IMG/VR virus record: IMGVR_UViG_3300045988_088194
Strand: one strand, 5' to 3'
Origin: a virus
Length of the DNA: 64,000 bases
The notes under the pieces are model-generated. The model was not told the origin of the DNA, did no database searches, and worked only from the letters and a program-made list of their open reading frames with translations. Made by a program: the position numbers and the translations under genes. Within the stretch, counting starts at the first letter, position 1; each line of letters begins with the position of its first letter. This document shows positions 1 through 64,000 of the stretch, in pieces.

Positions 1-1590
1 GAGTACTCCTATCATTATCTTCAGACAGAAGGTATTCCAGAAGATGACCTTAATAAGATGAGGTCTAAAATGGAAGGGGAGAGAGCACCAGAGGCTGATA
101 TAAAAGGAGAAAAGAGAGGCTATTATGAAGCATATAAAGTTCCTATAGGAGTTAAGGTTCCTGAAGATTTTGTCATTGATGACCCTCAAGGAGACCTATT
201 CTCTGGTTGGGACAATGCTGTTCAGTGTAATATAAACTGGAACAGTCCTATGCAGGTGATAAGACTTTTCAAGTTCCTTGGATTCAATCTGTTGGTTCAA
301 GACCCTGAGACTGGTGAAATGAAGGATAGTATTGAGTCAAAAGTGATAGAGCCTCAGAAAGAGAGGTCTACTTTGGCTTATCTATATCTTCAGTATAAGG
401 CTGCCACAAAGGTTACTTCTACCTATGGAGAGAATGTACTCAGGCAGATTAATGAGACCAGTGGAAGGCTTCATACCAACTTCAATCAGTTAGGAACTGA
501 TACAGGAAGATTGAGTTCTGGAGGAAAGGATAAGAAGGCAGGACTTGAGTACCTGAACTTTCAGAACTTTCCTGCTGACCCTGAGACCAGAGCCTGTTTT
601 ATATCTGGTCCTGGAATGAAGTGGATTAGCTGTGACTACAGTGGACAGGAGTCAAGGATTATAGCAGACATAACCAATGATGCTGCTATGCTTGACCTGT
701 TCAACAATGGTTGTGGAGACATTCATTCTCTGGTAGCAAAGATGGCATATCCAGAAATTATTGGAGATTGCCCTATTGAGGAAATCAAACACAAGTTCAA
801 GCATTGGAGAAGTGAGGCAAAGGGTGTTGAGTTTGCCATAAATTATGGTGGAGATGCCAACACTATCAAGTCAAATAAAGGTCTGCCTATACAAGAGGCT
901 CAGAAGATATATGACAGTTATATGAAAGGTTTCAAGGGTATGAAGGCATATCAGGACAGACAGAGAAAGTTTGTCATGGAAAATGGCTTTATCATCCTTA
1001 ACCCAATAAGCCAACATAAGGCATATATCTATGACTATGACCTTCTGATGAAACTTAAGTCCAAGTTTACATCAGACTTTTGGTCTGATTATAGACTGTG
1101 TAAGGGTAAAGAGACCAAGAATCTGCCAAAAGTAGTGAAGCAGGAGCTCTATAAGAGGTTTGCTGAATGTACTGATATAAGGCAGGTTACAGGGCAATAT
1201 CCTTATACAAAGAAGGTAGGACAGAAGGAAGAACATTGTACAGCAGTAGTTACTCTGGAAGATGCCTATGTACATCCTGTCAAGCATTTCTTCAAAAGAA
1301 AGGCTGCTTCTGAAAAGCAGGCAATCAACTATCCTTGTCAGGGTACAGGAGCTGTCATGTTCAAGACAGCCTCATGTTTCTTGTGGGATTATCTTGTTAA
1401 ACATGACTTAGTATTCAAAGTCAAACTCTGTATTCCAGCACATGATGAATGGAATATAGAGGTTCCAGAGGAACTTGCTGATGAAATGACCAAAGTATTG
1501 CAGGACTGTATGGCTAAAGCAGGAGGATATTTCTGTAGAAAGCTTGAACTTCCAGCAGATGCGGAGGTAAACACATATTGGATACATTAA
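1..1590 (+). CDS. DNA polymerase, family A (Pol I-like) polymerase domain; 5' end lies outside the window
   Basis: Frame 1 is open from nt 1 (EYSYHYLQTEGIPEDDLNK precedes the first Met at 58). Pol I motifs occur in canonical order: TDTGRLSS...NFQNFP, DYSGQESRI (motif A), RSEAKGVEFAINYGG (motif B), PAHDEW (motif C). Confidence 0.9.
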   Translation, partial: EYSYHYLQTEGIPEDDLNKMRSKMEGERAPEADIKGEKRGYYEAYKVPIGVKVPEDFVIDDPQGDLFSGWDNAVQCNINWNSPMQVIRLFKFLGFNLLVQDPETGEMKDSIESKVIEPQKERSTLAYLYLQYKAATKVTSTYGENVLRQINETSGRLHTNFNQLGTDTGRLSSGGKDKKAGLEYLNFQNFPADPETRACFISGPGMKWISCDYSGQESRIIADITNDAAMLDLFNNGCGDIHSLVAKMAYPEIIGDCPIEEIKHKFKHWRSEAKGVEFAINYGGDANTIKSNKGLPIQEAQKIYDSYMKGFKGMKAYQDRQRKFVMENGFIILNPISQHKAYIYDYDLLMKLKSKFTSDFWSDYRLCKGKETKNLPKVVKQELYKRFAECTDIRQVTGQYPYTKKVGQKEEHCTAVVTLEDAYVHPVKHFFKRKAASEKQAINYPCQGTGAVMFKTASCFLWDYLVKHDLVFKVKLCIPAHDEWNIEVPEELADEMTKVLQDCMAKAGGYFCRKLELPADAEVNTYWIH

Positions 1591-1605
1591 AATGTTTGGG
1601 AAAAA

Positions 1606-1702
1606 GGGGCTGTAGTACCTTAAGCCTTACCTGAGCCCCTGAACCTTTCAGGTGACAGACCATTGGGTAATTCCATAGGAGTGCAGTAGTAAGGCTTTTT
1701 AT
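1606..1702 (+). promoter_or_regulatory. structured intergenic element (competing stems ending in a T-run); possible terminator/attenuator or processing site
   Basis: Stems read by eye: AGGGGCT 1605-1611 / AGCCCCT 1634-1640; ACCTGA 1629-1634 / TCAGGT 1648-1653; AAGCCTTAC 1622-1630 / GTAAGGCTT 1689-1697 followed by TTTTTAT. The first and third stems cannot both form without a pseudoknot. Confidence 0.25.
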
Positions 1703-1714
1703 AAAGAAAAAAAA

Positions 1715-2017
1715 ATGAATGAAACGAGCAATGCTATAATTGATAATATACTCAGCCAGTATACAAAGCCAATAGAAGAAGTTCTCCATGGTTGGATTAT
1801 TCTTATAGATGGTCAGGTATGGAAATCTCCTGCAAGAGGTTTTATATTTAACTCAAGGAAACAGGCAGTTGCTGCTTTTTATAATGGGATGAGGTGGAGA
1901 GTAACAAGCTCTATGGGAAGAGCTGAAGGCAATGACCACTATTGGAGTGACACTTCAATGTATTGGGCAAGGTTTAAGGAAGCCTTGAAAGATAGAATGG
2001 AAATAAGACAGATTTAA
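1715..2017 (+). CDS. hypothetical protein (100 aa)
   Basis: ORF behind an A-rich leader and first gene of a tightly packed same-strand operon. No motif recognised. Confidence 0.5.
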   Translation: MNETSNAIIDNILSQYTKPIEEVLHGWIILIDGQVWKSPARGFIFNSRKQAVAAFYNGMRWRVTSSMGRAEGNDHYWSDTSMYWARFKEALKDRMEIRQI

Positions 2018-2018
2018 C

Positions 2019-2300
2019 ATGGAAACAAGAGAATATCTATTGAATCGGGGAGAAAAGGCAGAGAAAGATATGGTTAATCATCCAGACCATTATAATATCA
2101 ATGGCATGGAATGTATTGATGTTATGGAAAAACTGTTTGGTATAGATTGGACATATCATTTCTGTGTACTTAATGCTTTCAAATATCAGTTTAGGTTTAA
2201 TAATAAAGGCAAGGCTCAGGAAGATTTGAGAAAGGCTGCATGGTATAATACTAAGGCAGCAGAACTTCTTGAGAAGATGGAGGGAGAAGACAATGGCTGA
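2019..2300 (+). CDS. DUF3310-like small protein
   Basis: NHPDHYNINGMECIDVMEKLF...LNAFKYQFRFNNKGKAQEDLRKAAWY fits my memory of the DUF3310 pattern (HY..g.E.IDvi...N.iKY..R...KG..EDL.KA..Y). It starts 1 nt after the upstream stop. Confidence 0.6.
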   Translation: METREYLLNRGEKAEKDMVNHPDHYNINGMECIDVMEKLFGIDWTYHFCVLNAFKYQFRFNNKGKAQEDLRKAAWYNTKAAELLEKMEGEDNG

Positions 2301-2982
2301 ATACCAGAAAATACAGACACTATTTCTCAGGGATGATAAGAACATTATCATTCCTGACCAGTTCACTTATCCAGAGTTTGAGTATCTTAAAGATAATAAA
2401 TGGGAGTGTACTGAGAAGATTGATGGAACCAACATTAGAATAGAACTTGACTTCTATGTCCATGATGATGGAGTAAAAGAGGTAAATGTCAATTTCAGAG
2501 GAAGAACTGATAAGGCTAATATACCTGAACATTTGTACAGAAAGCTTAAAGAACTGTTTGACAATGTTGATTGGTTTAAGATATTTGATATCACAGGTAC
2601 CACATCCATTACCCTCTATGGTGAAGGCTATGGAGCCAAGATTCAGAAAGGAGGTAACTACATAAGTTCTGATGTAGATTTTATCCTCTTTGATGTTAAA
2701 GTTGGTAAATGGTGGCTGCAAAGGGATGCTGTTGAAGATATTGCAGATGAACTCAACATCAAAGTAGTCCCTCTTATAGGATATATGACTATCCCTGAGG
2801 CAATTGAGTATGTCAAGAAAGGCTTTAAGTCTACTATTGCAGAGAATGAGGATTATGATGCTGAAGGTCTTGTTCTTAAGACTCCTACAGGACTCCTGAG
2901 AAGGAATGGAGAAAGGCTTGTAACCAAAATCAAGACAGTTGACTTCAGAAAATACAGAGATAGTCAAGTGATGAAATCATGA
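2293..2982 (+). CDS. ATP-dependent RNA ligase-like nucleotidyltransferase (stand-alone adenylyltransferase domain)
   Basis: Covalent nucleotidyltransferase motifs: KIDGTN (motif I, KxDG), ILFDV (III), TLYGEGYG (IIIa), EGLVLK (IV), LVTKIKTVDF (V). There is no OB domain. I moved the start to ATG 2293 (MAEYQK), which overlaps the upstream stop as ATGGCTGA; the track start 2269 would overlap by 32 nt. Confidence 0.75.
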   Translation: MAEYQKIQTLFLRDDKNIIIPDQFTYPEFEYLKDNKWECTEKIDGTNIRIELDFYVHDDGVKEVNVNFRGRTDKANIPEHLYRKLKELFDNVDWFKIFDITGTTSITLYGEGYGAKIQKGGNYISSDVDFILFDVKVGKWWLQRDAVEDIADELNIKVVPLIGYMTIPEAIEYVKKGFKSTIAENEDYDAEGLVLKTPTGLLRRNGERLVTKIKTVDFRKYRDSQVMKS

Positions 2983-3167
2983 AGCAGTGGACATCAAGAG
3001 AGTTTCTAAGGATGCTTAGAAAGAATGGATATACTTACAGCAGACATAATGGGGACCATCATATCTATGTAAGTGAGGGAGGAAGGCATATATCTGTACC
3101 TCAGAAACTTGAGTGTGTCATTGCAAGAAGACTAATTAAAGAATATAATTTGAATATTGAACTATGA
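2979..3167 (+). CDS. HicA-like (YcfA family) small RNA-binding/mRNA interferase-fold protein
   Basis: 62 aa. REFLRMLRKNGYTYSRHNGDHHIYVSEGGRHISVPQ matches the HicA pattern (..l.k.Gf...r..GsHh.y....g....vP.h). The start overlaps the ligase stop as ATGA (2979-2982). Confidence 0.65.
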   Translation: MKQWTSREFLRMLRKNGYTYSRHNGDHHIYVSEGGRHISVPQKLECVIARRLIKEYNLNIEL

Positions 3168-3406
3168 GTTTAGGAGGATACCCATTGGGAGCTGACCAGG
3201 ACCCAAGAGCTCCCTGGAAAGAAAAAGATGTCTTTGTAGATGCTACAGTAAGTATCACATATCATAAGACTATAAGGGTCAAACTTAATGAGCATTATGA
3301 TACTCCTGACCTCTACAATGCTGCACAGGATGAGGTCTATGATGATGTAAAAGCACTTTCTGACAATGGCTGGTATGAGGATGAATTTGAAGTGGTAGAA
3401 GAGTAA
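3164..3406 (+). CDS. small acidic protein (80 aa), unknown; positional candidate partner of the HicA-like gene
   Basis: ATGA overlap with the HicA-like stop (3164-3167). Strongly acidic C-terminal half (DEVYDDVKALSDNGWYEDEFEVVEE). No HicB, HTH or RHH motif recognised. Confidence 0.5.
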   Translation: MSLGGYPLGADQDPRAPWKEKDVFVDATVSITYHKTIRVKLNEHYDTPDLYNAAQDEVYDDVKALSDNGWYEDEFEVVEE

Positions 3407-3987
3407 TGGCAACAGTTTATTTCATATCAGATGCTCACTTTGGACATAAGAACTTGAGTGAGAGATTTAGAGGAATGTCTGTTGAAGAGTCAGATGAATT
3501 GTTAATCAGGAATTGGAATAACAAGGTAAAGAAGAAAGATGATATTGTCTATTATCTTGGTGACTTTTCAATGGATGCTCCTGAACTTCTTGAGAAGTAT
3601 CTTGACAAATTGAATGGAAAGATATACATCATAGGAGGAAACCATGATACAAGAAGAGTGTGTACCAAATTCAAAGAGTTAGGCATTACTGTACTTGGAT
3701 GTATGGAATATAAGGGCTATATGCTCACTCATATGCCTGTAGATAGAAGGATGATTAAGGAAGGTCCATTCAGAAGATATAGAGGAAACATACATGGGCA
3801 TATCCATGCTTATGAACTTGTTTCCCCAGACTATATTTCTGTGGCTGCTGACCTCAATAATCTTACTCCTATGACTTTTGAGGAGATTATTGAGAAGCAG
3901 AAGAAGAAACATCAATTGAAAGTCAAACTCAAGAACTTCCTTATGTATGTTACCTTTTTGTTTAACAAAACTTTTAAGAAGAAATGA
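3406..3987 (+). CDS. calcineurin-like metallophosphoesterase
   Basis: Ordered metallophosphoesterase motifs: SDAHFGH (DxH), LGDF (GDxx), GGNHD (GNHD/E), HGHIH (GHxH). TAATG overlap with the upstream gene. Confidence 0.8.
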   Translation: MATVYFISDAHFGHKNLSERFRGMSVEESDELLIRNWNNKVKKKDDIVYYLGDFSMDAPELLEKYLDKLNGKIYIIGGNHDTRRVCTKFKELGITVLGCMEYKGYMLTHMPVDRRMIKEGPFRRYRGNIHGHIHAYELVSPDYISVAADLNNLTPMTFEEIIEKQKKKHQLKVKLKNFLMYVTFLFNKTFKKK

Positions 3988-4670
3988 GAATATTGGTTAT
4001 AGGTGACATACATGGTCACAATGGCTGGGATAAAATAGTCTTCAAGGAGGATTGGGATAAAGTAGTCTTCCTTGGAGATTATTTTGACAATTATAAGAAT
4101 ACTCCTGGAAAAGAGCAAGTTACTAACTTCAAGGAGATACTTGCAATGAAGGCTACTCACCCTGATAAGGTAGAACTTCTTTATGGAAATCATGACCATT
4201 CCTATCTTAACAAGGAGATGTGCAGTGGTTATAAATGGCAAAATCAACTTATTTATGAAGAAGTACTTAAGGGAGCTAAGGATAAAGGTTGGCTTAAACC
4301 TGTGTATATTCATGATGACATTATCTTCTCTCATGCAGGAGTGTCTTCATATTGGCTCAAAGAGGTAGCCCAATTAGCACATCCTCAGGATATTACTTGG
4401 GAGAATGTTCCTCTTGATAAGTTCAACTTCAATGGACTTACTGGATACAATTCATTTGGAGATACACCTTCACAGAGTCCTATCTGGATTAGACCTACAT
4501 CTCTTCTGCAATACCCTATTGATGGATACAGGCAGGTAGTAGGACATACTCATATGGGGGCTCCTGTGAATAGAGATGGAGTATGGTTCAATGATATGAT
4601 GCCTAAGTATTATATCATTATTGAAGATGGCAACATAGAATTTAAGGAGAATAAATATGAGATTAATTAA
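3984..4670 (+). CDS. metallophosphoesterase, lambda-phosphatase/ApaH-like layout
   Basis: GDIHGH, FLGDYFD, GNHDHSY, SHAG, VGHTH occur in the canonical order. ATGA overlap with the upstream gene (3984-3987). Confidence 0.8.
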   Translation: MRILVIGDIHGHNGWDKIVFKEDWDKVVFLGDYFDNYKNTPGKEQVTNFKEILAMKATHPDKVELLYGNHDHSYLNKEMCSGYKWQNQLIYEEVLKGAKDKGWLKPVYIHDDIIFSHAGVSSYWLKEVAQLAHPQDITWENVPLDKFNFNGLTGYNSFGDTPSQSPIWIRPTSLLQYPIDGYRQVVGHTHMGAPVNRDGVWFNDMMPKYYIIIEDGNIEFKENKYEIN

Positions 4671-5499
4671 ACCTTCTTATGAAATATGGGAGCAGGAGTC
4701 TGGTCTTGAAGGTGTCTATAAGATGATAGAGAAGGTAGGTAGAGTCTGTTATAAATCAGAAGATAAGATAGCAGAAGGAACTGCAAAGTCTTTTGTAGAC
4801 AGACTTATGAAATCAGGACATGGTGCTATGTTGGAACATGGTACTATATATCTGATGATTCCAAATGACCACCAAGCATATAATTTCTTCGGAGATAATT
4901 GGGTAAGAGACACCTATGGTGCATCTCCTTATTCTTCAGTAGTTTGGGATAGTGATAAAATTTACATTACAACTAACTTAAGAGTGCTGGTGGAGAATGG
5001 TTGGCTTGATGACTTGAAGTATCTTTGTGAACCTACTGAGTATCATGTTAAGAGAGTTACTGTACACTTTGTATGTGATAGAGGAGTATCCCATGAATTT
5101 GTAAGACATAGAGTGTTTAGCTTTGCTCAGGAGAGTACAAGATATTGCAATTATTCTAAGGATAAGTTTGGTAATGAAGTTACTTTCATTGAACCTTGCT
5201 GGTACAATACCTCTAAATCAAATGACCTTGCTGATGAGTATTTTATTAATAGTTTAAAAGATGCTGAACGGTTATATTTTAATCTATTAGACAATGGGTG
5301 GAAACCTCAGGAAGCAAGAGCAGTATTACCTAATGCTTTGAAGACAGAACTTGTAATGACAGGTTTTGTGGATGAATCTGGATGGATAAACTTCTTTAAT
5401 CTTAGAGCATTGGGGACTACAGGTGCACCACATCCTCAGGCTAAAGAACTTGCTGAACCACTCTTTGAAGAGTTTAAAGCCAAAGGGCTTATTAAATAA
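4657..5499 (+). CDS. thyX: FAD-dependent thymidylate synthase ThyX
   Basis: ThyX signature RHRVFSFAQESTRY (RHRxxSxxxxSxRY) and appropriate size. 14-nt overlap with the upstream gene. Confidence 0.9.
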   Translation: MRLIKPSYEIWEQESGLEGVYKMIEKVGRVCYKSEDKIAEGTAKSFVDRLMKSGHGAMLEHGTIYLMIPNDHQAYNFFGDNWVRDTYGASPYSSVVWDSDKIYITTNLRVLVENGWLDDLKYLCEPTEYHVKRVTVHFVCDRGVSHEFVRHRVFSFAQESTRYCNYSKDKFGNEVTFIEPCWYNTSKSNDLADEYFINSLKDAERLYFNLLDNGWKPQEARAVLPNALKTELVMTGFVDESGWINFFNLRALGTTGAPHPQAKELAEPLFEEFKAKGLIK

Positions 5500-5516
5500 T
5501 CACTAAAAAAAAAACA

Positions 5517-6149
5517 ATGACAACATTTATGAATAGGGATAAATTAAAAGTTGGTAATATACTTTCTGAGACAACTCACTACAAGGTAGTAGCAAAGTTT
5601 GGAGACCATATTGACTGTATTCTTCAGGAAAGTGGAGATAAAGTAAGTCTTGGAAATGACTATGCCTTGAAGTATTGTTCTTCAGGAGATGTCTATGAAG
5701 AAATCAAGGAGGTAACCAAGGAGGATAAGGCTGATGGAACTCCAGGTATAAGGTCTATCTTTGAGAACATCCATTCTTCTGAGGTATTTACAGTGGTATT
5801 CAAAAAGCAGGATAAAAAGAAGACCAGAAAGCAGATAGCAGAGGAGAAGAACTCTCAGATAAATGAGGCTATTGCTATGATTAACAGAGCCAAAGAGCAG
5901 AAGAAGTCTATGGCTGTAGCCTATACTGAAGCTCTTCAGTTCATTCAGAACAATCCTGTTCAGGATTATATTGAAGGAGAGAGTAGAACTCTCAGAGGAT
6001 ACAAGATTCAGTTCCAATCAAGAGATGGAAGATATGACTGTGTGGATATGGACATTGAAAGAACTGATACTGAGAGTGGTATAAGACCAGTTAATATCAA
6101 CACCATCAGCTCTTTAATCTATAAAGGTGTAAAATATGTAGTGAAATAA
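5517..6149 (+). CDS. hypothetical protein (210 aa), central K/E-rich helix
   Basis: Last ORF of the operon, followed by a clear terminator. No motif recognised. Confidence 0.55.
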   Translation: MTTFMNRDKLKVGNILSETTHYKVVAKFGDHIDCILQESGDKVSLGNDYALKYCSSGDVYEEIKEVTKEDKADGTPGIRSIFENIHSSEVFTVVFKKQDKKKTRKQIAEEKNSQINEAIAMINRAKEQKKSMAVAYTEALQFIQNNPVQDYIEGESRTLRGYKIQFQSRDGRYDCVDMDIERTDTESGIRPVNINTISSLIYKGVKYVVK

Positions 6150-6192
6150 AAATATACATAGAAATTCACTTACGGAATAATTAGATTTATTG

Positions 6193-6222
6193 GGGAGACT
6201 AATAAAGTCTCCCTTATTTTTT
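6193..6222 (+). terminator. rho-independent terminator after the replication/nucleotide operon
   Basis: GGGAGAC (6193-6199) / GTCTCCC (6207-6213) stem with a 7-nt loop, followed by TTATTTTTT. Confidence 0.7.
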
Positions 6223-6274
6223 CTTTATAAAATTAGTAATCAAATTAGAGAGTATGTAGATTAATACTTAATAA

Positions 6275-6306
6275 CTTGGTTAATTAAAATTAAATACTTA
6301 TCTTTG
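6275..6306 (+). promoter_or_regulatory. Bacteroidota-type promoter candidate for the giant ORF
   Basis: CTTG (6275-6278), then 20 nt, then TATCTTTG (6299-6306, fits TAnnTTTG), 26 nt upstream of ATG 6333. It lies in a 183-nt AT-rich intergenic region. Confidence 0.55.
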
Positions 6307-6332
6307 TCCTAAATCTAAATTATTATAATAAT

Positions 6333-9300
6333 ATGGCTTGTGTAAACACAAAGGAAAAAAGTTTTAAAGAGCTAGTTTCTAAATATGGTGCTTCATCAGG
6401 AACTGTAGAAAATGCCATTAAAATTTATATGGATAAAAATAATCTTGAGACCTATGATACTAATTCTCAAGATTTCATAGACCATATGGATTCTTATTTT
6501 CAGCTTAAAAGCAGTAATTTCTACTCTTCTAAAGGTAAGTACAATAGAGCTCATGCTCTTTGGGAAAAAATAAATCCTACACAAAATGTAGCAGATATAA
6601 AGACTGCTACTAAAGAGTATAATGCTCTTGTTGAAATATTTGGAGAAAATAATGTTACTGTTTTTGAAACTTCAGATGGAGGATTTAGAGTTAGGGCAGC
6701 TGAGCCTATATTTGGTGACGGTATTACTTCAGATAAGAAATTATTGAAGGAAATGTCTGACATTCTTTCTAAAGCTCCTAGAGATAAAAATGGTAATCTA
6801 TTAGCTCCTAATGGTAAAAAGTCTAATTTAACTGAAAGACAATATGCTCAAGTAAGAACTAAAGCTTTTAAAGAGTGGTTTGGTGATTGGGAAACATTAG
6901 CAGAAGGACATAATAAAAAACTTAATTTACCTGATAAACCATCTGGTCTTACTGATACTTGGATAAAAGATAATATAGTAGAATTTAAAGGTTTATCTAC
7001 GGGAACTAAATATAATATAGGCTATTCTGGTGGAAGATATTTTATCGTTATAAATATTAATGGAATTAATGTTCCATTCTATAAATCCTCAGGTTTAGGT
7101 GGAAAAAAGAATGTTGAAGCAGGTAAATGGTATCCATTTTTTGGGATATCTAAAAAAGGATGGTTAAATAAGACTACTGAGGAGGAAATAAACAACTACT
7201 ATAATAGTCAAGTACTTGAATTAATTTCTAATAAACTAGATTCATTATTTAATAATGAAGACTATGGTATAGAAATAGTAAATGGTATTCCAGTAAAGAA
7301 GGGTAAACAAGCTAATAACGCTATAGATTTAAACTTTACAGACGGAGAAAAAGTCATAAATAAAGACCTTAATCCTACTGAAAATCATAAAGATAATACT
7401 GTAAATATAGTAAATAGTAATATTGAAAAAGTTAAAAGGAGTATATCTTATACTACTTTAAATAATAAAGTCTCAAAAGTAGTAGATGAAAATGGTGAAC
7501 CTTTGGTTGTTTATCATTATACAGATAATGAAAGTCTGACTAAATTTAGTACAGAGTTTGATAATTATTTCTCAAAGGAAGGTGGTACTAAGAAAGCTAT
7601 ATTCTTTACAACAGATAATGTTGTACCTGGTAGTGAAGATAACTTCTTAACTAATAGAAAAGCTAAGCTGGCATTATTCTTAAATATAAAAAACTTAGAA
7701 GAGTTTCATGGTACTAAAGAAGATTTGCATAAACAAGGAACTTCTTATAGAGAAATAGTAAATAAATCTTCTGAAAGAGCAGGTCTTGAAAATGGTATAG
7801 TATTTACTGGTTTTGATGATAACAAGAAGGAGAATCAAACTATATATGTTGTTCATAATCCAAATCAAATTAAATCAGCTACTAGTAATACAGGAGCTTT
7901 TTCTAAAATTAATGATAGAATAGACGATTTTGAAAGTAATGTAAAAGTTACTGTTGAATATACTCCTATAGGAAAAAGTAGACAAACTTATACTATTAGA
8001 GGGAACAAAATCTTTAATAAAGAAGGTAAAGAAGTCTTTAAGACAGACAGTGTAGATAGAAACAAGATTTTTGCCAATCTTGCAGTACAGCAAGGTAGAG
8101 CAGTAGTAGTAAATCATAAGAATAAAGAGTATGTTGTAAACAACAGAAATCAGATTATCTCTGTTACTACTGGTAAAATGATGCAGTGGGATGAAAAGAA
8201 TGGAGATAGAAATGCAATCATTAAAGCTGCTCAGGAAAAGTTTAGTAAAAACAAACCCTCTGAAAGTATTCAAAAATCTGCGTCTTTTAATTGGGGAAGA
8301 ACTTCAGATAATAATTATGAAGTATCTTCAAAAGGAGATAAAAGATTTTCTGCTCTTAATGCTACCTTTAAGAAAGGTACTGTTATAGATGGAGTAGATG
8401 TAGGAGGAATGACCATTGAAGATGTATATCAGAAGGTCATTAAAAAGAGTGGTAAAGGTAAAGCTCCTGCTGTAGATAGTAAGTTAAATATTTCTTACAG
8501 AGTAAGTACCGAAGGAATTACTAAGCAATATGGAGTAGTAATAGATAAAAATTTAAAAAGAAATTATAGTGAATGGCAAAATGCTAATCCAAATGGTATA
8601 GTTGCGTATAGAGTTAATTATAGTAAATACAATACCCCTGAAGAAGCACAAGCTGGTAGAATAGGTAATCCATTTTCTGAAGGTATAGGACAAGCTAATA
8701 AAGGGGAAGATACTGTACAAAAGTTCTTTATTTGGCTTACTACTGGAAATAACTTTGGTAATCCAAAAGCTACTGAAGAATATAGACAAGCCATTCTTCA
8801 TAAACTAATTAGTACTCCAAAAGGAACTAATATATTATATTATACTGAACTCAATAGACCATCTCATGCAACTGTATTAGGTTATTTAATTAATCATAAG
8901 GAATTTATAACAAACTATAAAGATAGTGCAGAAGATTTCTCTTATACTGAAGGTTATTTACCATTGTGGCAAGAATGGGCTAAACAAAACCCTGAATTAA
9001 TAGAGGAACTAAGAACTAAAGCAGCAGGTAAAACTCTTACTGACCAGTTTGCTAATACAAGAGTAAGTCAGGCAAGAGCTTTGGCTGATATTCTTAATTC
9101 TACTAATACTAAGTCAGAAACTATAGAAGAAGCTCCTATATTTGAAGAAGAAAATAATAATATGCAATCTGCTAAAGAACTTGTAGATAGGATGATAGCA
9201 GATTCAAGAGAGCATATTAAATTTAACAAAGAGGACCATTCCTATATAGTAGATGGAAAAAAGGCTGATACCAGTGTTACTCAGTTTATACATGGTAAGA

Positions 9301-12300
9301 AAGACCTTGGTCAATGGGGAACAGCAGCCTCTGCCATAGGTACAACAGCAGACAGTGTCACAAGAGACTTCTTCAAAGGTGAGCTGAAAGATGAATATCC
9401 AAACTTGTCAGATAAGGACCTTTCCTTTCTCAAGCATGACTTGAAGAGCCTTAGGAACTTCTTTGACAAGAAGTTTGGAAAGGACAAATATACAGTAGTG
9501 ACTGAAGAGTTCCCAATAGCCTCAAAGTATACATACACTGACAAGGATGGAAAACTTAAGGGAGGTGTAATGGCAGGAACTATGGATATGCTTATCTATG
9601 ATAATGAAGGTAACTTCTATATCTATGATATGAAGACTTCAAGAAGTGGTCTCAATGAGAACAAGGTTGCTGGATATGCAAAGCAGCTGACACTCTATAA
9701 GGCTATTCTTGAGGCCAATTATCCAGAGCTGAGAGGCAAGATAAAGGAGCTTAAACTTATTCAGTTTAGGGTAGGTTATCCACAACCTGGAGCTGACTTC
9801 ATCTATTCAGCAACTGATGGTCAGTTATATCTTAATAATGTTCCTATTCAGGAGACTGAAGACTACTATGCACCTCACTTGGATTTTACTGGAAACAGTC
9901 TTGACAATCAGGTGCTTGTTCCAGTAGAACCTGTAAGTATGGATATTCACTTTGAAGGTATGACTGAAGATGAGGTAGAATCAATGAGGGAGGAAACAAG
10001 AGAGCCAGAGAGTACTGAGTTCTCACAGAATGAAGTAGATAGCCAGAGAGATAACCTCTATGGAAACCCTCTGCTTTCAGCTACAGAGAGAACATTCCTT
10101 GCTAACAATGTAATGAGTCTTACTTCCTTTATTGTTACTCACTTACAGACAAATCCTGAGGCTAATCAGTTCTATTTTGGAGACCAATTCAGTAGGCTCA
10201 ACTTTACTAAGATGTCAAGAGAAGACATCATAAGTACTGTTGGGGTAACAAAGATATTTGAGTATATAAAGGAAAGATGGTATAATCCTGATAACAGGAC
10301 TGACATTGATGATTTTGATACTCTTGACAAGTTACAGATAGCCTATGACAACTGGGCAGCCCTTGTGAAGTCTGCCTATGCAAAACTTATAACTCTTGAA
10401 GGTGTTACAGTAGTTGCTGCAAGACCTGATGAAATAAGTAGAGAGGATATTGAGACCTCTTTTCAAGAACAGATAGATGCTGGTGAACTTGAAGAGAAAG
10501 AAAGGGAGTATTGGCAGCTTGGTATAAGAAACATATCAGCAAGGTCAAGTCTTAGTGGTGATATAAGAAGGTCATTTGAAAGGCTCTTTGCCATAGACTC
10601 CAATGGAAATCCTATAAAGGACAAGTTTGGTTTCAATTTTGATACTTTTGTAGATTCTGGTGTTGCTGTAAATAGTATCCTTGAATGGACCAGAACTGCT
10701 ACAACTGTAGAAGAGATGGAGGAGATACTTGATGGAATGAAGGACTCTTATCCTTGGCTTAACTCTATCCTCAATAAGATAAAGGAAGAACCTTTCAGGT
10801 CTCAATTCTTTCAGAATTTCAGAAAGGACTTTACACAGTATAGTATTGTAACTGTGGAAAGGGATGAGAAAGGAAATAAGGTATATCAGACTCAAATAAT
10901 TAACACTAAGGGAGCATCACAGTCTGTACTTGATGAGATTACTACCTATTATAATTCAGGACTTATGCAGAACATCATAATCACTGCTGATGGTATTGAA
11001 GGTAAGGGTAGGGTTAATGTCAAGAATGTTGAGGCTCTTAAGGCTGAGAAGGACAAAATAGTATCTGACCTTAAGGGTGCATTCACTGCTGTGAGAAAGG
11101 AAGTATATAATAACACTCTCAAGAACTCTGTACCTAAGATTACAAAACTCCTAAATGAGTTAGGAATAAGAGTAGATGCCAAGACAGTCTCTAATACCAT
11201 AGTTGGTAAAGAAAGACCTAAGGACATTAATAACTCCCCAGTAATGAAACTTCTGAGTGAAATGTCCTATATGTTTGATGCCTTGCTATCAAAGAAGGAC
11301 TCTACCTCATATAATCCTCTTCTTAAAGGGGAGGAGAAGAACATCTATGGAAATTATAAATCTATAGTTGGACTTATGAGCAAGTATATTCAGGACAGTA
11401 TTGAGTCATCATCCTATGAGAATGGCAAGATGCACTACTCTTTTGTAACTCCTTCTTATATGGGAAAACTTATTCTCAATCTGAAAGATGCCATTGGCAA
11501 TCCAAGCAAGTTCAATTCATTTATGGAAGAGAATTATGGGTCATATAGATGGTTCAGGGAAGAGGATGGAACTTGGAATAATGCATGGCTTGAGTTGATT
11601 TCTGAAAGTAAGGATGCAAGACAAGGCTTGGAACATAAAGTTCAGTTGTCATTTGATGGAACTCCTTACACTGATTTGAGTGAGTTGGGATATACTCTAT
11701 CTCTTATGAGTGAGTACTTCTATGATAAGGGAAGTAGAGGAAAAGGTCCTCAGTGGGCATGGTACAGAGTTCCTATGCTTTCAAATAAACCTTCTTCCGA
11801 ATTTATAAGGTTCAAGAGATACTCAGGTTCTGAATATAAGAGAAGAATCAAGAGGGGACTCAAAATGGTTCTCAATCAGGAAGTTCTTAGGTTCAGAGCT
11901 GTACTTGAAAGAAGTGTGAATGCAAACATTGAACCTATCTCAAACTTTGATATAAGTTCTAAAGTCCTGAAGAAGAATCCTCAGATTGAGGCTAAGATGA
12001 GAGCTGGAGAACCTCTTACTCATGATGACCTTGTGAAGAATGGAAAACTTATAACTGCTGCAAGTGGAGCTTCCTTTAAGTTCCTTGAAGCTTTCAATCA
12101 AAATATAGTTGAAGGTGATGAGCTTGGAATGATGCTTATAGACAAGATAAATGGTGTCAGTGTAAATGAGGATTCTTTTGACAAGTTAGTCAATCAGAAC
12201 CTTGATTCTTACATGGACATTATAGTAAGCAAGGAGATTTCACAGTGGGAGAAGATTGGTCTATTTGATACAGAGGAAGTCAGAAGGGGCGAAGATGTTG

Positions 12301-15300
12301 AAACAAGATATAAGTACATATCTAATCTTACAAGGTCATACTCAACTATAAAGAAAGAACTGTTTGGAAAGGAGAGAAGACTCTCCAAGGAACAGAAGTC
12401 TGAGATAATGCAGGTTATGGAGTCTGAGGCTAAGGCTAATCTTGAAGAGTATGTATGGAATGATATGTTTGCAACTATAAACATAATCCAACTTACTGCT
12501 ACAGACCTTGCCTATTACAAGAATGTAGAGGACTTCCAGAAGAGGTATGCTCAAGTCCATTCTCCTGCAATGAGATTGAATATAACTGCAAGGGATTCAA
12601 AGGGTAGACTCTATTCTGCTGATGGAATGGAAAGAACCATGTACATTACAGATTATGAGGTAGAGTCTGACATAATTCCTAATGTTGAAGAGATATTTGA
12701 CCAGAGGATTTCTTCAATCTCTGACCCTTCTGAAAAGGCTAACATGAAAATGATGAAGGACCTCATAGTTGATTCTTTCAGGAAGATTAATGTAGCAGAT
12801 GCTCAGGGGTATTCATCACCTACTTCATACAGAAAGAAGATGGGTATGATGGGTAAGTGGTCTGATGAAATGGAAGAGGCTTATAATAGAATCAAGAGAG
12901 GAGACTTCAATGTCAATGACCTTGGTGTTGTCTGGCAGCCCTTAAAACCTTTTGTCTATTCCCAGATTAGGAAACCAGGAGGTTCAGATGCTCTTTCTGA
13001 ACTTAAGGTTCCTGTTCAGAACAAGAACTCTGAATATCTTCTCCTCCTTGCAGATGCACTTATGAGAGGGGGAAAGAAGCAGAGCAAACTTGCTGCTATC
13101 TTTGATTTCATGGAGGAATCTGCCTATGATGGCAGAGAGACCCAATTCAATCCAAAGACCAACACTTATGAGGTTGTAAAGGAAGGTACATACAATGGAA
13201 AGGGTATTGATACTGTCCAGTTTGAATCATCTGTGAAGTCAGGAAAGTCTGGAGTTGTGAACATAAATAAGGTAGAATCATATGAGGAAATTAAGAATAT
13301 CCTTAATGAGGCTACATATATCAATTCTGACAGAACTGCTTCTTCTGATAATAATAATGACAGATATAATGTCAATTACATCCATACAATCCCTTTTGAA
13401 GATTATGGCATTCAGCAGGAAGTTCCTGCCCACTTGGTAGACCATGAGCAGCTCATGGGTTCTCAGATGAGAATACTTAGTATAAGTGACATTACCCCAG
13501 GTACTGAGTTCCAGATAGGAGATGAACATCTTAAGAGTGATGAACTTATCAGTGAGTATCAGAATCTTATAAAAGAAAACATTGAGCAGAGTTTTGAAAG
13601 ACTGTGTAAAGATTTCAAGGTCAGAGGAACAAGGCTTGAAAGGAATAAGGCACTTGAGAAAATACTTCAGGAAGCTATTGAAAAGGACCAGAGGTATGGT
13701 GCTGATATACAGAGAGCTTGTTCTCTTGATAAGAATGGAGAATTTATAATCCCACTTAGTGACCCTATACAGTCTATCAGAATACAGCAACTTCTCAATT
13801 CTATTATAAAGAGCAGGATAAACAAGCAGAAGGTAACTGGTGGTCCAGTAGTTCAGGCTTCAGTATTTGGTATGTCAGATGACCTTTCAATAAGATTCAA
13901 GGACAAAGATGGAAATCTCATTGAAACTTATAGTGAGTTTGTAGAGAAGAGGGGTTTCTCAAAGGATAAATCTTCAGCAGCTAAATATAAGAAGTTCATT
14001 AATGACAAACAGGCTTCTGTGGCATACTTTGAGTGCTATATGCCTATTCCTTCTTCTGAACTTGAAGAAGCTCTTACAAGATATGATAAGGATGGACATG
14101 CATACATAATATCAATGGAAGAAGCAGTTAAGGAAGGTATAATTCCTGAAGAAATGAGAAAGGCTATTGGATATAGAATTCCTACAGAGGATAAGTATTC
14201 TATGGCTCCTCTCTATATAAAAGGATTTCTTCCTAAAGCAGCTGGAGAGGCAGTGATGCTCCCTAAAGAGATTACTCTTCTTTCAGGTTCTGACTTTGAT
14301 ATTGACAAGCTGTATGTGATGCTTAAGACTTTCACTCTCAAGAGGAGAACTGATTGGGGTAAACTTGAAAAAGATATTCTCAAATCAAGCAAGGCTAAAG
14401 GAGAAGAGAGAAAGAAGAGAAAGGAAGCCTTGAGGATAGTCATTGAGCAGATTAAGGCTGGAATGGAGTTTAGTGAAGGCACCTTTGAAATGGCTGTGCA
14501 TGACTATTATTATGACCATAGAGACAGGTATGATAGAGCTTCTTTTGAACTGTCTGATGGTGGTACTGATAGAAGGAACAACAGGATATTTGACCTTCAG
14601 TGGGCTGTTCTCACTAACCCTGACACAATGAGCAAGATGTTTAATCCTGGTTCATTTGATGTACAGAAGAAGACTGCAAGAATTGTAAGGATACTTCAGG
14701 AGACAAAGGGTCATACCTATCAGGAGTTGAGCAAGCTTAATCTTGACCAGCTTGATGAAATACTTGACTCTTCAACTGACAGGAATATCATCTACTCAAC
14801 TTCTCAGGTGTACTTCCATAAGCAGAATATGACTGCTGGCAAGTTGATTGGTATATTTGCTAATAATAACACCAGTCACGCATTTATTTCTATGCAGGGA
14901 ATAGACTTAAAGTTAGGAGATGACCTTAAGTTTACATTTGATGGAGTCACAGTAGATGAGAATCAAAATAATAGATTGGACCCACTGAAAGGAAAAAATG
15001 GTAGTTTAATTAGTAAAACTATTGCAGGTTTTCTTGCAGCCTCTGTGGATGCTGTGAAGGACCCAGTACTTAACTTTATGAATCTTAATACATTTACTTC
15101 TGGACCAGCAATGGTTCTGGCAAGACTTGGTTTTGATTCTGACAGTATAGGTCTGCTTCTCTCTCAGCCTATTATAAGAAGGGTGACTGATGAATACTTC
15201 AGGAGGAACAATGAGGGTTACATCTCAGCTGAGGACCTAATTGATGAGTTTCTTGAACAGGACAAGAATGCAAAGGGTTATGAAAAGACTCTTACTCTAA

Positions 15301-16856
15301 CTAACTTCTCTAAAGAAGAACTTGCTCAGGGTATATCACTTAATAGTGATAAAGGAGACTTTCAGACAAGAGCACTTATTTTGTTCAAGAGGTTGTCAAA
15401 AATATCACAGGACTTTGGCACACTTACATTCCTTACTAAGTTCAACTCAGTAACCAATGCTGTTGGTCCAACCATTGCAGATACCCTTGTAATGAAGCAG
15501 AGATATAAGAAGTTCCTTGACAAGTTTGAGGATGGCAATGCAATCTTCTCAGATAATGCAAAGAATGTCATTCAGAACTCTCCTATTCTTGATGCCTTCT
15601 ATACAACCACAGTATCTGATACTGGGGCTTCTCAGTTGATATTCCAGGGATATTTCCCTCAGTACTCTGATAAATTCAATCAGGTTCTTGGAAAGTTCAG
15701 AGAAACCACAAAGGCAAATGTAGATAGCAAGACTATCAATTCCCTTGTCAGTGACTTTGTTCTTTACAAACTTACTGGAGGACCAAACCCAGTTCTTAAT
15801 TCAGATGGAAAGGTAAGAGAAGAGTTCATCCATGACTTTATAGTAGAGTTTAAGGAGAAGGCTGCTGGAATAGTAGATAATGAACTTATCAAGATTATAA
15901 CTGTTAAACCTTCTACTGGAAAATGTCCTGTTCCAACTTTGGAAGCAAAGACTGGTGGATATACTCAGGATGTTCAAGAGAGAGTAAGAGATGCTTGGAC
16001 AAATCTTATAACAAATGAAAGTACAAGAGACCTTGGAGTCAAACTATTCTTCTACAATATGTACAGAACAGGACTTTCATTCAGTCCTAAGACTTTCCTT
16101 CACCTTGCTTCAACTGATGTGAAACTTGCAATTCCAGGATATGTTGAAAGTATTAGGGATATCAATTATAATGACTCCTTTGATGTGAATGACTTCCTTC
16201 TTCAGTATAGAAGGAATCATACAGACAACTTCAGGGTTGTTCCTCATATAACACAGAGAAAGGGAATTGCATCTTCTATCACTGAAGATAGAGCTGGTAA
16301 CAGGAAGATAACCTTCACATTTGCTTCAGACAGTGCTTCTTCACAGTTCATTGTCAAGAAGGTAAAAAGGGGAAGTGGAAAAGTATCTACTAAAGAGACA
16401 ATAGCTGCTCCTGTTATCCTCTATAATGATAAGGTGTATTTCAATCCTGAAATCAACTCAGATGGTTCTATTACTTATACTGAAACAACAACTCTTGGTA
16501 ATACCAACAACTTCCTTGAATATGATATGAATGAATCTGGAAGTGAGATAAGAACTTCTATTCAGAGAACTTCTGAAGAAGATGTACATGAGAAGGAGGT
16601 TCAGGAGTCTCCAGCAAGAGAAGTTCCTGAGGATGATGGAGAGACTGAAGCAGTAGAGCTCTCAGAGACTGATATTGAGAATATACTCAGTGAGATATTT
16701 GATGAGGGTGAACTGGACAGTCTTATGACATCTCTTGTCAAAGGACAATCAAAGAAGGTAGACAAGTATAAGAGTATGATTGAAGAGCACACAGACTCTG
16801 AGACTGCTTCTAAGGTTATGAAGAAAATGATAGATATTGTAAAGGGAATTTGCTAA
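6333..16856 (+). CDS. giant multidomain protein (3,507 aa): polyvalent-protein-like N-terminal modules + PD-(D/E)xK nuclease signature + crAss-type two-barrel RNA polymerase
   Basis: Single uninterrupted ORF. Motifs are listed in the sub-features below. The key RNAP evidence is a beta-prime-like DPBB loop YRIPTEDKYSMAP...LLSGSDFDIDKLYVML. Confidence 0.8.
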   Translation: MACVNTKEKSFKELVSKYGASSGTVENAIKIYMDKNNLETYDTNSQDFIDHMDSYFQLKSSNFYSSKGKYNRAHALWEKINPTQNVADIKTATKEYNALVEIFGENNVTVFETSDGGFRVRAAEPIFGDGITSDKKLLKEMSDILSKAPRDKNGNLLAPNGKKSNLTERQYAQVRTKAFKEWFGDWETLAEGHNKKLNLPDKPSGLTDTWIKDNIVEFKGLSTGTKYNIGYSGGRYFIVININGINVPFYKSSGLGGKKNVEAGKWYPFFGISKKGWLNKTTEEEINNYYNSQVLELISNKLDSLFNNEDYGIEIVNGIPVKKGKQANNAIDLNFTDGEKVINKDLNPTENHKDNTVNIVNSNIEKVKRSISYTTLNNKVSKVVDENGEPLVVYHYTDNESLTKFSTEFDNYFSKEGGTKKAIFFTTDNVVPGSEDNFLTNRKAKLALFLNIKNLEEFHGTKEDLHKQGTSYREIVNKSSERAGLENGIVFTGFDDNKKENQTIYVVHNPNQIKSATSNTGAFSKINDRIDDFESNVKVTVEYTPIGKSRQTYTIRGNKIFNKEGKEVFKTDSVDRNKIFANLAVQQGRAVVVNHKNKEYVVNNRNQIISVTTGKMMQWDEKNGDRNAIIKAAQEKFSKNKPSESIQKSASFNWGRTSDNNYEVSSKGDKRFSALNATFKKGTVIDGVDVGGMTIEDVYQKVIKKSGKGKAPAVDSKLNISYRVSTEGITKQYGVVIDKNLKRNYSEWQNANPNGIVAYRVNYSKYNTPEEAQAGRIGNPFSEGIGQANKGEDTVQKFFIWLTTGNNFGNPKATEEYRQAILHKLISTPKGTNILYYTELNRPSHATVLGYLINHKEFITNYKDSAEDFSYTEGYLPLWQEWAKQNPELIEELRTKAAGKTLTDQFANTRVSQARALADILNSTNTKSETIEEAPIFEEENNNMQSAKELVDRMIADSREHIKFNKEDHSYIVDGKKADTSVTQFIHGKKDLGQWGTAASAIGTTADSVTRDFFKGELKDEYPNLSDKDLSFLKHDLKSLRNFFDKKFGKDKYTVVTEEFPIASKYTYTDKDGKLKGGVMAGTMDMLIYDNEGNFYIYDMKTSRSGLNENKVAGYAKQLTLYKAILEANYPELRGKIKELKLIQFRVGYPQPGADFIYSATDGQLYLNNVPIQETEDYYAPHLDFTGNSLDNQVLVPVEPVSMDIHFEGMTEDEVESMREETREPESTEFSQNEVDSQRDNLYGNPLLSATERTFLANNVMSLTSFIVTHLQTNPEANQFYFGDQFSRLNFTKMSREDIISTVGVTKIFEYIKERWYNPDNRTDIDDFDTLDKLQIAYDNWAALVKSAYAKLITLEGVTVVAARPDEISREDIETSFQEQIDAGELEEKEREYWQLGIRNISARSSLSGDIRRSFERLFAIDSNGNPIKDKFGFNFDTFVDSGVAVNSILEWTRTATTVEEMEEILDGMKDSYPWLNSILNKIKEEPFRSQFFQNFRKDFTQYSIVTVERDEKGNKVYQTQIINTKGASQSVLDEITTYYNSGLMQNIIITADGIEGKGRVNVKNVEALKAEKDKIVSDLKGAFTAVRKEVYNNTLKNSVPKITKLLNELGIRVDAKTVSNTIVGKERPKDINNSPVMKLLSEMSYMFDALLSKKDSTSYNPLLKGEEKNIYGNYKSIVGLMSKYIQDSIESSSYENGKMHYSFVTPSYMGKLILNLKDAIGNPSKFNSFMEENYGSYRWFREEDGTWNNAWLELISESKDARQGLEHKVQLSFDGTPYTDLSELGYTLSLMSEYFYDKGSRGKGPQWAWYRVPMLSNKPSSEFIRFKRYSGSEYKRRIKRGLKMVLNQEVLRFRAVLERSVNANIEPISNFDISSKVLKKNPQIEAKMRAGEPLTHDDLVKNGKLITAASGASFKFLEAFNQNIVEGDELGMMLIDKINGVSVNEDSFDKLVNQNLDSYMDIIVSKEISQWEKIGLFDTEEVRRGEDVETRYKYISNLTRSYSTIKKELFGKERRLSKEQKSEIMQVMESEAKANLEEYVWNDMFATINIIQLTATDLAYYKNVEDFQKRYAQVHSPAMRLNITARDSKGRLYSADGMERTMYITDYEVESDIIPNVEEIFDQRISSISDPSEKANMKMMKDLIVDSFRKINVADAQGYSSPTSYRKKMGMMGKWSDEMEEAYNRIKRGDFNVNDLGVVWQPLKPFVYSQIRKPGGSDALSELKVPVQNKNSEYLLLLADALMRGGKKQSKLAAIFDFMEESAYDGRETQFNPKTNTYEVVKEGTYNGKGIDTVQFESSVKSGKSGVVNINKVESYEEIKNILNEATYINSDRTASSDNNNDRYNVNYIHTIPFEDYGIQQEVPAHLVDHEQLMGSQMRILSISDITPGTEFQIGDEHLKSDELISEYQNLIKENIEQSFERLCKDFKVRGTRLERNKALEKILQEAIEKDQRYGADIQRACSLDKNGEFIIPLSDPIQSIRIQQLLNSIIKSRINKQKVTGGPVVQASVFGMSDDLSIRFKDKDGNLIETYSEFVEKRGFSKDKSSAAKYKKFINDKQASVAYFECYMPIPSSELEEALTRYDKDGHAYIISMEEAVKEGIIPEEMRKAIGYRIPTEDKYSMAPLYIKGFLPKAAGEAVMLPKEITLLSGSDFDIDKLYVMLKTFTLKRRTDWGKLEKDILKSSKAKGEERKKRKEALRIVIEQIKAGMEFSEGTFEMAVHDYYYDHRDRYDRASFELSDGGTDRRNNRIFDLQWAVLTNPDTMSKMFNPGSFDVQKKTARIVRILQETKGHTYQELSKLNLDQLDEILDSSTDRNIIYSTSQVYFHKQNMTAGKLIGIFANNNTSHAFISMQGIDLKLGDDLKFTFDGVTVDENQNNRLDPLKGKNGSLISKTIAGFLAASVDAVKDPVLNFMNLNTFTSGPAMVLARLGFDSDSIGLLLSQPIIRRVTDEYFRRNNEGYISAEDLIDEFLEQDKNAKGYEKTLTLTNFSKEELAQGISLNSDKGDFQTRALILFKRLSKISQDFGTLTFLTKFNSVTNAVGPTIADTLVMKQRYKKFLDKFEDGNAIFSDNAKNVIQNSPILDAFYTTTVSDTGASQLIFQGYFPQYSDKFNQVLGKFRETTKANVDSKTINSLVSDFVLYKLTGGPNPVLNSDGKVREEFIHDFIVEFKEKAAGIVDNELIKIITVKPSTGKCPVPTLEAKTGGYTQDVQERVRDAWTNLITNESTRDLGVKLFFYNMYRTGLSFSPKTFLHLASTDVKLAIPGYVESIRDINYNDSFDVNDFLLQYRRNHTDNFRVVPHITQRKGIASSITEDRAGNRKITFTFASDSASSQFIVKKVKRGSGKVSTKETIAAPVILYNDKVYFNPEINSDGSITYTETTTLGNTNNFLEYDMNESGSEIRTSIQRTSEEDVHEKEVQESPAREVPEDDGETEAVELSETDIENILSEIFDEGELDSLMTSLVKGQSKKVDKYKSMIEEHTDSETASKVMKKMIDIVKGIC
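6781..6895 (+). other. domain: FGDWE-motif module typical of large polyvalent proteins
   Basis: DKNGNLLAPNGKKSNLTERQYAQVRTKAFKEWFGDWE. I recall this P-N-G-K-x-S-N-L...F-K-x-W-F-G-D-W-E string as recurrent in giant proteins of conjugative elements and phages. Recognised from memory only. Confidence 0.4.
7480..7910 (+). other. domain: ART-like module of polyvalent proteins (putative ADP-ribosyltransferase fold)
   Basis: VVDENGEPLVVYHYTDNESLTKFSTEFD...KKAIFFTTDN...LFLNIKNL...IYVVHNPNQIKSATSNTGAFS resembles the pattern (vvYHGT..f..Fd...g.YFt...l.ikNp...v....nQIKSA..N.G.F) that I associate with ART-PolyVal domains. Confidence 0.45.
8655..8900 (+). other. domain: DUF4326-like module
   Basis: GRIGNPFSEG...DTVQKFFIWLTTG...YRQAILHKLISTPKGTNILYYTELNRPSHATVLGYLINH follows the DUF4326 layout (GNPF...wl...L.gk.L.C.C....CHa.vL..l) but lacks the Cys residues. 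A YEVSSKGDKRFSALNA module precedes it (8285-8470). Confidence 0.4.
9235..9780 (+). other. domain: PD-(D/E)xK (RecB/Cas4/YqaJ-like) nuclease signature
   Basis: Ordered motifs: HSYIVDGKKADTSVTQF, GTTADSVTRDFF, MAGTMDML (GxxD), FYIYDMKTS (DxK), YAKQLTLYKAIL (QxxxY). Confidence 0.6.
14165..14330 (+). other. domain: beta-prime-like double-psi beta-barrel catalytic loop (DxDxD = DFDID, nt 14292-14306, aa 2654-2658)
   Basis: IGYRIPTEDKYSMAPLYIKGFLPKAAGEAVMLPKEITLLSGSDFDIDKLYVML parallels bacterial beta-prime NRAPTLHRLGIQAF...AFNADFDGDQMAVH (RxPT ... [AS]DFDxD). Confidence 0.65.
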
Positions 16857-16857
16857 T

Positions 16858-19800
16858 ATGGTTAAATCTTGTGTTTATGTTCCTACAGTGAAAGTAGGAA
16901 ACCAGGAAGTGGATAGCCAGCTCTTTAGGGAGCTGGTTACCTACACTGGTAATAGAGAATCAGCAAAGTACATTTGGGGACTTACTCAGGTTCCTGAGTT
17001 CATGAGTTCTCTTAAGGGTATTGAGAAGGATAAGAATGGAGAACCTACTCTTTCTTCTCTCACTAAGGCTATTGATATAGACAGTCTATTAGATGAAGGT
17101 ATATCAATAGAAGGTGCTAAGAAAGAACTTGGTGCTATAAATAGTAAAGGGGAACCTGTTATACATTCTTCTACTGATGAGATTATCAACTCAGTAGTTA
17201 AATTCAATAAGAACCATCCAAAGATGGTTGCTGATATTGGAAGTAAAGATGGAGGATATGTAATAAATGTTGAGCCTAAGACTCCTCAGAATGCAACCTC
17301 TCCTGAAAAGCTTGTATTCAACAGTTCTCTTAACAATCAGTTGAGGGGTATCCTTAGAAGGCTTGGGTTTGATGTTGAGGTACTCAGTACTCCAAGATTC
17401 AATGCTATGTTCAGTCCTGAGAATGCAAGAACAAATGCAGAAGGATTAAAGACAGTCATACAGATAGCCAAAGGTCAGAGAGGGGAAGATGCCTTTCCCG
17501 AAGAGTTCAGCCATCTTATGATAGAAGGACTTATCAACCAGCCTTTAGTTCAGAGGCTTGTAAATTCTGTAGGTTCTTATGAAGTCCTAAAGGAAATTCT
17601 TGGTGAAAACTTTGATACCTATGTAAGGCTTTATAAAGGAGATATGGAATCTCTCCAGAAGGAAGCTGCTGGACAACTGCTTCAGAAGTATATCACTGGT
17701 GAGAGTCTTCCTGTAAGTAGGCCTTCTCTGCTTGAAAGACTTTGGAATTGGATTAAGTCCAAGTTTGGCAGTATGTCTGAAGATGATGTTGATAATATCA
17801 TACTACAGGCCAATAGAGACGCTTCTCAGGTAGCAAGTTCTATCCTTGATGAGTCTATACTTCCATTAGTAGATAAAGACCTTATAGTTAATGCAAAGAC
17901 CTTGTACAATGTAGAGAGGTCTGTATCTGGAATGGAGGAACTGGCTCAGAAGGCTCTTGAGGTTGCAAGTAAGAGACTTGAGATTTTAAGATTAAGAAGT
18001 AGAAGTGGTAGATATAGTGAAGATGACCTTAAGTCAATAAAGAATCTTCAGGACCTTATTGAAAAGAAGAAATACTCCAAGAGCTGTCTTGCTTTTCTTT
18101 CAGATAGCCTTCAACAGTTAGAACAACTGAATACCAACTTAAGTAAACTTGATGCTAACAACCTTAGTGAAGAGTCAGACTTGAACAGAATCAGAAAGAT
18201 TAGTTCTACTCTAAGGAAAATTAAGGAGTTCTCAGATGCATATGAGCCTATCATCAAACAGATGATGAGTATAGATGCTATGAAGGAGAGAGGAGAGGTT
18301 GAACTGTCTGCTGAAGATGCTGCTACTATTGCAGACAAGGCTTCCTCTGTATTCAGAATAATCACCAAGATTAACTCTGGGTATAAGAGCATGAGGTTCA
18401 ATACTCTTTACAGCTTCCTTAAGATGTACTGGGGGGAGGATAAGATTATTGATTCTGGAAAAGATAAGGGCAAGAGAATTACTCTTGAAATGATAATGAA
18501 GATGGCTGATAAGGATATTAACTTCCTTGACAGATATATCAGTTCAATGAGTGATGCATCAGACCCAATGCTGTCTCTTGTAGATAAGGTAGTCAAATCT
18601 ACACAGTCTAAGAGGGATTCAGTGCTTGAGGAGGTTCTTGCAGGAGTGAGAAGTGCCCATACTAAACTTTCACAGGCTGGATATACTACAGACTTTATGT
18701 ATGAGAGAGACAAGAATGGAAAGCTTACTGGAAGAATAATAAGTGATATTGACTTTGTTAAGTTTAAGGAGGAGTATGATGCTGAGAAGAAGAGACTTAT
18801 GGATGAAAAACTTCCTTACTATACAGTCAAGTCAAAACTTGATGCATGGGAAAGAAGACATACTGAAACTGTTCTTATAGATGCAGACTCAGGTAGAAAG
18901 GAAGAACTTCCTAAGAAGAGTCTTTATGGTGTTGACAGAATAAGTAAACTTGCACCTGCACAGAGAGAGTATTACAACACTATGATTAACCTTAAGGCTA
19001 CTCTTGACTCTCTAATACCAGCAAGGTTTGCAAATACTTTCAATGCAGTCCAGATAAGGAATGATGTTACTGAAGCCATCATGGATAATGTGACCAATCC
19101 TAAGAAGTCTGGGAAGATGGTTATAGAGAACCTCAAGGACAGTTTCCTCAGAAGAAGTGATGACACTGACTGGGGAGATACAACAGTTCTTGGTGATGGA
19201 GAATCCCCTATTCTTACTAAGGCAAAGAAGATAGGTCTGGATTTCTCAGGTAATCCTATACAGAAACTGCCAGTGTACTATACAACTCCTCTTGAAGATA
19301 TGGAGAGGCTGAGTACAGATTTCACCTCATCTATTATGGCATACGCATCTATGGCAATAAACTATAATGAGATGAGTAAAGTGATTGATGTACTTGAACT
19401 TACAAGAGACCTTATCAAAGAGAGGGAAGTTCAGCAGATGTCTGGAGACTCAAAACTGATAGATGCTTTCAAGGTTGTCCATAAGAAGTTCAGTAAGAAC
19501 TATACCAAGTCTGGAGAAAGAACTAACATTGGAGAGAGAATAGATGATTATTATGCTTCTGTTCTGTATGGTCAGCATAAGAAAGATGAAGGAGCTTGGA
19601 ATGTTTTTGGTAAGGAGATAGATAAAGCCAAGACTATGGATGCTTTGAAGAGTTATACAGGAGCACTTGGACTTGGTCTTAACCTGTTCTCTGCTATAAG
19701 CAATGTCACTATGGGTAAGATGCAGTTGTTCATAGAGGCTATGTCTGGAGAATACTTCAATATGAAAGACTCAGCCATAGGTAAGAAGAACTACTATGCA

Positions 19801-20937
19801 CTTCTTCCACAGTATATGGCAGAACTTAACTCTACAAAGAAAACAAGTAAGCTTGGTCTCCTTATAGACAAGTTTGATGCTCTTGAAGAGTTCTATGGAA
19901 ACCTTAAATCACAAGGGTATTACAAAGGACCTTTGTCAAGAATTATAGGTTCTGCAAATATATTCTTCCTTAACAACATGGGAGAGCACTATCTTCACAG
20001 TAGGAATATGCTGGCTATGCTCAATAATGTCAAAGTAAAGGACAGAAGTGGAAAAGAGATGAGCCTGTTTGATGCTTTTGAAGTAAAGACAGACCCTGAA
20101 GGGGCATCAAAGATAGTCCTTAAGGAGGGAACAAAAGACCTTGATGGTAATCTTCTTTCTACAGAAGGGCTTGACAGGAACTCTGAATTGTATGAAGAAG
20201 TGGAGAAGAGATATGATGACTTCATTACAAACCAGAAACTAAGGATTGGAAAGGTCAATCAATCTCTTAATGGTGCATTCAATGAGACTGACAAAGGAGC
20301 TATCCATAGATATTCTCTTGGAAGACTTGCTATGCAGTTTAGACAGTGGATGCCTGCCCATTACTCAAGAAGGTTCTCAAGTGCAAGTTATGATGCCAAA
20401 CTTGACCATTGGAGAGAAGGTTATTACAGAACTATAGCAAGATTTGCTATAAACCTTATGAAAGATATAGGCAGAGCAAAGTTTGACCTTGCAACCAACT
20501 GGAACAGTCTTAGCACCCATGAGAAGGCAAACATAAGAAGGGCTTTAACAGAACTTGGAATGTTTGCTACACTTTCAGCACTTATTGCCATGATAGGACC
20601 TGAGAAGGATAAGAAAGGCAGATGGGGCGAGAGAATGATTGTATATCAGCTTAAGAGAATGCAACTTGAGACTGGTGCCTCTATACCTTGGTTCTCAGCC
20701 ATTGAGAATGCATGGACCATATTACAAAGTCCAGCAGCAGCCATAAACAGTTTCAATGGACTGCTTGATTTGGTTAAGTTCTGGAACATGTTTAATGAAC
20801 TTGAATCTGGAAGATACAAGGGGTGGAGTGAGTGGGAGAGAGATGCTTCACAGGCAATTCCTCTTTATGGTCAGCTTAGGAAGATAGCAGACCTCTCTGA
20901 GGAAGATTATATGTACACTATATTTGCTGATAGATAA
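16858..20937 (+). CDS. large protein (1,359 aa), partner of the giant ORF; virion/ejection-associated candidate
   Basis: The ATG sits 1 nt after the giant ORF stop (TAATATG). Coiled-coil rich, with C-terminal hydrophobic helices (ALGLGLNLFSAISNVTMG, LGMFATLSALIAMIG). No catalytic motif recognised. Confidence 0.8.
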   Translation: MVKSCVYVPTVKVGNQEVDSQLFRELVTYTGNRESAKYIWGLTQVPEFMSSLKGIEKDKNGEPTLSSLTKAIDIDSLLDEGISIEGAKKELGAINSKGEPVIHSSTDEIINSVVKFNKNHPKMVADIGSKDGGYVINVEPKTPQNATSPEKLVFNSSLNNQLRGILRRLGFDVEVLSTPRFNAMFSPENARTNAEGLKTVIQIAKGQRGEDAFPEEFSHLMIEGLINQPLVQRLVNSVGSYEVLKEILGENFDTYVRLYKGDMESLQKEAAGQLLQKYITGESLPVSRPSLLERLWNWIKSKFGSMSEDDVDNIILQANRDASQVASSILDESILPLVDKDLIVNAKTLYNVERSVSGMEELAQKALEVASKRLEILRLRSRSGRYSEDDLKSIKNLQDLIEKKKYSKSCLAFLSDSLQQLEQLNTNLSKLDANNLSEESDLNRIRKISSTLRKIKEFSDAYEPIIKQMMSIDAMKERGEVELSAEDAATIADKASSVFRIITKINSGYKSMRFNTLYSFLKMYWGEDKIIDSGKDKGKRITLEMIMKMADKDINFLDRYISSMSDASDPMLSLVDKVVKSTQSKRDSVLEEVLAGVRSAHTKLSQAGYTTDFMYERDKNGKLTGRIISDIDFVKFKEEYDAEKKRLMDEKLPYYTVKSKLDAWERRHTETVLIDADSGRKEELPKKSLYGVDRISKLAPAQREYYNTMINLKATLDSLIPARFANTFNAVQIRNDVTEAIMDNVTNPKKSGKMVIENLKDSFLRRSDDTDWGDTTVLGDGESPILTKAKKIGLDFSGNPIQKLPVYYTTPLEDMERLSTDFTSSIMAYASMAINYNEMSKVIDVLELTRDLIKEREVQQMSGDSKLIDAFKVVHKKFSKNYTKSGERTNIGERIDDYYASVLYGQHKKDEGAWNVFGKEIDKAKTMDALKSYTGALGLGLNLFSAISNVTMGKMQLFIEAMSGEYFNMKDSAIGKKNYYALLPQYMAELNSTKKTSKLGLLIDKFDALEEFYGNLKSQGYYKGPLSRIIGSANIFFLNNMGEHYLHSRNMLAMLNNVKVKDRSGKEMSLFDAFEVKTDPEGASKIVLKEGTKDLDGNLLSTEGLDRNSELYEEVEKRYDDFITNQKLRIGKVNQSLNGAFNETDKGAIHRYSLGRLAMQFRQWMPAHYSRRFSSASYDAKLDHWREGYYRTIARFAINLMKDIGRAKFDLATNWNSLSTHEKANIRRALTELGMFATLSALIAMIGPEKDKKGRWGERMIVYQLKRMQLETGASIPWFSAIENAWTILQSPAAAINSFNGLLDLVKFWNMFNELESGRYKGWSEWERDASQAIPLYGQLRKIADLSEEDYMYTIFADR

Positions 20938-20943
20938 AAAAAA

Positions 20944-20968
20944 GAGGAAGTAGTTATTCTACTTCCTC
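20944..20968. terminator. bidirectional rho-independent terminator at the convergence of the two blocks
   Basis: GAGGAAGTAG / CTACTTCCTC 10-bp stem with loop TTATT, flanked by an A-run (20935-20943) and a T-run (20969-20977). Confidence 0.75.
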
Positions 20969-20992
20969 TTTTTTTTTCTTTTTGTAGTATCT

Positions 20993-23900
20993 CTATCTAC
21001 AATTCTTTATAGTGTCAATAAGACTGTTGAATGCTTCTGCTGAGGTTATAGTCTCAGGACTTGGAAGATTATTCTCTGGATTTCTTATGAAGTCCATAAA
21101 CTCTTCAACATTCTTAAATCCAAGCTCTCTGAGAACTCCCCTATTTCCTCTTATATAAGATGAAATCTGTAGTTTGGTTTCATCAGATATTGGAGTGAAG
21201 GATTCAGTAAGAGTAAATGTAGGTTTTGACACTTTGGTTTCTGGTGCTTTCTTTACTGGCTTTGAAGCTTCTTCTCCTCCAAGGATAGCCATAGCAAGTT
21301 CATCAGATATAGTCTCCATTGAGATTCCATCTTCAGAGTCTGCTGGTTCTTCCTTTGCTATTTCCTGCTTTGGAACTTTGTCAGAAACTCCATACTGAGA
21401 TTCAAGATATGAAAGATTAGCACCTTCAGCAGCTTCCATTGCAAGTGCAGTTTCCCCTACTTTCCTGTTCTGAAGTTCTTTCTTATGAAGCTTCTCTGCC
21501 TTACTCTTAAGTTCCTTCAGAGAGTTTCCTGTCTTGACAACTCCATTGACTATACCAAACTCTGTACTATCATTGGTATAAACTCCTAAGTAAAGTCTCT
21601 TACTACCTGAAACTGGATTTATCAAGCCTTGGTTTATCTTGGAAAGTAAGGTGAGTTCATCTATACTATTCTGATTTGAAACTACCTCTCCCTTATCATC
21701 ATAGATATTACCTTCTGAATCTATACTATAACTCTTGCTGTTAAGAGTCAATGTAGTCCTATTGAGAACATTCTGTATTCCCCTCTTTCCAGTATGACCT
21801 TTAAGAGCAATCTCACCTCCTTTAACAGATGGCTTACCTTCTGAATCAACTGGTGCAATATCAAAACTTGCATTAACATTACCAGGCTGATATAAATCAG
21901 TGGTAAGTATGCCAGACTTGAGTATATCCTCTTGATACTGAGGGTCAGTAAGTTCTGAAGTAACTACATTGAATCTTAATCCAAGTTCATCACTTTGGAG
22001 TGCCTGAACCAGAAGTGCTGTTGCTTCATCCAAAGAGGTTGCTCCCCCAGTTATATTCTCTATAATTCCTGGTATAGATACAATATTTCCCTTCTTTGAG
22101 AAGGCTATATCAATCCCTTCTGGAAAATGCAGAACTTCCTTAAGGTCATACTTGGCAAGAGACTTCTGATATTGAGTGCTTTCTGGATTTACAAGAACTT
22201 CAGCATCCCTTCCTATCCTTTCAACTATTGGGGAGTCTCCCCATACATCAAGTGGATATTCAGTTTCTGTGAACCTCTTTGCCCTTAGATGTTTAGGATA
22301 CCACCTTCCATCAGCCTCCTTGGTCATGAGCCATATAGAACCAGCCCTTGGATTCTGATTATTAGTATTAAGTGGAACTATTTCAACATTATCAAGACCT
22401 GGAGTTTCAAATCTTGTATTATTGTAATAGATACCAATCCTAAGAGGTCTTCCTCTAAGAAACTCCTTTGTGAGGTCTTTATTCTCAACTGGTGAGTCTT
22501 CTGTAGACTTGACCATTCTTCCACTGTATATGTGGGTTACCTTAGTATAATAGGATGAAACAAATGCACTTCCTTCATTACTTTCAGAAGCAGAATACTC
22601 ATCATTTACTGCATCCACTATATCATTGTAGTTCTTTATGGACTCCTTATTATTCTTATTGAAACCAAGGACTCCTACTACCTGATACCTCTTTCCATCA
22701 CTTCCCTCTATTGGATTCAGAGATTTGTCTTTTTCTCCTATTTCTACAGCAAGCAGTATATGACTGTTAAGTCTGCTATCTGAAGATATGATAAGATGTA
22801 TTGGCAAATCTTCATTTGCATCAACTCTATCTGCAAGATAGCCTTCATCCACATACTGAAAAGCTCCTAATTCCTGTAAGGCATTCACTATTGGATTGTT
22901 CCTTAATACAGCCTTTCTCTCTCTTCTATTCTTAAGAGGATTAAATTCATACTCAGTCTCAACCCAGCTTCTAAGTCCCTGTGTAATACCACTATCTTCA
23001 GGAGATGCATTATCCTCAACTTCCACATTACTCTCCTCACCAGCAGCAGGAAGAAGTCTGTTGTCATGTATCTTTGCAGCAAGTCTTCTTAGAGCAGTAT
23101 TATCTTCCTTTGGAAGGGAAGCATCACCCTTCTTGGCTATATCTACAAGCTCATCCTGACTCTTTTCTTCAAGTCTTCCCTCAAGACTTTCTGGTTCTTC
23201 CTTAGAAGGTTTTTCTTTACCTTCCTTCTCACCTTCAGCTTCTTCCTCAGATAGAGCATCCTTAACATCTGGAGAATCAGACAACATATCAAAGAACCCT
23301 TTCTTTCCAGCTTTCTTAGGCTTGTTCTTTGATTTCTTTGTATCCTTTCTTGAAGTTTTCCCTGACTTCTTCTGCTCTATGAACTTATCAACTATCTCTT
23401 GAAGAGTAGCCTTTACTTCTTCTGGTATAGAAGAGTCCTGTGCTTGGTCAAGAGTGGTAAGTATATCATCAAGTGATTCAGCATTCTCAAGAGCATCCTG
23501 TATGATGTTCTTAGCTGATATTACTTCGGGAGAAGGCTCTGTAGCAGACAGAATATCTGTGAATATAGCAGAAGACTCATCAAGGTCTTCATAAGTCTCT
23601 GCCAACTTCTTGAGAGTGTCATTACCACCATTCTTCAATGATTCTATTATATCCTTCTTTTGTTCAGGATAATTAGAGAATATTTCCCTAAGGTCATTAA
23701 CTGAAGTTGCTGAGTCTGCTTTAAGTTTTGCTTCATCAAGAATCCTCTTCACATTATCTTCCTTGACAGCTTTTATAGAATCCTGTACCTGCTGTGAGAA
23801 GAGCTCTGGATTCTTTGAAAGTGCAGTGTACTTATCAATGAACTCATTTCTTGCTTCATATATTTTAAGCATATCAGATAAGTCCATGAAAAGTTTCATG

Positions 23901-26299
23901 TTCCTTAATGATTTATCCTTATCTTTATCAGCAAGAACTTTCTCATCAGATAGAGCATCCCTGACTGCCTTTCTATTGAGAGTATTCAGCAAAGATTCAG
24001 CTGTAATATCAGTCAGTTCTCCTATCTTCTGGTTTGCATTTGCTCCAAAGAACCTTTTATCCCTATCCCCAATAACCTGAGAAGCTCCCTTCTTCACTTC
24101 TTCAAAGAGGGACTTGAATCTTGACTCCCAATCATCAATTTGAGTCATCATCCAAGTCATCTCCTCAAGATAGTCATCAGCCATATCTTCTCCATAGAGT
24201 GTCTTGAGGTTAGTAGAGATTTCAGAATACTTCTGAAGTTTGGTCTTTGCATCCCTGACCTGCTTATTAACATGGTCAATTACTTCCTGGTCTGACTTAC
24301 CTTCAAAGATTGACTTCCCTGTATTCTTATCAACTGCAAGATTTCTTATATCATCTACATCATCCTGAGTTACATTTCCTGCCTCCTCTATAATGTCATA
24401 TAAGTCCTGCAATCTTCCAGCCTTTTCAAACATTATAGCATCTGAAATAAACTGGGAATGCTCTGCATTCTTATAATCAAAGTTACTTCCATTTGCAAGG
24501 GCAGCCTCCATATCATTCTGATATTTCTGATGCCTTATGAAGCCTTGATAATAGTTTAGGAACTCTGGACTTTGTACTCTCTGATTAAGGGCATCTACAA
24601 GGGATTGTGCCTGCTTCTTCTCTTCTCTGACATCAGAGATTCCTTCCCACAGTTCACCTTCCAGAGATAGTTTTACTTTCTTCTTACCATTTTCTCCCTT
24701 CACTCTTGAGAGTTTAGGTATTCCAAGAAGTCCTGTAAGACCTCCTATGAAACCTTCCTCCCAGTTATCAGCATCTCCATATATATTAGAGAACCCCTTG
24801 ACCATTGAGTTGAGGAATGTTGAAGTCTCTTCCTCAGCTTCAGGATTAACCTTTGCTCCATAGAAACTGTTGAGTTTTGAAGATTGCTGTAATCCTGTTC
24901 CCTCTGAGAACCAAGACTGCATCATCTCCTCATTCATCTCAGCCAGTGGGTTTGAAAGGGCTCTTGCCCATTTCTTTGCTATATTACCCTTTGATATAGA
25001 GAAACCATCCTTTGCACTTCCTTTTATAATACCATTGGCAAGCTTTCCTGTGTTATAACCTCCAGATAGGAACCTTCCAAACTGCCATATGTTTGAGGCA
25101 GAAAGCATTACAGTATTAAGTCCAAAGTCAGCATTAGCCATAGCAGCTCTATACTCAGCAAGCTTGGCTATTGAGTCATTGTATCTTGTATCAATCTGGT
25201 TCTTTATATTAGCCCACTCAGCTTGTCCTTCAGGAGATACAAGTCTTCTTTCATACCTTATACCTGTCTCAGGTGAACCAGTCTGAACAAAAGAGAACCA
25301 CTCTGGGTGTTCCTCAAACAAGGCATTCTCAATATTTGAAATATCCTTTTGATATTGGTCATTAAGGAGTTGCCTATGATATGTTTCCCATTCCTTACTA
25401 TTTCCAATGGCCTCAATTCTTCCCTCACCCATAGCTGCATTTACTGCACCTACAGTCTTAAGAGTCCATTCAGCATTCCTCAACTGCTTGGCAGCCTTTC
25501 CTAAGTCTTCAGTGAGCTTTATTCCATCCATGAAGGCATCTCCAGACTTATAGGCCTTTGCTATCTCTGAAGCTGTATTCAGGGTTCTTCCTGATGCTGT
25601 AGTAACAGCTCCCTTGAAGGCATCCCTCACACCTTTCAGTCCCATAGCCTTTGACACTGCACCTGCTGTGAGTTTACCTGAATATGCAGCACCTACGGTA
25701 AATCCAAGGTTCTTGAGGAACTTGTCTCCTATGAAGTTTGCTGAGAATATATGTTCCCACCATGGGTCTTCTTGTTCTGCTTTTGTATAGTAGTTTGGAA
25801 GGGCTGACTCAACCTTCTCATTGATGTCCTGCATAAGTACACTGAATGGGTTACTTATGAACAAGTTACCAATCTCCCTCATAGGACTGTCACTTTCAGA
25901 AATCTTGTCTGTGTTCCCAAGAATGTTCAATGCTCCAGCTATAGTTCCAAGGACTCCATCAGCAAAGGTAGTGGCAGCAAGGACAGAGCCTTTAAGTATG
26001 CCTGCACCTATCTGGTCATACCAAGGCTGTATGTTGGCTCTTGATTCATTCAGGTCTGCAAGCTCCCCAAGCTGGGTCATCCTCTTATCATACCTACTTT
26101 CTCCAAAATCCTCAACTCCAACATTTTCAACTGGACCTCTTTGAATGAGGTCCAGTTTCCTTGCTGTATTATCTCTCCAGTCTGGTCTGAAGTTCTGGAA
26201 CATTGACACATAATCTGTACCATCTGCTGACTTGGTATTCAAGCCTTTAAGTCCAGATACACCCATCTTTCTTGGGTCCTTTATTTCATTTTCTCCCAT
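20993..26299 (-). CDS. large internal virion (cargo/ejection) protein candidate (1,768 aa)
   Basis: Last gene of the virion block. Gly/Ala-rich hydrophobic segments in the N-terminal third (GAGILKGSVLAATTFADGVLGTIAGALNILG) and a K/E-rich low-complexity linker (about nt 23150-23400). No enzyme motif recognised. Confidence 0.75.
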   Translation of the reverse strand: MGENEIKDPRKMGVSGLKGLNTKSADGTDYVSMFQNFRPDWRDNTARKLDLIQRGPVENVGVEDFGESRYDKRMTQLGELADLNESRANIQPWYDQIGAGILKGSVLAATTFADGVLGTIAGALNILGNTDKISESDSPMREIGNLFISNPFSVLMQDINEKVESALPNYYTKAEQEDPWWEHIFSANFIGDKFLKNLGFTVGAAYSGKLTAGAVSKAMGLKGVRDAFKGAVTTASGRTLNTASEIAKAYKSGDAFMDGIKLTEDLGKAAKQLRNAEWTLKTVGAVNAAMGEGRIEAIGNSKEWETYHRQLLNDQYQKDISNIENALFEEHPEWFSFVQTGSPETGIRYERRLVSPEGQAEWANIKNQIDTRYNDSIAKLAEYRAAMANADFGLNTVMLSASNIWQFGRFLSGGYNTGKLANGIIKGSAKDGFSISKGNIAKKWARALSNPLAEMNEEMMQSWFSEGTGLQQSSKLNSFYGAKVNPEAEEETSTFLNSMVKGFSNIYGDADNWEEGFIGGLTGLLGIPKLSRVKGENGKKKVKLSLEGELWEGISDVREEKKQAQSLVDALNQRVQSPEFLNYYQGFIRHQKYQNDMEAALANGSNFDYKNAEHSQFISDAIMFEKAGRLQDLYDIIEEAGNVTQDDVDDIRNLAVDKNTGKSIFEGKSDQEVIDHVNKQVRDAKTKLQKYSEISTNLKTLYGEDMADDYLEEMTWMMTQIDDWESRFKSLFEEVKKGASQVIGDRDKRFFGANANQKIGELTDITAESLLNTLNRKAVRDALSDEKVLADKDKDKSLRNMKLFMDLSDMLKIYEARNEFIDKYTALSKNPELFSQQVQDSIKAVKEDNVKRILDEAKLKADSATSVNDLREIFSNYPEQKKDIIESLKNGGNDTLKKLAETYEDLDESSAIFTDILSATEPSPEVISAKNIIQDALENAESLDDILTTLDQAQDSSIPEEVKATLQEIVDKFIEQKKSGKTSRKDTKKSKNKPKKAGKKGFFDMLSDSPDVKDALSEEEAEGEKEGKEKPSKEEPESLEGRLEEKSQDELVDIAKKGDASLPKEDNTALRRLAAKIHDNRLLPAAGEESNVEVEDNASPEDSGITQGLRSWVETEYEFNPLKNRRERKAVLRNNPIVNALQELGAFQYVDEGYLADRVDANEDLPIHLIISSDSRLNSHILLAVEIGEKDKSLNPIEGSDGKRYQVVGVLGFNKNNKESIKNYNDIVDAVNDEYSASESNEGSAFVSSYYTKVTHIYSGRMVKSTEDSPVENKDLTKEFLRGRPLRIGIYYNNTRFETPGLDNVEIVPLNTNNQNPRAGSIWLMTKEADGRWYPKHLRAKRFTETEYPLDVWGDSPIVERIGRDAEVLVNPESTQYQKSLAKYDLKEVLHFPEGIDIAFSKKGNIVSIPGIIENITGGATSLDEATALLVQALQSDELGLRFNVVTSELTDPQYQEDILKSGILTTDLYQPGNVNASFDIAPVDSEGKPSVKGGEIALKGHTGKRGIQNVLNRTTLTLNSKSYSIDSEGNIYDDKGEVVSNQNSIDELTLLSKINQGLINPVSGSKRLYLGVYTNDSTEFGIVNGVVKTGNSLKELKSKAEKLHKKELQNRKVGETALAMEAAEGANLSYLESQYGVSDKVPKQEIAKEEPADSEDGISMETISDELAMAILGGEEASKPVKKAPETKVSKPTFTLTESFTPISDETKLQISSYIRGNRGVLRELGFKNVEEFMDFIRNPENNLPSPETITSAEAFNSLIDTIKNCR

Positions 26300-26311
26300 A
26301 AAATTTCATCT

Positions 26312-28120
26312 TTATAAAGGAAATGTTGAAACCTTTGAACTTGTCTTTGATGCTTCTGGTGCTGCACCATTGTATGAATTATACAATGCCCCATAGAAGG
26401 TATTCAACATATTGTCCATAGCCATCTTTGCCTCATTGCTGTTGGTGTCATATTGAGAAGACTGTGCAAAGTTTGTAATCATCTCCAGGAACTCATCTCC
26501 AGGAATTACCCCAACAGGTGTTGGAACTCCTATGTTATGGAATGCTGCTGAGTTATCTATTTCATAACTTCCATAGGAACCTTCTATAATGGACTTTCCA
26601 GTGACAGGATTAAACTGTATTGTTGCAGCACTGTCATTGAATATCTTGGACAGGGTTTCTTCATCAGGAGCAGCCTTACTGTCTCCTAACTTATGAATCC
26701 TCTTTCTGACTTCCTTCTTATCTGACCTATCCTCTATTCCAGACAGAATAGCTGCTCTCAGTTCCCTCATTGCAAGGTCAGATTGAGTAGTCTTGAACTT
26801 TGCATACTTATTTACAGCTACAGCCTTCTTCAATGATAATTCCTGTTCTTTTATAAGAGAGTCAATATCATCTGTTCCATACTGTTTAGAGAGGTTAGTA
26901 TAAGAGTTATATACAGGGTTTTCAGTCCTATACTCCTTATCCATCTTTGGAGTACTCCCTCCAACCATAGCGTATGAATCAAGGCTCCTCTTTAAGTCAG
27001 CTTGTAGATTCTTAAGTCCTATATCAGTATCAGGATTCCATTCTGGATTTTCATTCTGCCTTTTTGCTATATAGCTCTCAATTCTCTTTGCCTTGTCATC
27101 CAATACCCTGTTGGCATAGCCCATCCTTGATGTATAAGGAGATACAGTCTCTCCTCTATCTATTGAGTCTTTATATGCCCTAAGATTCTTAAGGTCCTCA
27201 TTCAGTTGTTTAGCATTGGCATCCCTGTCAATATTAAGCTCAGTTCCTACATAATCATAGAAGATAGGCTGCTGAGAATCTTTTTCTCTCATCTTCCACC
27301 TTTCATAAGGTGAAAGGAAGTTTCTATCCTGTAGGGTATCATACTTAGTAGTACCAATAGCATTATAGAGACCACTTGTTATATAGTCTATTGCTCTCTT
27401 CTTTGTACTATTATCAGCCCAAGAATCAATTCCTGAAGACTCATAAACCTGCTTTATTATATTTCTGAGTTCCTCCGGAGCATCCTTGTTAAATTGAGAA
27501 GCAAGGACTATCTCTTCAGGAGTATATCCTGATTTTTCCATAGTCTGCCAGTATTGTCCACCAAGTATGTGTTCCCACTTCCTTGGGTCTGACCTCATAG
27601 ATTTAGCAAGATTAGAAGCCATATCTCCAGCCTGCTTAGCAAGTACTGCTCCTGAATAGGATGCTCCATAATCAATCTCTGGATTTGCAATGAAGTCATC
27701 AAGACTCATAGTAGAAGCATCCCTCTGATACATGAGGGTAGGATTCTCAGCAAGTGCCTTTCTTTGCTCATCAGCAAGCTGTCTCCTTCTTGTATAAGCC
27801 TGCTCTATTGGAGTTATCTCCTGAGAATATCTGCCCTTCATTTTCAGAAGGTTCTGTCTGCTTACCTGAGTAAGTCCTTGACTGGCAAGAGCATCAGCCT
27901 GACTCTTAAGGTCTTCAGAGTATCTCTTGTACATCTGATAGGCTTTAGGGTCAGTCTGCTCATTTGCTATATTCTCCCATACACTTGCTTTAGTATCAAG
28001 GTCTGCATATTCAGTCTCAAGAGCCTGATGTGCTACTGTAGCTTCCTGCAAGGGTCTTACCAACTCATCATAAGAGAATGGTCTGAACTTACTTCCTATA
28101 GTTACATATGATGTTGCCAT
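26312..28120 (-). CDS. virion-associated protein candidate (602 aa)
   Basis: The start ATG overlaps the upstream stop (TAATG at 28118-22). Lies between two large ejection-like genes. No motif recognised. Confidence 0.7.
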   Translation of the reverse strand: MATSYVTIGSKFRPFSYDELVRPLQEATVAHQALETEYADLDTKASVWENIANEQTDPKAYQMYKRYSEDLKSQADALASQGLTQVSRQNLLKMKGRYSQEITPIEQAYTRRRQLADEQRKALAENPTLMYQRDASTMSLDDFIANPEIDYGASYSGAVLAKQAGDMASNLAKSMRSDPRKWEHILGGQYWQTMEKSGYTPEEIVLASQFNKDAPEELRNIIKQVYESSGIDSWADNSTKKRAIDYITSGLYNAIGTTKYDTLQDRNFLSPYERWKMREKDSQQPIFYDYVGTELNIDRDANAKQLNEDLKNLRAYKDSIDRGETVSPYTSRMGYANRVLDDKAKRIESYIAKRQNENPEWNPDTDIGLKNLQADLKRSLDSYAMVGGSTPKMDKEYRTENPVYNSYTNLSKQYGTDDIDSLIKEQELSLKKAVAVNKYAKFKTTQSDLAMRELRAAILSGIEDRSDKKEVRKRIHKLGDSKAAPDEETLSKIFNDSAATIQFNPVTGKSIIEGSYGSYEIDNSAAFHNIGVPTPVGVIPGDEFLEMITNFAQSSQYDTNSNEAKMAMDNMLNTFYGALYNSYNGAAPEASKTSSKVSTFPL

Positions 28121-30393
28121 TATCTTCTCCTCCTGTTCCTCTTAGTAAGCATTCCACCTCTCTTATTCTTATATCCTACTGTTCCCCTACCATTGGTATA
28201 ATAGTAGAGCAGACTTGGGTTAGAGGCTATCTGATTCATTATGAAGTTCTCTTGTCCAACAGCACCAAGGTTGTCAAAGAAATTAGTAAGGTTCATACTC
28301 TTTGAATTGGCAAGAGCTGTATCTGTTGCCTCCCTCATTCCAGCAGCAGAAGTTATACCTGCAAGTCTCATCCTGTCTCTCATAGATGCTAATTGTGCAT
28401 TTTGTGCAGCAGCCTTCATGGCAGCCTGTGAGTTATACTGGTTAGTTCCTCTATTGAACTGTTCCACTGCCTGTCTCTGCTGCTCATTATACATATCCAT
28501 CTTCATAAGAGTGTCTCCTACAGCATTCTGAGCATTATAGTCTGCTGCAAGAAGTCCAGCCATAACTTGTCCAGGATTACTTCCTGAATTTCTCAGTGCT
28601 GCTCTTGTTGCACCAGCCTGTCCTTGAAGTTTGCTAAGGTAATAATTCCTGTCAAGAGGTTTATAAGTGAGGTAGTTGTTTATAGGTCTGCTACTTACCC
28701 TATCTCTTGAAAGGTTATTTACTACATTAAGTATGAGGTCAGAGTTAGTATAATCTGGTTTCTCAAATACACTTGAGAGTGCTCCAATTGCTGAACCAAC
28801 TATAGGAGCATATCTTGCAAAAGTAGATAATGGTTTTTGTTTTGGGTCTGTATCTGTAGAAGATTTAATAGATTTATGAGGAGTAGGAACTTGTAAGGTT
28901 CCAGCTCTTTCAGCCTCTATTATATCTGGGTTAATTCCAGTTTTAGCATCATCTATTAACTGTTGTTCATGCAGCATTTCATCCACTACATCTGGATTCC
29001 ATCCTTTATACTCAGGGGGATTATTTAAGCCTTCTATATCCCAAGGACCTGCATACTTCCTACCACCAAATGCCATCATCTGTTGGGTTCCTTTCTTTCC
29101 TTTCTTCATTCTCTGCTGTTCCTGTAGAAGTGCAAGCTTCCCAAGTGAATCCTGTAGCCCCCTTTGACTTATAGGGTCATTAGGTCTTTCTGAGGACTCC
29201 TTGCTCATATCTTCTGCTATGAGTGCAAAAGTATATCCCCTATATTTGTTAGGAAGTCTTGACTCCTTAAGTTGCTTATCTGAAGGGTGAAGCCTATTTG
29301 AAAATACATAATCATTGAAAATTACTTCTCCCTCTTCTACAAGATTTGGTTGTCCATCTGGAGCAATCCCCATAGGAACTCCTTCATGTGGATTATCTTC
29401 ATGTGTTCCACCAGCTCCTACCATAGTTACTCCATTGAGAAAGTCTCCTCCATGAGTCTGATAGGCAGGAATGTCTGAATATAGATTACCTCCATCTTCA
29501 AACATATATCCCCCTAATGAGTGCTTCCATTTGCTTGCATTCCTTGCAAAGTTTGCTCTCTTTACCAAGGTAGAACTGTAGTCATCCTTATTGGCTAACA
29601 CATGTCTTGCAAACTCCTGTACTCCCATTCCAGCTCTCTTTGCTGAGGCAGTAAACTTCCCTCTATTACTCTTCTTTATATGAATGGCTCCTCCATCTTT
29701 TGCATAGGCAGCCATCATTGCATTTCTTGCATTATCTTTCATAACACTATCTGCTTGATAATCAAAGGCATCAATAGCTCTATTATTAGCATCTTTTGCT
29801 GCTAAATTGAGCATTTTTGCTTTCTTTCTTGCCTTACTGTTACCTGTGAATATCCCAGCAAGAGCACCGCCAAGACCTACAGCAGCACCTGCTACAGCAC
29901 CCCAAGGACCTCCAACAGAAGCACCAGCAGAAGCACCTGAGCCAATTGCTGATAGAGTGTTCATAGCCATTTCCCCTCCAGATACTCCTCTAATATCCTT
30001 CATAGAGTAGTTATCCTTCTGGAAGTTTATACTATTGTAAGCATCAAGAAGTGAATCACTGTCTGTGGCTTCAGAGAAAGTCTCATCCTTAAGTTCCTGT
30101 ATATTACTTTCTATTCCAGTGGTATCAGCAGTCTGAGCATTTTTCATGGCAGAGTCTACTATGGAAGTAACTCCTCCAACTACAGACCCAACACTATTAA
30201 TAGCACTTCCTACATTAGAGAAGGAACTTTTCAAAGCATCTCCAGATGCCTTATTCCAGCCTAATCCCTTCTCCTTGCCATTATAGTCTAATATACCACC
30301 AAAATCTAATCTTCTTGATAATGGTCTATACCTTATTCCTGTAGAAAGGTCAAGTGTTTTACTATGCCTTCTTTTAATATTATACTTAGCCAT
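28120..30393 (-). CDS. glycine-zipper membrane-active virion protein candidate (757 aa)
   Basis: SGASAGASVGGPWGAVAGAAVGLGGALAGIF glycine-zipper stretch and a basic C-terminus (KRNRRRR). I moved the start from the track's TTG 30441 to ATG 30393 (MAKYNIKRR), 17 nt downstream of a TACATTTG box. Confidence 0.7.
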   Translation of the reverse strand: MAKYNIKRRHSKTLDLSTGIRYRPLSRRLDFGGILDYNGKEKGLGWNKASGDALKSSFSNVGSAINSVGSVVGGVTSIVDSAMKNAQTADTTGIESNIQELKDETFSEATDSDSLLDAYNSINFQKDNYSMKDIRGVSGGEMAMNTLSAIGSGASAGASVGGPWGAVAGAAVGLGGALAGIFTGNSKARKKAKMLNLAAKDANNRAIDAFDYQADSVMKDNARNAMMAAYAKDGGAIHIKKSNRGKFTASAKRAGMGVQEFARHVLANKDDYSSTLVKRANFARNASKWKHSLGGYMFEDGGNLYSDIPAYQTHGGDFLNGVTMVGAGGTHEDNPHEGVPMGIAPDGQPNLVEEGEVIFNDYVFSNRLHPSDKQLKESRLPNKYRGYTFALIAEDMSKESSERPNDPISQRGLQDSLGKLALLQEQQRMKKGKKGTQQMMAFGGRKYAGPWDIEGLNNPPEYKGWNPDVVDEMLHEQQLIDDAKTGINPDIIEAERAGTLQVPTPHKSIKSSTDTDPKQKPLSTFARYAPIVGSAIGALSSVFEKPDYTNSDLILNVVNNLSRDRVSSRPINNYLTYKPLDRNYYLSKLQGQAGATRAALRNSGSNPGQVMAGLLAADYNAQNAVGDTLMKMDMYNEQQRQAVEQFNRGTNQYNSQAAMKAAAQNAQLASMRDRMRLAGITSAAGMREATDTALANSKSMNLTNFFDNLGAVGQENFIMNQIASNPSLLYYYTNGRGTVGYKNKRGGMLTKRNRRRR

Positions 30394-30410
30394 TATATAA
30401 TCATTTGCTG

Positions 30411-30442
30411 CAAATGTAAGAAAAATAATTGACTTAAACAAT
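30411..30442 (-). promoter_or_regulatory. Bacteroidota-type promoter candidate
   Basis: Minus strand reads ATTG-tttaagtcaattatttttct-TACATTTG (20-nt spacer), immediately after a terminator hairpin. Confidence 0.55.
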
Positions 30443-30449
30443 AAGGTAT

Positions 30450-30491
30450 ATAAAATGATAAAAGAGTAGTAAGTAAATTACTTACTACTCT
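30450..30491 (-). terminator. rho-independent terminator after the 1,885-aa tail gene
   Basis: Near-perfect palindrome AGAGTAGTAAGTA..TACTTACTACTCT (30463-30491), followed on the minus strand by TTTTATCATTTTAT. Confidence 0.65.
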
Positions 30492-30496
30492 CTTAA

Positions 30497-33400
30497 CTAT
30501 TCAAAATATCTTACTGCCAAATCATGGAACTCCATTCTTTCATTAGAAAGAGTTGGAGTCTTGGACAGTTTAAGATATATCCAAGGGTTTCTTATTCTGT
30601 TCAATCCATAAGGATTGTCAGGACCTTTCTTATCTCTTGGAATATCCATTCTCCATATTCTGAACTTCCTTCTTACATCAGGATATTTATCCCTTACATT
30701 AAAAGAATATAGAGGAGAAGTAGAGTCACCTATAGAAATCTTGTTTCCCTGATATTCATTCCATACTTCAAGAGTATCAAAGGTATCTCCTGTAAGTTTT
30801 CCCTCACCAGGCATATAAGGATTATAATCTGGGTCACTCATATCAAACATGTCAGCCCTATATTCAAGACAACTGAATGTTTTGTCTCCATAAGGGTCAG
30901 GAGTAATTCTGTATAACATATGATAGCCTTGCAGGTTTCCAAACAGATTATTAAACTCTCCTTCACCCTGTATCCACAATTTATTTACTCCCTTGTTATC
31001 CTCTTTGAATGCTACAAATTTATCCTGAATATTAACCATCATTGGGACTTTTCCATAACTGAAGAATGATGTAAATTGTCCAAGCATTTCATTATAGCAC
31101 AGCACATCCTGTTGTTCCTCTTCATTCCCTCTAAGGAAGTAGACATCATCATTCACCCTATCCCAGTAAGCAACAAAGTTATTGAAGTCCGCAGGATTCC
31201 ATAAATCAGTAGAATTGTTTCTTCCTATCCAATCCTTGAACCCCTTCTCATCAGAGAGAGATTTCACAGTTCCTGTAAACAGACTAAGTGAACTATTGAT
31301 ATTATCTATGAAGTAGATACCATTCTTGGTTTCAACTATAGACCACTTGTTGATACATCCAGCCTTGTCAGTAATATACCTCTTTCCATCAACCTTACCT
31401 GAGTTGGCAATCTCAATAGGTACTCCTTGCTGGGTTCCAATCTGAGTTCTTGAATTAAAGAGTATCTCAGCAATACCCTTATCCTGGAATGCTATAAGTG
31501 AGTTCTGGAACCTTCTTATGGCTCTAAGTGGTCCCTTATCACCATCAAGAGACTCTATTGATGCTAAAGTCAGATTAGTCCAAGTATCAATCTGCTCCCC
31601 TAAAGTCTTAGTTTTGGTCCAAGTGAACTGAGTAGGATACAGAGAATCAGTGCTACTACTATCAATTACAGCAGAAGTATTGAATGAATCTTGTCTGGTG
31701 TATAACTCATTTATACTGTTAAAGGTTTTAGTATTTATAAGAGTATAGTCAGAAGTAAACATATTCTTGTCTGTTTTACCATTCAGATTTATTCTACTTT
31801 CAACCATTCCAGAGAATATTTCAATAATACTGTTCTCCTTATTTTCTGCATAAGGCATAGTCTTCAAGACATCATACCTTTGATAATATGAATCTCCTTC
31901 AACTCCATAGAGAAGGTTAGTCTGTGTAATGTCTGTAACAACTCCACAGTCTACAAAGATATTCTTCTTGAGAGCATCTTCTTCTATACCTCCATATCTG
32001 AAGTCAGAAGTTGAGTAGTCCTGTATATCTCTATACAGTTCTCCAACAAAGATTATTGAAGTATCAAAAGAAGAGATATCTACCTTGCCATCATTCCCAT
32101 AGGTATCAAGAGGTATAGACAAGTTATCTGGAGATACTACTATCTTGTTGAGAAGCACTTCATCAAGAACCATAGCAGGTCTTGAGTAAGTGTATGAAAC
32201 TCCAAGATAGTTCTTCATATATACTACCTCTCCAAGTCCTGTTCTAAGCTTGGTATCAGTCTTAATACTTACTCCCTTGTTTATGTCAGAGACAGTTAAG
32301 GTAGTGGTATTACTCAACTTGAACAAACTTGACTGATTTTCCCTTGAAGGAGAATATCCAGCAAACAGAGGGGAGTAGGTAGATTTAACTCTGAATGAAT
32401 ATGTATCTGCATCTTCCTTAGTTACAGTTATAGACCCTATTATCTGGTCACTCTTTACTTCAGTTCCTCCAGAATCTACATAGGAAAGGTTATAAGTTCC
32501 AGTTTCACTTCCTGGAGTAACAGATACAGTATATCCAGTTATAGCCCCTTCCTCTAGGACTGGGGCAACTGTTATGTTAAATCCTGGAGCTACATTCTTT
32601 TTGTACTCTACTTTCTCCCCTAAATGATATACTGAACTTCCTGATGCTTCTTCTACAAAGCAGATAGCCTTTGTATTTGGGTATTTGTTAGAGTTGTCAT
32701 AATCATTCTTGAAAGACTCATAGGCATTACTACCAGACTTACTGTTCAAATCTATTATATAGATAGTACCAGATTTTATGAGATTATCTGGAGTGTAGTA
32801 TGGATAAGTGTTCATAATAAGAACATCATCCATTTGAAAATCTTCAATATACTCCTTCCAAGGAAGATAGTAATTTGTGAGTTCCAGACTATTTGTTTCT
32901 CCATTTACTGATGGGAGAACTACTATTTCATCTCCAATGTTCTTGAAGGATATGACACAGTTCTTCTTACTCTTTGCAGAAAGGTTTACAGGTGAAGTTG
33001 AGACTCCAATCTTTGCCCAATTGACTGGGTCAGATATGAAGTCAAGACTATGGGTATATCCATTAAGACCTGTGGTATATACAGGATAGTTCTCCTCACT
33101 TGATGAGGACAAGACAAAATCATAGTTATTGTAATATAGTTTTTCTCCTCCTATATTTATAGACACATTATTGGTCAGCTCATCAGCAATGCCTATACTT
33201 TCTATACCATTTTTAGGTTCCCAAGACATCTTCATATAATAATTATACTCATCTGTCTTGTTCAAGTCCAACTCTTTTTTAAATTTGTTTACCCAGCAGA
33301 AGTTAGTATACAGACTATATCTTAGATTTGCAAGTATTTTGTTCTTTAATATATACTTCTCAGTATCTCCTGACTTATACAGTGCCCCTGACTTATGCCA

Positions 33401-36154
33401 AGGATATATTATATATGGGCTTGTTATATCTCTATCTTCAGTTGGATGTTTAGCATCTCCACTGAAGAAAGGAAGAGTAGGTGGCTGTTCTGGATAAGGA
33501 GTAGTGTTCTCCTTACTGAGATTATATGGAATGAAACTACTTTTAGAATCATCCTTGTCAGGGTTCATATAGAAGTTAGTTGTTCCAGCAGTAAGAGGAG
33601 AGTAACCTATAATTCTGAACTTGAAATCCTTAGAAAGAGAATTATAACTTCCAAATTCTATATCAGGGGAGTGGAATGTAATCAATGACTCATCAATGTA
33701 GAATCTATTTCCAAGACTTTGTCCATAGATAAGACCATTGTTTGACAGTATACCGTCAATCTGTACCTTTCCTCTCTGAAGTGGTCCAGTAGTTCTTTTA
33801 TCACAGGCATTTCCCCAAAAGCTATGAGATGCTTCCCAATCTGCTTTAAGGGCCCTCTTCATTTCTTCAGTTGGTGATTGAGGAACATACTGTGCATACT
33901 TAGAATAACCTGCCCAGAGTGTTGGAATAAGGTCTTTAGTATAAGACCTACTAAATTCTTGCCATACTTTAGGAAACCCTGAGGTTGCATAAGCTTCTCT
34001 CCAAGATGAACCAACTTCAAATGTAGCCTCTGGTATCATATGCTCATCATCATTGACATCTGGACTTCCCTCAGAGTTAAAAAATTCAAATCTGACTTTA
34101 GCCTCAGCTCCAGTAACACCAAATAGACCAGCACAGTTGTCCTTGTAAAATGTAAATATGGACCATCTGACCCATACTGGTATAGTACTGGTGTCTATAT
34201 CTTTCTTAGAGAAGTATGGAGGTTTTATATCTTCAGTATCACTCCCCTTGACATTCTGTAACTCTGCCAAAGTGCTCTTGTTTCCAGGTATCTGTGAGAA
34301 GTTAGTATTTGTAATATTATCACTATTCTTAGGTCTAAAGAACCATGATGACATTGCATAAGGGGAGTTGAGAGCTCTCTGTGTTACATTGAACACAGTT
34401 GGGCTTACAAATCCCTGTGCTATAATTGACCTGTCAGATTCTGACATTACAGCCCTCACAAGGATAGCCCTCTTATAAGGAGTGTGTTCAACTATAAAGG
34501 AAGATATTTCAGGAGGTAAAGTACATTTGGCAATAGCCTTATAAGTCCTCACAGAACCTGTTTTAGGATACAAGGTATTTACCTTGTCCCCAATCCAATA
34601 TACTGAACTTCTCCTTCCTGTATTGGTAAGGAACACCAGACCAAATCTGTACTTTTCTCCTCCCTTGAAGAACAGGAACTTATCTGAGCTTAAGTCTAAC
34701 TGTTGGTCCTTATAATAGATTGACCCAAGACTGTTATTCTGAAATACATAATCATCAGATTCTGGATAGACAAATTCTATCATAGAACTCTCACCTGTTG
34801 ATTCCCCTTCTGAATCTTTCTTTATAGTAGCATCTATGAGGTTCTTCAAATCCTCATTGATAGAGTCTGTCTGAAGTTCTATGTTCCCTATGAACAGTGT
34901 ATTGTCCTTTTGGGCAATGGTTCCAGCATGAATCTCAGTACCTCCAATATACAGAAGGGTTGTTGGGTCTATCTGAACATTATATGCTCCAGTGTCTGTA
35001 TATGTAACTTCAGTAGATATTGGCAATGTAGCTACCTTGTTACAAGTTATGGTACTTGAAGTAACAAGTGAATAGATATTTATGTTATTAAATCTACTGT
35101 CCAGGTTCTTCAGGCTAATTTTGAAAGCACATGAAGAAGTTGAATCAGCAGGTGTAGCACTATCCTGACTACTAAGATTGTAGATGAAACTTTTCCCTAT
35201 AATGTTAGTCTCTTGCCCAAAATCATTTGAGTAGGTAAAGTAATACTGTATGGTGCCACTCCCAAATAAGGCAGTGCCAAGGAAAACTTTATCTACCTGT
35301 ATTTCAAGGTCTGAACTAAACTCTGTAACAAAATCAAACTGACTTGGATTATCACTGCTATAGTCAAGTTTCTTTATATTGATAAATCTTGGCTGGTTAA
35401 TTCCATCTACCCAATATACTTTTTGAATAGCTTCTGTTTCATAATTGGCAAGAGTTTCTATTGGATGTTTAGAATCAAATCCCAAGTTTCCATCAAACAA
35501 TGATAAACCTCTCCAATTCTCTTCATCACTATGCTCTATTCTATAAATATGGTCTATTTTTGTATCCTCTTCATGAGTAAATAGAACCATATAATTATTT
35601 AGTACACTATGCCCTATTAAAGTTCCCTTTAAAGTTATTGGAGTTTCAGTTGGAAAATCTTTGCTCTCATATAAAAGGTCATCATCATTATTATCATGAT
35701 AAATAATATTTATAGGATGATAGGTATAATTTTCCAATATATATCCAAAGTCTGCTTTTAAATACTCTACCTCTGAAATAGGATTAATTAAAGGATTCCC
35801 ATCTTTAAATCTCCATTTTCCTGAACTGTAAGTATAAGTCATACTTCCAGTTTCACCTGACTTAAGTTTCCAAAGAAAAGTTAAAGAATGAGTATAATTT
35901 TCAATTTTAGAATCTACCTCTAAATCTCCATCAGCATAATAATCTATTGTATAAGCAGTACTTTTAATAAAAGGTTGCCCCTTAAGCTTTATTTCTTTAT
36001 TACCTCTTTCATTTGTAACAGAAAGAAGGGTATCATGGTCTCTGGCTATTATTCTGACATTAAAGTTCTCATAAGCAAACTCATTATTTGCTTTGCTTAT
36101 TGAGAGGTCCCTTGTCATTCCTTTATTTTGAAATGATGCAATCTTCTGTTCCAT
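30497..36154 (-). CDS. large tail structural protein (1,885 aa; tail hub/muzzle-type candidate)
   Basis: Size and position downstream of adaptor-sized genes. Beta-rich, Asn/Ser/Thr/Tyr-rich composition. The start is coupled to the upstream stop (TAATATG). Confidence 0.7.
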   Translation of the reverse strand: MEQKIASFQNKGMTRDLSISKANNEFAYENFNVRIIARDHDTLLSVTNERGNKEIKLKGQPFIKSTAYTIDYYADGDLEVDSKIENYTHSLTFLWKLKSGETGSMTYTYSSGKWRFKDGNPLINPISEVEYLKADFGYILENYTYHPINIIYHDNNDDDLLYESKDFPTETPITLKGTLIGHSVLNNYMVLFTHEEDTKIDHIYRIEHSDEENWRGLSLFDGNLGFDSKHPIETLANYETEAIQKVYWVDGINQPRFINIKKLDYSSDNPSQFDFVTEFSSDLEIQVDKVFLGTALFGSGTIQYYFTYSNDFGQETNIIGKSFIYNLSSQDSATPADSTSSCAFKISLKNLDSRFNNINIYSLVTSSTITCNKVATLPISTEVTYTDTGAYNVQIDPTTLLYIGGTEIHAGTIAQKDNTLFIGNIELQTDSINEDLKNLIDATIKKDSEGESTGESSMIEFVYPESDDYVFQNNSLGSIYYKDQQLDLSSDKFLFFKGGEKYRFGLVFLTNTGRRSSVYWIGDKVNTLYPKTGSVRTYKAIAKCTLPPEISSFIVEHTPYKRAILVRAVMSESDRSIIAQGFVSPTVFNVTQRALNSPYAMSSWFFRPKNSDNITNTNFSQIPGNKSTLAELQNVKGSDTEDIKPPYFSKKDIDTSTIPVWVRWSIFTFYKDNCAGLFGVTGAEAKVRFEFFNSEGSPDVNDDEHMIPEATFEVGSSWREAYATSGFPKVWQEFSRSYTKDLIPTLWAGYSKYAQYVPQSPTEEMKRALKADWEASHSFWGNACDKRTTGPLQRGKVQIDGILSNNGLIYGQSLGNRFYIDESLITFHSPDIEFGSYNSLSKDFKFRIIGYSPLTAGTTNFYMNPDKDDSKSSFIPYNLSKENTTPYPEQPPTLPFFSGDAKHPTEDRDITSPYIIYPWHKSGALYKSGDTEKYILKNKILANLRYSLYTNFCWVNKFKKELDLNKTDEYNYYMKMSWEPKNGIESIGIADELTNNVSINIGGEKLYYNNYDFVLSSSSEENYPVYTTGLNGYTHSLDFISDPVNWAKIGVSTSPVNLSAKSKKNCVISFKNIGDEIVVLPSVNGETNSLELTNYYLPWKEYIEDFQMDDVLIMNTYPYYTPDNLIKSGTIYIIDLNSKSGSNAYESFKNDYDNSNKYPNTKAICFVEEASGSSVYHLGEKVEYKKNVAPGFNITVAPVLEEGAITGYTVSVTPGSETGTYNLSYVDSGGTEVKSDQIIGSITVTKEDADTYSFRVKSTYSPLFAGYSPSRENQSSLFKLSNTTTLTVSDINKGVSIKTDTKLRTGLGEVVYMKNYLGVSYTYSRPAMVLDEVLLNKIVVSPDNLSIPLDTYGNDGKVDISSFDTSIIFVGELYRDIQDYSTSDFRYGGIEEDALKKNIFVDCGVVTDITQTNLLYGVEGDSYYQRYDVLKTMPYAENKENSIIEIFSGMVESRINLNGKTDKNMFTSDYTLINTKTFNSINELYTRQDSFNTSAVIDSSSTDSLYPTQFTWTKTKTLGEQIDTWTNLTLASIESLDGDKGPLRAIRRFQNSLIAFQDKGIAEILFNSRTQIGTQQGVPIEIANSGKVDGKRYITDKAGCINKWSIVETKNGIYFIDNINSSLSLFTGTVKSLSDEKGFKDWIGRNNSTDLWNPADFNNFVAYWDRVNDDVYFLRGNEEEQQDVLCYNEMLGQFTSFFSYGKVPMMVNIQDKFVAFKEDNKGVNKLWIQGEGEFNNLFGNLQGYHMLYRITPDPYGDKTFSCLEYRADMFDMSDPDYNPYMPGEGKLTGDTFDTLEVWNEYQGNKISIGDSTSPLYSFNVRDKYPDVRRKFRIWRMDIPRDKKGPDNPYGLNRIRNPWIYLKLSKTPTLSNERMEFHDLAVRYFE

Positions 36155-36155
36155 A

Positions 36156-36881
36156 TTATGGCTGTATAGTTAGATACTCCTTTGCTCCATTATTAACAAA
36201 GCCATGCCTATGCTCACTATCTCTTATAAGAAGAGTTCTCCAAGAGTTGAACAGAGACTCAGCCTTATCAAGAGTAAGCCTGTTAAATTCAGTTTCACAG
36301 TCTCCGACTGCCCACGCATATTCCTGCTGGGCATTCTGTAGAATGGCAGGCTGTAGTTTCCCTAAATCAAACAGTATAGTAAACTGCTGTTTCTTGATAT
36401 AGGCTTCAAGGGCTCTAAGGAAGGAAGGATTATCAGGTAATAAAGGATAACCTTCACCATCAGTTGCTATGGCATTATAGGCTATTTCTATATCTGTATC
36501 CTTGGTTGAGGTATATATGACACTTCCTTGAATCTTGTATGTAAGGTCAGTCCCATATCTTCCTACATCAGGTTTCTCCTTGCTCATATGAAATGAGTCA
36601 GTAGAATATCTGTAGGATATATGAGACCTGTGGTTAGGTTCTATGCCATCAACTTTCTTGGCTGTCCTTACCTGTATCATGGATACATAATCACAAGGCA
36701 GCATACATCTGTAATTCTCTACATGAAGTAAAGCAGTCTTCTCTTCAAAGAGAGAAGGAACTCCTACTATTTGAATGAAGTCCAAGGTGTATTCAAGTAT
36801 AGTCTCAAATGGAACATCCCTTAATAAGGGATGCCTCATGACCCTTGAGGCTAAATTTTTAATTGACGTTGTCTTTTCCAT
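36156..36881 (-). CDS. tail/adaptor-associated protein candidate (241 aa)
   Basis: Directly upstream of and coupled to the large tail gene. Start set at MEKTTSIK (36881); it still overlaps the homing-endonuclease ORF end by 23 nt. Confidence 0.6.
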   Translation of the reverse strand: MEKTTSIKNLASRVMRHPLLRDVPFETILEYTLDFIQIVGVPSLFEEKTALLHVENYRCMLPCDYVSMIQVRTAKKVDGIEPNHRSHISYRYSTDSFHMSKEKPDVGRYGTDLTYKIQGSVIYTSTKDTDIEIAYNAIATDGEGYPLLPDNPSFLRALEAYIKKQQFTILFDLGKLQPAILQNAQQEYAWAVGDCETEFNRLTLDKAESLFNSWRTLLIRDSEHRHGFVNNGAKEYLTIQP

Positions 36882-37647
36882 CTTTATATTTCCATATAAA
36901 ACCAAGAGTTTTATTTCTTTTGCCTTTACAGCATTCAGTTATATGAGAGGCAGCACTTTTTCCTTTTCCAAAGTAGTCAGCTGCCTTCATAGCAGAAGGG
37001 AATTCCTGTATAAATTCTCCGTTTAATGTATATTGTTCTACTGCAATCTCATGTGATAATATTGCCTTCTTTACACTCTCTTTAGACCAGGGGGCTGACT
37101 TCCCAAGCTTAGACTCCCTCATCTTTTCAATGGATTCTGGCTTATGCTTTTTACCGTAAAAAGGGTGATTTTCTCCAGCTATTTTATGATTTCCATAGTT
37201 GGGATTACTCTTTCCTTTATATTTTTCTCTAAAGCATTCAGCTAATTTTCTTTTTGTCTCTTCTGACAGGTGTTTCCCCTTATTTGGAGAAGGCTTCCCT
37301 TTTAGAGAGTTGCTCAACTTCTTTCTTGTCTCCTCTGAAGCTTTATATCCGAGCATTCCATCTCCACCATCAGTGATATTATAAGAAATACCTAAACCTT
37401 TATAGTGCCTTATAAGGTCTATCTCCAGAGATTTAGCTACAAGTTCATCTAATTCAGTAAATAGAACTTCATGCTTTATATTATCCCATCCATACTTTAG
37501 TATGGCATTAAAGAAGGCTTTGCATAGTTTATAATTCCTTCCCTTATTCCATCTACATTTTGGACTCTTGGAGGTGATTCCTATGTATACTTTACCTGAA
37601 GGGGATGTATGTCTATATAAACTCCAGCAGTTAGTTGTCTCCTCCAT
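36859..37647 (-). CDS. free-standing GIY-YIG homing endonuclease (I-TevI/Seg-like) with NUMOD-type repeats
   Basis: SGKVYIGITSKSPKCRWNKGRNY (GIY...YIG...R). Repeated G-K-x-x-S-x-E-x-[KR]-x-K-[LM]-S units (EETRKKLSNSLKGK, EETKRKLAECFREK, ESIEKMRESKLGK). Overlaps both neighbouring genes. Confidence 0.85.
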   Translation of the reverse strand: MEETTNCWSLYRHTSPSGKVYIGITSKSPKCRWNKGRNYKLCKAFFNAILKYGWDNIKHEVLFTELDELVAKSLEIDLIRHYKGLGISYNITDGGDGMLGYKASEETRKKLSNSLKGKPSPNKGKHLSEETKRKLAECFREKYKGKSNPNYGNHKIAGENHPFYGKKHKPESIEKMRESKLGKSAPWSKESVKKAILSHEIAVEQYTLNGEFIQEFPSAMKAADYFGKGKSAASHITECCKGKRNKTLGFIWKYKDGKDNVN

Positions 37648-38188
37648 GCCTAATTCTATATAACATAAGGGAATCTATTTCCCCATTCTTTATTTTATGC
37701 TTAAGTCCTTTCTTGATTTCCCTGTTAATATGAAATTGATAGAAAGATTTATTTGGATAGTCCGCCCTATACTTATTATAGAAGACTTTGAATACTTCTT
37801 TAGTTTCCTGTCTTACAAGCCTCTTATCCTTATAAGACTGTTCATCCTCATACCACAGTTTTAGAGTAGCGTCCCAATCTACTGGAAGATTGGTCCTAAG
37901 TTTACCTTCCTTAAACTCTACTGTAGTCTGTCTCTTCCTAAGTTCCAACTTTCCCATCTTCTCAGGCAATACAATCTCTTCTCCTTGTATAATAAGCTGC
38001 CTTAGAATATCATTGGTCTTTCTTATGATACTCAGAAACTTACATTCAGTGAGTACATATTCAGACTCCTTTGGTCTTGTCTTTCTATAGTAGTGGAAGG
38101 CATCTTTCACTCCCCAGGAATTTCTTACTTTATGAACTCTCTTTCCTTTAGCCTTCTTAGCAGAAGACATAAACTCCCTTATATCCAT
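37631..38188 (-). CDS. basic protein (185 aa), possible HU/IHF-like DNA-binding fold
   Basis: LRQLIIQGEEIVLPEKMGKLELRKRQ resembles the HU/IHF arm region (l..G..v.lpg.G.f.v..r). crAss-like virion blocks are reported to include an IHF-like gene (from memory). The fold call is weak. Confidence 0.4.
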   Translation of the reverse strand: MDIREFMSSAKKAKGKRVHKVRNSWGVKDAFHYYRKTRPKESEYVLTECKFLSIIRKTNDILRQLIIQGEEIVLPEKMGKLELRKRQTTVEFKEGKLRTNLPVDWDATLKLWYEDEQSYKDKRLVRQETKEVFKVFYNKYRADYPNKSFYQFHINREIKKGLKHKIKNGEIDSLMLYRIRHGGDN

Positions 38189-38889
38189 TACTTAGATTCT
38201 TTAGTAGTTCCCATTCCAGACATATTATCCTTACTGTCATTAGCTTGGTCAGTAGGAGCATATCTTGCTCCACTTAACTCCTGTACCATCATCTGTATAA
38301 GAGGTGATATGAGAGTATCCTCAAGAGGAAACTCAGAATCAAGTATGTCACAATTACCTTCAGACTGAGCAGAACATGCAAGTGCTGCTACCTCCTGTGC
38401 ATTCTGAAAGACTGCATCTACTCTAAGTTTCTTCAGGTAAAGGAACTGGGGGTTAGAAGACTTTAGATAAAGATAGTCATCTGGTCCTTTAGTAGCATAT
38501 ATAATGTTTGACAGCCATTTGTTATTTCCCACATAAGGCATTCTTTCAAGAGGTATATAGGATATATGTTCTGAGGTGAAGTAATCTACTGGATATATAT
38601 GCCTTATTCCTATATTCATTACTGATGGCATCTTTTTGGTACTCCTAAGATACACACCAGCACATGATGTCCCTGGTATGGCAGGTACCTCTATAAGGTC
38701 AAAACATATCTCCTGATAATTACTTCTGGTAACTTCCCCTTTTCTTGCATCCCTATACCTCCTATCAAGAAGGAGTGCCCTATAGTTATTTGCAAGAAAG
38801 ATGAGATGTTCTGGTGTATAAGTGGCATCATTTGAGATAAGTTTTAACTCATCTAAAGCCATATATACTACTTCTCTATATGTTGCCAT
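38188..38889 (-). CDS. head-tail connector/adaptor-sized protein (233 aa), unknown
   Basis: ORF behind its own promoter-like site; its stop overlaps the next start (TAATG). No motif recognised. Confidence 0.65.
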   Translation of the reverse strand: MATYREVVYMALDELKLISNDATYTPEHLIFLANNYRALLLDRRYRDARKGEVTRSNYQEICFDLIEVPAIPGTSCAGVYLRSTKKMPSVMNIGIRHIYPVDYFTSEHISYIPLERMPYVGNNKWLSNIIYATKGPDDYLYLKSSNPQFLYLKKLRVDAVFQNAQEVAALACSAQSEGNCDILDSEFPLEDTLISPLIQMMVQELSGARYAPTDQANDSKDNMSGMGTTKESK

Positions 38890-38924
38890 AATTCTACTTA
38901 TATTAACTAAATTAGACTATTGCA

Positions 38925-38956
38925 CAAATGTAAGGAAAAATAGTCATTTATACAAT
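38925..38956 (-). promoter_or_regulatory. Bacteroidota-type promoter candidate bracketed by an 11-bp inverted repeat
   Basis: Minus strand reads ATTG-tataaatgactatttttcct-TACATTTG, 35 nt upstream of ATG 38889. Inverted-repeat arms are TTAGACTATTG 38912-38922 and CAATAGTCTAA 38953-38963. Confidence 0.5.
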
Positions 38957-38988
38957 AGTCTAATCAAATTTGTTTATGTCCTGTAAAC

Positions 38989-39378
38989 TTAATTATCCCA
39001 ATAGTCTGTCTTATATTCAGTGGTTCTTATGTTGTCACCTGCCTCAACAAACCTAAGTAAGTCATTCTCTGTTGCCCTATATGGCTGCATTCCTCCAGGA
39101 CCAGGAAGGATAGTGCCAAACTGTGGTATCTCCTCACAGAACTGTGGATAGGGAATAAGACAGTTACTGCCATATAGACAGTATAGGAAACTTGCCATTA
39201 CACTGTAGTCTTCTTCAGTAACAAAAATATTGAAGTCTGTGTTAAGAAAAGTATCTACAAGAAGTAATCCAAGTATCCCAGCAACTGTATCATACCTCAT
39301 GTATCCAGTCTGTTCTAAATGAACAAAGTACTCCATAAGGGCATCAAGAGCCTGCTGAGTTGTCTTTGCTGCATACAT
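38989..39378 (-). CDS. hypothetical virion-module protein (129 aa)
   Basis: I moved the start to MYAAKTTQQ (39378), 1 nt after the upstream stop (TAATATG). The track start 39486 would overlap the upstream gene by 107 nt. Confidence 0.55.
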   Translation of the reverse strand: MYAAKTTQQALDALMEYFVHLEQTGYMRYDTVAGILGLLLVDTFLNTDFNIFVTEEDYSVMASFLYCLYGSNCLIPYPQFCEEIPQFGTILPGPGGMQPYRATENDLLRFVEAGDNIRTTEYKTDYWDN

Positions 39379-39379
39379 A

Positions 39380-39937
39380 TTAATTACATCCACAAGGAGG
39401 GTTAAACTTTGCCCCATCTTCAGCAAACCACTTCTTGAATCTATCATTGGCAAGCTGATATTGAGCAGTTCTAAGTGCAAGTTCAAATGCCTTGAACCTC
39501 AGTATATAGTCTATAAAATCCTTAGGCATCCCACAGCATCCATTTACTACCTTTCTCATATGGTCCATACCCTGCTGATATATGGACTGCCAGTTAAGAG
39601 CAACCCCTAATGTATATTCAGTATCCATAGTACATGGAGTATCTGCTGAAGGAGTTCCTGCTACAGTAACATATACATAGAATATATGTCCATTTAATGA
39701 GGCAAACTTAAATCTGTCTGGTGTAATATTTATACTATGTTCCTTGACTGTTGTATCTTGATTTTCATAAACTACAACTGCATTAGAACTTGGTTTTCCT
39801 GTAGAGAAGGTATCTTCAGTATCAATGCTTATTGAGGATATATACATATCCTTGAAGTATCCATAAGGGGCTACCATAGCATCTATAAGAAGATTCTCTC
39901 CATCAGGAGTAATTCTTAAATCATTAAAGACTATCAT
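39380..39937 (-). CDS. hypothetical virion-module protein (185 aa)
   Basis: ORF in the structural block directly after a strong terminator. No motif recognised. Confidence 0.65.
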   Translation of the reverse strand: MIVFNDLRITPDGENLLIDAMVAPYGYFKDMYISSISIDTEDTFSTGKPSSNAVVVYENQDTTVKEHSINITPDRFKFASLNGHIFYVYVTVAGTPSADTPCTMDTEYTLGVALNWQSIYQQGMDHMRKVVNGCCGMPKDFIDYILRFKAFELALRTAQYQLANDRFKKWFAEDGAKFNPPCGCN

Positions 39938-39957
39938 ACTAATTCAGTTGAAAGTAA

Positions 39958-39988
39958 ATAAAAAAAAGGGACCTAAACAGGTCCCTTT
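39958..39988 (-). terminator. rho-independent terminator after the 337-aa gene
   Basis: AAGGGACC / GGTCCCTT stem (39966-39973 / 39980-39987) with a 6-nt loop, followed on the minus strand by an 8-T run (A-run 39960-39967 on plus). Confidence 0.75.
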
Positions 39989-39991
39989 AGC

Positions 39992-41005
39992 TTATGAAAG
40001 TTCCTGGAGGAACATACTTGGCTCACCAGGGACAAGAGTCTTAATTGCTGCAATAACAGCATTAATGTTTGAGTAGTCCTTCTCTCCTGGTCTTGGAACT
40101 ACAATCTGGATGTCCTTCTCAGACTTCTGTACTGAAATTCCATCACCCTGATAGAAGTAATGGATGTTGATAATATCATACATCTTAGATGGGTCAACCA
40201 GATACTTGGTTGGAATAACATTAGGCCATCCCATATTTCTGTACTGGTCTCCTCTCTCACCCATGCAGAAGTACTCAAGGTCTGCAATGAGCTGTCCTTC
40301 AGGAAGAACTGCCTTAGTGTCATAGGATTCAACCTCTCCCCAGATTCTCTGGTCTCCATCTACAAGAACAGTAGTTGGCTGAACTGAGAAAGGAATTACT
40401 GCCTGAGGCATTGTACCAAGATGCCAAGGCTGAACTGCTTCAGCAATCCTGAGTGCTGTATAGGTTCCTGTAAGACTCTTTGGGTCTACACCCTCTTCTA
40501 CCTTAGTCTCTGTAGCACCATCATAGAGATAGATGTTTACAAGAGCTGTAACATCCTTAGAGATGTTAGCTGCAAGAGAAAGAGCCATCTCTTTATAGAA
40601 GTCTGAAGCCTTAAGTCCAGGGAATACATGAACCATACCATACTTGAAGTACTGGTCTGCTTCTGACATACCAATATACTCTCTGAATGCAAGTCTAAGC
40701 AGATAATCCTGCCCAGCTACTGGCTGACCACCATTTATATTAGGGTCAAGAGTAAGAGTATATCCCTTGAGCTTAGTAGCCATATCTTCAGCTCTGGTTG
40801 CTCTAAGATTGGTGATATTCTCAATCTTGATAAGGTCACTTCTCATCTTATCAAGAAGTGCTCCCATATACTGGAAATATATAGCATCACCTTCATTTGT
40901 CTTTGCTACAGTGATATCTCCAGCATCCTTAAGAGCTGCAAGGTTCTCTTTATAGGCATTAGCAACATAAAGCTGCCTTACCTGATGCACTGAAAAAGCT
41001 GCCAT
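39992..41005 (-). CDS. abundant virion protein candidate (337 aa; auxiliary capsid/head-fibre type or alternative capsid protein)
   Basis: Has a dedicated strong terminator directly downstream, and its codon usage appears richer in C-ending codons than its neighbours (by eye). No motif recognised. Confidence 0.6.
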   Translation of the reverse strand: MAAFSVHQVRQLYVANAYKENLAALKDAGDITVAKTNEGDAIYFQYMGALLDKMRSDLIKIENITNLRATRAEDMATKLKGYTLTLDPNINGGQPVAGQDYLLRLAFREYIGMSEADQYFKYGMVHVFPGLKASDFYKEMALSLAANISKDVTALVNIYLYDGATETKVEEGVDPKSLTGTYTALRIAEAVQPWHLGTMPQAVIPFSVQPTTVLVDGDQRIWGEVESYDTKAVLPEGQLIADLEYFCMGERGDQYRNMGWPNVIPTKYLVDPSKMYDIINIHYFYQGDGISVQKSEKDIQIVVPRPGEKDYSNINAVIAAIKTLVPGEPSMFLQELS

Positions 41006-41035
41006 AAATTATTGTTTGTTAAAAATATTTGTAAA

Positions 41036-41710
41036 CTATTGTTGTGAGCCCCAGACAGACTTTGCAATACTTACTGCCCTGCTGAGGATTGCTCTATGAA
41101 TTGCTGAACTTAATTTACAAGTTTGAGCTGTACTTATATCATTAATAGTCAGACCTTCTGATAAATTTTCAAGTATTATAGGTTCTGGTTTTGAAAGATA
41201 TCTTATTGTATAAGATATAATAGGATATTTACTTATTAATTCAACTTTATTGGTTCCACAGTCCAATCTTAATATCCTTCTTTCATTAGGTCCTCTAAAT
41301 GGGCTATTCTTAGTTCTATATAAAGTGTCTTGTGTTACTGGAACTACATCCACTTCTCTTTCTGTAGAACTTCCACATTTAAGGGAATTATCCTTTATTA
41401 TTGCCTTTTCTCCTGTCTTAAACCAAATGTCTGCATCTATATTAAAGAATACTGACCTTGAATCCAATCCATTACCTTCTACTTTAGTTGTATAAGTAAC
41501 TTGCTTAACCAAAGGACTTAAATAATCAGTGACTTCTTCAGTACTTTCAAAAGGACTTCCAAGTTTTCCTGAATAAATATCAAGAACCAGAGCTTCTTGT
41601 GCTTGGGTTAAGAACAAGCTTTTCTCATATTCTGACAGTCCTGGGGCTTGGTTTGACATTATGTTGTTGTACATAAGGTCAAATTCCAGTGAAAACTCTT
41701 GTGTTGTCAT
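41036..41710 (-). CDS. hypothetical virion-module protein (224 aa)
   Basis: ORF packed 1 nt from the upstream stop. No motif recognised. Confidence 0.65.
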   Translation of the reverse strand: MTTQEFSLEFDLMYNNIMSNQAPGLSEYEKSLFLTQAQEALVLDIYSGKLGSPFESTEEVTDYLSPLVKQVTYTTKVEGNGLDSRSVFFNIDADIWFKTGEKAIIKDNSLKCGSSTEREVDVVPVTQDTLYRTKNSPFRGPNERRILRLDCGTNKVELISKYPIISYTIRYLSKPEPIILENLSEGLTINDISTAQTCKLSSAIHRAILSRAVSIAKSVWGSQQ

Positions 41711-41711
41711 A

Positions 41712-42701
41712 TTATTTTACCTTTGCTTCAATTGAAAGTTTAAGCTCCTGATTCTTAGGAAGATTAAGATATCTTGCAGCTACATTCAGAGTAGGGTCCT
41801 CATTATGGTCACACAGTGGTGAGTTGTCACTTCTGAGGTATAATTGGTCACCTCTCTTTGATATTACTCCTGCTTCAATAGCCTTACTGATAAGCACCTT
41901 AGTACTAAGGAGTGGGTCAGTGATTATCTTGAGGAACAACTTAGAATCAGCCTGAATAAGGTTATTAATCTTGCCCTGAAGGAACTCAAGTTTTGAATTA
42001 GAGGCTACAGGTCTACCATCTATAAGTTCAATAATACACTTAAGAGTGTCTCTGTCATCTTTAATTCTACCATATTCCATGTAGCACTTCATGGTAGCTG
42101 ACATCCTTTCACTCTCCTGACTTTCCTGCTCACCCTCCTTAATCATTACAAACTGGTATGTAGCCTTTGGCTTGTCCTGTAATGTCTCAAGAGAGTCTGC
42201 AATAAAGTTAGAGTTAGCCTTAAGAACTTTGTACTTGATATAATCATCTGGTACTGAAAGGTCAAGATAATTGTCTTGCTTTGTCAGTCTGACCTGATAG
42301 TTATCCCAGTAATTATTCTCCTTCTTATAGATAGAGAGAGCATTATATTCAAGCCCCATAACCTCCTCAAGGAATGCCTTCTCATCATCTGTAAGTACAT
42401 TCTTATATGCACCAGAAGACTCAAGGATAGGAACTGTAAAGTATCTTACTGCACTTTCAGCCATACCTCCATAGAGGATGTGCTTAGGGTTAGTAACAAG
42501 ACCTCCCTCCTTAGGGACATGCCTGATAATTATTCTCTCATTTCTTAGGCAAGATTCAACCACTCTACTTGATTTTGGCTTCTTCTCACCCTCTATTCTT
42601 GCAGGTGGTTCATTACCTTCCATAGAACTAACTTCATGTACTGAAATTGGGCTATCATCTATAGCTCCAAAATCAATAGACTCTTCCATTTTCTTTGCCA
42701 T
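41712..42701 (-). CDS. hypothetical virion-module protein (329 aa)
   Basis: ORF downstream of the capsid candidate and its hairpins. No motif recognised. Confidence 0.65.
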   Translation of the reverse strand: MAKKMEESIDFGAIDDSPISVHEVSSMEGNEPPARIEGEKKPKSSRVVESCLRNERIIIRHVPKEGGLVTNPKHILYGGMAESAVRYFTVPILESSGAYKNVLTDDEKAFLEEVMGLEYNALSIYKKENNYWDNYQVRLTKQDNYLDLSVPDDYIKYKVLKANSNFIADSLETLQDKPKATYQFVMIKEGEQESQESERMSATMKCYMEYGRIKDDRDTLKCIIELIDGRPVASNSKLEFLQGKINNLIQADSKLFLKIITDPLLSTKVLISKAIEAGVISKRGDQLYLRSDNSPLCDHNEDPTLNVAARYLNLPKNQELKLSIEAKVK

Positions 42702-42710
42702 TATTTATCT

Positions 42711-42748
42711 CCCTTTAAAAATAAAGGGATAGGGTACTACCCTACCCC
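42711..42748 (-). terminator. double hairpin (partial terminator/attenuator) after the capsid candidate
   Basis: TAGGGTA/TACCCTA (42730-42744) and CCCTTTA/TAAAGGG (42711-42728). The minus strand reads hairpin then TCCCTTTATTTTT. Confidence 0.5.
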
Positions 42749-42755
42749 TTATGAT

Positions 42756-44270
42756 TTATGCCTGAAGTATTGCAGGTATAATTGACATTGTTCTTGTAGG
42801 GTCAAGAACACAGATTCCAAGAGTTGCCATTCTGTGGAATGTTGCTGAATCCTCATCATGGCTCATGTATGGATTACCCATCTGACCAGTAAATGGATTT
42901 CTAAGACCCCACTCATAGCCCCTGAACTCTGTCTGACCCTTGATAGCACACTTGAAGATATTAGGCTGGTCCATTGTACCAATGTACATAATGTCATACC
43001 TATATGAGTATGCTACACCACCCTCTGGGTGAAGAATCTTGTTTCTTACTGGGTCATCATAGAATGGGTCTACATCAATCTTAACCCTTACTCCATTAGG
43101 AGCCTTATACTCTACAAACTGGAAACCAGCTGAGAGAGCATTCTCATGAAGCTTGCTCTGAGTCTTCTGAACTACTCCAATAGAGTTATTGTCAAGTACA
43201 AACTGTGTCCAACCTGAAACTGTCTTGAGGACTTCCTTGTGGAACTGAATTGCTCCTCTTTCACCAGTCTTGATAACAAAGTATCTGTCATTGAAATCAA
43301 GCTTAGATGCTGAAAGTTCATAAAGAGCATCCTCAATAAGTTTAAGTGAGAAGTGGTTGTAGTACATTGTATTGGCTACTTCCATCTGCTCAAACAGACC
43401 TGCACCAGTTTTAATAGCCTCACCTGACTTACCAAAGTTAAGGTACTCACCATTACTGTTCCTGTTGGAAACACCCCAAGCAAGTACATTATTCTTTGCT
43501 TCTGAGAACTGAAGTTCAAGTTCATAGTCTACATAGTGCATCCACATATTAGTGGTATCCTTAACAAGCTTTCCACCTTCAGTTTCCTTAGTAATAGGAA
43601 TACCTACTGCAAGCTTCTTATTAAGCATTGAACCACCAACCTTGTGATGAATCCTGATAGTAGACCACTCATTTCTCATAGAAACTGGTGAGCTGAATCT
43701 GATGTCACCAACCTTTCTTGAGAAACTTCTTTCTACTGGAGCATAACCAATAGAGAACCTTTCTCCTGCAAGAAGTCTTTCTGCTGGTACACCCTTAGAG
43801 TTAGTACCAAAGACCTCTACCTTATAAACCGCATTAGTTCCCTCAAACCTTGCTTCACCAAGCACCCTAAGTGGATATGCCTCATTGAGATTACCCCAAA
43901 GGATTTCTCCATCAGCAAACCAATCTTCTGGGAACACAAGATAGAATGGAGCATAACCAGCACCTACATTTGCATGTCCATCAGTTACAACCTGTCCATT
44001 CTCATCCCTTGCTTCAACAAGTGGAATGTTTCTCCTTGAAGAACCAATCACATCCCAGTAATATTCATTGTCATCATCAAACTCCCTTGTTGGGAACTGA
44101 TTGAGGAATGTGTCAAGGGTCTTACCTCTGTAGTAGGCAAGCAGCTGCACCATAAGGTTTGTAGCCTTCTGAGGTGCCAACTGGAAGATTTGTCCAAGGT
44201 GGTTTTCCTTGGTTGTACCCTTCCAGTGCTGGAAGCCTAACATCTGAAATTTACCAAGCTTTCCTGCCAT
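42756..44270 (-). CDS. major capsid protein candidate (504 aa)
   Basis: About 500 aa, as I recall for crAss-like MCPs. Immediately follows an acidic coiled-coil scaffold-like gene and is followed by hairpins. No independent motif; the call rests on position and size. Confidence 0.6.
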   Translation of the reverse strand: MAGKLGKFQMLGFQHWKGTTKENHLGQIFQLAPQKATNLMVQLLAYYRGKTLDTFLNQFPTREFDDDNEYYWDVIGSSRRNIPLVEARDENGQVVTDGHANVGAGYAPFYLVFPEDWFADGEILWGNLNEAYPLRVLGEARFEGTNAVYKVEVFGTNSKGVPAERLLAGERFSIGYAPVERSFSRKVGDIRFSSPVSMRNEWSTIRIHHKVGGSMLNKKLAVGIPITKETEGGKLVKDTTNMWMHYVDYELELQFSEAKNNVLAWGVSNRNSNGEYLNFGKSGEAIKTGAGLFEQMEVANTMYYNHFSLKLIEDALYELSASKLDFNDRYFVIKTGERGAIQFHKEVLKTVSGWTQFVLDNNSIGVVQKTQSKLHENALSAGFQFVEYKAPNGVRVKIDVDPFYDDPVRNKILHPEGGVAYSYRYDIMYIGTMDQPNIFKCAIKGQTEFRGYEWGLRNPFTGQMGNPYMSHDEDSATFHRMATLGICVLDPTRTMSIIPAILQA

Positions 44271-44308
44271 AAATTTTTATGTTATTGTTGTTTATTCAGA
44301 ATAGGAGG

Positions 44309-45454
44309 TTAGACATCAAGATGCCAGCCCTTACCCACATAAGACTCAGGGTCTTCATCAACTCCAGTTGCAAATTTCAGATTACCATCTGAGGTTCTTG
44401 CAGTATTGTTGATAGTGGTTTCAAGCTCTCTCAATCCCTTCCTCACTTCCTTCTTTACTTTTCCTTTAATAAGCCCATCAAGGTTCTTGAAGCCATCAGT
44501 AAGAGTGTATATGAGACCTACATTCTTAAGAAAATCAAGTCTATTATCCATCTCATACTTTTGTAATGCTGTGAAGAGTTCTCCTGTTTCAGGGTCCTTA
44601 TAGACAGGCTTACTTATATTATCAAAGACCTTCTGTCTTGTAGCCTTGTCAATCTGGAGCTCTCCAAATACCTTCTCCTCTTCAAGTATGTTCTTCTTGA
44701 GAGTTTCAGCATCCTTCTTTCTCTCCTCAACCTCTTTTTCTTCTGCTTTCTTAGCCTCCTCTACTATAGAGTCATAAGAGTTCTTGAAGAACTCCTTATT
44801 GCTCTTTAGAGACTCTTTGGCATCTTCTATATCAGTGCCTGCATCAAAAGACTTCTTTACTTCCCTTTGAGCTCTTTCCTTAGAGTAACCTCTATTGATA
44901 AAGTCATTATAGATGAGTTGTCTTCTTAACTGTTCACCCTGTTCTGACTCATCTGAGATATTCTCATCCTTGATTGAATCAAGATAGTTGAGTGTTCTCT
45001 CATACTTTTGGACTTCAGAAGGTTCAATTCCAGCATTCAATGCTTCATCAATCCTCTTCTGTCTTTCATCAAACTGGGCAGAAACTTCATCTCTTATAGC
45101 CTGGGCAAAGGACTCTGCATCCTTTATCTCCTTGGCTTTATCATCATCAAGGTTCTGGAAGATACCATCTTCTTTCAAGGCACTGGCAATGGAAGAGTAG
45201 AAGTTGGTTTTGGGAGAAGTACCAGACCTATCTGGTATGGTATCTTCCTTTCCTTGCTTATCTTCTTTTCCACTACCTACGCTCTCTGATTCAAATAAAT
45301 CTTCTGCATCTACTTGAACCTCAGTAGTTTCTTTATTTTTATTATCATCCTCCTTTGGGTCAGGTGGAGTTTCCTGTGTCTCACTTCCTTCCTCATCAAA
45401 GAGATTATCCATCTCTTCTGGGCTGAGGATGTTGCTTAAATCAAGTTCTTCCAT
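44309..45454 (-). CDS. scaffolding-protein candidate (381 aa, acidic, coiled-coil)
   Basis: Highly charged D/E/K-rich helical sequence directly upstream of the capsid candidate and behind its own promoter-like site. Confidence 0.5.
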   Translation of the reverse strand: MEELDLSNILSPEEMDNLFDEEGSETQETPPDPKEDDNKNKETTEVQVDAEDLFESESVGSGKEDKQGKEDTIPDRSGTSPKTNFYSSIASALKEDGIFQNLDDDKAKEIKDAESFAQAIRDEVSAQFDERQKRIDEALNAGIEPSEVQKYERTLNYLDSIKDENISDESEQGEQLRRQLIYNDFINRGYSKERAQREVKKSFDAGTDIEDAKESLKSNKEFFKNSYDSIVEEAKKAEEKEVEERKKDAETLKKNILEEEKVFGELQIDKATRQKVFDNISKPVYKDPETGELFTALQKYEMDNRLDFLKNVGLIYTLTDGFKNLDGLIKGKVKKEVRKGLRELETTINNTARTSDGNLKFATGVDEDPESYVGKGWHLDV

Positions 45455-45478
45455 ATATTCTTCTCCTTAAACTTCATG

Positions 45479-45510
45479 CAAAGATATATACAAAAAATAT
45501 AAAAGACAAT
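45479..45510 (-). promoter_or_regulatory. Bacteroidota-type promoter candidate for the scaffold/capsid genes
   Basis: Minus strand reads ATTG-tcttttatattttttgtata-TATCTTTG, 24 nt upstream of ATG 45454. The ATTG lies in the stem of the preceding terminator. Confidence 0.55.
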
Positions 45511-45534
45511 AAGGAAAATGTTTTCCTTATTGTC
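45492..45534 (-). terminator. rho-independent terminator after the lysis/small-ORF cluster
   Basis: Perfect 14-bp stem GACAATAAGGAAAA / TTTTCCTTATTGTC (45505-45534), followed on the minus strand by TTTTATATTTTTT. Confidence 0.7.
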
Positions 45535-45560
45535 TATAAACTTTTTCACTTAGAGTAATA

Positions 45561-45605
45561 CTACTTACCCTTCTTTCCCTTACCTTTACTTTTCTTACAA
45601 GCCAT
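45561..45605 (-). CDS. micro-ORF, 14 aa, lysine-rich (MACKKSKGKGKKGK)
   Basis: ATG preceded by GGAGGATTAAATT and ending just before the terminator. Too short to judge. Confidence 0.15.
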   Translation of the reverse strand: MACKKSKGKGKKGK

Positions 45606-45619
45606 AATTTAATCCTCCA

Positions 45620-45772
45620 TTATTTAGTAAGTACAGAAGTCCACTCACCATTAATGAACTCCTTTATATCCTCAATCTTGTTATCATCTGTCTTAGTAAC
45701 CCAGTATACATTAGTATTATCTGGAGCATACTCAGATTCTACAAATCTCTTTCTGTTTGAAATTATCTCCAT
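45620..45772 (-). CDS. small ORF (50 aa), below the track threshold
   Basis: Hand translation: MEIISNRKRFVESEYAPDNTNVYWVTKTDDNKIEDIKEFINGEWTSVLTK. The ATG lies 2 nt after the upstream stop (TAGTTATG). Confidence 0.35.
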   Translation of the reverse strand: MEIISNRKRFVESEYAPDNTNVYWVTKTDDNKIEDIKEFINGEWTSVLTK

Positions 45773-45774
45773 AA

Positions 45775-46242
45775 CTACACTATTTCAAGTTCTATATTAT
45801 TGCCCTTCAGCTTATTGTAGAGTTCAGCAAACACTTTCTTACCATTCATAAGATATTCTTCTGATGAAAGGTTGCCTATTCCTATACATCCCTGTAACAA
45901 AGAATCTCTCTTTGGACCATCTGCAACATGAATAAGAACACCCTCATAACCCTTGACATCAATTAGTCTTGGAAGTTTACCTTTACATGTTTCCATATAG
46001 AAGGGATACTTTGAAAACTTAGGGCTTATTACATCCAGGGTGACTTTATATATCCCTTTTGGTATGGCAGTCTCACCATTTATCTTCAATAACTGTATCT
46101 GACCAATGTTCATATCCTGTGTTAGACCCCTATCCTTATCCTCTAAAGTATCACAGAAATAGACCCCATCTACATACAGCTTACCTAAAGTGTAGCTATT
46201 CCTTGTTATAGTTCTCTTTATAGTCAGTTTCATCAGTATCAA
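45775..46242 (-). CDS. DUF5675-like protein with YkuD-like H...GC motif; candidate cell-wall enzyme of the lysis cassette
   Basis: TLGKLYVDGVYFCDTLEDKDRG...ETAIPKGIYKV...GYEGVLIHVADGPKRDSLLQGCIGIG matches my memory of DUF5675 (tiG.L.idG.f.C.TLED...tAIP.G.Y.v...gf.GI.iH.GN....T.GCIlvG). Confidence 0.6.
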   Translation of the reverse strand: MILMKLTIKRTITRNSYTLGKLYVDGVYFCDTLEDKDRGLTQDMNIGQIQLLKINGETAIPKGIYKVTLDVISPKFSKYPFYMETCKGKLPRLIDVKGYEGVLIHVADGPKRDSLLQGCIGIGNLSSEEYLMNGKKVFAELYNKLKGNNIELEIV

Positions 46243-46588
46243 AATCTAATAGTTTGAACAAATCATCAAGCTCTGAGTCACTATAGGGGCATCTATTCTT
46301 ACAGGATTCAATTGTACAGATTTTACCAATCATCTTGATGACTACACTCTTAAGTCTTATAACTTCAGACTTATTCTTGTCTACAATCTTTGAATACAAA
46401 TCAAGTTTTCTGCCAAGGTCTTTAACCATGTCCTGATATATATCTAAAGAAGCCTTCATATTAGCTATCTGTGTACTATCTACTTCTGCATTATACTTCT
46501 TCTTTGAGAATAGAAAAGTGAAAAATGCAGAGCAGAATGTAGTTACAATACCTATGCCTGCTGTAATTAATACCCCTAAATCCATCAC
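46196..46588 (-). CDS. membrane-anchored coiled-coil protein (130 aa); holin/spanin-type candidate
   Basis: N-terminal TM helix LGVLITAGIGIVTTFCSAFFTFLF followed by helical charged sequence. Overlaps both neighbours. Confidence 0.55.
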   Translation of the reverse strand: MMDLGVLITAGIGIVTTFCSAFFTFLFSKKKYNAEVDSTQIANMKASLDIYQDMVKDLGRKLDLYSKIVDKNKSEVIRLKSVVIKMIGKICTIESCKNRCPYSDSELDDLFKLLDFDTDETDYKENYNKE

Positions 46589-47205
46589 TCGATAATCTTT
46601 ATATATTTTTCCTGTTTATTTATTATATAAGGACTCTTCTCAATTACTACTGTCTCAATTATCTTATGTTTCTTTTGAAACAGTCTCCCCAGCCAGCACT
46701 TCTTAGGAGGTTTAATAGTCTCTTTCCTTAAACTCTGTACTACATACCTCTCTGATATGAACTTAGGAGAGGCAATTACAGTAGAAGGATATTCAAGTTT
46801 TAGATTAAGAGAATACCATTTATCTCTTAAAGTAGTATCTATCTTAACTTCTGGATTTCTAAAAAGAGTATCTCTGAATATCAAGGTATCAGTCTTTTTG
46901 GCTTCAGATAACTGATATTCAAGTTCCTTTATGTTCTTGTTCTTAATTTTAAGTTCCTTTCTGACTTCATTCATCTTTATAATGATGGAGTCATTAATAT
47001 AGTTTAACTGTTCTACTGTAAGCTGCAATACTCTTCCCCTATTACTAAGGGAATCATTGTCAGCAAACAAAGCCTTCTCATTGGCTATACTTATTGACAA
47101 ATCTTCCTTCAAACCATCTATTCTTGAAGACTGTAGTGATATAACACTAATCATACCAAGTATAAGAACAGCCACTCCTATGTATATCCAACTCTTAAGT
47201 TTCAT
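46585..47205 (-). CDS. N-terminally anchored coiled-coil protein (206 aa); spanin/holin-type candidate
   Basis: TM helix WIYIGVAVLILGMISVISL followed by a long coiled coil. I moved the start from the track's TTG 47220 to ATG 47205 (MKLKSW), 19 nt downstream of a TACCTTTG box. Confidence 0.55.
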   Translation of the reverse strand: MKLKSWIYIGVAVLILGMISVISLQSSRIDGLKEDLSISIANEKALFADNDSLSNRGRVLQLTVEQLNYINDSIIIKMNEVRKELKIKNKNIKELEYQLSEAKKTDTLIFRDTLFRNPEVKIDTTLRDKWYSLNLKLEYPSTVIASPKFISERYVVQSLRKETIKPPKKCWLGRLFQKKHKIIETVVIEKSPYIINKQEKYIKIIE

Positions 47206-47224
47206 ATCTTTTTCCTCCAATAGG

Positions 47225-47256
47225 CAAAGGTAAGAAGTATAAATAAAAAAAGCAAG
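47225..47256 (-). promoter_or_regulatory. Bacteroidota-type promoter candidate for the lysis cassette
   Basis: Minus strand reads CTTG-ctttttttatttatacttct-TACCTTTG. The CTTG is the last part of the preceding terminator stem. Confidence 0.55.
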
Positions 47257-47283
47257 AGGTTAAGTAGAACACTTAACCTCTTG
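47244..47283 (-). terminator. rho-independent terminator after the 559-aa BACON protein gene
   Basis: 13-bp stem CAAGAGGTTAAGT / ACTTAACCTCTTG (47253-47283) with a 5-nt loop, followed on the minus strand by CTTTTTTTATTT. Confidence 0.8.
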
Positions 47284-47305
47284 TTAATTTTATTCTAATC
47301 TATGA

Positions 47306-48985
47306 TTAGGACAATGTCCAAGAATCATTAGATGTGATAGTTAATGTCTTAGTCTCACCAGCTGCAATGAATGACATTGTATCAGGAGAGAGGTCAAGAG
47401 TTGAGCTTGAACCCTGCTGGTTGAATGTAATATCCTTAGTAGCAGTCTTACCACCTTCACCCTCAGCTGAGATTGTAACAACAAAGCCACCTCTTTCATG
47501 TGTTGTAGGGTTAAGACCAACAGTAACCTTACCAGTATTAGTCTCAAGTGAGAAGCCTTCCTTAGCAGTCTTAACTGTATAATCAGCAGAGAGCTGTACC
47601 TTATTGTCTGCTGGAGTAGCCTCAGTCCTTGTAGCACCAGAAGTGTAAGTAACTGTCTGCTTCATAGCAGGAACAATCTGGTAAGTCTCACCAGGGGCAT
47701 TCAAGGATACTGGAGTAGCCTGACCAATAGTTACCTCACCATAAGTTGCAGAGTTAGCTGCCTGGTATACAGTAACTGACTTAGTAGCAGTCTTATCACC
47801 TGCACCTGTTGCAGTGATTGTGATAACACCTGCTTCAGTCCTTGCAGAAACTGCTGTACCCTTAGAAGCTGCTGTAATAGCATCACTGTAGGTAACTGCA
47901 ATAGCGTCAAATACAGGACTTGTAGAACCAGTGTCATTAGAAATGTTAACTGTGGCACCTGAAGTGTAGCTAATTGTCTGAGTAGCAATAGCTCCCTCAC
48001 CAGACCATGTGATGTTAGATGAACCAATGGAACCGCCTGATGCTGGAATATCACTAACTGAAGGAACTCTACTTGAGAACTCAACATCACCGTAATTAAT
48101 TATGTTAGCATCCTGCTCTACAGTAGCTGTTACAGGGTCTGCGGCTACTCCATTTATTGTAAGATTAAGCCTAACCGTTGCAACGGTAGTTTTATCTGAA
48201 ACAACGGTACCTTTTGAAGGAACTGTTACTACTCCATTATCCTTGTTCACAGATACTCCGTCTGCTCCAGAAACTTTGACATACCCCAATGTTATAGGAT
48301 ATGTATCAGAAAATATTGGGCTTACAATAGTTCCTCCGTTTGTCTTTGATTCATTCCAACCCCATTGCTGAGTGATTTGTAATCTACTATCAGGCATCAC
48401 ATCTCTTCCAGATGCTTCTACTAATGGATATTCAAAGCCTGAAACTACTGGTTTACTGTAATTCTTAACACCTGCTGCTTGAGTAATTGTAACTTCTTCT
48501 GAATATACATTACCTGCTGCGTTCATAACTACAGATTTAAACTCTCTAGTAGATTCTGATTTATTCTCTGGAATAGTTACAGTAATAGTGAAGTCATATA
48601 TTGCAGATGCACCTGGGTCTCCATCTACAGCAGTGTCTTTAAAACCGTCCCAAGATTCATCAGTTACTCCTGCTACAGCAAGTTTAACTGGAAGGGAGCC
48701 ATCTGCTGTATCGAATCTACATACAAGATTAGCAGAGTTAGACCTACCTTGAATAGTTACATTCTGTCCAATAGCAACTGCTGAATAGGATACTGTTTCA
48801 ATAGTAATAACCTCAGCAGCACCTACCTGAGATACAGCTGTGGTATCAGTAGCTCCACCTGCTGTTGTACCAGTAATAGTACCCTCTCTGGCAACTCTAC
48901 CAGTGTAGGCAGCAGCAGTAATTTCACTTGAGCCATTCATGGAACCTTCTGTGGTTCCAATAGTAATCCATTTTGGTTTAGCCAT
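47306..48985 (-). CDS. Ig-like/BACON-domain repeat protein (559 aa); surface (head or tail) decoration candidate
   Basis: Thr/Ala/Gly/Val-rich beta repeats. Recurrent units ITATGAGDKTATKSVTVYQ / VTISAEGEGGKTATKDITFNQ. BACON-like ends: N-terminal KWITIGTTEGSMNGSSEIT...R..G.IT and C-terminal LDLSPDTMSFIAAGETKTLTITSNDSWTLS. Confidence 0.7.
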   Translation of the reverse strand: MAKPKWITIGTTEGSMNGSSEITAAAYTGRVAREGTITGTTAGGATDTTAVSQVGAAEVITIETVSYSAVAIGQNVTIQGRSNSANLVCRFDTADGSLPVKLAVAGVTDESWDGFKDTAVDGDPGASAIYDFTITVTIPENKSESTREFKSVVMNAAGNVYSEEVTITQAAGVKNYSKPVVSGFEYPLVEASGRDVMPDSRLQITQQWGWNESKTNGGTIVSPIFSDTYPITLGYVKVSGADGVSVNKDNGVVTVPSKGTVVSDKTTVATVRLNLTINGVAADPVTATVEQDANIINYGDVEFSSRVPSVSDIPASGGSIGSSNITWSGEGAIATQTISYTSGATVNISNDTGSTSPVFDAIAVTYSDAITAASKGTAVSARTEAGVITITATGAGDKTATKSVTVYQAANSATYGEVTIGQATPVSLNAPGETYQIVPAMKQTVTYTSGATRTEATPADNKVQLSADYTVKTAKEGFSLETNTGKVTVGLNPTTHERGGFVVTISAEGEGGKTATKDITFNQQGSSSTLDLSPDTMSFIAAGETKTLTITSNDSWTLS

Positions 48986-49011
48986 AAATTAAATTTAATT
49001 TAATGTTTTTT

Positions 49012-49033
49012 AAAAAGGGGAGTAACACTCCCC
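49012..49033 (-). terminator. rho-independent terminator after the 532-aa gene
   Basis: GGGGAGT / ACTCCCC stem (49017-49033) with a 3-nt loop, followed on the minus strand by TTTTT. Confidence 0.6.
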
Positions 49034-49051
49034 ATAAATTATTAACAATTA

Positions 49052-50650
49052 TTATTGAATACTCCAAGAAGTATTAGAAGTAATTTGCACTGTTTCCTTT
49101 CCTCCCTCTGCACTAAATTCTAATGAAGATGGAACAATTTCTAATTGTTCAGGCTGTTTTTCTTGCTGTATAGTAGGAATATCAGAGTCTGCCTTAAGAG
49201 TTGTAGGAGCAGCTGAATTACTTGCATTACATCTGATAGTAGCAGTTCTCTGGGCTAAGTTTGTATTTTCAGACCAAGTGAATATTCCATTACCTTTAGA
49301 GGTAATGCCTTCTCCCTGTACTACCATCCATAGTGTACCAGTACTGTCAGAAGTTACATCCCTTATTTCTGTAGAGTTATCACTGTATCTAACAGAAACC
49401 ATTGCCTTTAAAGCTATGTCTCCTCCTTTAAAAGAAACATTGTTTATTGGATTAGGAGAAGAATCTGCTTGGGTAATTGTAAGATTATCCCAAACAATCT
49501 CTGAGACTACTTCAATGTTCTTAGTTTCAGTTTCAGTAACTGTATAATCCTCTTCATAAGTCTTACTTACTGCACTTGATATCTTAATGTGAACCTTTGT
49601 ATTATAATCTACTGTGATTGAATCCCTAACAACACCATTTAATTCTACAGTTGGTTTAAGGCTGGCAGCCATAGGCATTGGAACTACAGCTACAGTAAGA
49701 GTAACCTGTTCAGCAACTAAAGTTATATCTTTAACAGTGTCTTCTGTGATTGTTTGAGTACCACTCTGTGGCTCATAATGAGGAGCTTCTACAGACCAAG
49801 TAACTTCAGTACCATTTTTAACAATTACTGAATTTGTTACTTTACCATTTATAGTCACTACTGCATCTAAAGGCTTCAGGACATTTATGGTAAAATTAGA
49901 TTCATCACTTCCTATAACATCAAGAGCAACTTTGAAAGTGGTTGAATTTTGAACAACTTCACTACCACTCTTTGTTATATATCCACTTTTAGATACTTCC
50001 CAAGTTACTGTTGAGCCTTTATCTATTGTAATGGATTTTCCAGTAACTCCATTAAGTCTAACTGTACAATCATCTGGAATTGGGCTTACAGTAAATGTTA
50101 CTTGTTCTTTACTAAGTTCAGGTCTAAGAGTTATATCTTTATCTACCAAAACAAACTCTTCATAAGTTACATATCCTTCAGCCTGTACTTTAACATTGAC
50201 TGTAGAACCATTAACAACCTGCAAAGAACTTTGCTCTATGCCATTTATAAATACAGTTGCATTAGGAGTAACTGGTTCTACAGTGAGTGTATATTTAGTA
50301 GTTAATGTACTTAGTACCCTGTTGATATCCTCTAAACTTTTATCAATATTACCAAAGTGTATATCAGCTTCCTTTATAAATGTATTCAATGAAGTATTGA
50401 TTTTAAGCACCTTCTCTTCAAGAATTCCTATTCTCTGAAGTGCATCTCCAATATCACTATTTATATTTTGTCTTACAAAAGTATAGAGTTGGTCTAAGGT
50501 CATTGACCTGTTTTTCCCATCCTTTACAAAGGCTATAAAATCTTTCTTACTAATAGATGTCCAATCATCCAGAGGTTTAAAATCTGAATCTTTTTTACAC
50601 ATTGCAGAAAGCTTTTTTGATATTTCTTGTATTTGTTGTAATGTAAACAT
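49052..50650 (-). CDS. fibre-like protein (532 aa): N-terminal coiled coil, four PEGA-like beta-sandwich repeats, C-terminal BACON-like domain
   Basis: Four units of about 70 aa (TLTVEPVTPNATVFINGIEQ..GYVTY.., VTFTVSPIPDDCTVRLNGVTG..GYITK.., FTINVLKPLDAVVTINGKVT..HYEPQ.., VTLTVAVVP..PTVELNGVVRD..). The C-terminus reads LEIVPSSLEFSAEGGKETVQITSNTSWSIQ. Confidence 0.7.
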   Translation of the reverse strand: MFTLQQIQEISKKLSAMCKKDSDFKPLDDWTSISKKDFIAFVKDGKNRSMTLDQLYTFVRQNINSDIGDALQRIGILEEKVLKINTSLNTFIKEADIHFGNIDKSLEDINRVLSTLTTKYTLTVEPVTPNATVFINGIEQSSLQVVNGSTVNVKVQAEGYVTYEEFVLVDKDITLRPELSKEQVTFTVSPIPDDCTVRLNGVTGKSITIDKGSTVTWEVSKSGYITKSGSEVVQNSTTFKVALDVIGSDESNFTINVLKPLDAVVTINGKVTNSVIVKNGTEVTWSVEAPHYEPQSGTQTITEDTVKDITLVAEQVTLTVAVVPMPMAASLKPTVELNGVVRDSITVDYNTKVHIKISSAVSKTYEEDYTVTETETKNIEVVSEIVWDNLTITQADSSPNPINNVSFKGGDIALKAMVSVRYSDNSTEIRDVTSDSTGTLWMVVQGEGITSKGNGIFTWSENTNLAQRTATIRCNASNSAAPTTLKADSDIPTIQQEKQPEQLEIVPSSLEFSAEGGKETVQITSNTSWSIQ

Positions 50651-50652
50651 TT

Positions 50653-50805
50653 CTATCTTTGTTTATAAGTTACTTGCAATGTCCAACTGTCATTAGATTC
50701 AACAAGGAGAGTTTTAGATTCATCTCCTTGTGTGTTGTAATTTAAAGATTCTGGAAGAAGCCTAATATAAGAAGTGGAATTATTCTTTAATAGGTTTCTA
50801 AACAT
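50653..50805 (-). CDS. mini-ORF (50 aa) encoding a lone BACON-like C-terminal segment
   Basis: Hand translation: MFRNLLKNNSTSYIRLLPESLNYNTQGDESKTLLVESNDSWTLQVTYKQR. The ATG lies 2 nt after the upstream stop and the stop lies 2 nt before the next ATG. ESNDSWTLQ parallels TSNDSWTLS and TSNTSWSIQ of the two downstream proteins. Confidence 0.4.
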   Translation of the reverse strand: MFRNLLKNNSTSYIRLLPESLNYNTQGDESKTLLVESNDSWTLQVTYKQR

Positions 50806-50807
50806 GC

Positions 50808-51254
50808 TCATTTAAAAATCCCCCAAACAGCTAAATTATTCAAAACACTTACAACTATTACAGAATTTGCTTCTGAAACTGGACTCTTGCCATCCTGCCA
50901 CTTAATAGTGGAATCTCCAATTACTTTATGTACTGTCTCTCCTATTGTAATATAATAAATCACTTCATTAGTAAGAGAAGGATTAGAAGTTATCATATAA
51001 TCTTCTGTAAGAGCAGGAATTTCATGGTAAGTAACTCCTCCACCAAATAATCTCCACTTTCCAGTAGTAGCATCTACAGAGTTATTAGGGTCATATTTAT
51101 ATGTATTCCTGTCTTCTTCACAGAATGAAATATGCCCAGGGTCAAGAAAATTCTCTCTATATTCCTTCATTTCTGCAAGAGTCTTAAAGGAGTCTCTTGT
51201 GAAATTAGGTTGAATACCTTTGAATGCTATATTAGAACTAAATGCTAATGCCAT
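50808..51254 (-). CDS. hypothetical virion-module protein (148 aa)
   Basis: ORF tightly packed between fibre-like genes. No motif recognised. Confidence 0.6.
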   Translation of the reverse strand: MALAFSSNIAFKGIQPNFTRDSFKTLAEMKEYRENFLDPGHISFCEEDRNTYKYDPNNSVDATTGKWRLFGGGVTYHEIPALTEDYMITSNPSLTNEVIYYITIGETVHKVIGDSTIKWQDGKSPVSEANSVIVVSVLNNLAVWGIFK

Positions 51255-51262
51255 AGTGCGTA

Positions 51263-52507
51263 TTACTTAAAGTTGAATTTAAATGTATCCTCATAATTAG
51301 GCTGAGTACTTCTATATATATAACATTCCTCTCCACCTATAACTTTTGTAGCAACAGGCTCTGGAGTTGTACTTGGTGTACTAATAACCCAGTTATCAGC
51401 TGCTGCACCTCCAGCATTAACATCTTGAACTTGTGTAAGAGTTCCAAATCTCTTAGGATAAATGTATGTGCAAATACCTTCTACAGGAATTGTAATAGCA
51501 ACATTATATGCTTCTTTACTTGTAGCTACTTCCTTAGTAAAACCATTTACTACCTCATCTGAGAGATTATTGAAATCTGTGTCTAAAGGAGCCGCTCCAT
51601 AATACCTATAATATGTTTTCTTGAAAGTGACTGTAGTGCTTCCATTATAGGTTTTACCCTTGTAAACTACTACCACTCTATAAGTTGTAGTTGTAGTTAC
51701 ATCAGTGAATACCTTGTAGTTCACTGATGGGTCTACTGTTTCTCCATTTACAGTTACAGAGTCTGGAGTAAGAGTCTGACCATTCTTCTGAAGTTTCCAT
51801 GTTACAGTGATTACTTGAGTAGTACCTTCATCATATGTTCCTCCTCCAGATACAGAAAGGGTAGTAGGAAATACTTTTTCATCAAGTTGGGCAAGCAATT
51901 CATTCATTGCATTGATTTGCAATGTGATTACCTTATTCTGAACTGGATTTACAGAAGTTTCACTAAGAGCATCATCTACAGTTACAGGACTTCCTCCTTG
52001 GATTTCTATATTCCCTTCACCAGTTATTTCCTGACCATTGATAGTCTTAAACTTCTGGTTAGAAATAGCTTCACTTAACTCATCCTTAGAAGCTAAACCA
52101 GAAGTGTCAGGGATATCACTTTTAAGAGCATAGTTTCCTTTTGGCTGATAAAGTTCCTGTGCTTTTACTTCAGACAACAGTCCTTCTATTGAAGGTATAT
52201 CAGACTTTTGAGCATATTCAAGAAGTGCTGTATTTAAGGCATCTTCTGTAACATAGTTTTTAAGGTCTGGAATTATAATCCCCAATTCTTCAAGAGAGAG
52301 GTTCCCTTCAAGAACTACATTATTAATCTTAGGTTTATTCTCTAAGTCATTGTAGTTTGAAGTTCCTTCTCCAGAACTGGTACCTATTTTTCTCCATCCT
52401 CCATCATACACATGAAGAGTGTTGATATTGTTATCACCTGCCTTTATCCAAAGGACATTATGTAATGCAGGAGGAGTAGTAGAAAATACAATATCTCTGA
52501 TTATCAT
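51263..52507 (-). CDS. tail-fibre/receptor-binding type protein (414 aa)
   Basis: NYNDLENKPKINNVVLEGNLSLEELGI matches the Y-x-D-L-x-N-K-P-x-I-N-x-x-x-L-x-G-N repeat that I know from phage fibre proteins. Lies directly downstream of the portal candidate. Confidence 0.6.
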   Translation of the reverse strand: MIIRDIVFSTTPPALHNVLWIKAGDNNINTLHVYDGGWRKIGTSSGEGTSNYNDLENKPKINNVVLEGNLSLEELGIIIPDLKNYVTEDALNTALLEYAQKSDIPSIEGLLSEVKAQELYQPKGNYALKSDIPDTSGLASKDELSEAISNQKFKTINGQEITGEGNIEIQGGSPVTVDDALSETSVNPVQNKVITLQINAMNELLAQLDEKVFPTTLSVSGGGTYDEGTTQVITVTWKLQKNGQTLTPDSVTVNGETVDPSVNYKVFTDVTTTTTYRVVVVYKGKTYNGSTTVTFKKTYYRYYGAAPLDTDFNNLSDEVVNGFTKEVATSKEAYNVAITIPVEGICTYIYPKRFGTLTQVQDVNAGGAAADNWVISTPSTTPEPVATKVIGGEECYIYRSTQPNYEDTFKFNFK

Positions 52508-52515
52508 AGCTAAAA

Positions 52516-54939
52516 TTATTTACTACTTACTGGTTTCTTGTTTATTTGTTTCTCCTTTAATCTGGCATCCTCTTCCTGCTTATCTCTCTGTACCTTGAGT
52601 TTCTCCCTTTCAAAGGCCATTTTAGTATCAAACTCTCTTATCTGCTCCCTAAGTTTTGCAGCTGCTTCTTCAGACATAGGCTCCTGAATACCATCATTAA
52701 TGTCTACTTCTGAGTCCTGAAGTTTAGATTGAGCATTAATCTGGGCAACAAGAATCTTGGTCTCATTATCTCTCTGATTAAGCATATCTTCCTGCTGCAT
52801 CTTCTGCATTTCAGTCTGCTGTTGCATCTGAGCTTGTTGCTGCTGAGCCTGAAGCTGCTGCTGTTGCTGCTGTTGAGCCATTTCCCTTATCTTCCTTTCA
52901 TCATTCTCAACCATTCTTTGCTTTTCAGCAAGGGACGAAGCACCATATATCTTCATTATAGTTGAGAATGAAAGGGTCTGATTCTGTAGGGCTGCCTGAG
53001 CAAGTGTCTCAAGTTGAGACTGTAACTTTTGAAGTCCTTCAGAGTTGTCTACTACAAGACCATAGTCAGCTTCTGCAAATTCATCTCCATCTATATTTAC
53101 TATCTGCATTGAATTGTCAGACAGTATATACTGGAACTTCTTGCTTCTTCCTTTAAGGGCTACTTTTGCAGTTTCAAGGAAGCACTCAAGGGCTCTCCTC
53201 TTCACATCATCATGTATAGTAAAGAGCCATTCTGTTATATGTGATGACTGGAGAGTTGCTCTCTCAACACCACCTACAGTCTCTCTATTGCTTATCTGAC
53301 CTTCTCTCTGTCTTGTGATACCTGCAACTTCAGACATCTCAAGCTTGATAAACTCAAGAAGGTTTATATATTGCTGTATGTTATTACCCCAGTCAGCATC
53401 AATCACACCTGTAGAGGCATTATTAAGTGCTCCTGCAAGCTTTCCTGTTGCAGCACCTATATTTCCCTCTTTGAAGGAATCTACTACAGCAATTCCATTA
53501 ACCTTGGCATAGTACAACCATTTCTCTATTTCCCATCCTTTTGGAACCTTAGCAAGGTCAAGCTGTATAATCTTACCCCAGTTCTTAGCAATCATCTTGT
53601 TAAGTCTATCATGAACAGCATCATACAAATAGTTATACTGCTTCATCATATCAACAAGAGAGAAAGGTCTTGATTCATTAAGGTTATATATAGAACCTAC
53701 TATACCAAAATGACATCTTGATGGATTTGAAAGCCTGTTGTACTGTACAACTCTTGGTCTCATATTGACATATATATCCTGACCAATCTTTGTTCCTTCC
53801 CAAGCTTCATTAATCCAGAATGTCTGCTCTTCTTCTCCTAAGTCAGGATTACAGATATAAGTCTCTGGGTAGAAGTTGAAAGTCTCTTCACCTGTTTCAG
53901 GGTCATAGGACTTTACCTTCTTTATCTTCCTTCTTGATTTCCAGTACATTCTTAGAACTCTAAGATTACCTGCAAGGTCATAAGGAAGCAGGGAGTTTAC
54001 CACTGCATCTGAGAACAGGTTAAGTGGGTCAAAGTAGAAACCATCAGTAACTACTTCATCCCCTACCATATTATTATTTACAAATCCATACCTCTCATCT
54101 ATATTATCCATAGAGTCTGAATAGGCTTGACCTATATGGTCAGGCAGCTTTTCAATATACTCCATATCCTTTTTAGAGAGAACATCATAGAAAGTATCTA
54201 TAACCCTTCCTGGGCTCCAGTAATCTTCTATGATTATAACATCTGCATCTTCTATCCTATTGGAATAGCCAGACTTGAACACTCTTATCTTAAGAGGATT
54301 TACCCTTTCAATGACTGGTTCCCCTCCTACTATATCACACTGATAAATCTCTTCACCCACAGTCATGGCATCCATGAAACCATTGTTGAAGAGAAGTGGC
54401 ATATTATATTCCTTTATATAATGATTGAGAAGAGCATTTGCTCTTATCTCTCTCATATCCTGCCATTGGTATGTATAGTAGTCATTAAGCTTCTCTAACT
54501 CCTGATTGAAATCTTCCTCAGAGAGTGAGTTGTCAGCAATCAACTGTTGAAGTGAAGCAAGAAGCTGCTCCTTCTTATGGTCTTCAACCTCTGTTACAGC
54601 ATTAGGATTAGTCACTACCACCTTAAAGTCAAATACCCTCTTTGACTCCTCACCTCTAAGAACATTCAGTTTGGAGTTCATAATAGGATAGTGCTGTATT
54701 CTGTCAGGTATGTAGCCTACCTTTATGCTTTCTGGGTTTATGATTGCTTCCATGTCCTCCATGTGGAGCTTTCCATTAAGGAGGTCATAGTTTATCTTCT
54801 TATGTATTGTGCTTTTCCTTACAGGAGAATAGTTGAAGAATGTCTTGGAATCTGCCCAATCCATACATTGCTTCCTCCACTTCTTTGTCTTCTGTGAGAA
54901 GGGCAGTTGTTGCCTTGGAAAATTAATAAATTCTGACAT
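52516..54939 (-). CDS. portal protein candidate (807 aa) with a Gln-rich C-terminal tract
   Basis: Large ORF immediately downstream of the large terminase, with size in the range I recall for crAss-like portals. C-terminal AQQQQQQQLQAQQQQAQMQQQ coil. The call is positional. Confidence 0.6.
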   Translation of the reverse strand: MSEFINFPRQQLPFSQKTKKWRKQCMDWADSKTFFNYSPVRKSTIHKKINYDLLNGKLHMEDMEAIINPESIKVGYIPDRIQHYPIMNSKLNVLRGEESKRVFDFKVVVTNPNAVTEVEDHKKEQLLASLQQLIADNSLSEEDFNQELEKLNDYYTYQWQDMREIRANALLNHYIKEYNMPLLFNNGFMDAMTVGEEIYQCDIVGGEPVIERVNPLKIRVFKSGYSNRIEDADVIIIEDYWSPGRVIDTFYDVLSKKDMEYIEKLPDHIGQAYSDSMDNIDERYGFVNNNMVGDEVVTDGFYFDPLNLFSDAVVNSLLPYDLAGNLRVLRMYWKSRRKIKKVKSYDPETGEETFNFYPETYICNPDLGEEEQTFWINEAWEGTKIGQDIYVNMRPRVVQYNRLSNPSRCHFGIVGSIYNLNESRPFSLVDMMKQYNYLYDAVHDRLNKMIAKNWGKIIQLDLAKVPKGWEIEKWLYYAKVNGIAVVDSFKEGNIGAATGKLAGALNNASTGVIDADWGNNIQQYINLLEFIKLEMSEVAGITRQREGQISNRETVGGVERATLQSSHITEWLFTIHDDVKRRALECFLETAKVALKGRSKKFQYILSDNSMQIVNIDGDEFAEADYGLVVDNSEGLQKLQSQLETLAQAALQNQTLSFSTIMKIYGASSLAEKQRMVENDERKIREMAQQQQQQQLQAQQQQAQMQQQTEMQKMQQEDMLNQRDNETKILVAQINAQSKLQDSEVDINDGIQEPMSEEAAAKLREQIREFDTKMAFEREKLKVQRDKQEEDARLKEKQINKKPVSSK

Positions 54940-54960
54940 TCTTAGTTCTTTTTAACTGTG

Positions 54961-54992
54961 CAAAAGTAATAAAACTTATCCTATTAAACAAT
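54961..54992 (-). promoter_or_regulatory. Bacteroidota-type promoter candidate for the portal gene
   Basis: Minus strand reads ATTG-tttaataggataagttttat-TACTTTTG, 21 nt upstream of ATG 54939. The ATTG lies in the terminator hairpin. Confidence 0.55.
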
Positions 54993-55000
54993 AGGATAAG
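54969..55000 (-). terminator. rho-independent terminator after the terminase gene
   Basis: CTTATCCTATT / AATAGGATAAG 11-bp stem (54975-55000), followed on the minus strand by TTTTATT. Confidence 0.7.
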
Positions 55001-55019
55001 TAAATTATTAAGGGTAGTA

Positions 55020-57275
55020 TTACTTTTTGCTAAATTTCATCAATCTATCATCATAATTAATCCTGAAGAAAGGGTCATTACCTAAATAATCAGCTGATAC
55101 CTTATCATCATCCCTCTTTATATCTCCCTGATACAGAATTACTTTCTCCTCTCTATACAGCATTACCATACCTAATGCCCTTACCCTATCCACATTTACA
55201 TCTGGATTAAACAGAATAAGCTCCTTAAGGAGAGCCCTATTTCTTATTCTATAGAGATTGAATATGGTAGTCTCAACTTGCTCACCATCTACTTCCTGTA
55301 CAACTGTTATTGGCTTAAGCAACCAATCCCTTATAAGAGTGTTAGCATAGTTGTTAATAGGAGCTGTTGCATTCACTCCTTTTGATTTATTACCCACTCC
55401 TATGACTTTTATAAGGTCCTTATCCTTAAGATATTCAGGAGTATCTGCAAGAAGATATGTGCAGTTCATTCTTGAGAAGTATGCAAATATACCTTTCTTA
55501 TTGTTCTCATAGAGGCACTTTGCATTATAGAACAGACAAAGTTTCCTAACCATCTCAAAGTTCTCATCAGCATGTGTTTTCCTTCCAGTATACTCTGCTA
55601 CTATCTGGTCTGTCCATAGGTCAAGAACAAAGGTTGAAGTGAGAGAAAGTGTAGCTGACTCATCATCATCAACAGGGTCATGACCTATAATATACCTGTC
55701 AGGAAATACCCTACCCTCTCTGTTCTTCTCTGGAAGATTGAATATCTCAAGTGCACCTTCTACCTTATTATCTTTTAGAGGGAAATCTCTGATTGGCAAA
55801 TCAGTAGTAGGACAGAACTCTACTTCTCCCTTGGCATTCTGTATCAGAGTACCTGTGTAGACATCATCAAACTCTCTTGGATTATTATCCAACTGATTAA
55901 GTCTTTCGTTCAGGTCTGTAACTGGAAACAGATTACCCTTTGTCTTAAGGATAGCTTCCTGTGGAGTTATAGGGATTTCAGCAATTCTCTTGGTTATTGA
56001 GTTGATGTCAGTAGAGTTATACTTTACAAGATACCTATCCCTAAGTATCTCAAGAAGAGCCTTTGTTACATCTGAATTTCCATCCTTATCATAACATTCT
56101 GCCCTATTCATATAACCAGGGAAGAAGAAAGTAAATAACTTTCTACCCTGACCCTCCTTATCATAGACATTTGGAAGGTCCTGCATATTATATCCAACAG
56201 GGTTATACATAATCTCCTGAGCTGAAGCAAAGTCAGACTCCTTATCTCCAGCAGTACCATACATGAAGATAAGACCATATATATTCTCTCCATCCTCCAC
56301 TGATGGTCTAAGAGTATTGTAAAGACCAAGAAGTCTTGGAAATGTACCAAACTCCTCTATAAGATAGAGTACACCTCTTGAACCTCTCAACTTAGACTCA
56401 TCATCCTTGGATGTGATGCCTATTACTGAGTTAAGAGTTCCCTTCTTAGTACCACTATCAAGGTCCTGGTAGCCCATAGTCCACTGAAGATTCTGCATGG
56501 TATTGACCAGTCTCTTTGAAGGGAACTGGGTATTCTGAGCACAGAAGTCTATATATCCAGAAAACATGTCAAGTATCTGGTTAGCACCTGACAGATACTT
56601 CTTTTCAGAGGCAGTTACAACACACTGTACTTTCTTGTTTACTTTAATAGATTCACCAAGTATGAACCTTTTTGCAAGAAGTGATGCACCAAAATAACTT
56701 TTTCCTTTGCCTCTTGAAGCTAGTTCAGCAGCATGATGCCCATTTTTTCTGGCTATATTAAGATAATGTGATAAATAATAATGACCCTCCCAGAATTTAG
56801 GAAAGTCTATAACCCTATTAGCTCTTCTTCCTCCTTTTTCATCCTTTCTATCCTGAAGAATAGGACAATAATTGAGGAAAAAATATAGGTCACCAGTTAT
56901 CCATTCACCATCAGAAGGTCTGACATAACCTTCATAGCATCTTCTTATTTCCTCTCTAATCCACTTACCAAACTCAGAATTTGGGTTTGGATTAGGCCTC
57001 AGGTCTGTAAATCTTCCAGTCTCCTTATAATGTATTGCTGTTGGTCTGAAGTAATCACTATCCTCTATTATATGGGGCTTTGTTATATCAATTATAATCT
57101 TGCCTTCTTCATCCCTTGGAAGGTCACAAGCCCTTGGTCTGTTTTCTGAAATCAGACTCCTTATGTATGGGGTGTTATTCACGAAGTCCCAAAATTGGTC
57201 CTGTATCTCTTGGGGTTCATTTTCCAGGTTGAGGAGTTCATAAGGAGTCTGGTATCTATTCCATCTTATATCCAT
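55020..57275 (-). CDS. terL: terminase large subunit
   Basis: Walker A ASRGKGKSYF, Walker B GVLYLIEEFG, coupling motif MYGTAGD, and a C-terminal RNase H-like nuclease Asp cluster IIGHDPVDDD. Size 751 aa. Confidence 0.85.
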   Translation of the reverse strand: MDIRWNRYQTPYELLNLENEPQEIQDQFWDFVNNTPYIRSLISENRPRACDLPRDEEGKIIIDITKPHIIEDSDYFRPTAIHYKETGRFTDLRPNPNPNSEFGKWIREEIRRCYEGYVRPSDGEWITGDLYFFLNYCPILQDRKDEKGGRRANRVIDFPKFWEGHYYLSHYLNIARKNGHHAAELASRGKGKSYFGASLLAKRFILGESIKVNKKVQCVVTASEKKYLSGANQILDMFSGYIDFCAQNTQFPSKRLVNTMQNLQWTMGYQDLDSGTKKGTLNSVIGITSKDDESKLRGSRGVLYLIEEFGTFPRLLGLYNTLRPSVEDGENIYGLIFMYGTAGDKESDFASAQEIMYNPVGYNMQDLPNVYDKEGQGRKLFTFFFPGYMNRAECYDKDGNSDVTKALLEILRDRYLVKYNSTDINSITKRIAEIPITPQEAILKTKGNLFPVTDLNERLNQLDNNPREFDDVYTGTLIQNAKGEVEFCPTTDLPIRDFPLKDNKVEGALEIFNLPEKNREGRVFPDRYIIGHDPVDDDESATLSLTSTFVLDLWTDQIVAEYTGRKTHADENFEMVRKLCLFYNAKCLYENNKKGIFAYFSRMNCTYLLADTPEYLKDKDLIKVIGVGNKSKGVNATAPINNYANTLIRDWLLKPITVVQEVDGEQVETTIFNLYRIRNRALLKELILFNPDVNVDRVRALGMVMLYREEKVILYQGDIKRDDDKVSADYLGNDPFFRINYDDRLMKFSKK

Positions 57276-57567
57276 CTATCACCTCCTTTCCTTCCTCTGA
57301 CATTACCCACTTGAGCACCTCATATGTAAAGAAAGGTTCCATAAGGTCCCATACCTTGGAGTCATCAGTTCCTGATGTATTTATAGACTGTTTTACCTTC
57401 AATACTGAAGTACTCTTTCCTGCAAAATGAAGAAACAGTTCCAATGTAAGTTCCTTATATGCCTTTATCTTCAGTGGTTTGCTGGTCTTTCTTACAATGA
57501 ACCTTATAAATGGATTCTTTGTTCTTTCTATTACCAACCTTGTAAGTGCCCTTATTATCTCTTCCAT
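57256..57567 (-). CDS. hypothetical protein (103 aa)
   Basis: ORF overlapping the terminase start by 20 nt. No motif recognised. Confidence 0.5.
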   Translation of the reverse strand: MEEIIRALTRLVIERTKNPFIRFIVRKTSKPLKIKAYKELTLELFLHFAGKSTSVLKVKQSINTSGTDDSKVWDLMEPFFTYEVLKWVMSEEGKEVIDGYKME

Positions 57568-57582
57568 ATTTAACTTACTAAT

Positions 57583-58149
57583 TTATAAGATTATACCATC
57601 ATCAAAAAGAGTCTTGTTATTACCACCTCTTGCTCTTCCAGCCTCTTCAAGTTCCTTTTGAACCGCCCTTTCAGCTTCGGAAAGAGACTTAGCAAGTTCT
57701 GGAATCTGTTTTATAGCAGAGGTTATGGTATTCACAGGATATACAGGCTTACCCTTATCATCCCTTTCATTAAGGTCTATGTTCCTAAGAAACTCCCTTA
57801 ACTTGTCTATGGCAACTCTTGTATCCTGAAGAAGCAGAGTAGAGGAGGTATTGCATAACTTTGCATAGATGTCCATGGCTTCTTCAAGTTCCTTTGAAGG
57901 TTTGAAGTCTTCTGGAAGACCTTCCTGTATTTTTATCTCCTTTGCCCTTTCCTCTGGGTCAGTTATATACATATATGAACTGATTGGGTCAGTCATAAAA
58001 TAAAGATAACTTATCTGCTGCCAGAACTTCTCCTTAGAAGAAGACCTATCCTGATTGAAAAGTTTCCTTATAGGTCTCACAAGATAGGCTTCATCTGACA
58101 ACTTTAACTGGTAATTGTCATATTCTATTAACTTCATATCTATAACCAA
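57583..58149 (-). CDS. hypothetical protein (188 aa); small-terminase position
   Basis: Helical ORF two genes upstream of terL. No motif recognised, so the TerS idea is positional only. Confidence 0.5.
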   Translation of the reverse strand: MVIDMKLIEYDNYQLKLSDEAYLVRPIRKLFNQDRSSSKEKFWQQISYLYFMTDPISSYMYITDPEERAKEIKIQEGLPEDFKPSKELEEAMDIYAKLCNTSSTLLLQDTRVAIDKLREFLRNIDLNERDDKGKPVYPVNTITSAIKQIPELAKSLSEAERAVQKELEEAGRARGGNNKTLFDDGIIL

Positions 58150-58172
58150 TAAAAGCCAGTCTATGACTGGCT
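58147..58172 (-). terminator. short hairpin + T-run (attenuator/terminator candidate)
   Basis: AGCCAGT / ACTGGCT stem (58154-58172) with a 5-nt loop, followed on the minus strand by TTTTATTGG. Confidence 0.4.
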
Positions 58173-58178
58173 ATATAA

Positions 58179-58625
58179 CTAAGATACTATCTTGCTTGTT
58201 CCTGGGGCATAGATTCCAGCCTTGGCTGCTCTTGATTCTACTGTTTCCTCAGGGGTATCATCTTCATATTCCTCTATGACAAAATCCACATCCTGTGTTT
58301 CAAGGAGCAAATGAGGGACTCCATCAAGTTCTATGATTGGAAGGTTATAGCCAATCACTGGATTGTCCTCAATAACTCCATCCTTTAGAGAGCCTTGTTT
58401 ATGTTTCATCACTGCATATCTTGCAGGATTAATCATAACTATATCTCCTACCTTAAGTCCAGCAGGATTAGAACCTACTGCTACAATCCTTTGATATTCC
58501 TTGACAGAACCTGCCTGCTTCTGTGCTACTACAAGACCACTTTCAGTAGTCTGGTCTTCCTCATATCTATCAAGTGTTGTCACTATTTTAGTAAATAGTG
58601 GTCTAATTTTCTTTATATTAAGCAT
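58179..58625 (-). CDS. GroES/gp31-like co-chaperonin fold candidate (148 aa)
   Basis: IRPLFTKIVTTLDRYEEDQTTESGLVVAQKQ...EYQRIVAVGSNPAGLKVGDIVMIN follows the Cpn10 pattern (i.PL.drvlv...e.e..T.sGi.l......g.VvAvG....vkvGD.V.f). Confidence 0.45.
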   Translation of the reverse strand: MLNIKKIRPLFTKIVTTLDRYEEDQTTESGLVVAQKQAGSVKEYQRIVAVGSNPAGLKVGDIVMINPARYAVMKHKQGSLKDGVIEDNPVIGYNLPIIELDGVPHLLLETQDVDFVIEEYEDDTPEETVESRAAKAGIYAPGTSKIVS

Positions 58626-58893
58626 TACTTCTACTCTTTAAACTATTGAGATACTTAAATCTCCTCTTCATTCCCAAATACCTGTCATAGGTACATATAA
58701 GTTTGCCCAATGATGGAACATTGAAACATGTCCTGAGCTCATTAAATTCCTCTTCAGTAAGGTTTTCCTTTAAAGGTAGTTCTGTGATTGTCTCTCTAAT
58801 GAACTTCCAGAATGTCCTATAGGCTAAAGATACAACCTCTTCAGGTATTCCTGTTTCCTGAGAGACTCTCTCAAATATTGGCTTATAGTTCAT
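58618..58893 (-). CDS. small protein (91 aa), possible HU/IHF-like or DNA-binding
   Basis: MNYKPIFERVSQETGIPEEVVSLAYRTFWKFIRETI resembles the HU N-terminal helices. Weak. Confidence 0.4.
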   Translation of the reverse strand: MNYKPIFERVSQETGIPEEVVSLAYRTFWKFIRETITELPLKENLTEEEFNELRTCFNVPSLGKLICTYDRYLGMKRRFKYLNSLKSRSNA

Positions 58894-59270
58894 TACTTCA
58901 ATGTAAAGTATAACAGCAACTTAAATGAACCAGATTCTTCATCTATATTAGGTATGAATCTTGGATTTATCTTTCCATCCACAATTATCTGATTCTTTCT
59001 AAGTTTACCCATTATCACTTGAAAGTGAGGAAGGGTTATATTGCATTCCTCCCTCACTATTCTTTTGGTATCTTCACTCATCAATACCTTATCAAGTATA
59101 TCTGGGTCTTTAACTACCTTACTTAGTTTATATCTCTGCTTGACAAATGCAGTAGCCACATCCATTTCTCTTGCTGTAAGTCTATGGAATGGCTCAAGAA
59201 ATTCAAACCATTTTCTAAAGAAGGAATCAATATTGCCTGGAACCATTACTACACTGTCAGGCTTCTTCAT
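58893..59270 (-). CDS. hypothetical protein (125 aa)
   Basis: ORF whose stop overlaps the next start. No motif recognised. Confidence 0.5.
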   Translation of the reverse strand: MKKPDSVVMVPGNIDSFFRKWFEFLEPFHRLTAREMDVATAFVKQRYKLSKVVKDPDILDKVLMSEDTKRIVREECNITLPHFQVIMGKLRKNQIIVDGKINPRFIPNIDEESGSFKLLLYFTLK

Positions 59271-59272
59271 AA

Positions 59273-59569
59273 TTATTCCTTTGCTTTAGGCTCAGTAGTA
59301 TCCTCTTCTGGTGTATCTTCAGAAAGAGTCATAAGTGACTCAATCTCTGTTACACACTTACCTACAAATTCATCACTGAACATATGTGAGAACTCCATAA
59401 CCTTGAACAGATAGTTGAGTCTCTCAAACATATTCTTATAGTTGAGGTCATTAAGAGCTCTTCTCAACTGCATATTCTGCTGTTGAAGCTGTCCAGCTAT
59501 GTTCCTAAGTTCCTCATAACTGAGCTGCTTTGGCTGCTCAGGTGTCTGTGTTTTTACTTTCTCTTCCAT
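59273..59569 (-). CDS. hypothetical coiled-coil protein (98 aa)
   Basis: Packed ORF with helical heptad-like sequence. Confidence 0.5.
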   Translation of the reverse strand: MEEKVKTQTPEQPKQLSYEELRNIAGQLQQQNMQLRRALNDLNYKNMFERLNYLFKVMEFSHMFSDEFVGKCVTEIESLMTLSEDTPEEDTTEPKAKE

Positions 59570-59784
59570 TATACTTCTTCTCCTGTTAAAAAATTCCTAC
59601 CATACTTCTGTTCATACATCTTCTCCCAAGTATGTATGTCAGTCTTACCAACTTCAGTACTACCGCATTCATCACAGAAATCAAGATAATCAGCATCTAT
59701 AGAATCATCTACTGACTTAATGTTAAGTGATAGGCAATGCTTGCAGTAAAATACTGGTTCACTATTGAAATCTTGCTCTATCAT
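59569..59784 (-). CDS. zinc-ribbon protein (71 aa)
   Basis: Two CxxC pairs: CKHC...CDEC. Confidence 0.55.
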   Translation of the reverse strand: MIEQDFNSEPVFYCKHCLSLNIKSVDDSIDADYLDFCDECGSTEVGKTDIHTWEKMYEQKYGRNFLTGEEV

Positions 59785-60047
59785 ATTACTCTTTTACCTG
59801 TGATTCTTTCCCAAATTCTCTTCTTCTCAATATTAGCCTCTCTACCCTTAGTATGCTTCTTGTTGTTAAAAGGTCTTTTTGGGAGAATATAACCAAAGCT
59901 GGTTATGTGTCCCTTCTTAAAGGCTCTCTTTACTGACTTAAATCTTTTGACACACTCAAAGTATTGAAGATTAAGTGTGTTTCTAAGCAAGTCCTGAAAC
60001 TTTTCCTCTGAAATAGGAGCAACCTCCTTTACATTCTTCTCTTCCAT
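59781..60047 (-). CDS. small basic protein (88 aa)
   Basis: Packed ORF (ATGA-type overlap). Lys/Arg-rich. Confidence 0.5.
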   Translation of the reverse strand: MEEKNVKEVAPISEEKFQDLLRNTLNLQYFECVKRFKSVKRAFKKGHITSFGYILPKRPFNNKKHTKGREANIEKKRIWERITGKRVI

Positions 60048-60058
60048 TGCCTTGAAAT

Positions 60059-60214
60059 TTAAGCATAATAGGTCAAGATAAACTGACCTCCTTCCTTAAG
60101 GAGAGATACAATAGCATCTCTCTGTATGCCCAGTTCATTAGACTGTTTTACTATCTCCCTGATAGTATCACCATAGATGGCATACATTATTTTAACATTC
60201 TTATCTTCTCCCAT
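60059..60214 (-). CDS. small ORF (51 aa), below the track threshold
   Basis: Hand translation: MGEDKNVKIMYAIYGDTIREIVKQSNELGIQRDAIVSLLKEGGQFILTYYA. Fills the gap between the tRNA array and the next gene. Confidence 0.3.
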   Translation of the reverse strand: MGEDKNVKIMYAIYGDTIREIVKQSNELGIQRDAIVSLLKEGGQFILTYYA

Positions 60215-60233
60215 AGTATTGAATATTAATCAG

Positions 60234-60316
60234 TTGCGGGAGGGGGACTTGAACCCCCGAGGCTAAAGAGCAGGAGCTTATGAGACTCCCCAGATACCAA
60301 CTTCTGACATCCCGCA
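60234..60316 (-). tRNA. class II-like (long variable arm) tRNA with anticodon CAT
   Basis: Hand fold: acceptor TGCGGGA/TCCCGCA, D stem CAG/CTG, anticodon stem GGAGT/GCTCC, loop CTCATAA, 14-nt variable region with GCT/AGC stem, T arm GGGGG-TTCAAGT-CCCCC, discriminator A. Confidence 0.7.
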
Positions 60317-60326
60317 ATATTTATTG

Positions 60327-60398
60327 AGCCTTCTATTGGAATTGAACCAATATCTACTGATTACAAGTCAGTTATAATAACCTTTATACTAAGAAGGC
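60327..60398 (-). tRNA. tRNA-Thr (anticodon TGT)
   Basis: Acceptor GCCTTCT/AGAAGGC, anticodon stem ACTGA/TCAGT, loop CTTGTAA, T arm ATTGG-TTCAATT-CCAAT. Confidence 0.85.
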
Positions 60399-60442
60399 AA
60401 CAACACTCTTATAGTATGCTTATAAGCCTTAAGAGTTTATTG

Positions 60443-60525
60443 TGGGGATAGAGGGACTTGAACCCTCAAGAGACATGCTCATGGGTGTTTAAGACCCACA
60501 TGTTTACCAGTTTCATCATATCCCC
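60443..60525 (-). tRNA. tRNA-Leu (anticodon TAA), class II
   Basis: Acceptor GGGGATA/TATCCCC, anticodon stem TGGGT/ACCCA, loop CTTAAAC, long variable arm, T arm GAGGG-TTCAAGT-CCCTC, discriminator A. Confidence 0.9.
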
Positions 60526-60532
60526 AATCCTT

Positions 60533-60991
60533 TTAATAGCTTCTTGTTGAATCACAAAGTTCAAACAAGTACTTGTACTTCCATATGTTGTGAATGAAAG
60601 TCTCACACTCTGACCTCACTCCTGCATATTCCACTGAATCTGGAATTGATGAGTAGAATTTAAGGGTCAAGTTTTTTACCTCAAGAATGAACTCCATTGC
60701 ATTAAGAGTGTCACTCTCAGTTCCAACTATCTTGTTTGGAGCTATATGACCAAGTATTCCTTGCATCTCTTCTGCAAGAGAATCTTGATAGTCACTTAAA
60801 ATCTCAAGAAACTCATCCAGATATACATGAATATTCCTCTTTGGAGCTGCCCAGTGAAGATTCTTACATTTAGTCTTCCATCCTTCAAGTCTATTTATAA
60901 AACTTATAAAGAATGAGAAGGTATCTGGAGTCACATCTTTTGGTGCCTGACCAGGAGCTGGTATAGGGTCTAAAAGTAAATCTCCTATCAT
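60533..60991 (-). CDS. Dps/ferritin-like four-helix-bundle protein candidate (152 aa)
   Basis: KNLHWAAPKRNIHVYLDEFLEILSDYQDSLAEEMQGILG fits the Dps ferroxidase-region pattern (HW.v.G..F..lH..ldE.y.......D.iAER...lG). Confidence 0.5.
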   Translation of the reverse strand: MIGDLLLDPIPAPGQAPKDVTPDTFSFFISFINRLEGWKTKCKNLHWAAPKRNIHVYLDEFLEILSDYQDSLAEEMQGILGHIAPNKIVGTESDTLNAMEFILEVKNLTLKFYSSIPDSVEYAGVRSECETFIHNIWKYKYLFELCDSTRSY

Positions 60992-60999
60992 TTTCTTTG

Positions 61000-61031
61000 C
61001 AAATATAAGTATTTTATTTTAAACTTCCAAA
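61000..61031 (-). promoter_or_regulatory. Bacteroidota-type promoter candidate inside the tRNA array
   Basis: Minus strand reads TTTG-gaagtttaaaataaaatact-TATATTTG (full consensus). It ends only 8 nt before ATG 60991, implying a very short leader. Confidence 0.6.
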
Positions 61032-61051
61032 TAAAATTGTAAATTTTTTAG

Positions 61052-61125
61052 TGGAGACTGTGGGAGTTGAACCACACTTTTCTGGATTTTCAGTCCAGCA
61101 CATTTACCACTAATGTTAAATCTCC
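61052..61125 (-). tRNA. tRNA-Phe (anticodon GAA)
   Basis: Acceptor GGAGATT/AGTCTCC, D stem ACAT/ATGT, anticodon stem CTGGA/TCCAG, loop CTGAAAA, T arm TGTGG-TTCAACT-CCCAC. Confidence 0.9.
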
Positions 61126-61129
61126 AAAG

Positions 61130-61212
61130 TGGGAGTAAAAGGATTTGAACCTATTCAGTCTGAGACACCAGATTTACAGTCTGGCACACATCACCATCTG
61201 TGCAGTACTCCC
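61130..61212 (-). tRNA. tRNA-Tyr (anticodon GTA), class II
   Basis: Acceptor GGGAGTA/TACTCCC, anticodon stem CCAGA/TCTGG, loop CTGTAAA, 13-nt variable region, T loop TTCAAAT (one T-stem mismatch). Confidence 0.85.
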
Positions 61213-61286
61213 AGTATATATAGTGTTCAAGAAAGTTCTTTTAGAGTAAAAAGGGTTTATCTCTTAAATCAGCTATGGAAGCATAG

Positions 61287-61359
61287 ACTCCAGGGTAAGA
61301 ATTGAACTTACACAAAGTAGTTTTGCGGACTACTGCATTAACCTTTCTGCCACCTGGAG
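61287..61359 (-). tRNA. tRNA-Cys (anticodon GCA) with C at position 33
   Basis: Acceptor CTCCAGG/CCTGGAG, anticodon stem GTAGT/ACTAC, loop CCGCAAA, T arm GTAAG-TTCAATT-CTTAC, discriminator T (Cys-like). Confidence 0.7.
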
Positions 61360-61365
61360 AATCAG

Positions 61366-61438
61366 GGTGTCTTATTGGAGTTGAACCAACATCATCTTGA
61401 GCCACAATCAAGTGCTCTACCATTAAGCTAAAGACACC
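61366..61438 (-). tRNA. tRNA-His (anticodon GTG) with encoded G-1
   Basis: G-1 pairs with C73. Acceptor GTGTCTT/AAGACAC, anticodon stem CTTGA/TCAAG, loop TTGTGGC, T arm GTTGG-TTCAACT-CCAAT. Confidence 0.9.
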
Positions 61439-61440
61439 AG

Positions 61441-61513
61441 TGGGCAAGTAAGGACTTGAACCTTCATTTCCTGGGTATCAGCCAGGTTTCCTAACCAATT
61501 AGAAGACATGCCC
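61441..61513 (-). tRNA. tRNA-Ile (anticodon GAT)
   Basis: Acceptor GGGCATG/CTTGCCC (one mismatch), anticodon stem CCTGG/CCAGG, loop CTGATAC, T loop TTCAAGT. Confidence 0.75.
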
Positions 61514-61519
61514 ATTATG

Positions 61520-61592
61520 CAGATTCTTAAGGACTCAAACCCTAATCAAGGGTTTTGGAGACCCCTATGCTAACTAATTGCACCAAGAACCC
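61520..61592 (-). tRNA. tRNA-Trp (anticodon CCA)
   Basis: Acceptor GGGTTCT/AGAATCT (two G-T pairs), D stem GTGC/GCAT, anticodon stem GGGGT/ACCCT, loop CTCCAAA, T loop TTTGAGT (unusual), discriminator G. Confidence 0.75.
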
Positions 61593-61598
61593 AAGTGG

Positions 61599-61669
61599 CT
61601 GGGGTAGAAGGAATTGAACCTTCATCCACAGATTAACAGTCTGTTGCTTGACCTTCCAGCTATACCCCA
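61599..61669 (-). tRNA. tRNA-Asn (anticodon GTT)
   Basis: Acceptor TGGGGTA/TACCCCA (T1-A72 as in E. coli Asn), anticodon stem ACAGA/TCTGT, loop CTGTTAA, T arm GAAGG-TTCAATT-CCTTC, discriminator G. Confidence 0.85.
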
Positions 61670-61700
61670 GTTTCAACTAAAAAAAAACAAATGAGAAATG

Positions 61701-61772
61701 TGGACTCTTGGGGAATTGAACCCCAACTCTCTGCTTGCAAAGCAGAAGTGCTACCATTATCACTAAGAGCCC
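61701..61772 (-). tRNA. tRNA-Ala (anticodon TGC)
   Basis: Acceptor GGGCTCT/AGAGTCC with the G3-T70 wobble (Ala identity pair), anticodon stem TCTGC/GCAGA, loop TTTGCAA, T arm TGGGG-TTCAATT-CCCCA. Confidence 0.9.
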
Positions 61773-61776
61773 AAAG

Positions 61777-61850
61777 TAGGGAAGAAAGGACTCGAACCTT
61801 CATCTTCTACATCCCAAATGTAGCCAATTAACCAATTATTGTACTTCCCT
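61777..61850 (-). tRNA. tRNA-Pro (anticodon TGG)
   Basis: Acceptor AGGGAAG/CTTCCCT, D stem CAAT/ATTG, anticodon stem CTACA/TGTAG, loop TTTGGGA, T arm GAAGG-TTCGAGT-CCTTT. Confidence 0.85.
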
Positions 61851-61865
61851 ATAACAATCATATTG

Positions 61866-61951
61866 CGGAGAGCAATGTACTTGAAACATATCCCCCTAAG
61901 AGAACCTCATGTTTAGCAGACAGAGCCAGCAACCTTACTGGTTTACTCTCC
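61866..61951 (-). tRNA. tRNA-Ser (anticodon GCT), class II, imperfect
   Basis: Acceptor GGAGAGT/GCTCTCC, discriminator G, loop CTGCTAA, 17-nt variable region, T loop TTCAAGT. It has an anticodon-stem mismatch and an extra nucleotide before the D stem. Confidence 0.65.
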
Positions 61952-61968
61952 TTTATATCTCTATTATG

Positions 61969-62053
61969 CGGAAGAGTGAGGTCCTGCCCCCCATACCCCT
62001 CAGAGTACCCTTTGTTTTCAAGACAAGGCTGAGTCTCACTCAGTTACCCTTCC
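61969..62053 (-). tRNA. tRNA-Ser-like (anticodon TGA), class II, non-canonical D and T loops
   Basis: Acceptor GGAAGGG/CTCTTCC, discriminator G, loop CTTGAAA, variable-arm stem TACTC/GGGTA. However, the T loop reads GGCAGGA (no TTC) and the D loop lacks GG. Confidence 0.5.
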
Positions 62054-62059
62054 AATATG

Positions 62060-62133
62060 CAGGCTATATGGGATTTGAACCCATCTTCTCCACTGTGACA
62101 GAGTGGCATCTTCACCAAGCAGACCCATAGCCT
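62060..62133 (-). tRNA. tRNA-Asp (anticodon GTC)
   Basis: Acceptor AGGCTAT/ATAGCCT, anticodon stem CCACT/AGTGG, loop CTGTCAC, T arm ATGGG-TTCAAAT-CCCAT, discriminator G. Position 8 is G. Confidence 0.8.
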
Positions 62134-62137
62134 ATGA

Positions 62138-62210
62138 TACTCTCAATAGGACTTGAACCTAACATTTCTGCCTTGAAAGGGCAGCATCCTAACCTTTAGA
62201 TGATGAGAGT
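62138..62210 (-). tRNA. tRNA-Glu (anticodon TTC)
   Basis: Acceptor ACTCTCA/TGAGAGT, D stem ATCT/GGAT, anticodon stem CTGCC/GGCAG, loop CTTTCAA, T loop TTCAAGT. Confidence 0.8.
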
Positions 62211-62248
62211 ATAATAGTTGGTATTTCACAACTACCTTAATTAGTTTG

Positions 62249-62321
62249 TTGAAGGGGAAAGATTTGAACTTTCATCTACCTGTTTCAAAGACAGGAATGT
62301 TCACCGTTACACCACCCTTCA
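62249..62321 (-). tRNA. tRNA-Gln (anticodon TTG)
   Basis: Acceptor TGAAGGG/CCCTTCA, D stem GTGT/ACAT, anticodon stem CCTGT/ACAGG, loop CTTTGAA, T arm GAAAG-TTCAAAT-CTTTC. Confidence 0.85.
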
Positions 62322-62333
62322 ATATAAGAAGGA

Positions 62334-62570
62334 CTAAGCCTTCTTAACAGTTTTCTTTGTTGCCTTTACAGGCGCTTCCTTTACTACCTCAACCACCTTT
62401 TCTACCTCTTTGATAATATCTCTCTTAAAGAGATAACCTGCTGCAAATCCAGCAATCACTGAAACAAGGCAGGCAAGTGTAGCCCAGAATGGGAACAGCT
62501 TAATAAGTCCAAGTGACCCAACTACTACCACTGCTACAATAGCAAGTGCAATCCATCTTTTTGTATTCAT
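62334..62570 (-). CDS. small two-TM membrane protein (78 aa)
   Basis: Two hydrophobic helices (WIALAIVAVVVVGSLGLIKLF, WATLACLVSVIAGFAAGYLF) and a Lys/Val/Glu-rich tail. First gene behind a full-consensus promoter, leading the tRNA array. Confidence 0.65.
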   Translation of the reverse strand: MNTKRWIALAIVAVVVVGSLGLIKLFPFWATLACLVSVIAGFAAGYLFKRDIIKEVEKVVEVVKEAPVKATKKTVKKA

Positions 62571-62594
62571 CTTCTCTTTATTTGAATTGTTCTA

Positions 62595-62626
62595 CAAAGG
62601 TAAGTAAAAAATTTGATATATGCAAA
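62595..62626 (-). promoter_or_regulatory. Bacteroidota-type promoter candidate for the membrane-protein/tRNA operon
   Basis: Minus strand reads TTTG-catatatcaaattttttact-TACCTTTG, 24 nt upstream of ATG 62570. Confidence 0.6.
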
Positions 62627-62627
62627 T

Positions 62628-62771
62628 TTATTTATACTTTTTTCTATTATTTTTCAATAATCCTCCTTCATCATATATCTTCTTCATATCAGACAAAGAG
62701 CCTACTCCTGCTTTCAGGAATAGGCTCATCAAGTCTGACCTTTCCTTCATTGTAAGGTCATTCCATTTCAT
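62628..62771 (-). CDS. small ORF (47 aa), below the track threshold
   Basis: Hand translation: MKWNDLTMKERSDLMSLFLKAGVGSLSDMKKIYDEGGLLKNNRKKYK. The ATG lies 1 nt after the upstream stop (TAATATG), and the ORF's stop abuts the -33 element of the next promoter. Confidence 0.35.
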   Translation of the reverse strand: MKWNDLTMKERSDLMSLFLKAGVGSLSDMKKIYDEGGLLKNNRKKYK

Positions 62772-62772
62772 A

Positions 62773-63384
62773 TTATCTATCAGCAAAGGATATCTTATAT
62801 AAATCTACATAAATAGTTTCTTCTGTATTGACAACTGAAACTGCAATCCCAGTTTCATTTTGATAATCTATATATAGGTCAGAAGCAGGAAAGTCACTTG
62901 GGAAAAAGTCTATTCTTCCTGTTTCTGGAATAGAGCCAGAATATGAAGAAGTAGACTGCCCCAGAGGATTAGTCCATCTTATGACCAGAGATGGTGCATT
63001 CTTATCCCATCCATCATTAGGGTAAGTATCTGCAAGGTAGTTTACTACATCATGTATGTACTTTGCATCTATATTAAATTCTGCTGCGAATTCAAGAGTA
63101 GCACTGCCCTCCGTATGATATATTATCTCTGGATAAGATATCCCATAGTTCTGGCTAAAGGTAACATCATTTATAACTGAACTTACATCCTGAGATATCC
63201 TTACTGCCCCTACTATAGGGACACCTGCCTGTGCTATATTCAATGTGGCTTGTACTCCATTAGCAGTCCTTGCAACCATCTGAGATTTCCTCTCCCCTCC
63301 CATGTTTCCCATGGCTGAAATATTAACTGTTTCTACCCCTTCCGTGCCAGAGGTCTTGTCAAGTGTAATCCAATTAGGTTTCAT
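62773..63384 (-). CDS. BACON-like N-terminal domain protein (203 aa)
   Basis: MKPNWITLDKTSGTEGVETVNISAMGNMGGERKSQMVARTANGVQATLNIAQAG follows the BACON pattern (W.t....sG..g...v.i....N.g.eR.a.i.v......a.l.i.Q.g). Confidence 0.65.
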   Translation of the reverse strand: MKPNWITLDKTSGTEGVETVNISAMGNMGGERKSQMVARTANGVQATLNIAQAGVPIVGAVRISQDVSSVINDVTFSQNYGISYPEIIYHTEGSATLEFAAEFNIDAKYIHDVVNYLADTYPNDGWDKNAPSLVIRWTNPLGQSTSSYSGSIPETGRIDFFPSDFPASDLYIDYQNETGIAVSVVNTEETIYVDLYKISFADR

Positions 63385-63746
63385 TTTAACTTTCTTCTTA
63401 ATTTCTTATTAAATACAAATTTAATCCAACTGTATCTTTTCCTACTCTTTAAGTAGTTAAGATTATTCTCATTGTTGAATGCTTCCTCTTCAAAAGATAT
63501 ATCACTGTAAGCCTTATCATAAGGTGGCAACAGCACCTCTAAAAGCCACTCTATAAAATACCATATATAGAAGAAGATATATCCAAGTTCCTTCATCTGT
63601 TCTGTATGAATAGACTCATGATTAATGGTTCTTGGAGATACATAAGGCTCAGGTTTTCCCTTCTCCTGTCTTACAAAGAGAGTTCCAAACAAATTAATTG
63701 CAAAGAACCCCTTGAAAGGAATAAATCTATTGTAAATTATCTTCAT
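63381..63746 (-). CDS. small HExxH zinc-metallopeptidase-like protein (121 aa)
   Basis: INHESIHTEQ (HExxHxxQ) followed by a hydrophobic segment FFYIWYFIEWLLEVLL. ATGA-type overlap with the downstream gene. Confidence 0.6.
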   Translation of the reverse strand: MKIIYNRFIPFKGFFAINLFGTLFVRQEKGKPEPYVSPRTINHESIHTEQMKELGYIFFYIWYFIEWLLEVLLPPYDKAYSDISFEEEAFNNENNLNYLKSRKRYSWIKFVFNKKLRRKLK

Positions 63747-63775
63747 GGTATGTTAATCTATGCCCTGCGGGCAGC

Positions 63776-64000
63776 TTAGATGACATGTTGATTAAGGAGA
63801 GAGTTTATACATTTGGCACTCCATTCTACTATAGGCTCATCATTATATTCATTGAGGTACTGTCCTTCCAAGAATATGGCATGGAACAGTTCATGCAATA
63901 CAGTAACCCTGATATTATTCTCCTTATAAGGATTACCGTTTATATCTCTCAATGATATTCTTATAGTCCTTGTATTTGGGTCTGTCTCCCCCAATAGGGT
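63776..64000 (-). CDS. HExxH metallopeptidase-like protein, C-terminal part (5' end outside the window)
   Basis: VTVLHELFHAIF (HExxH). The frame is open to the window edge; the track 'M' at 63994 is a TTG. Confidence 0.55.
   Translation of the reverse strand, partial: TLLGETDPNTRTIRISLRDINGNPYKENNIRVTVLHELFHAIFLEGQYLNEYNDEPIVEWSAKCINSLLNQHVI

What the first reader, a model, noticed from the sequence alone, without database searches (positions are those of the whole stretch)
60234..60316. Class II (long variable arm) tRNA carrying a CAU anticodon
This 83-nt gene has a clean cloverleaf. The anticodon loop CTCATAA is canonical apart from the anticodon itself, and a 14-nt variable region has its own GCT/AGC stem. 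The discriminator is A73. In bacteria CAU anticodons belong to class I tRNAs (initiator Met, elongator Met, lysidine-modified Ile2). Long-arm bodies belong to Leu, Ser and Tyr, and LeuRS and SerRS do not read the anticodon. A Leu- or Tyr-like body with CAU could therefore decode AUG, or AUA after C34 modification, with a non-cognate amino acid. It could also be a decoy for a host nuclease or modification enzyme.
Basis: partly seen in the sequence, partly recalled or inferred. Interest (0 to 1): 0.65.

Follow-up and report, generated by a model that had tools for sequence, protein, structure and literature searches.

The report
Phage methionine tRNA with extra arm
The gene is a real, conserved phage tRNA that reads the methionine codon AUG but carries an extra arm that textbooks reserve for leucine, serine and tyrosine tRNAs; its stems look like a start-codon (initiator) methionine tRNA, not a leucine or tyrosine tRNA, so genetic-code rewiring is unlikely.

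Summary
An 83-nt tRNA with anticodon CAU and a 14-nt variable region lies on the minus strand at 60234-60316. It is the last gene of a 15-tRNA array in a crAss-like Bacteroidales phage.

It is not a one-off. I found about 138 loci (94 distinct well-paired sequences) in viral contigs, metagenomes and tRNA arrays of Bacteroidota genomes. Covariation supports all five helices.

The body is not Leu-, Ser- or Tyr-like. It has G15:C48 where the arrays' Leu tRNAs have A15:U48, it lacks G1:C72, and its extra stem has only 2-3 pairs.

The acceptor stem is initiator-like: G2:C71, C3:G70, G4:C69 and mostly A73. Pair 1:72 is never G:C and is mismatched in 39% of members. The window copy has U1:A72, A11:U24 and an au/GC/ug anticodon stem.

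Best reading: it is charged with methionine by MetRS through CAU and can probably be formylated. It serves as the phage's AUG tRNA, in elongation, initiation or both. The choice between these is unresolved.

Recoding by LeuRS, SerRS or TyrRS is not supported. Ile2 (lysidine) is unlikely.

I found no published description. I rate it a new variant of a known kind.

The parts
60234..60316 (-). the tRNA gene (83 nt, position 1 to discriminator A73); C74 is templated at 60233
   Evidence: ARAGORN; Rfam tRNA 41.4 bits; family model R1 98.3 bits
60310..60316 (-). acceptor stem 5' strand, U1 G2 C3 G4 G5 G6 A7
   Evidence: It pairs with 60235-60241. Pairs 2-7 are paired in at least 96% of 53 representatives, whereas 1:72 is unpaired in 21 of 53.
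60307..60309 (-). three-nucleotide connector U8 G9 U (one more than the standard two)
   Evidence: Rfam alignment shows an insertion after position 9. It is also present in family members found with patterns that did not demand it.
60291..60306 (-). D arm: stem CAGA/UCUG (A11:U24) and canonical 8-nt loop A14 G15 U U G18 G19 U A21
   Evidence: Pair 11:24 covaries: AU 30, UA 15, CG 5, GC 3.
60273..60289 (-). anticodon arm: stem GGAGU/GCUCC (29:41 A:U, 30:40 G:C, 31:39 U.G) and loop CUCAUAA
   Evidence: All five stem pairs show changes on both sides in the family; loop statistics.
60280..60282 (-). anticodon CAU
60259..60272 (-). 14-nt variable region: U, stem GCU, loop CUUU, stem AGC, then CUC (the last C is C48)
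   Evidence: Stem pair 2 covaries (CG 48, UA 3, GC 2). The third pair forms in only 8 of 24 sequences that have it. Family variable-region length is 12-14 nt, with one 15-nt exception.
60242..60258 (-). T arm: GGGGG UUCAAGU CCCCC
   Evidence: Three of the five pairs covary.
60235..60241 (-). acceptor stem 3' strand, U66 C C C G70 C71 A72
60233..62321 (-). the 15-gene tRNA array; the CAU tRNA is its last (3'-most) member and its only CAU tRNA
   Evidence: ARAGORN and Rfam. The array lies upstream of small ORFs and the large terminase gene at 55020-57275(-).

Best explanation
This is a methionine tRNA that decodes AUG. It belongs to a conserved lineage of extra-arm tRNA-Met genes carried in the tRNA arrays of phages of Bacteroidota and in tRNA arrays of some Bacteroidota genomes.

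Inferred mechanism:
1. The host MetRS charges it with methionine through the CAU anticodon and A73.
2. Its acceptor stem carries the determinants read by methionyl-tRNA formyltransferase: weak U1:A72, G2:C71, C3:G70, G4:C69, A73, plus A11:U24. It can therefore probably be formylated and used at start codons.
3. In this phage, 1:72 is a Watson-Crick pair, the anticodon stem is au/GC/ug rather than three G:C pairs, and A37 is kept. It is also the only CAU tRNA among 14 elongator tRNAs. It is therefore probably usable by EF-Tu in elongation as well.

In short, I read it as the phage's general-purpose AUG tRNA. The split between initiator and elongator use is unresolved.

The short extra hairpin and the extra connector nucleotide are conserved structural features. 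Their role is unknown. One guess is escape from a host factor that targets the ordinary Met or fMet tRNA.

Shown here: the gene, its fold, family conservation and covariation, and the presence or absence of identity nucleotides. Inferred: charging, formylation and ribosomal use.
For: It is a real tRNA.

It belongs to a family.
- An exact 19-mer and two degenerate patterns found it in about 20 IMG/VR contigs.
- A family pattern found 13 real hits in genomes. Twelve are in named Bacteroidota and all lie in tRNA arrays.
- The same pattern found at least 119 metagenome loci.
- Parsing gave 94 distinct well-paired sequences.

Covariation on 53 representatives: 96.5% of cells are paired, against 42-55% when partners are slid. 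14 of 24 pairs change on both sides.

Initiator-type acceptor stem. The 5' bases of positions 2-5 were fixed by the search pattern; their 3' partners were not.
- 1:72 is U:A 42, UxU 30, A:U 10, CxA 4, CxU 3, and G.U or U.G 5. It is never G:C.
- In 724 non-CAU tRNAs of the same loci, 1:72 is mismatched in 3.7% and G:C or C:G in 55%.
- 2:71 is G:C in 93/94, 3:70 is C:G in 94/94, 4:69 is G:C in 91/94, and N73 is A in 85/94.
- Position 11 is a purine in 67% of the family, against 12% in the other tRNAs.
- These are the published Fmt determinants (PMC9976931, PMC5389676).

Other initiator-like signs.
- 19 of 94 members have the full three G:C pairs; one example is L089, with C1xA72.
- G30:C40 is present in 83/94.
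- The best match of member L007 in 28 Gb of E. coli DNA is the initiator gene metY.
- Variants with G37, U38/C38 or C33 occur in 12/94. This argues that t6A37 and U33 are not strictly needed.

AUG rather than AUA.
- 39 family loci also carry tRNA-Ile(UAU), including L003, whose anticodon arm is identical to the window's.
- About 22 loci carry a separate class I CAU tRNA whose best E. coli match is tRNA-Ile.

MetRS needs only CAU (PMC9976931).

Selection on the acceptor stem. The window has only 74 CpG in 64 kb (O/E 0.03), and 11 of its 15 tRNAs have none. This tRNA keeps three, two of them at C3pG4 and C69pG70.

Elongator-compatible traits.
- Members without G31:C39, such as the window copy, have a Watson-Crick 1:72 pair in 72%.
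- In 29 of 43 family loci with at least 10 tRNAs, this is the only CAU tRNA.
- An E. coli initiator with a single base change acts as an elongator in vitro (Seong and RajBhandary 1987, listed as reference 404 in PMC9976931).
Against: - No expression, aminoacylation or modification data exist.
- The window copy lacks two of the three initiator G:C pairs, and its 31:39 pair is U.G. Published natural variants keep purine:pyrimidine orientation (au/GC/gu; PMC5389676).
- Its 1:72 is a Watson-Crick pair, so strict initiator status is not shown.
- Some phages carry a canonical class I initiator as well (L008, L017, L145), and 23 loci carry a second class I initiator-like CAU tRNA. Eight loci carry a class I elongator-like Met tRNA. 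Reasoning by elimination therefore gives no consistent role.
- A nearest-neighbour comparison of the body, with anticodon loop and variable region removed, is ambiguous: Leu 35, class I initiator-like CAU 21, other long CAU 11 of 94.
- The window tRNA has no significant E. coli match of its own.
- AUA is the commonest Ile codon in the window (35 per 1000), and the array has no other candidate AUA reader. This keeps Ile2 alive.
- Several apparently conserved positions were imposed by my search patterns.
Confidence: 0.6

Rival explanations
1. Dedicated initiator only. The extra-arm tRNA is the phage's own formyl-methionine initiator. It enters the P site directly and is not used in elongation.
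For: - 1:72 is never G:C and is mismatched in 39% of the family.
- The Fmt determinants are kept (PMC9976931).
- 19 of 94 members have three G:C pairs.
- In L003 the anticodon arm is identical to the window's but 1:72 is UxU. That array already has a class I G1:C72 Met tRNA and Ile(UAU).
- Loop variants at positions 33, 37 and 38 are tolerated.
- CCA is templated in 35% of members, and in 55% of the G31:C39 type. This fits the reported high CCA templating of initiator genes (title of bioRxiv 10.1101/035220, listed; not read).
Against: - The window copy has a paired U1:A72 and an au/GC/ug anticodon stem.
- It is the sole CAU tRNA in most large arrays, which otherwise hold elongators.
- It co-occurs with canonical or class I initiator-like tRNAs in 23 loci.
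Confidence: 0.15
2. tRNA-Ile2. TilS converts C34 to lysidine, IleRS charges the tRNA, and it reads the abundant AUA codons.
For: - AUA is the most used Ile codon in the window (669 of 1311 Ile codons, 35 per 1000), and the array has only Ile(GAU).
- Many phage genes annotated as tRNA-Met are in fact Ile2 (own knowledge).
Against: - 39 family loci also carry Ile(UAU), and about 22 carry a separate class I CAU tRNA that best matches E. coli tRNA-Ile.
- The family has G4:C69 and G5:C68, whereas E. coli TilS uses C4:G69 and C5:G68 (own knowledge).
- 1:72 mismatches are common.
- G37 variants lack the t6A37 that bacterial IleRS needs (PMC9976931).
Confidence: 0.08
3. One reading: a class II body charged by LeuRS, TyrRS or SerRS, so that AUG (or AUA) is read as a non-cognate amino acid.
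For: - The variable region is 12-14 nt, similar in length to that of the Leu tRNAs of the arrays (12-17 nt).
- A73 is present in the window copy.
- The D loop and T arm resemble Leu tRNAs enough that Leu is the top body match for 35 of 94 members.
- LeuRS and SerRS ignore the anticodon (PMC9976931).
- Nematode nev-tRNAs are a precedent (PMC3333845).
Against: - The family has G15:C48, not the A15:U48 found in 44 of 45 array Leu tRNAs.
- The discriminator varies.
- There is no G1:C72 (Ser, Tyr), no G73 (Ser) and no U35 (Tyr).
- The extra stem has only 2-3 pairs.
- MetRS would charge any unmodified CAU tRNA (PMC9976931).
- The long ORFs of the window read normally.
Confidence: 0.03
4. A role outside ordinary decoding, or a counter-defence role. 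The altered shape could make it a decoy, or a nuclease-resistant replacement, for a host toxin that targets Met or fMet tRNA (for example VapC-type initiator tRNA nucleases). It could also be a handle for a phage protein.
For: - Phage tRNAs have been proposed to escape anticodon nucleases, and VapC of enterics cuts initiator tRNA (PMC10264068).
- In 56 of 94 members position 39 is G rather than the initiator's C. Position 39 lies next to the VapC cleavage site (site location from own knowledge).
- The extra arm and connector are conserved without an obvious translational need.
- One chromosomal array sits next to a TIR-domain protein.
Against: This is purely circumstantial. No nuclease is known for Bacteroidota initiator tRNA. 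Full conservation of the aminoacylation and formylation determinants and of the T arm argues that the tRNA is used in translation. A resistant replacement would in any case be a special case of the best explanation.
Confidence: 0.1

Closest known systems
Bacterial initiator tRNA-fMet (for example E. coli metY and metZWV)
   Same: It shares the CAU anticodon, the CUCAUAA loop, G2:C71, C3:G70, G4:C69 and A73. It also shares a weak or absent 1:72 pair, purine 11:pyrimidine 24, and G30:C40. Some family members have all three G:C pairs and C1xA72. Member L007 finds metY as its best E. coli match.
   Different: All described initiators are class I, with a 5-nt variable loop and a 2-nt connector. This family has a 12-14 nt variable region with a hairpin and a 3-nt connector. 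The window copy has a paired U1:A72 and an au/GC/ug anticodon stem.
Elongator tRNA-Met
   Same: It shares the CAU anticodon, A37, A73, G2:C71 and C3:G70. The window's 19-nt anticodon arm is identical to that of a class I GGCGAGC-type CAU tRNA in L004. It is the only CAU tRNA in most large arrays.
   Different: Elongators normally have a strong 1:72 pair and pyrimidine 11:purine 24, and they are class I.
Class II tRNAs (Leu, Ser and Tyr in bacteria)
   Same: The variable region is longer than 10 nt and has its own stem. The D loop and T arm resemble those of Leu tRNAs.
   Different: The Levitt pair is G15:C48 rather than A15:U48. The D stem has 4 pairs with a canonical 8-nt loop. The extra stem has only 2-3 pairs. 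It lacks G1:C72, G73 and U35. The anticodon is CAU.
Nematode nev-tRNAs (class II tRNAs with non-Leu, non-Ser anticodons that are charged with leucine; PMC3333845)
   Same: A long-arm tRNA whose anticodon does not belong to Leu, Ser or Tyr.
   Different: nev-tRNAs keep a Leu-type body and Leu identity. Here the identity nucleotides are Met/fMet-type.
allo-tRNAs and tRNA-Sec-like tRNAs (PMC5389517)
   Same: They are non-standard cloverleaves with a long variable arm, found in bacteria and phages. A weak tRNA-Sec hit appeared here.
   Different: Those have 8/4, 9/3 or 8/5 acceptor/T branches and a long D stem with a 4-nt loop. This tRNA has the standard 7/5 branch.
tRNA-Ile2 (lysidine-modified CAU)
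   Same: It shares the CAU anticodon and the CUCAUAA loop, and the phage is AT-rich with heavy AUA use.
   Different: The acceptor stem differs. It co-occurs with Ile(UAU) and with Ile2-like class I tRNAs. Pair 1:72 is often mismatched.
The single dual-role tRNA-Met of animal mitochondria, and E. coli tRNA-fMet mutants with a 1:72 base pair (own knowledge; Seong and RajBhandary 1987, listed as reference 404 in PMC9976931)
   Same: One Met tRNA with a weak 1:72 pair can serve in both initiation (after formylation) and elongation.
   Different: Those are class I or reduced tRNAs. Dual use is only inferred here.

Membership tests
tRNA (Rfam RF00005) | Cloverleaf with conserved D- and T-loop nucleotides, scoring above the gathering threshold | tested here: met
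   41.4 bits against a gathering score of 29; ARAGORN; covariation in all helices
Class II (long-arm) tRNA architecture | Variable region longer than about 10 nt that forms its own stem-loop | tested here: met
   The window copy has 14 nt with a GCU/AGC stem. The family has 12-14 nt (one 15-nt exception). The second stem pair covaries, while the third forms in only 8 of 24.
tRNA-Leu (bacterial) | Discriminator A73 | tested here: inconclusive
   A73 is present in the window copy. The family has A 85, U 8, C 1. A73 is also the Met/fMet discriminator.
tRNA-Leu (bacterial) | Levitt pair A15:U48 (E. coli identity element; PMC9976931) | tested here: not met
   The window and family have G15 and C48 (the variable region ends in CUC in 92/94). 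In contrast, 44 of 45 class II Leu tRNAs of the same arrays have A14 A15:U48.
tRNA-Ser (bacterial) | G1:C72, G2:C71, G73 and a long extra arm (PMC9976931) | tested here: not met
   It has U1:A72 and A73, and the extra stem has 2-3 pairs. The Ser tRNAs of the arrays have variable regions of 16-26 nt.
tRNA-Tyr (bacterial) | A73, U35 in the anticodon, and G1:C72 (PMC9976931) | tested here: not met
   The anticodon is CAU (A35) and 1:72 is U:A.
Methionine acceptor (MetRS substrate) | Anticodon CAU with unmodified C34, which is sufficient for E. coli MetRS (PMC9976931) | tested here: met
   CAU lies at 60280-60282. The modification state of C34 cannot be tested with these tools.
Bacterial initiator tRNA-fMet | No Watson-Crick pair at 1:72, the major Fmt determinant | tested here: inconclusive
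   The window copy has U1:A72, a weak pair but still a pair. In the family 1:72 is mismatched in 37/94, G.U or U.G in 5, A:U or U:A in 52, and G:C in 0. Other tRNAs of the same loci show 3.7% mismatch and 55% G:C or C:G.
Bacterial initiator tRNA-fMet | G2:C71, C3:G70, G4:C69 and A73, the minor Fmt determinants (PMC9976931) | tested here: met
   All are present in the window copy. The 3' partners were not imposed by the search pattern and pair in 91-94 of 94. These positions are kept despite genome-wide CpG loss.
Bacterial initiator tRNA-fMet | Purine 11:pyrimidine 24 | tested here: met
   The window copy has A11:U24. In the family the pair is purine:pyrimidine in 63/94, whereas position 11 is a purine in only 12% of other tRNAs.
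Bacterial initiator tRNA-fMet | Three consecutive G:C pairs at 29:41, 30:40 and 31:39 | tested here: not met
   The window copy has A:U, G:C and U.G. In the family all three are G:C in 19/94, and G30:C40 is present in 83/94. Natural au/GC/gu variants are known in mycoplasmas and alpha-proteobacteria (PMC5389676).
Bacterial initiator tRNA-fMet | Class I body (5-nt variable loop, 2-nt connector) | tested here: not met
   It has a 14-nt variable region and a 3-nt connector.
Bacterial initiator tRNA-fMet | Formylation by Fmt and P-site binding with IF2 and IF3 | not testable with these tools
   Needs biochemistry.
Elongator tRNA-Met | Stable 1:72 pair for EF-Tu, and A37 for t6A | tested here: inconclusive
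   The window copy has U1:A72 and A37, which is compatible. The family has 39% mismatches at 1:72 and 6 members with G37.
tRNA-Ile2 (lysidine) | It is the array's AUA decoder; acceptor pairs C4:G69 and C5:G68 in E. coli (own knowledge); A37 for t6A | tested here: not met
   It has G4:C69 and G5:C68. 39 family loci also carry Ile(UAU), and about 22 carry an Ile2-like class I tRNA. Lysidine itself cannot be tested here.
tRNA-Sec and allo-tRNA | 8/5, 8/4 or 9/3 acceptor/T branch, a long D stem with a 4-nt loop, and a UCA or other anticodon (PMC5389517) | tested here: not met
   It has a 7/5 branch and an 8-nt D loop. The tRNA-Sec hit is 24.9 bits against a gathering score of 47. A possible eighth pair (-1:73) is not conserved.

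The most novel reading that the evidence does not exclude
The extra-arm CAU tRNAs may be a previously unrecognised structural class of formylatable initiator tRNA, or of dual initiator/elongator tRNA. That would make them the first class II-type tRNA-fMet. They spread on phage and chromosomal tRNA arrays in Bacteroidota. The extra hairpin and connector nucleotide would let the tRNA keep working with MetRS, Fmt, IF2 and the ribosome while escaping a host factor that disables the ordinary initiator during infection.
Probability: 0.3. Interest if true: 0.75.

Novelty: new variant of a known kind. Interest (0 to 1): 0.55.

Why it matters
Textbook bacterial tRNA biology reserves the long variable arm for Leu, Ser, Tyr and Sec tRNAs. 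Every described Met, fMet and Ile2 tRNA is class I. Here there is a conserved, covarying family that breaks that rule, with at least 130 loci across gut, rumen, freshwater, soil and marine samples.

The family also mixes initiator-type and elongator-type features in graded combinations. This gives a natural series of variants for several questions. Which nucleotides really decide formylation, EF-Tu rejection and P-site selection? Can one tRNA serve both roles in a bacterial system? Why do phages carry their own AUG tRNA when codon bias cannot be the reason?

There is also a practical point. Annotation pipelines will label these genes simply "tRNA-Met", or may flag them as anomalies. Knowing the family prevents false calls of genetic-code change in crAss-like and other Bacteroidota phages.

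Tried and rejected
1. tRNA-Sec or allo-tRNA. The 24.9-bit tRNA-Sec hit in the first Rfam run was a filter artefact. The narrow run gave tRNA at 41.4 bits, and the branch is 7/5.

2. An 8-bp acceptor stem using base -1 and base 73. The pairing is not conserved across members.

3. BLAST of the window tRNA. There was no match in INPHARED phages. In E. coli there was only an insignificant 24-nt T-arm match to tRNA-Leu. A family-consensus query found only class I relatives in Lak megaphages of Prevotella.

4. Assigning the role by elimination from the other CAU tRNAs in each array. The result is inconsistent. The partner is sometimes a canonical initiator, sometimes an elongator-like Met, sometimes an Ile2-like tRNA, often a second initiator-like tRNA, and often nothing.

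5. Nearest-neighbour classification of the body. With the variable arm kept, class II tRNAs win for trivial length reasons. With it removed, the result is split between Leu and initiator-like CAU tRNAs.

6. Prophage origin of the chromosomal arrays. Flanking ORFs in L046 and L037 matched ordinary or defence-like cellular protein families, and none matched a phage family. Only 8 kb was seen at each locus.

7. Sigma-70 promoter scan. The count was at chance level, and the scan is not suited to Bacteroidota or crAss transcription.

8. Literature. Eight full-text searches found no description of a long-arm Met or fMet tRNA in bacteria or phages. Subscription journals are not covered.
Full report

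Yes. ARAGORN reports tRNA-Met(cat) at 60233-60316 on the minus strand. It is the last of 15 tRNA genes at 60233-62321.

Read on the minus strand, the sequence is UGCGGGA UGU CAGA AGUUGGUA UCUG G GGAGU CUCAUAA GCUCC UGCUCUUUAGCCUC GGGGG UUCAAGU CCCCC UCCCGCA A. The minimum-free-energy fold is the cloverleaf with an extra hairpin: -33.4 kcal/mol, z = -2.56.

Rfam's tRNA model scores it at 41.4 bits, against a gathering score of 29, when the region is searched alone. In the 4.5-kb search the filters dropped this match, and only a sub-threshold tRNA-Sec hit of 24.9 bits showed. That hit is an artefact.

- The gene is on the minus strand.
- There are three connector nucleotides (UGU) between the acceptor and D stems, instead of two.
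- Pair 1:72 is U:A.
- C74 is templated.

**2. Context**

The window is a crAss-like phage of Bacteroidales.
- It has giant ORFs of 3507 and 1885 aa.
- It has a large terminase and a weak, sub-threshold match to the BACON domain next to the array.
- It shares only a 49-nt DNA match with Bacteroides phages DAC15 and DAC17.

The array is co-oriented with the downstream small ORFs and the packaging genes. ARAGORN found no other CAU tRNA in the 64 kb, and the family model found no second copy of this gene.

**3. It is a family, not an oddity**

- The exact 19-nt anticodon arm found six IMG/VR contigs.
- Two degenerate patterns found about twenty contigs from unrelated samples, of 5 to 209 kb.
- A family pattern scanned over one genome per species gave 21 matches. 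Thirteen of them are tRNAs. Twelve are in named Bacteroidota (Sphingobacteriales, Cytophagales, Saprospiraceae including the isolate Flavilitoribacter nigricans). One is in an unclassified MAG. All thirteen lie inside tRNA arrays.
- The eight non-tRNA matches equal the number I estimated would arise by chance.
- Parsing all loci gave 139 copies in 138 loci, 97 distinct sequences, and 94 with at least 19 of the 20 scored stem pairs formed (pair 1:72 not scored).

On 53 representatives less than 88% identical to each other, the cloverleaf with extra stem is strongly supported:
- 96.5% of cells are paired, against 42-55% when partners are slid.
- 14 of 24 pairs change on both sides.
- No shuffle in 500 reaches the observed covariation.

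The extra stem is short. It has two solid pairs, and the second covaries (C:G, U:A, G:C). A third pair forms in a minority, including the window copy. The loop is GNRA or 3-4 nt. The region is always flanked by U on the 5' side and CUC on the 3' side.

One caveat applies to conservation claims. Positions 2-5, 8-10, 12-15, 32, 34-36 and 52-56 were imposed by my main pattern, so they cannot be counted as evidence of conservation. The earlier patterns, which did not impose them, found the same features.

**4. What kind of tRNA is the body?**

*Not Leu, Ser or Tyr.*
- In the same arrays, 44 of 45 class II Leu tRNAs have A14 A15:U48 and A73. These are the E. coli LeuRS determinants (PMC9976931).
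- The CAU family has G15 and C48.
- Ser tRNAs of the arrays have variable regions of 16-26 nt and mostly G73.
- Bacterial Ser and Tyr tRNAs use G1:C72, and Tyr uses U35 (PMC9976931).
- The family has none of these. Its discriminator varies: A 85, U 8, C 1.

*The acceptor stem is that of a bacterial initiator.*
- Pair 1:72 is U:A 42, UxU 30, A:U 10, CxA 4, CxU 3, and G.U or U.G 5. It is never G:C.
- In the covariation table, 1:72 is unpaired in 21 of 53 sequences, while pairs 2-7 are at least 96% paired.
- Among 724 other tRNAs from the same loci, 1:72 is mismatched in 3.7% and G:C or C:G in 55%. Position 11 is a purine in 12% of these, against 67% in the family.
- G2:C71, C3:G70, G4:C69 and A73 are the minor determinants of methionyl-tRNA formyltransferase. 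An unpaired 1:72 is the major one, and purine 11:pyrimidine 24 also contributes (PMC9976931, PMC5389676).
- 19 members also have the three G:C pairs of initiators. One example is L089, with C1xA72 and CCGGG/CCCGG. G30:C40, the pair reported as most critical (PMC5389676), is present in 83 of 94.
- Member L007 finds the initiator gene metY as its best match in 28 Gb of E. coli genomes.
- Loop variants with G37, U38/C38 or C33 occur in 12 members. This is hard to reconcile with a strict A-site tRNA for an A-starting codon, which needs t6A37.

*An independent sign of selection.*
- The window has only 74 CpG in 64 kb (O/E 0.03).
- Eleven of its 15 tRNA genes have none.
- This tRNA has three, two of which are C3pG4 and C69pG70.
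- In the relative L006, C3 has become U, giving U3.G70.

**5. AUG or AUA?**

AUA is the commonest Ile codon in the window (35 per 1000), and the array otherwise has only Ile(GAU). Ile2 therefore had to be considered. Four points argue against it:
- 39 family loci also carry tRNA-Ile(UAU). One is L003, where it sits next to an extra-arm tRNA whose anticodon arm is identical to the window's.
- About 22 loci carry a separate class I CAU tRNA with a C-rich acceptor stem (positions 4-6). One representative of this group (from L069/L071) was queried and best matches E. coli tRNA-Ile.
- The family has G4:C69 and G5:C68.
- Some members have G37.

**6. Initiator, elongator or both?**

This is not settled. 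The family splits into two flavours.

| Feature | Members with G31:C39 (33) | Other members (61, including the window copy) |
|---|---|---|
| 1:72 mismatched | 73% | 21% |
| 1:72 U:A or A:U | 24% | 72% |
| N73 = A | 100% | 85% |
| CCA templated | 55% | 25% |

The association between 31:39 and 1:72 gives Fisher p = 1.8e-6. This is not corrected for phylogeny.

The window copy has the following features:
- U1:A72, A73, A11:U24 and A37.
- An au/GC/ug anticodon stem.
- An anticodon arm identical to that of a class I GGCGAGC-type CAU tRNA in L004.
- It is the only CAU tRNA among 14 elongators. That is also the case in 29 of 43 family loci with at least 10 tRNAs.

Chromosomal arrays in Cytophagales and Sphingobacteriales place it among Phe, Tyr, Ile, Asn and Lys tRNAs. 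That is the set of amino acids favoured in AT-rich genes, which fits an elongator role.

On the other side:
- L003 has the same anticodon arm with a UxU mismatch at 1:72, plus a separate G1:C72 Met tRNA.
- 23 loci pair the family with a second, class I, initiator-like tRNA.
- Three loci pair it with a canonical initiator.

An E. coli initiator mutant with a single base change works as an elongator in vitro (Seong and RajBhandary 1987, listed as reference 404 in PMC9976931). That this change is C1 to U1, giving a U1:A72 pair, and that weak 1:72 pairs stay formylatable, is from my own knowledge.

The most economical reading is a general-purpose AUG tRNA that is formylatable and also acceptable to EF-Tu.

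**7. Role of the extra arm and connector**

Their role is unknown. They are conserved in shape but not in loop sequence. Other initiator-like CAU tRNAs with different long arms exist:
- L024 and L094: 88 nt, with a 6-bp stem.
- L064: 83 nt.

Arm gain therefore seems recurrent in this lineage. Escape from a host factor that targets the normal Met or fMet tRNA is a reasonable guess, given the proposal that phage tRNAs evade tRNA nucleases (PMC10264068). I have no direct evidence for it.

**8. Comparison with known kinds, and novelty**

It works like a Met or fMet tRNA. It fails membership as a canonical initiator on three points: the three G:C pairs, the class I body, and strictly the 1:72 mismatch. 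It fails as a Leu, Ser or Tyr tRNA on identity nucleotides. It fails as tRNA-Sec or allo-tRNA on branch geometry.

Eight full-text searches found no description of a long-arm Met or fMet tRNA in bacteria or phages. Subscription literature was not searchable.

I rate it a new variant of a known kind.

**9. Verdict**

- The recoding interpretation is not supported.
- The gene is a conserved extra-arm methionine tRNA with initiator-type acceptor features.
- Interest is moderate to high for tRNA and phage-translation specialists.
- The decisive work is biochemical.

Noticed in passing
window 1-64000; also L001, L002, L070, L079, L097, L116, L133, L150, L161: CpG is avoided almost completely. The window has only 74 CG dinucleotides in 64 kb (O/E 0.03, while GC O/E is 0.84). 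It has one CGN arginine codon and one TCG codon in 19,114 codons. Close relatives show O/E of 0.04-0.10, whereas other family-bearing contigs have a median of 0.87. This may reflect avoidance of a CpG-directed restriction or modification system.
   Followed up: partly
window 47905-48712, inside ORF 47306-48985(-): Twelve of the window's 74 CpGs cluster within 800 bases of one ORF. This could be a recently acquired segment or a locally constrained one.
   Followed up: no
window, all long ORFs: AUA is the commonest isoleucine codon (669 of 1311, 35 per 1000), yet the 15-tRNA array has no clear AUA reader. CUU dominates the leucine codons, but the only Leu tRNA has anticodon UAA. The tRNA set therefore does not simply mirror codon use.
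   Followed up: partly
window 62798-63124(-): There is a weak tmRNA-like Rfam match (25.8 bits, gathering score 47). It lies inside ORF 62773-63384(-), which has a weak BACON-domain match, so it is probably spurious.
   Followed up: partly
window 60533-60991(-): A 152-aa ORF sits inside the tRNA array, between tRNA-Leu and tRNA-Phe. It has only weak matches, to phrog_858 and to DUF5856 below the Pfam cut-off.
   Followed up: partly
L024 9121-9208(+), L094 7493-7580(-), L064 1645-1727(-): These are other CAU tRNAs with initiator-like UGCGG acceptor stems but differently built long arms. Two are 88 nt with a 6-bp stem and a GGAA loop. One is 83 nt with a GC-GAAA-GC hairpin and a different D arm. 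They sit in the same contigs as the main family.
   Followed up: partly
L167 1501-1574 (Prevotella phage Lak-B5, MK250024.1): This Lak megaphage carries a class I CAU tRNA with the same UGCGGGA acceptor strand and a U1xU72 mismatch. The U1 initiator-like acceptor is therefore shared by class I and extra-arm forms in phages of Bacteroidota.
   Followed up: partly
L077 (28 tRNAs) and L034 1873-1948(-): Arrays that hold the family also hold suppressor-type tRNAs: anticodon UCA (called SeC) in L077 and CUA (called Pyl) in L034. This hints at stop-codon reassignment in those phages or elements.
   Followed up: no
L037 2953-6318(+), beside the tRNA array at 1359-2713: In a 7.7-Mb Sphingobacteriales contig, the array lies next to a 1121-aa LRR-Roc-COR-TIR protein, which looks like a defence protein. 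Flanks of the array in Flavilitoribacter (L046) matched ordinary cellular protein families. No prophage genes were seen within the 8 kb.
   Followed up: partly
L004 841-913(+): This is a 73-nt class I CAU tRNA (GGCGAGC..., with an unusual D arm). Its 19-nt anticodon arm is identical to that of the window's extra-arm tRNA.
   Followed up: no
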